30,989 nt of DNA from the IMG/VR virus record IMGVR_UViG_2537561692_000010. One strand, given 5' to 3'. Positions 1 through 30,989 of this stretch are shown piece by piece. The notes beneath the pieces were generated by a model. The model was not told the origin of the DNA. It searched no databases and worked only from the letters and a program-made list of their open reading frames with translations. The number at the start of each line of letters is the position of its first letter. The first letter of the stretch is position 1. The DNA comes from a virus. Lineage: Duplodnaviria; Heunggongvirae; Uroviricota; Caudoviricetes. A program made the position numbers and the translations under genes.

Positions 1-404
<404 letters not shown>

Positions 405-564
405 TTGGCAGGCTGAGTAACTTAAAACTCCTTAGAATATAGGATGATTTGTATCGGCACTCATTCCACCATGCATTCCGATTAATCCCGCATAGCCAGT
501 TGAACTTTGCTACTCTGTGAGAGGTAGTACCTTCTATCCAGTGCGGATTTAATTAATGGAATAA

Positions 565-2568
565 ATGATTATGAGTGAAAATGATACAACCCCAAAGAAG
601 TCTACAAGCCAGGTTAACAAAGCGGTATTCTTTACATCTGCTTTGCTAATTTTCCTTCTTGTCGCCTTTGCCGCCGTATTCCCGGATGTCGCCGACAAAA
701 ATTTTAAACTACTTCAGCAACAAATCTTCACGAATGCCAGCTGGTTCTACATACTTGCTGTGGCCCTGATTTTACTGAGCGTCACGTTCCTTGGACTCTC
801 ACGTTACGGTGATATAAAGCTGGGCCCAGACCATGCGCAGCCTGATTTCAGCTACCACTCCTGGTTCGCGATGCTTTTTTCGGCAGGGATGGGGATCGGC
901 CTGATGTTCTTTGGCGTTGCCGAACCTGTGATGCATTATCTTTCGCCACCTGTCGGCACTCCAGAGACCGTTGCGGCAGCGAAGGAAGCCATGCGCCTGA
1001 CGTTCTTCCACTGGGGTCTGCACGCATGGGCAATTTATGCCATCGTGGCGCTGATTCTGGCCTTTTTCAGTTACCGTCACGGTCTGCCTTTAACGCTGCG
1101 TTCTGCGCTCTATCCCATTATCGGCGATCGCATTTACGGGCCTATAGGCCACGCGGTTGATATCTTCGCCGTGATAGGCACTGTCTTTGGCGTTGCAACA
1201 TCGCTGGGTTACGGTGTATTGCAGGTGAATGCCGGTTTGAACCATCTTTTCGGCGTGCCCATCAATGAAACGGTACAGGTCATTTTGATCGTGGTCATCA
1301 CGGGGTTAGCGACGATTTCGGTGGTGTCCGGCCTGGACAAGGGAATACGCATCCTGTCTGAGCTTAATCTGGGCCTGGCGGTGTTGCTCCTGGCGCTGGT
1401 CTTGTGCCTGGGTCCCACTGTGCTTCTGCTGAAGTCATTTGTGGAAAATACGGGTGGTTATCTGTCGGAACTGGTGAGTAAAACGTTCAACCTTTACGCG
1501 TATGAACCCAAGTCGAGCAACTGGCTGGGGGGCTGGACATTATTATACTGGGGATGGTGGCTTTCATGGTCGCCGTTTGTAGGTATGTTCATTGCACGCG
1601 TTTCCCGCGGCAGGACAATTCGTGAGTTCGTGACTGGCGTGTTGTTTGTTCCCGCCGGCTTTACGCTCATGTGGATGACGGTGTTTGGAAACAGCGCCAT
1701 CTATCTCATCATGAACCAGGGCGCCACTGACCTCGCCAATACCGTTCAGCAGGATGTTGCGCTTGCCCTGTTTAATTTCCTGGAGCATTTCCCGTTCTCT
1801 TCCGTGCTGTCATTCATTGCAATGGCGATGGTCATCGTCTTCTTTGTAACGTCTGCTGATTCGGGGGCAATGGTTGTGGATACTCTGGCATCAGGTGGGG
1901 TGGCAAACACGCCCGTCTGGCAGCGAATTTTCTGGGCATTGCTCATGGGCGTTGTTGCTATTGCCCTGCTGATCGCAGGGGGGCTGAGTGCGTTGCAAAC
2001 CGTAACGATAGCGAGTGCATTGCCCTTCTCAGTTATCTTATTAATATCCATATACGGACTGTTAAAAGCCCTGCGTCGGGATTTGACCAAGCGTGAAAGC
2101 CTTAGCATGGCGACTATTGCTCCTACGGCTGCACGTAACCCAATTCCCTGGCAGAGAAGGTTACGCAATATCGCGTATTTGCCGAAGCGCTCTCTTGTGA
2201 AACGTTTTATGGACGACATTATCCAACCCGCCATGACGCTGGTTCAGGAGGAACTTAACAAGCAGGGAACGATAAGCCACATCAGTGACGCCGCCGAGGA
2301 TCGTATTCGCCTTGAAGTCGATTTGGGCAACGAGCTGAATTATATATATGAAGTGAGGCTTCGCGGGTATAACTCACCGACCTTCGCGCTCGCTGCGCTG
2401 GATAATGATGAGCAGCAGAGTGAACAACATCGATATTATCGCGCTGAAGTCTATCTCAAAGAGGGCGGCCAAAATTATGATGTAATGGGCTGGAATCAGG
2501 AACAGCTGATTAATGACATACTGGACCAGTACGAAAAACACCTGCACTTCCTGCATCTGGTTCGTTAA
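565..2568 (+). CDS. BCCT-family transporter, BetT-like (choline/betaine/carnitine), 667 aa
   Basis: Multi-TM protein with the BCCT tryptophan signature WTLLYWGWWLSWSPFVGMF and a long cytoplasmic C-terminal tail as in BetT. Recognisably paralogous to, but clearly different from, E. coli BetT as I recall it. Confidence 0.85.
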   Translation: MIMSENDTTPKKSTSQVNKAVFFTSALLIFLLVAFAAVFPDVADKNFKLLQQQIFTNASWFYILAVALILLSVTFLGLSRYGDIKLGPDHAQPDFSYHSWFAMLFSAGMGIGLMFFGVAEPVMHYLSPPVGTPETVAAAKEAMRLTFFHWGLHAWAIYAIVALILAFFSYRHGLPLTLRSALYPIIGDRIYGPIGHAVDIFAVIGTVFGVATSLGYGVLQVNAGLNHLFGVPINETVQVILIVVITGLATISVVSGLDKGIRILSELNLGLAVLLLALVLCLGPTVLLLKSFVENTGGYLSELVSKTFNLYAYEPKSSNWLGGWTLLYWGWWLSWSPFVGMFIARVSRGRTIREFVTGVLFVPAGFTLMWMTVFGNSAIYLIMNQGATDLANTVQQDVALALFNFLEHFPFSSVLSFIAMAMVIVFFVTSADSGAMVVDTLASGGVANTPVWQRIFWALLMGVVAIALLIAGGLSALQTVTIASALPFSVILLISIYGLLKALRRDLTKRESLSMATIAPTAARNPIPWQRRLRNIAYLPKRSLVKRFMDDIIQPAMTLVQEELNKQGTISHISDAAEDRIRLEVDLGNELNYIYEVRLRGYNSPTFALAALDNDEQQSEQHRYYRAEVYLKEGGQNYDVMGWNQEQLINDILDQYEKHLHFLHLVR

Positions 2569-2616
2569 CAGCAACATGCCGCCACAGAGGCGGCATTTAT
2601 TTATCCCGGCTGCAAT

Positions 2617-3909
2617 ATGAGGGAATGCAGAATGATTTCACGCTGGAAATGGATGCTGAAGCAGACATTTAAAAAACTATGGTTCAGGGCAACGTTATTC
2701 GCAATTGTCGCAATAATAACGGCCCTTTTATCAATTCTTTTTAAATCAATGATACCTGAGTCGGTTTCCGTGAAGGTTGGTGCGGAAGCAGTCGATAACA
2801 TTCTGAACATACTGGCATCGAGTATGCTGGCAGTGACCACATTTTCGCTGAGCATCATGGTCACAGCCTACGGTTCAGCCACTACTAATGTGACTCCCAG
2901 AGCTACTCGTTTAGTTGTTGAAGACGTCACCACACAAAATGTACTGGCCACCTTCATCGGTTCTTTTCTCTTCAGTCTGGTAGGGATTATTGCCCTCAAT
3001 ATGGGAGCTTATGGAGAAAGGGGGAGAGTCATTTTATTCATTGTAACACTGGTTGTCATTGCCTTAATCCTCATCACATTGCTTCGCTGGATACAGCATT
3101 TGACCTCTCTGGGGAGGGTTGGTGAGACAACGGCAAAAGTAGAACAGGCGGCCATCGAAACATTTATTGCGAGAGCAAGAAATCCCTGTCTCGGCGGATA
3201 TCCATGGCTTGAGAACAATGAACAGCCGAAAGGAACGGTTGCAGTTTATCCGAAAAAGATTGGCTATGTTGAATATGTTGATATGGTGAAACTCAGCAAG
3301 CTGCTGACCAATGATCCCCGTCATGTATACCTCGTGGCGCAGCCGGGCAGTTTCATACATCCGTCCACGCCAGTTTTGTACCTGAGTCAGGGCCAGGAGT
3401 CATCAATCAGCACCGATTTACTTGAGACGATTATTGTCTCGGATGTACGTTCATTTGCTCAGGACCCCCGATTTTGTCTTAGCGTCATGGCCGAAATAGC
3501 CTGCCGAGCCCTTTCCCCCGCAGTGAACGATCCTGGAACCGCCATTGATGTCATTGGCAGAGGTGTACGTATACTTTCCGCTTACGCGCAGAATAAATCT
3601 GATGAAATAGAAGTGAAATATCCTTCTGTACATGTTGCACCACTTCAGAATAACGATCTACTTGAAGACTTTTTCTCACCTGTTGCGCGCGATGGTGCCA
3701 GTATGAGGGAAATTCAGATAAGGGTCCTTAAAGGACTGTCGATGCTGAGTAAGGGTTGGCCTGGAATTTTTGCTGAAGCCGCACAAACCCTAGCATTTGA
3801 AACATTAGAGCATGCTACTCGTGCTGACCATATAGATTCTGACAGATATCTAATAAAATCAATTTATTATAATTTATTTAGTGGCGAAGATTCTAATAAA
3901 AAACCATAG
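2617..3909 (+). CDS. DUF2254-like membrane protein, 430 aa
   Basis: ORF 26 nt downstream of the transporter stop. N-terminal half has several hydrophobic helices, C-terminal half is soluble. Family assignment is from memory of DUF2254 architecture, not a search. True start may be the internal Met at 2632 (MISRW...). Confidence 0.6.
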   Translation: MRECRMISRWKWMLKQTFKKLWFRATLFAIVAIITALLSILFKSMIPESVSVKVGAEAVDNILNILASSMLAVTTFSLSIMVTAYGSATTNVTPRATRLVVEDVTTQNVLATFIGSFLFSLVGIIALNMGAYGERGRVILFIVTLVVIALILITLLRWIQHLTSLGRVGETTAKVEQAAIETFIARARNPCLGGYPWLENNEQPKGTVAVYPKKIGYVEYVDMVKLSKLLTNDPRHVYLVAQPGSFIHPSTPVLYLSQGQESSISTDLLETIIVSDVRSFAQDPRFCLSVMAEIACRALSPAVNDPGTAIDVIGRGVRILSAYAQNKSDEIEVKYPSVHVAPLQNNDLLEDFFSPVARDGASMREIQIRVLKGLSMLSKGWPGIFAEAAQTLAFETLEHATRADHIDSDRYLIKSIYYNLFSGEDSNKKP

Positions 3910-4191
3910 TTGCGGAGCAAGCGATACGGTTGTTGGCAAGTCAAGGGCAAAGCATTCGCGTGAGAGTGGGCGTCTGCTTTGTGCCAGAAGCGGACATTGC
4001 GGCGTTACGGCACGTTAGGTCAGATATTTAAATGCACATGGTCCGCTTGTGGCGGAAGGATACTTACAAGAGTTGGTGAGAGATAGTAAAATCAATATGA
4101 AAATTAAAATTCGGCAATAATTCCTGATATAGTCATCTTAATGAACATAAAAACTATCACAATAGGATAGTTTTTATGTCATACTTGTTAG

Positions 4192-4887
4192 TTAATCACT
4201 TAAGGAATGAAGTGAGGCTCGTTGTGCAGAGGTTAAGCTAAGGAGGATTTTTTCTCGATACTCAGGTGCAAAGGAAAAGAAAACATCAGGAAAAATTCTT
4301 ATGATAGTTGATATCATAGTCTTAACCACCTTATCAATCACCTTCGAAATATTATCTATTTTAACCAAGTCTATTTCGGGAAAAACATTTAAAGCTTTTA
4401 TGTGAGCCATTTCTTTTACAGTAGCTGTATGTACGTGACTGCATAACGAAGAGTATTCAGCTTTTAAAGTTTCATGTAGTAGAGGATTTTTTTTGAAGAC
4501 AGGATGTTCCCCAGTTTGTTCAATTACCTTAAACAATGATTTTTCTTCAAGTATTGAAGGATCTAGTAAGCAACCGATTGATTTTAAAGAATTTTCAATA
4601 TAACTTCGCATCATTAGATTTGCTGGTTTGTATGCACCATTTATAACCATAAACATAGCTGTACCAAGGTCAGATGAAGCTTCTTGCAATCGCTCCAATG
4701 AGTTGGCGTCTATTTTCTCCTTGGAGAAATGATACAAACAGTAAACAAGGCACATAAAAGAATAATATCTCTTATGTATCATGCTTATTTTCCCTCTTGA
4801 GTTAATATTCTCGAAAACATTTTTTAATTTATATTCAGAGAAATAAGTAACTAACTCAGTGAAATCGCTGTTTACTTCTCTCGACAT
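4192..4887 (-). CDS. Hypothetical protein, 231 aa, third gene of AT-rich three-gene operon
   Basis: Long ORF in an AT-rich stretch. Its start lies 2 nt after the stop of the upstream 168-aa gene. No motif recognised. Confidence 0.7.
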   Translation of the reverse strand: MSREVNSDFTELVTYFSEYKLKNVFENINSRGKISMIHKRYYSFMCLVYCLYHFSKEKIDANSLERLQEASSDLGTAMFMVINGAYKPANLMMRSYIENSLKSIGCLLDPSILEEKSLFKVIEQTGEHPVFKKNPLLHETLKAEYSSLCSHVHTATVKEMAHIKALNVFPEIDLVKIDNISKVIDKVVKTMISTIIRIFPDVFFSFAPEYREKILLSLTSAQRASLHSLSD

Positions 4888-4889
4888 TG

Positions 4890-5396
4890 TTAGTCCTTAT
4901 TGAATATATCTTTTATAACTTCATTCCAGTCATATATCTCATTTTGAGCGCTAGAAAGGTTCTTCCTCTCTTTTATTCTACTCAAAACTAGAGGGTTATT
5001 TGACATTGAATTGATAATATTATAAGCCTTACCTAAATCGGATGAGTTTTTCTCGTGAACGTCACACACGATTATGCCGATCATTTCCTCTCTAGATCTT
5101 TTTTCAGGCCTGCTGATTTCGATACCTAACATGCGTGCAAAATCATCTATATCTTTATTTTTTTGGAAGAGATCTTTGTCTAATAAAATCCTCGGAAGAT
5201 ACCCAACAAGGAAACCTTTAATATCATTTTTTTTGGACTTTGAATTTCTTTCGTTAACTTCTAAATTATCAGTATAACTATCTTGAAGTAATTCAATAAA
5301 GTTGATTCTTGATAATTTTTTTGAAATAAAGGAAAACTCCTCTAAAAAGTTTAACAGTTGCTTAATTTCTTTTGAGTTATTTTTTTTGTCAGTCAT
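4890..5396 (-). CDS. Hypothetical Lys/Asp/Glu-rich protein, 168 aa, middle gene of AT-rich operon
   Basis: Its start codon overlaps the stop of the ParA-like gene (ATGA overlap at 5393-5396), implying translational coupling. No recognisable domain. Confidence 0.7.
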   Translation of the reverse strand: MTDKKNNSKEIKQLLNFLEEFSFISKKLSRINFIELLQDSYTDNLEVNERNSKSKKNDIKGFLVGYLPRILLDKDLFQKNKDIDDFARMLGIEISRPEKRSREEMIGIIVCDVHEKNSSDLGKAYNIINSMSNNPLVLSRIKERKNLSSAQNEIYDWNEVIKDIFNKD

Positions 5397-6223
5397 AAGT
5401 CACCTACTCTAGAGAGAAGTTCGTCAGTAATTTTAGACAGCGAAAACTTCATATCCTCATCCGTTAAATTGTTAATAAATAAGCCTCTTGTTTGATTTCT
5501 TGCCAACTCAGTACGTTTGCTCAAATATGATTTAAAGATCTTATTACGCCAACGTTTTTGATTATTGAAGTAACGAAGACTTTCCTCATATAAATTACTA
5601 TTACCTTCAACCATATTAAAAACTATGCCCGCACATTCAATCTTAAGATCGAAATTTTCTCTCTTCTCATTTATAATGCTATCTAATAGATCGATACCAG
5701 TGATCGAAAGAGGATCGGGTTTGGCTGGAATGAGGTAATAATCAGATGCAATTAATGCGCTGGACATCCAAACTGATGGGGTTGGTGGGGTATCAATTAT
5801 GACATAATCATAGTCATTTTCATGGATTTTAAGAAAGCGTCTAAGCTTGTTTTCTATCCCTTCTCCTGGTTTCATTTCAATTTTATATAGCCCAAGGCTT
5901 CCGGGAACAATGTGAAAATTATCATTTAATTGAATTGGTGTTATATCGGCTAATTCTTTAGGTGTGTTAACTAAAGGACCAGTCATTGTAGATAGTCGAA
6001 TTTTTGAACTATAAAAAATATCACATATGCTATCGCCTCCGCTTTTCATATGTGCAACATATTTGCTTGTATCCATTACACATTGCGTTGCGTTAAATTG
6101 TGGGTCGATATCTATTAATAATATTTTTTGCCCAAGTTTATCTGAAAGATGATTAGCAATATTGGTAGCCAATGTTGACTTACCAACGCCACCTTTCATA
6201 TTGATTAAGCTAATAACTTTCAA
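5393..6223 (-). CDS. ParA/MinD/Soj-family P-loop ATPase, 276 aa
   Basis: Deviant Walker A MKGGVGKST at the N-terminus, followed by the IDIDPQ and VIIDTPP motifs typical of ParA/MinD ATPases. First gene of the minus-strand operon, with an AT-rich promoter region upstream (6224-6460). Confidence 0.85.
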   Translation of the reverse strand: MKVISLINMKGGVGKSTLATNIANHLSDKLGQKILLIDIDPQFNATQCVMDTSKYVAHMKSGGDSICDIFYSSKIRLSTMTGPLVNTPKELADITPIQLNDNFHIVPGSLGLYKIEMKPGEGIENKLRRFLKIHENDYDYVIIDTPPTPSVWMSSALIASDYYLIPAKPDPLSITGIDLLDSIINEKRENFDLKIECAGIVFNMVEGNSNLYEESLRYFNNQKRWRNKIFKSYLSKRTELARNQTRGLFINNLTDEDMKFSLSKITDELLSRVGDL

Positions 6224-6935
6224 TCTTCTTGCTCCTGTTTTGATTAACGCTAAGCTTTTTCATCAGCATTGAAATTTAACATGTGTTTTACAAACTTATG
6301 TCTTATCACTACCTTATCATTTTTTACATACACCATAAATATTTTTAACTAAAAATTTTTGGTTTTCAACCTGAAATCTTTATCTTTAAAAACAAAACAT
6401 TACAATATTTTTAGTAAGATACCTTACCTAATGTAATGTGAATGGCTCAATTTTGATTAACACTTAAGCTATGTTAATAATGGTTTTGTAAGTGTGATGA
6501 GGGTTCCATATGAAGAAGTGATTTCCCGAACAATACAACATGAATATCATCCTCGTAGTCGGTGTTTCTTCACATGAACTCTGTCGCAAATACGCTATAT
6601 GAAACGTGGCAAGATGAATGTACCTGAGGTTATCAATCTTAAACCGCTTGAGAGTACGCCCTGATCCTGCCCGTTGATAAACTAACTGCATTGTTTGTAA
6701 TGCTTCATCGGTGGTGAGAACAAGTTTCATACTTCCGCTTCTCGCTCAAAGCGGACTAGAAGGTTAGCTTGCGTCGGACTTGGCGTATTTAAAGAAGTAC
6801 TGGTGGTGACTGGTTGTTGTGTTCCATTTCTACAGAACAAAATCACAGAAACTATACCCAATAGTTGTATCTCATCAATGATGAGACAGCCTCATATTTA
6901 TCAGGACTGGTGTACGTCCAATACAGGAGGTTGTC

Positions 6936-7025
6936 GTGCTGGTTCTCAAATGTGCGCTGGCTATTGCAGCTGTAATGGCAATTTATTGTCTTGCTGTTGT
7001 TCTTATGGATCGCCTTTCTGATTGA
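6936..7025 (+). CDS. Candidate small hydrophobic peptide, 29 aa (VLVLKCALAIAAVMAIYCLAVVLMDRLSD)
   Basis: GTG start preceded by a canonical AGGAGG at 6925-6930 with 5-nt spacing. Single predicted TM helix. Lies just upstream of hok. Coordinates were hand-counted. Confidence 0.25.
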   Translation: MLVLKCALAIAAVMAIYCLAVVLMDRLSD

Positions 7026-7236
7026 TTTTATATTGGCGAGGTAACGGGAGTTAAGTAGAATGGCTGCGGGTGCTTGAGGCTATCTGTCTCAGGCATGAAC
7101 ACCAAAGGCAGATAGAGAAAAGCCCCAGTTAACATTACGCGTCCTGCAAGACGCTTAACATTAATCTGAGGCTCAATCTATGAACGGCAAATCTAGGTTA
7201 GCCTCTTACGTGCCGAAAGGCAAGGAGAAGCAGGCT

Positions 7237-7392
7237 ATGAAGCAGCAAAAGGCGATGTTAATCGCCCTGATCGTCATCTGTTTAACCGTCATAGTGACGG
7301 CACTGGTAACGAGGAAAGACCTCTGCGAGGTACGAATCCGAACCGGCCAGACGGAGGTCGCTGTCTTCACAGCTTACGAACCTGAGGAGTAA
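7237..7392 (+). CDS. hok: Hok/Gef-family type I toxin, 51 aa (HokD/RelF-like)
   Basis: MKQQKAMLIALIVICLTVIVTALVTRKDLCEVRIRTGQTEVAVFTAYEPEE matches the Hok/Gef family. AAGGAG Shine-Dalgarno 8 nt upstream. The track ORF 7180..7392 is the same frame with an N-terminal extension. Confidence 0.85.
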   Translation: MKQQKAMLIALIVICLTVIVTALVTRKDLCEVRIRTGQTEVAVFTAYEPEE

Positions 7393-7459
7393 GAGACCAG
7401 GCGGGGGAGAATCCCTCGCCACCTCTGATGTGTCAGGCATCCTCAACGCACCCGCACTT

Positions 7460-7487
7460 AACCCGCTTCGGCGGGTTTTGTTTTTTC
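7460..7487 (+). terminator. Rho-independent terminator downstream of hok
   Basis: Hairpin CCCGC-TTCG-GCGGG (7462-7475) followed by a T-run. Confidence 0.6.
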
Positions 7488-7558
7488 CTAGCATTCTGGT
7501 TTACAATTCGCACGCCAGCCTGAACAACTGGCACCTGCTGCGCCAGCAGAGACAACCG

Positions 7559-7837
7559 ATGGCGCACGATACCAAATTACACAATTCTGATGATTCTGCC
7601 GTCTTTGCCAGCAGGCACGGGCGGCGTTCCCGCACTTTCAAATCTGACTGGTTCCAGCATCCCCCATGCACTGAAGAACAGGCCGAGTGGCTAATTCAGT
7701 GCTACCGCAGACACGGATACGAGATTAAGAAAGCCCTCAGCCTCGATTATCGTCACTGGATAATCTCCGTCAGGCTTCCTTACTCCGAACGCCCACCGCG
7801 TCCGTCCCGCACATTCCAGCAACGCATCTGGAGGTAA
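7559..7837 (+). CDS. Hypothetical lambdoid-prophage protein, about 92 aa from the ATG at 7559
   Basis: The track ORF starts at 7430 but that start overlaps the hok terminator hairpin, so I prefer the first downstream ATG. Sits between hok and the DUF968 gene, as the rem gene does in the Qin prophage by my recollection. Start uncertain. Confidence 0.4.
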   Translation: MAHDTKLHNSDDSAVFASRHGRRSRTFKSDWFQHPPCTEEQAEWLIQCYRRHGYEIKKALSLDYRHWIISVRLPYSERPPRPSRTFQQRIWR

Positions 7838-7838
7838 C

Positions 7839-8885
7839 GTGCGGGTATTACTTCGACCTGTTCTGGTACCGGAACTCGGGCTGGTGATCGTTAAGCCGGG
7901 CCGGGAATCCATGCCGGTATTCCACAATACCCGGGTACTGGTGGAGCCGGAACCGAAAAGCATGCGTAATCTGCCGTCCGGGGTCGTTCCTGCCGTTCGC
8001 CAGCCGCTAGTGGAAGACAAAACATTGCTGCCGTTTTTCAGTAACGCACGGGTGATTCGTGCTGCTGGTGGTGCTGGTGCATTGTCTGACTGGCTGTTGC
8101 GCCATATTAAATCCTGCCAGTGGCCTCATGGTGATTACCATCACAGCGAAACCGTCATACATCGTTACGGTGCTGGCGCGATGGTGTTGTGCTGGCACTG
8201 TGACAACCAGTTGCGTGACCAGTCCTCCGAATCACTTGAGCAACTTGCTCACCAAAACCTGTCAGCATGGATGATTGATGTCATGCGCCATGCAATGAAT
8301 GGCACACAGGAGCGGGAATTATCGCTGGCTGAATTATCCTGGTGGGCTGTCTGCAATCAGGTGGCGGACGCACTACCGGAGGTAGTATTACGTCGTTCTC
8401 TGGGGTTACGTGCGGAAAAAATTCGCTCGGTGTACCGCGAAAGCGACATCGTACCGGGAGAGCAGACCGCCACCAGCATACTGAAGCAGCGCACAAAAAA
8501 TCTTGCGCCGCTGCCTCACGCCCACCAGCAAAATCCACCACAGGAAAAGACGGTGGTCAGCATTGCTGTTGATCCGGAGTCTCCGGAATCTTTCATGAAG
8601 CGACCTAAACGTCGCCGTTGGGTAAATGAGAAATATACGCGCTGGGTAAAGACACAGCCGTGTGCGTGTTGTGATAAGCCAGCCGACGATCCCCATCACC
8701 TGATTGGTCATGGTCAGGGCGGAATAGGGACAAAATCCCACGATATTTTCACGCTACCGCTGTGTCGGGAGCATCACAACGAGCTTCATGCGGATCCGCT
8801 GGCGTTCGAAGAAAAGCATGGTTCCCAGATTGATTTAATTTTTCGTTTTCTTGATCGCGCCTTTGCAACCGGCGTGCTCGGGTAA
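7839..8885 (+). CDS. DUF968-family lambdoid phage protein (YdfU-like), 348 aa, with C-terminal Cys/His-rich HNH-like motif
   Basis: Size and position upstream of rusA/Q match the YdfU-type DUF968 protein of lambdoid prophages. C-terminus carries CACCDKPADDPHHLIGH...LCREHHNELH. Confidence 0.7.
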   Translation: MRVLLRPVLVPELGLVIVKPGRESMPVFHNTRVLVEPEPKSMRNLPSGVVPAVRQPLVEDKTLLPFFSNARVIRAAGGAGALSDWLLRHIKSCQWPHGDYHHSETVIHRYGAGAMVLCWHCDNQLRDQSSESLEQLAHQNLSAWMIDVMRHAMNGTQERELSLAELSWWAVCNQVADALPEVVLRRSLGLRAEKIRSVYRESDIVPGEQTATSILKQRTKNLAPLPHAHQQNPPQEKTVVSIAVDPESPESFMKRPKRRRWVNEKYTRWVKTQPCACCDKPADDPHHLIGHGQGGIGTKSHDIFTLPLCREHHNELHADPLAFEEKHGSQIDLIFRFLDRAFATGVLG

Positions 8886-8897
8886 AAGAGGTTACTG

Positions 8898-9269
8898 ATG
8901 CGTATAGAGTTTGTTTTGCCTTACCCGCCGACGGTGAACACCTACTGGCGTCGTCGTGGCAGCACATATTTTGTATCAAAAGCCGGTGAGCGTTATCGCC
9001 GGGATGTGGCACTTATTGTCCGCCAGCAGCGGCTGAAATTAAACCTGTCCGGAAGGCTGGCAATAAAAATTACTGCAGAGCCGCCGGATAAGCGCCGTCG
9101 GGACCTGGACAATATCCTGAAAGCACCGCTGGATGCACTGACGCATGCGGGGCTTCTCATAGACGACGAGCAGTTTGATGAAATCAATATTGTGCGCGGT
9201 AAGCTCGTTCCTGGTGGTCGGCTGGGCGTGAAGATTTGCGAAATTAGAGGTGATAGTAATGGGGCGTGA
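8898..9269 (+). CDS. rusA: RusA Holliday-junction resolvase, 123 aa
   Basis: Translation resembles E. coli RusA, including the RRRDLDN catalytic-region motif and overall length. Canonical nin-region position just upstream of Q. Confidence 0.85.
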   Translation: MRIEFVLPYPPTVNTYWRRRGSTYFVSKAGERYRRDVALIVRQQRLKLNLSGRLAIKITAEPPDKRRRDLDNILKAPLDALTHAGLLIDDEQFDEINIVRGKLVPGGRLGVKICEIRGDSNGA

Positions 9270-9612
9270 TATGTATGAGGTTTTAGACCGCTGGGGGGCA
9301 TGGGCTGCAGCAGAAAATAGTGGTGTCGATTGGCAACCGATAGCAGCGGGCTTCAAGGGGCTTTTACCTCATGGTAAAAAGTCACGGATTCAGTGTGATG
9401 ATGACGAAGGCATTATGATAGACAGTTGTGTGGCTCGGTTGAGAAGGTATAAACCAGAGGAATATGAGCTCATCATAGCCCACTTTGTTATTGGTATCTC
9501 ATTACGCACTATTGCCAAAAAGAGAAGGTGTTCAGATGGCACGATTAGAAAGGAATTACAAACTGCAATTGGTTTTGTAGAGGGTATTACGAGCGTTATT
9601 GCATGTAAATAA
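9259..9612 (+). CDS. Q: Late-gene antitermination protein Q, about 117 aa
   Basis: LDRWGAWAA...IAAGFKGL resembles lambdoid Q antiterminators such as QuuD. Start chosen at the ATG with GAGG 8 nt upstream; the track starts at GTG 9250 and an ATG at 9271 is also possible. Confidence 0.8.
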   Translation: MGRDMYEVLDRWGAWAAAENSGVDWQPIAAGFKGLLPHGKKSRIQCDDDEGIMIDSCVARLRRYKPEEYELIIAHFVIGISLRTIAKKRRCSDGTIRKELQTAIGFVEGITSVIACK

Positions 9613-9616
9613 AAGC

Positions 9617-9640
9617 TAAAAGCCACCGTAGTGGCTTTTA
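9617..9640 (+). terminator. Rho-independent terminator immediately after Q
   Basis: Hairpin AGCCAC-CGTA-GTGGCT (9621-9636) followed by TTT. Confidence 0.55.
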
Positions 9641-9818
9641 GCATTTTAGGATTGTGCAGGTAATGTTTTGTTCAATTTAGTAAAGAAGTTAGATTGGCTT
9701 GTTACAGTACGTCGACTCTTTCCAGAAGTACTCAACTGAAAGAAATCATTGATGCTTTTGGGTTGAGTTCTTTCATAGGCTTGCTTAAGTGACATGTGTT
9801 CCCCTTGTCTATTTGTTG

Positions 9819-30989: not shown

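Follow-up and report, generated by a model that had tools for sequence, protein, structure and literature searches.

Three minus-strand genes (A, B and C) in a 30,989-nucleotide stretch of viral DNA (IMG/VR record IMGVR_UViG_2537561692_000010, the whole of which is referred to here as the window) most probably constitute a prophage defence and competition operon of the RemAIN type. RemAIN was reportedly described by Sargen and Helaine in Cell Host Microbe in 2024, from prophage Gifsy-1 of Salmonella Typhimurium 14028s. The first-pass annotation had presented the ATPase and its two ORFan partners as a system without a name, a claim that did not survive: judged by profile homology, the trio is not uncharacterised but a divergent E. 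coli relative of the published RemAIN, and B and C come from families with members in the hundreds. The version in the window is a clade separate from the RemAIN of Gifsy-1.

Layout and base composition of the trio

The packing of the three open reading frames (Table 1) agrees exactly, in both the ORF list and the sequence, with what had first been described: an ATGA stop/start overlap joins A to B and a 2-nt gap (TAA-CA-ATG) separates B from C, both junctions being read directly from the sequence. The AT-richness of the block relative to its flanks was borne out in 500-nt windows, with a GC of 0.29-0.35 over positions 4001-6500 against 0.45-0.48 on the left flank and 0.43-0.57 on the right. 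The earlier reading of a single co-translated, horizontally acquired unit is upheld. The host element is a lambdoid prophage, in which the trio has the replication genes on one side and the nin/Q region on the other. The trio runs against the phage early-right genes.

The segment upstream of A is presumed to be the operon's own promoter region, and its sigma-70-like matches are no better than the shuffle expectation. The inverted repeat beyond C likely serves as a transcript-end hairpin; its stem is AT-rich and the minus strand is without a clear T-run.

Table 1. Coordinates of the trio and its flanking features in the window
Feature	Coordinates	Strand	Details
Gene A, remA-like ParA/Soj-class ATPase	5393..6223	(-)	276 aa; TTG start, AGGAG 8 nt upstream
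Gene B, remI-like small helical protein	4890..5396	(-)	168 aa
Gene C, remN-like HEPN-fold protein (predicted)	4192..4887	(-)	231 aa
Upstream region, presumed own promoter	6224..6480	(-)	GC ~0.29; sigma-70-like sites 6369..6341 and 6477..6450
Inverted repeat, perfect 14-bp, 7-nt loop	4145..4179	(-)	12 nt past the C stop codon

Homology to RemAIN and the three proteins

According to PMC13043305, RemAIN (STM14_3218-3220) is an anti-phage system composed of the RemA ATPase, the RemI immunity protein and the RemN HEPN anticodon nuclease, and two further sources state that it stops co-resident prophages and incoming phages (PMC12724215; PMC13492144). PMC9879122 adds that the remAIN region is required for the RNA signal that activates RtcR and that remAIN expression is unaltered by mitomycin C. 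Authentic remAIN DNA was recovered through the published primers 91 and 92, which match 7 IMG/VR contigs exactly and reproduce the published 1881-nt span. Its layout of ATPase, small protein and nuclease is that of the trio in the window. In both operons, three genes of high AT content run in one direction and are closely packed, within the accessory part of a lambdoid prophage, and their products are of similar size (ATPase ~279 aa, small helical protein, HEPN-fold protein, predicted in the case of C, ~220-230 aa).

RemA and A share 34% identity across 207 aa (E 1e-35). RemA is also found by the A-family HMM, at 1.6e-52, and both ATPases carry the subfamily motif DPQFNATQ along with NMKGGVGK. 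Profile-profile comparison (hhalign) links the RemN clade to the C family with a probability of 99.7% (E 1.8e-25, 208 columns) and the RemI clade to the B family with a probability of 98.9% (E 3e-17), aligning RemI 14-125 with B 55-164. An RSR loop is common to the two small proteins and the motifs RSxIE...Y..C..VH to RemN and C. Pairwise BLASTP similarity is negligible (C vs RemN, E 3.3; B vs RemI, 6e-6 over 24 aa); the homology of B and C to RemI and RemN rests on profiles and synteny.

The two operons differ in several respects. At 168 aa, B has ~50 extra N-terminal residues, forming a helix, whereas RemI is annotated at 102 aa with an ORF of ~127 aa; C has R-x4-N where RemN has R-x4-H (RSMIEH at the aligned position). 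The trio of the window sits in the replication/nin-Q region on the strand opposite to the early genes, while that of Gifsy-1 lies in the immunity region. Further, the clade of the window extends across many phyla and is also found outside prophages. Several other candidates were set aside. Locus L002, examined as Gifsy-1, belongs to a Cronobacter-type prophage, and the L158 group, examined as RemAIN itself, has a gene spacing at odds with the published coordinates and is a close relative. The inactive ParA-like domains of vWA-MoxR conflict systems (PMC7159879), an AbiV paper and a modularity screen preprint were considered and judged not relevant; a literature search on the protein accession numbers returned nothing.

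ParA-class ATPases are usually DNA-bound positioning motors. Matches to Pfam AAA_31 (1.4e-37) and CbiA (1.4e-18) assign A to the ParA/MinD class, and it also matches PHROG 164 (5.7e-60). The deviant Walker A (NMKGGVGKST), A' (IDIDPQFNATQC) and Walker B (VIIDTPPTPS) motifs are intact. Searches of phages with A (tblastn) returned generic ParA proteins only.

B has no match in Pfam, NCBIfam or PADLOC, and its family profile has none among PDB sequences; it does match PHROG 12497. The family comprises 207 clusters of stand-alone proteins of ~165-180 aa. The AF2 model of B is all-helical (pLDDT 74.5). S101 is invariant and falls within a (K/N)(R/K)S(R/K) motif, which reads KRSR in the window (residues 99-102), with R102 frequently K in other members. 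B is presumed to be an immunity or adaptor subunit.

C is presumed to be an RNase effector. It matches nothing in Pfam (E 0.1), NCBIfam or PADLOC, nor any of the INPHARED phages (tblastn); its model has no significant counterpart in the PDB (Foldseek) and its family profile finds no PDB sequence. The predicted fold is a HEPN-like four-helix arrangement, and some relatives do show curated HEPN-type matches, to PF05168 (3 of 116, best 9.5e-5) and DUF5677 (13 of 116, best 1.2e-5). C reads R94-S-Y-I-E-N99, which departs from the canonical HEPN R-x4-6-H motif. Residues R94, E98, Y145 and H153 are invariant among the 116 family members, and the invariant H153 lies on a different helix from the R94/N99 motif. 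The Asn at the canonical His position, along with the IS3 and IS100 insertions near the trio in the prophage, could be taken as signs of an inactive, decaying copy in this strain, a reading that we consider very unlikely. None of the three ORFs is disrupted, their identity across 133 genomes is 99% or more, and the position of N99 is occupied by N, T, S or M across the family, with Asn in 86 and Thr in 19 of the 116 members. With R94, E98, Y145 and H153 invariant, N99 is thus a trait of the family and not a product of decay.

The assignment of C invites comparison with HEPN anticodon nucleases and toxins (HepS, PrrC-type ACNases, HepT/MntA, RnlA/RnlB and AbiV). Apparent points in common are a predicted four-helix HEPN-like effector, presumably silenced by a partner, a site in prophages or defence islands, and the logic of abortive infection. 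The trio differs in that C falls outside every Pfam HEPN family by sequence and has a non-canonical motif, and in that the regulator is a ParA-class ATPase rather than an MNT nucleotidyltransferase, an ABC-type ATPase or none.

A second comparison is with type Ib partition (ParA/ParF/delta with ParG/omega), where a small deviant-Walker-A ATPase is likewise followed by a small, translationally coupled partner. Under this reading the trio would be the remnant of a ParA-based type I partition cassette from a plasmid, ICE or plasmid-prophage, with A as motor, B as centromere-binding adaptor and C as an accessory. A does belong to the ParA/Soj class of ATPases, its nearest solved structures, pSM19035 delta and Soj, are partition ATPases, and on the 5.8-kb plasmid p11184 the trio lies immediately downstream of the rep gene. 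However, with none of the NCBIfam partition models does the score of A reach the curated cut-off. The region 6224..6480 holds no iterated repeats, and repeats of at least three copies are absent both upstream and downstream of the trio in the window and five other loci, where two-copy short matches were all that was found; some loci have no space for a centromere (in L015 the next gene is 27 nt away). B and C are all-helical, without a Pfam match or any match to an RHH, HTH or winged-helix fold, in line with the initial impression that neither carries an HTH or RHH. The obligatory third gene with its enzyme-like invariant residues, the chromosomal or integrated location of nearly all copies, and the Salmonella homologue being experimentally shown to be a defence system (PMC13043305; PMC12724215) also argue against partition. 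A partition remnant, the alternative raised in the first-pass annotation, is therefore highly improbable, and the RemAIN-type reading is retained.

Distribution and genomic context

Among 5,426 complete genomes of E. coli, 133 carry the trio at an identity of at least 99%. A neighbourhood survey showed that the order recurs: of the 43 loci anchored on C, 41 have A and B ahead of it, and all 8 loci anchored on B also contain A and C in this order, with junctions in related loci that overlap or are 0-5 nt long. This recurrence places the A-B-C arrangement well beyond chance. The related loci belong to Bacteroidota, Firmicutes, Melainabacteria, Proteobacteria, Planctomycetota and Cloacimonadota and are carried by prophages, integrative elements, defence islands and one small plasmid; in the loci compared, the trio has a lower GC than the sequence around it. 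The three genes form a fixed, horizontally mobile module. A profile scan of genome contigs with an alignment of close C sequences yielded no match; a scan with a 19-sequence alignment sharing the LRSSIENF motif did succeed.

The expectation that the trio is defence-type cargo was supported by copies in defence-island and prophage contexts, a signal drawn from ~60 loci. One trio lies between a type I RM system and Wadjet JetABCD, and others occur in islands with DUF4238 and P4-like integrases or beside AbiTii and HsdR, a type IIG RM system, or AriA/PtuA-like ATPases.

This breadth of carriers also bears on a different account, in which the trio is a TA-like addiction module that mainly stabilises its carrier element, with C as toxin, B as antitoxin and A as regulator, and does not truly act against phages in E. 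coli. Many types of mobile element carry the trio, among them p11184, which has a second TA pair aboard, and some copies adjoin TA genes. Disrupted copies are found as well, with an IS21 within A (L088), a frameshifted C (L092) and a frameshifted A (p11184), and the RemI homologue is termed a nuclease immunity protein in PMC13043305. Against this account stand the copies in classic defence islands and the restriction of phages and prophages shown for the homologue (PMC13043305; PMC12724215). In addition, the ATPase is strictly conserved and keeps its catalytic motifs, which would be unusual in a plain TA pair. We consider an addiction module unlikely. TA-module and defence roles are not mutually exclusive.

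Proposed mechanism and implications

The RemAIN-type reading suggests a mechanism by analogy with Gifsy-1, in which A, B and C would be expressed in the lysogen as one functional unit, immunity protein B would keep nuclease C inactive, and ATPase A would be in control. Phage infection or the induction of a co-resident prophage would free C, which would cut tRNA anticodon loops to leave 2',3'-cyclic phosphate ends, and this cleavage would halt translation and block the lytic cycle. The anti-phage and anti-prophage activity, the roles of the three proteins and the tRNA cleavage are drawn from papers that cite the original account of the Salmonella homologue; from this analogy we infer that the E. 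coli clade would have RemAIN-like activity, trigger and tRNA targets. It is also possible, though doubtful, that the clade of the window, with its long RemI-like B, its C without the HEPN His and a distribution far wider than that of Gifsy-1 RemAIN, is a mechanistically distinct branch in which the trigger, the RNA target or the catalytic arrangement may differ. Should this be true, the sensing of infection by a ParA-class ATPase would be new biology.

The RemAIN assignment widens the system from a curiosity of Salmonella Gifsy-1 to a broad superfamily of at least two clades, and outside E. coli, in other phyla, related operons numbering in the hundreds escape current defence annotation (PADLOC v2.0.0: no match). 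The superfamily includes an oddity: the catalytic His of HEPN RNases is not conserved, and the invariant residues are a different His together with one Tyr, one Arg and one Glu. In practical terms, such operons could block the induction of prophages as well as the agents used in phage therapy, and could trigger RtcR/RtcB RNA repair. A putative function can now be proposed for a 'ParA family protein' and two 'hypothetical proteins' in the 133 complete genomes of E. coli that carry the trio, a set that includes many ETEC and other clinical isolates.

Operon anatomy and the partition alternative

The window carries an operon of three genes, encoding a ParA-type ATPase (A), a small helical protein (B), and a putative HEPN-fold protein (C). 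The first-pass annotation had placed these as tightly packed minus-strand genes in AT-rich DNA, and each element of that description is reproduced: the ORF list returns the same coordinates, A and B share an ATGA overlap, a 2-nt gap lies between B and C, and GC in 500-nt windows is 0.29–0.35 over 4001–6500, compared with 0.45–0.48 to the left and 0.43–0.57 to the right.

Features of the window discussed in the text
Feature	Position	Strand	Details
A, ParA-type ATPase	5393..6223	-	276 aa; TTG start, AGGAG ahead of start (ORF list)
B, small helical protein	4890..5396	-	168 aa (ORF list)
C, putative HEPN-fold protein	4192..4887	-	231 aa (ORF list)
hokD-type type I toxin gene	7237-7392	+	~1 kb from the trio, start of nin-region genes
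427-aa ORF	9819-11102	-	GC ~0.38-0.41
tRNA-Thr and tRNA-Gly genes	about 12918-13071		downstream of Q
BCCT-family transporter and DUF2254 membrane protein	571-3909	+	between IS100/IS3 and the trio; DUF2254 by Pfam, 1.6e-92

A belongs to the ParA/MinD class (Pfam AAA_31, 1.4e-37), with the deviant Walker A, A' and B motifs all intact and pSM19035 delta and Soj as its nearest solved relatives. B and C have no match in Pfam, NCBIfam, or PADLOC, each matches one PHROG of unknown function, and their AlphaFold models are all-helical (pLDDT 74.5 and 82.8, respectively). A ParA-like ATPase with two small partners could be read as a partition cassette, but this alternative is essentially excluded. Near the operon, neither the window nor five other loci contain repeats of at least three copies, the space left in some loci is too small for a centromere, and the helical models of B and C gave no RHH or ParB-like match. 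The doubt about partition expressed in the annotation, and its failure to see an HTH or RHH in the partner proteins, were thus well founded.

Relationship to RemAIN

The Gifsy-1 prophage of S. Typhimurium 14028s has a variable three-gene region consisting of a ParA-like ATPase gene (STM14_3218, 840 bp), STM14_3219 (309 bp), and STM14_3220 (663 bp) (J. Bacteriol., PMC9879122). RtcR activation depends on this region, the presumed signal being a tRNA fragment that bears a 2',3'-cyclic phosphate, and mitomycin C leaves expression of the three genes unchanged (PMC9879122). For this system, RemAIN (ATPase RemA, immunity protein RemI, and HEPN anticodon nuclease RemN), PMC13043305 describes anticodon-nuclease activity and phage defence, and PMC12724215 and PMC13492144 state that it stops both co-resident prophages and incoming phages from completing their lytic cycles.

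The Salmonella sequence was recovered through lambda-Red primers 91 and 92 (supplement of PMC9879122), which include 33 nt from the start of STM14_3218 and 32 nt from the end of STM14_3220, respectively. The first primer matched seven IMG/VR contigs exactly, and the second, found in all seven, delimited a span of 1881 nt, exactly that of the published coordinates. RemA (279 aa) aligns with A at 34% identity over 207 aa (E 1e-35) and is detected by the A-family HMM at E 1.6e-52. Pairwise similarity was weak between RemI and B (50% over a 24-aa core) and not significant between RemN and C. Profiles of the RemN clade (44 sequences) and RemI clade (46 sequences) were drawn from IMG/VR loci in which a RemA-like ATPase is followed by an ORF of ~110–145 aa and then one of ~221–235 aa. 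With hhalign, the RemN clade aligned to the C family over 208 columns (probability 99.7%, E 1.8e-25), and the RemI clade to the B family with residues 14–125 on 55–164 of B (probability 98.9%, E 3e-17). Motifs correspond in both pairs: LRSMIEH...YINACHYVH in RemN with MRSYIEN...YSSLCSHVH in C, and ILLDKDLLKSNHDVKDF...VRSR in RemI with ILLDKDLFQKNKDIDDF...KRSR in B.

Judged by this homology, the trio belongs to the RemAIN family as a divergent member and hence to an already-named system, contrary to the earlier view that it matched none. Unlike its Salmonella counterpart, B has ~50 extra N-terminal residues with a conserved F-x-EE-x-SW helix, and C has Asn in place of the His of the RemN R-x4-H motif; C-family members have N, T, S or M there, whereas H153 is invariant. 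The operon also occupies a different prophage slot, and its clade ranges far beyond enterobacterial prophages. By analogy with the Salmonella homologue, we infer that in the window clade the ATPase and immunity protein would gate a HEPN-fold tRNase, which would halt translation upon replication of a phage or rival prophage. A mainly addictive, toxin–antitoxin-like role is less likely and would be compatible with defence.

Conservation and neighbours of the cassette

Close homologues are rare among 5.8 billion proteins (18 clusters for C and 12 for B). A full HMMER profile search with C returned 390 representatives at 50% identity, all ~235 aa, and a profile search with B returned 207 clusters, all stand-alone proteins of ~165–180 aa. 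Among 43 C-anchored loci from species-representative genomes and metagenomes, counted where C was full-length and upstream DNA sufficient, A and B lie directly upstream in the same order in 41, with junctions overlapping or 0–5 nt apart; in the remaining two, B is divergent or A went undetected. Both A and C accompany B in all eight B-anchored loci (three Pseudomonas, Shewanella, Bacillus, Microbulbifer, Planctomycetaceae, and Calidifontibacillus), and no other gene took the third place in any locus examined. The trio is lower in GC than its flanks in every locus compared, and the flanking genes are almost all different (185 clusters among 205 neighbours). The trio is a self-contained, horizontally moving cassette, as the annotation had proposed in calling it one acquired unit.

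Two of the eight B-anchored copies are naturally inactivated: in a Pseudomonas chromosome (L088, 6186-8644) IS21 is inserted in the ATPase gene, which is intact in L089, and in Microbulbifer (L092, 9524-10247) the nuclease gene is frameshifted. Separately, ten gut-metagenome contigs (L077-L086; e.g., L081, 7974-8318) carry a short ORF of ~115–150 aa that matches only the centre of C (residues ~74–157, 55–59% identity), with no A or B detected beside it; these ORFs could be truncated remnants or a separate small family sharing the RSSIEN motif.

Defence genes are among the trio's neighbours. It lies between a type I RM system and Wadjet JetABCD in Bacillus sp. 7586-K, and near DUF4238 and an AAA_13 ATPase within P4-like integrase/DUF927 islands in Pseudomonas. 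Elsewhere AbiTii is found immediately downstream and an HsdR immediately upstream, and type IIG RM enzymes and AriA/PtuA-like ATPases are among the neighbours. The initial defence reading was right in kind. Mobility genes near trio copies include integrases, serine recombinases, transposases, and conjugative-transposon genes, and in a second lambdoid prophage the neighbours are lambda P and RusA/Q. On p11184, a 5.8-kb mobilizable Plesiomonas plasmid (L007, NZ_AJ249644), the trio (3664-5734) immediately follows the rep gene, and its ParA gene is split into ORFs of 182 and 76 aa, whether through a frameshift or a mistake in an old sequence; the plasmid also carries a RelE/RelB pair. In Hallella faecis (L015, 5952-8911) the trio and an AbiTii gene sit amid a capsular-polysaccharide biosynthesis locus (epimerases, pyruvyl transferase, glycosyltransferases), and polysaccharide genes adjoin the trio in several other Bacteroidota and gut loci.

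Prophage setting in E. coli

Of 5,426 complete E. coli genomes, 133 contain the 2.5-kb block at no less than 99% identity (134 records). A lambdoid prophage carries it in the annotated strain 120899, where it is flanked on one side by replication-region genes, IS3, IS100, the BCCT transporter, and the DUF2254 protein, and on the other by hokD, DUF968, rusA, and Q. It is on the strand opposite to the phage early-right genes, an orientation typical of lysogen-expressed cargo.

Further genes of interest lie in the same prophage. The 427-aa ORF, likewise on the opposite strand, has the Q antiterminator on one side and a DNA methyltransferase with tRNA genes on the other, a position that is a frequent cargo site in lambdoid phages; RefSeq lists the ORF as hypothetical, and PADLOC gave no match. 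The tRNA genes are placed by way of the identical locus L001, where they are annotated at 20919-21072; since a RemN-like putative anticodon nuclease is encoded in this prophage too, they could be relevant to self-tolerance or counter-defence. The BCCT transporter and DUF2254 protein, as metabolic or membrane cargo, are unusual in a lambdoid prophage.

Follow-up and report, generated by a model that had tools for sequence, protein, structure and literature searches.

Prophage context and the cargo slot

The region described here, positions 6224..7440 of the window (the whole 30,989-nt stretch of DNA that was analysed), contains the right end of an AT-rich cassette on the minus strand, a 29-codon open reading frame on the plus strand (ORF29; 6936..7025) and, downstream of it in the same orientation, the toxin gene hok (7237..7392) with its leader. 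Taken jointly, these features are likely to represent the end of a cargo cassette, a real small gene and a complete hok/mok/sok system, all located inside a lambdoid prophage.

Region 6224..7440 is the interior of a lambdoid (lambda-like) E. coli prophage at the Qin site and belongs to the 'nin' (early-rightward) region, which has the replication genes on one side and Q on the other. Eight ETEC chromosomes match the window with 100% identity, and the window itself begins within an IS100 element. In the source genome (NZ_CP025916), the same prophage continues leftward past IS3 and IS100 with integrase, excisionase, exonuclease, dicB, a LexA-family repressor, cro, ydaT, an O-like gene and a DUF977 gene; these early genes lie 3-13 kb left of the window start, and only the two insertion sequences intervene. 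Strain H3 contains an uninterrupted prophage that shares 99.8-99.9% identity with window positions 403..4000 and 6734..9500, with only 4001..6733 being different. The BCCT and DUF2254 genes found left of the cassette are located in the same prophage in H3, directly after DUF977. Furthermore, the functional phages Tritos, Evi, mEp460_ev081 and HannyBb show the same internal arrangement. The original prediction had interpreted 6224..7440 as the truncated left boundary of a defective prophage that had lost its integrase, repressor and replication genes and in which hok is the first gene, and none of these early genes is visible inside the 31-kb window. However, phage-linked genes continue leftward, both in H3 and beyond IS100 and IS3 in the source genome, so that this interpretation is almost certainly wrong; the apparent boundary and the missing early genes arise because of the window edge and the IS insertions.

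The cassette (4001..6733, minus strand) was delimited by the different insert in H3 between nearly identical flanks, by its GC content of 26-40% (vs ~50% in the flanks) and by family matches. Its genes are all encoded on the minus strand and comprise a 231-aa gene (phrog_12265), a 168-aa gene (phrog_12497) and a ParA-family ATPase; comparison of the ParA cassette with the phage collection yielded no match. Positions 6224..6733 correspond to the right end of the cassette and the upstream region of its operon and were found in only 8 of 5426 genomes, whereas the sequence from 6734 onward is present in thousands. Elsewhere, the same slot is occupied by other cargo (Lit and RES genes, an acetyltransferase, QueH and a hydrolase), and in the Qin prophage of K-12 it is filled by relBE, which is absent from the window as originally noted. 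From these comparisons, the cassette appears to be horizontally swapped and swappable cargo in a recombination hot spot and not a prophage end, and lambdoid prophages appear to have a hot spot for defence-like cargo just left of ORF29.

The hok/mok/sok module

The 51-aa product of hok, annotated as hokD in RefSeq, matches the Pfam Hok/Gef family (PF01848) at 3e-23 with 81.6 bits (cut-off 22 bits) and phrog_251 at 7.7e-33, and is 100% identical to HokD of K-12. In agreement with the original prediction, the gene has its own strong Shine-Dalgarno sequence (AAGGAG at 7222..7227) and a downstream intrinsic terminator (7460..7487, plus strand), which consists of a hairpin at 7460..7477, whose 7-bp stem includes five GC pairs, followed by the T-run TTGTTTTTTC. 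Judged from its parts, hok appears to belong to a complete, canonical and ordinary hok/mok/sok type I toxin-antitoxin locus. The hok promoter identified by a promoter scan (7033..7061, plus strand; TTGGCG, 17-nt spacer, TAGAAT) is nearly invariant across 155 copies and lies 7 nt ahead of the first position of the Rfam sok/hok-leader model (RF01794), whose whole length (model positions 1-157) is matched by 7068..7242 with 110 bits (gathering score 59). Together with the fold, this match defines a putative hok mRNA of ~418 nt (7068..7485, plus strand). In this mRNA, base pairing joins the 3' fold-back element CCUCAACGCACCC (7441..7453) to the 5' end, where GGGUGCUUGAGG stands at the tac position. 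Its minimum-free-energy fold has -171 kcal/mol (z = -7.8), with nt 1-12 paired with ~7438..7453 (fbi).

The list of open reading frames furthermore contains mok (7180..7392, plus strand), a 70-aa frame that is in frame with hok and runs over it. It is preceded by a Shine-Dalgarno sequence (GAGG at 7168..7171), matches phrog_251 at 7.7e-33 and is kept in all mok-start alleles; the equivalent 213-nt coding sequence of phage HannyBb is annotated as 'MokW-like'. Neither this true Mok frame nor the hok transcription start at 7068 had been noticed in the original prediction.

An antisense Sok RNA had been expected opposite the hok leader, and the RF01794 match is in line with this. The predicted sok gene (7115..7223, minus strand) would be transcribed from a -35 element TTGCCT (7223..7218) and a -10 element TAACCT (7200..7195) with a 17-nt spacer, at a position matching that of the R1 sok promoter. 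Both hexamers are conserved in most of the 155 copies, yet they agree with the consensus at only 7 of 12 positions and are missing from the output of the promoter scan. The predicted Sok RNA, extending from ~7188 to 7115 on the minus strand, starts with a free 5' tail of ~9 nt, followed by a long hairpin and the tail CUUUUCUCU, folds with -31.9 kcal/mol (z = -5.4) and covers both the Shine-Dalgarno sequence and the start codon of mok.

The present analysis provides the anatomy, homology and RNA pairing of the module, together with purifying selection on ORF29; the regulatory steps and the toxicity of Hok are modelled on the R1 and hokW paradigms. By this analogy, 5'-3' fold-back pairing would keep the stable hok mRNA inert, and 3' trimming would allow translation of mok, to which translation of hok would be coupled. 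The mok ribosome-binding site would be blocked by Sok, a short and labile antisense RNA encoded on the other strand, and following decay of Sok, Hok would kill via damage to the inner membrane.

Like hok/mok/sok (parB) of plasmid R1, a member of the Hok/Gef family, the window locus encodes a Hok/Gef peptide, has a leader matching the Rfam sok/hok model over its full length and combines a mok frame over hok, 5'-3' fold-back, a predicted antisense promoter and hairpin facing the start of mok, and a terminator. It differs in being prophage-borne and not plasmid-borne, in its HokD/HokW-type peptide, in a Mok that is an in-frame N-terminal extension of Hok, and in that its control is predicted. HokW is 44% identical to R1 Hok (PMC8621323). 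The related hokW-sokW of the Stx2 prophage Sp5 (E. coli O157 Sakai), for which toxicity of Hok and repression by Sok have been shown (PMC8621323), is also a hok/sok locus of the lambdoid nin region with DUF968/YdfU-like, RusA and Q neighbours, and nearly identical Hok peptides occur in EHEC prophages. The window locus differs from hokW-sokW in its host prophage (Qin site, ETEC) and in its mok-start/Sok-tail allele.

The comparison with hokD (relF) of K-12, to which the original prediction had pointed, confirms that relBE precedes hokD in that strain. Both loci share the prophage site in the cryptic prophage Qin, an identical Hok, DNA that is 98.5% identical from 7223 to 7485, and rem, ydfU and Q-type genes downstream. 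In contrast to the window, K-12 carries relBE in the cargo slot with a junction 14 nt before the hok ATG; homology of its relBE-hokD region to the window begins at 7223, and hokD has no promoter of its own, 5' leader, mok start, sok or ORF29. Although the hok/mok/sok part of the window is textbook, the locus represents the intact form of hokD, and the odd relBE-hokD operon of K-12 can be explained by an exchange of cargo in which the hok promoter, the mok start and sok were lost.

The small open reading frame upstream of hok

ORF29 encodes a 29-aa hydrophobic peptide (MLVLKCALAIAAVMAIYCLAVVLMDRLSD) with one predicted helix at about residues 6-24. As originally described, the frame is preceded by AGGAGG and lies about 210 nt upstream of hok: this Shine-Dalgarno sequence, read from the sequence at 6925..6930 (plus strand), is located 5 nt before the GTG start codon, and the frame ends 211 nt before the hok ATG. 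Upstream, a conserved phage backbone segment extends from the cargo slot to ORF29 (6734..6935, plus strand) and contains a candidate element that might act as a weak promoter. Its -10-like hexamer is CATATT (6893..6898); at the -35, most alleles have TTGAAT, whereas the window has TCTCAT (6870..6875). In the window, the candidate local -35 is mutated, and 2.7 kb of oppositely oriented cargo separate ORF29 from the upstream early genes. AGGAGG with a start codon occurs six times in the window (vs 3.2 +/- 2.0 in shuffles) and frames of 20 aa or longer are common (65 in 4 kb). ORF29 and its Shine-Dalgarno sequence alone are not beyond chance, and their significance comes from the comparative data only.

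At least 1683 E. coli genomes and three phages contain the block 6734..7067, at identities of 87-100%. About one third of complete E. coli genomes have the 29-aa form; BL21(DE3) and REL606, with the GenBank entries ACT43394.1 and ACT39199.1, are carriers, and many prophages have hok but lost ORF29 to cargo junctions. In the prophages of BL21 and EHEC, ORF29 is located directly behind DUF977 or DUF551 genes, in BL21 right after DUF977. An anchored-pattern scan of 185,579 genomes at species level gave true hits only in Escherichia, namely in E. albertii, E. ruysiae and three probably mis-binned MAG contigs, with four other hits resembling chance matches. When the 30-residue translation was searched exhaustively with HMMER against 1.84 billion representatives, only close relatives of at least 86% identity were retrieved. 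The 29-aa form is unannotated in RefSeq/PGAP, and some GenBank records list it as 'membrane protein' or 'hypothetical protein'. Two other origins of the frame were considered and rejected. Descent from a degenerate duplicate of hok was discarded, as no direct repeat between 6650..7067 and the hok locus was identified and BLASTP against Hok returned nothing. YnfS of K-12, which is also 29 aa long and also encoded in Qin, is unrelated.

Of 36 alleles, 34 have an intact ORF29 reading frame, as do 153 of the 155 copies; one copy is frameshifted and one has lost its stop codon. Substitution events in frame are 59 synonymous, 51 non-synonymous and 0 stop (S:N:stop), compared with 32:69:9 and 24:86 in the other two frames, and the 59 synonymous events exceed an expectation of 34 +/- 4.7 and were reached in 0 of 5000 randomisations, although these parsimony counts are inflated by recombination. 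When each distinct mutation is counted once, 22 synonymous and 26 non-synonymous mutations remain (~15 synonymous expected), an excess that is only modestly significant. The NG86 dN/dS ratio is about 0.2, mostly 0.16-0.34, and approaches 1 in some lineages, notably on the HannyBb/BL21 branch. Furthermore, variation decreases from the third to the first to the second codon position (23, 16 and 9 events), and replacements are conservative (A/T/V, V/I, L/F, R/H, D/E/N). The start, the stop and the Shine-Dalgarno sequence are conserved across diverged copies, and the GGAG(G/A) core of the latter is kept in every allele class. A copy on the Shigella virulence plasmid pINV has 78% nucleotide identity, keeps the 29 codons and starts with ATG; it appears to be a relic on that plasmid. 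Structural RNA was rejected as a cause of the conservation, given that the ORF29 leader and frame have no excess of RNA structure (z = -0.53).

A 34-aa homologue (WP_001278450.1 / WP_077779993.1; 'hypothetical protein' in RefSeq) was identified in EHEC prophages and on an IncY plasmid. Like ORF29, with which it shares 54% identity across 28 aa (E 5e-10), it is a single hydrophobic helix that terminates in LMDRLxx, has a strong Shine-Dalgarno sequence and occupies the slot ~245 nt upstream of hok within an identical gene order, but it differs in five extra acidic N-terminal residues, an ATG start, its annotation by PGAP and a palindrome-containing spacer before the hok promoter. This form occurs in the same synteny in 674 genomes, with DNA diverged beyond detection by blastn and a spacing to the hok promoter that differs by ~36 nt. 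Neither ORF29, its pINV variant and the 34-aa homologue nor a 27-aa neighbour belongs to a family in Pfam, PHROGs, NCBIfam or PADLOC, and literature searches with peptide strings and RefSeq accessions returned nothing on ORF29 or the 34-aa form. The paper on hokW-sokW does not mention the upstream small frame (PMC8621323). Overall, our searches recovered no function, family or publication for either the 29-30-aa or the 34-aa form, which we propose to group as one conserved family of genes for small membrane proteins, located a short distance upstream of prophage hok.

Interpretation of ORF29

Based on its intact copies, frame-specific substitutions and homologue, ORF29 is probably a genuine gene for a small single-pass membrane protein, which presumably belongs to the phage early operon and resides in the inner membrane. 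We infer its expression and membrane role by analogy. Since ORF29 is co-oriented with the phage early operon and follows directly after DUF977/DUF551 genes in BL21 and EHEC, delayed-early read-through transcripts would be the most likely template for its translation, perhaps supplemented by transcription from a weak local promoter. The peptide would insert into the inner membrane, probably N-in because of Lys5 and the acidic C-terminal tail MDRLSD. ORF29 lies outside the predicted hok mRNA and appears dispensable for hok.

The conservation of ORF29 could alternatively reflect a role as DNA or RNA, for example as regulatory DNA upstream of the hok promoter or as a recombination-junction sequence, with the frame itself being untranslated. 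Consistent with this, only 8 nt separate ORF29 from the hok -35, AGGAGG with a start codon is no rarer than expected by chance in the window, RefSeq annotation is absent, several prophages without ORF29 keep hok, and 42 of 84 sites are variable, similar to the hok promoter and leader. We nevertheless regard this alternative as unlikely, as the synonymous excess is frame-specific, stops number 0 in frame and 9 in another frame, the order of variation among codon positions and the conservative replacements are those listed above, and the 34-aa homologue keeps the peptide core in spite of its diverged DNA and its different distance to the promoter. The original prediction had offered two further possibilities, both of which assume translation. 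One of them, a Mok-like leader or coupling frame, would require read-through transcripts carrying ORF29 and hok on which translation of ORF29 modulates hok/sok; ORF29 is co-oriented with hok, its stop codon is close to the hok promoter, and early-operon read-through would have to cross this promoter during lytic growth. This is extremely unlikely given the positions involved: ORF29 stops at 7025, 8 nt before the hok -35 (from 7033) and 43 nt before the 5' end of the hok mRNA at 7068, and ends 154 nt before the mok ATG and 211 nt before hok at 7237. A bona fide Mok with its own Shine-Dalgarno sequence already exists at 7180, hok loci without ORF29 are common, and the distance between the frame and the promoter is not conserved in the 34-aa form.

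The other possibility is a second type I toxin, a membrane-damaging peptide controlled by its own cis or trans antisense RNA and forming a tandem pair with hok. Toxins of the TisB, ZorO and DinQ class have a similar size, a single hydrophobic helix and a charged tail, and ORF29 resembles them as a small hydrophobic membrane peptide of 29 aa with a single predicted helix and a charged tail, which is also tightly linked to a type I locus. However, ORF29 differs from TisB, ZorO, DinQ and ShoB in that it has no sequence similarity to them, no antisense RNA was found and it has no long structured 5' UTR. There is no terminator-like site on the minus strand opposite ORF29, and the -10 of the sole antisense promoter-like site (7054..7025) is not conserved among alleles or in pINV, although an RNA encoded in trans is conceivable. 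ORF29 had no match in Rfam at E values up to 5, and a permissive Rfam scan of 6200..7600 yielded only the sok model and noise. Moreover, no excess structure that could sequester its strong Shine-Dalgarno sequence was detected (z = -0.53), the frame resembles an ordinary operon gene directly after DUF551 or DUF977 in EHEC and BL21 prophages, and the pINV copy persists with an ATG start and no visible partner. The toxin-like role is consequently unsupported, and we consider it very improbable.

Beyond the preferred interpretation of ORF29 as a small membrane protein of the early operon, it is conceivable, if decidedly speculative and improbable, that the ORF29/34-aa family is a functional third partner of prophage hok/sok, an early-operon inner-membrane protein that tunes the action of Hok. 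Such a protein might gate or antagonise pore formation by Hok, or time depolarisation relative to holin-mediated lysis. If true, this would explain why two deeply diverged forms have both been retained directly before the hok promoter across more than 2,300 genomes of E. coli.

The prophage around hok and its internal cargo slot

The interval 6224-7440 had been read as the left boundary of a truncated prophage devoid of integrase, repressor and replication genes. This boundary interpretation is wrong. Eight human ETEC chromosomes, e.g. NZ_CP025916, carry 6224..7500 at 100% identity, and the same prophage in NZ_CP025916 contains integrase, excisionase, exonuclease, dicB, ydfC, a LexA-family repressor, cro and ydaT, as well as an O-like DNA-binding protein and DUF977. 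In this chromosome, the genes from integrase to DUF977 adjoin rspB, which is the Qin site, and only IS3 and IS100 lie between them and the BCCT transporter gene of the window, which itself starts inside IS100. Strain H3 carries the same prophage uninterrupted by IS elements, matching the window at 99.8-99.9% over 403..4000 and 6734..9500, with 4001..6733 as the sole differing part. Within 6224..7500, hokD is the only RefSeq annotation, with minus-strand genes for a ParA-family protein and two hypothetical proteins to its left and a 279-nt hypothetical gene, DUF968, RusA and antiterminator Q to its right.

Located between the prophage DUF977 and BCCT transporter genes (window 1-400; NZ_CP025916 4720331-4723536), IS3 and IS100 split the early operon, and the nin/Q region of this strain is thereby probably uncoupled from pR transcription. 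Between its replication genes and hok, the prophage carries the BCCT-family transporter and a DUF2254 protein as cargo (565-3909), in a way similar to trkG in Rac of K-12. A second cargo region downstream of Q and ahead of the lysis genes contains a 427-aa gene (phrog_5990; 9819-11102, minus strand), a DNA methyltransferase (11703-12749) and two tRNA genes annotated as Thr and Gly (12918-13068).

Since only 4001..6733 differs from H3, has a low GC content (26-40%) and contains phrog_12265, phrog_12497 and a ParA-family gene (4192-4887, 4890-5396 and 5393-6223, respectively, all minus strand), this 2.7-kb segment is a cargo cassette at a hot spot inside the prophage. The slot is filled in other phages and prophages by Lit and RES genes, an acetyltransferase, QueH, a hydrolase or a 1.3-kb hypothetical gene; Lit/RES and similar genes are defence-like. 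The ParA cassette had no match in the phage collection and PADLOC returned only a weak partial match to PDC-M28B (3.8e-5); its three genes may represent an uncharacterised defence or exclusion system. An unannotated 88-aa ORF (6464-6730, minus strand), present in just eight genomes and matching no family, has its ATG exactly at the junction with the conserved phage backbone, which begins at 6734. A GGAAG motif just upstream of its start lies in this backbone, and a promoter-like site on the minus strand (6878..6851) is directed into it.

An intact hok/mok locus with a predicted sok

With its predicted sok, the hok module is complete and canonical, representing already known biology in intact form. 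Both the hok coding sequence (7237..7392; Pfam Hok/Gef, 3e-23) and its terminator (stem 7460..7477, followed by a T-run) were borne out, and the Rfam sok model (based on the strand of the hok leader) aligned end to end over 7068..7242 (110 bits vs a gathering score of 59). The hok promoter (7033..7061; TTGGCG, 17-nt spacer, TAGAAT) is located 7 nt upstream of model position 1 and is near-invariant across 155 copies. The 417-nt transcript (7068..7484) has a predicted fold of -171 kcal/mol (z = -7.8), in which nt 1-12 are base-paired to CCUCAACGCACCC (7441..7453); 5'-3' pairing of this sort characterises fold-back inhibition in hok mRNAs. Mok itself is a 70-aa ORF in frame with hok (7180..7392) with the Shine-Dalgarno sequence GAGG at 7168..7171, and the equivalent 213-nt CDS of phage HannyBb is annotated as MokW-like.

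As originally expected, an antisense Sok RNA is predicted opposite the hok leader (7188..7115, minus strand). In this RNA of ~70 nt, an unpaired 5' tail would be followed by a long hairpin (-31.9 kcal/mol, z = -5.4) and then a U-rich end, and it would span the mok Shine-Dalgarno sequence and start codon. Its predicted promoter, read from the sequence, consists of a -35 TTGCCT (7223..7218), a 17-nt spacer and a -10 TAACCT (7200..7195) on the minus strand, a position that we take to be equivalent to the R1 sok promoter. As these hexamers are weak by consensus, we infer the Sok assignment. The mechanism would follow the R1 paradigm and the prophage hokW-sokW system (PMC8621323). A recent survey reports hok to be enriched in prophages, and TadA-mediated A-to-I editing to recode UACG sites from Tyr to Cys in hokB, hokC, hokD and hokE (10.1101/2025.08.07.668861); codon 47 of hok (7375-7378, TAC followed by G) places Tyr47 near the Hok C-terminus in such a context.

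A few codons after the mok ATG and the nucleotides directly upstream of it (7172-7194) are hypervariable, with at least eight alleles among the 155 copies and an almost invariant flanking leader. This stretch is the complement of the 5' tail and start of the predicted Sok, which is suggestive of Sok/hok specificity types that would avoid cross-talk between co-resident prophages.

While the HokD peptide of K-12 Qin is 100% identical to that of the window, homology to K-12 begins only 14 nt ahead of the hok ATG, at 7223 (MG1655 comparison stretch L173, 7025-7289, vs window 7223-7485). K-12 relBE thus occupies the same cargo slot, and has removed the hok promoter, leader, mok start and sok, explaining both the relBE-hokD (relF) operon and the missing mokD/sokD in K-12. 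This is in line with the original remark that relBE precedes hokD in Qin; in the window, the slot is filled by the ParA cassette.

A probable small membrane-protein ORF ahead of hok

ORF29, a single-pass hydrophobic ORF on the plus strand, comprises the predicted 29 codons (6936..7025) with a GTG start and an AGGAGG at 6925..6930. Judged on one sequence alone it is unremarkable: AGGAGG followed by a start codon occurs six times in the window vs 3.2 ± 2.0 times in shuffles, and ORFs of at least 20 aa are abundant. Of 5426 complete E. coli genomes, at least 1683 carry the surrounding block (6734..7067) with 87-100% identity; phages Tritos, Evi and mEp460_ev081 contain it as well, and HannyBb contains part of it. 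From IMG/VR and annotated records, 154 additional copies were gathered by means of one pattern within the ORF and a second, unbiased one whose only anchors were the Shine-Dalgarno sequence and hok promoter, supplemented by previously retrieved records. Exactly 29 codons are retained in 34 of 36 alleles, the exceptions being one copy with a 2-nt deletion and one with a lost stop. Parsimony on a neighbour-joining tree yielded 59 synonymous, 51 non-synonymous and no stop events in frame, compared with 32:69:9 and 24:86 in the other two frames; 34 ± 4.7 synonymous events were expected with randomised event positions, and none of 5000 randomisations reached 59. Recombination inflates these counts; with each distinct mutation counted once, the ratio is 22:26 vs ~15 synonymous expected. 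Most pairwise NG86 dN/dS values fall within 0.16-0.34, a few on the HannyBb/BL21 branch being close to 1. Replacements are conservative, the GGAG core of the Shine-Dalgarno sequence is present in all allele classes, and RNA structure in the region does not exceed expectation (z = -0.53). In some GenBank records, including REL606 and BL21(DE3), the 29-aa form is labelled 'membrane protein' or 'conserved hypothetical protein'. This comparative evidence indicates that ORF29 is probably a real gene.

Two roles had been proposed for ORF29. With its end 8 nt upstream of the hok -35 and 43 nt upstream of the start of the hok mRNA, it falls outside the hok transcript and cannot be a Mok-like coupling ORF. 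The idea of a second type I toxin is unsupported, since no conserved antisense promoter or terminator was detected opposite ORF29 and Rfam gave no match; no relation to hok as a duplicate was detectable either. From the genomes compared, hok does not require ORF29: in O25b and O157 prophages, hok is retained and ORF29 is reduced to a stump at the cargo junction, and K-12 has hok without ORF29. A functional tie to Hok is possible, with a low probability. In BL21 and EHEC prophages, ORF29 or its 34-aa form directly follows DUF977 or DUF551 in the early-rightward operon, so that expression would most likely occur by delayed-early read-through. Most alleles conserve a weak candidate promoter (TTGAAT, 17-nt spacer, CATATT), the -35 of which is mutated in this window. 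As a working model, ORF29 would encode a protein of ~3 kDa that crosses the inner membrane once and belongs to the early programme of the phage.

Relatives of ORF29

ORF29 is confined to Escherichia and Shigella. It matched no family in Pfam, PHROG, NCBIfam or PADLOC, a search of 1.84 billion representative proteins returned close relatives only, and a literature search found no paper on it. All 135 Shigella/EIEC virulence plasmids matched by tblastn share one variant with 79% amino-acid identity. In pWR100, this variant lies in a block 78% DNA-identical to window 6836..7120, upstream of icsP, where hok is deleted after ~50 nt of leader and the 29 codons are retained with an ATG start. This relic (NZ_CP037924; comparison stretch L129, 2402-2687) is located ~290 nt upstream of icsP, and its intact ORF29 homologue, hok promoter and remaining leader are all directed at icsP.

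A more diverged 34-aa homologue, MSDD(I/L)SLAMEGALAVI(A/S)VVGVYCLVVFLMDR(L/M)GN, was identified by tblastn (54% identity over 28 residues, pairwise E 5e-10). It has an ATG start and a strong Shine-Dalgarno sequence, and is annotated by PGAP as a hypothetical protein. An IncY plasmid and 674 E. coli genomes, the majority of them EHEC, carry it ~245 nt ahead of a hok gene. These loci have an identical gene order (DUF551, small ORF, hok, 279-nt gene, DUF968, RusA, Q); the DNA is past alignment, and the peptide core ALA..(A/S)V...YCL.V.LMDR is conserved. Overall, ORF29 is a credible but uncharacterised gene for a small membrane protein, of which another allelic form is annotated elsewhere. Immediately ahead of the 34-aa ORF, an unannotated 27-aa hydrophobic ORF, MIWPEAFAITGVAIAIDFLVYVICRWG, overlaps the DUF551 stop codon with its start (ATGA) (O157:H7 FRIK2533, comparison stretch L184, 2501-2584; stretch L183, 1864-1947), so that EHEC prophages carry two tandem mini membrane ORFs ahead of hok.
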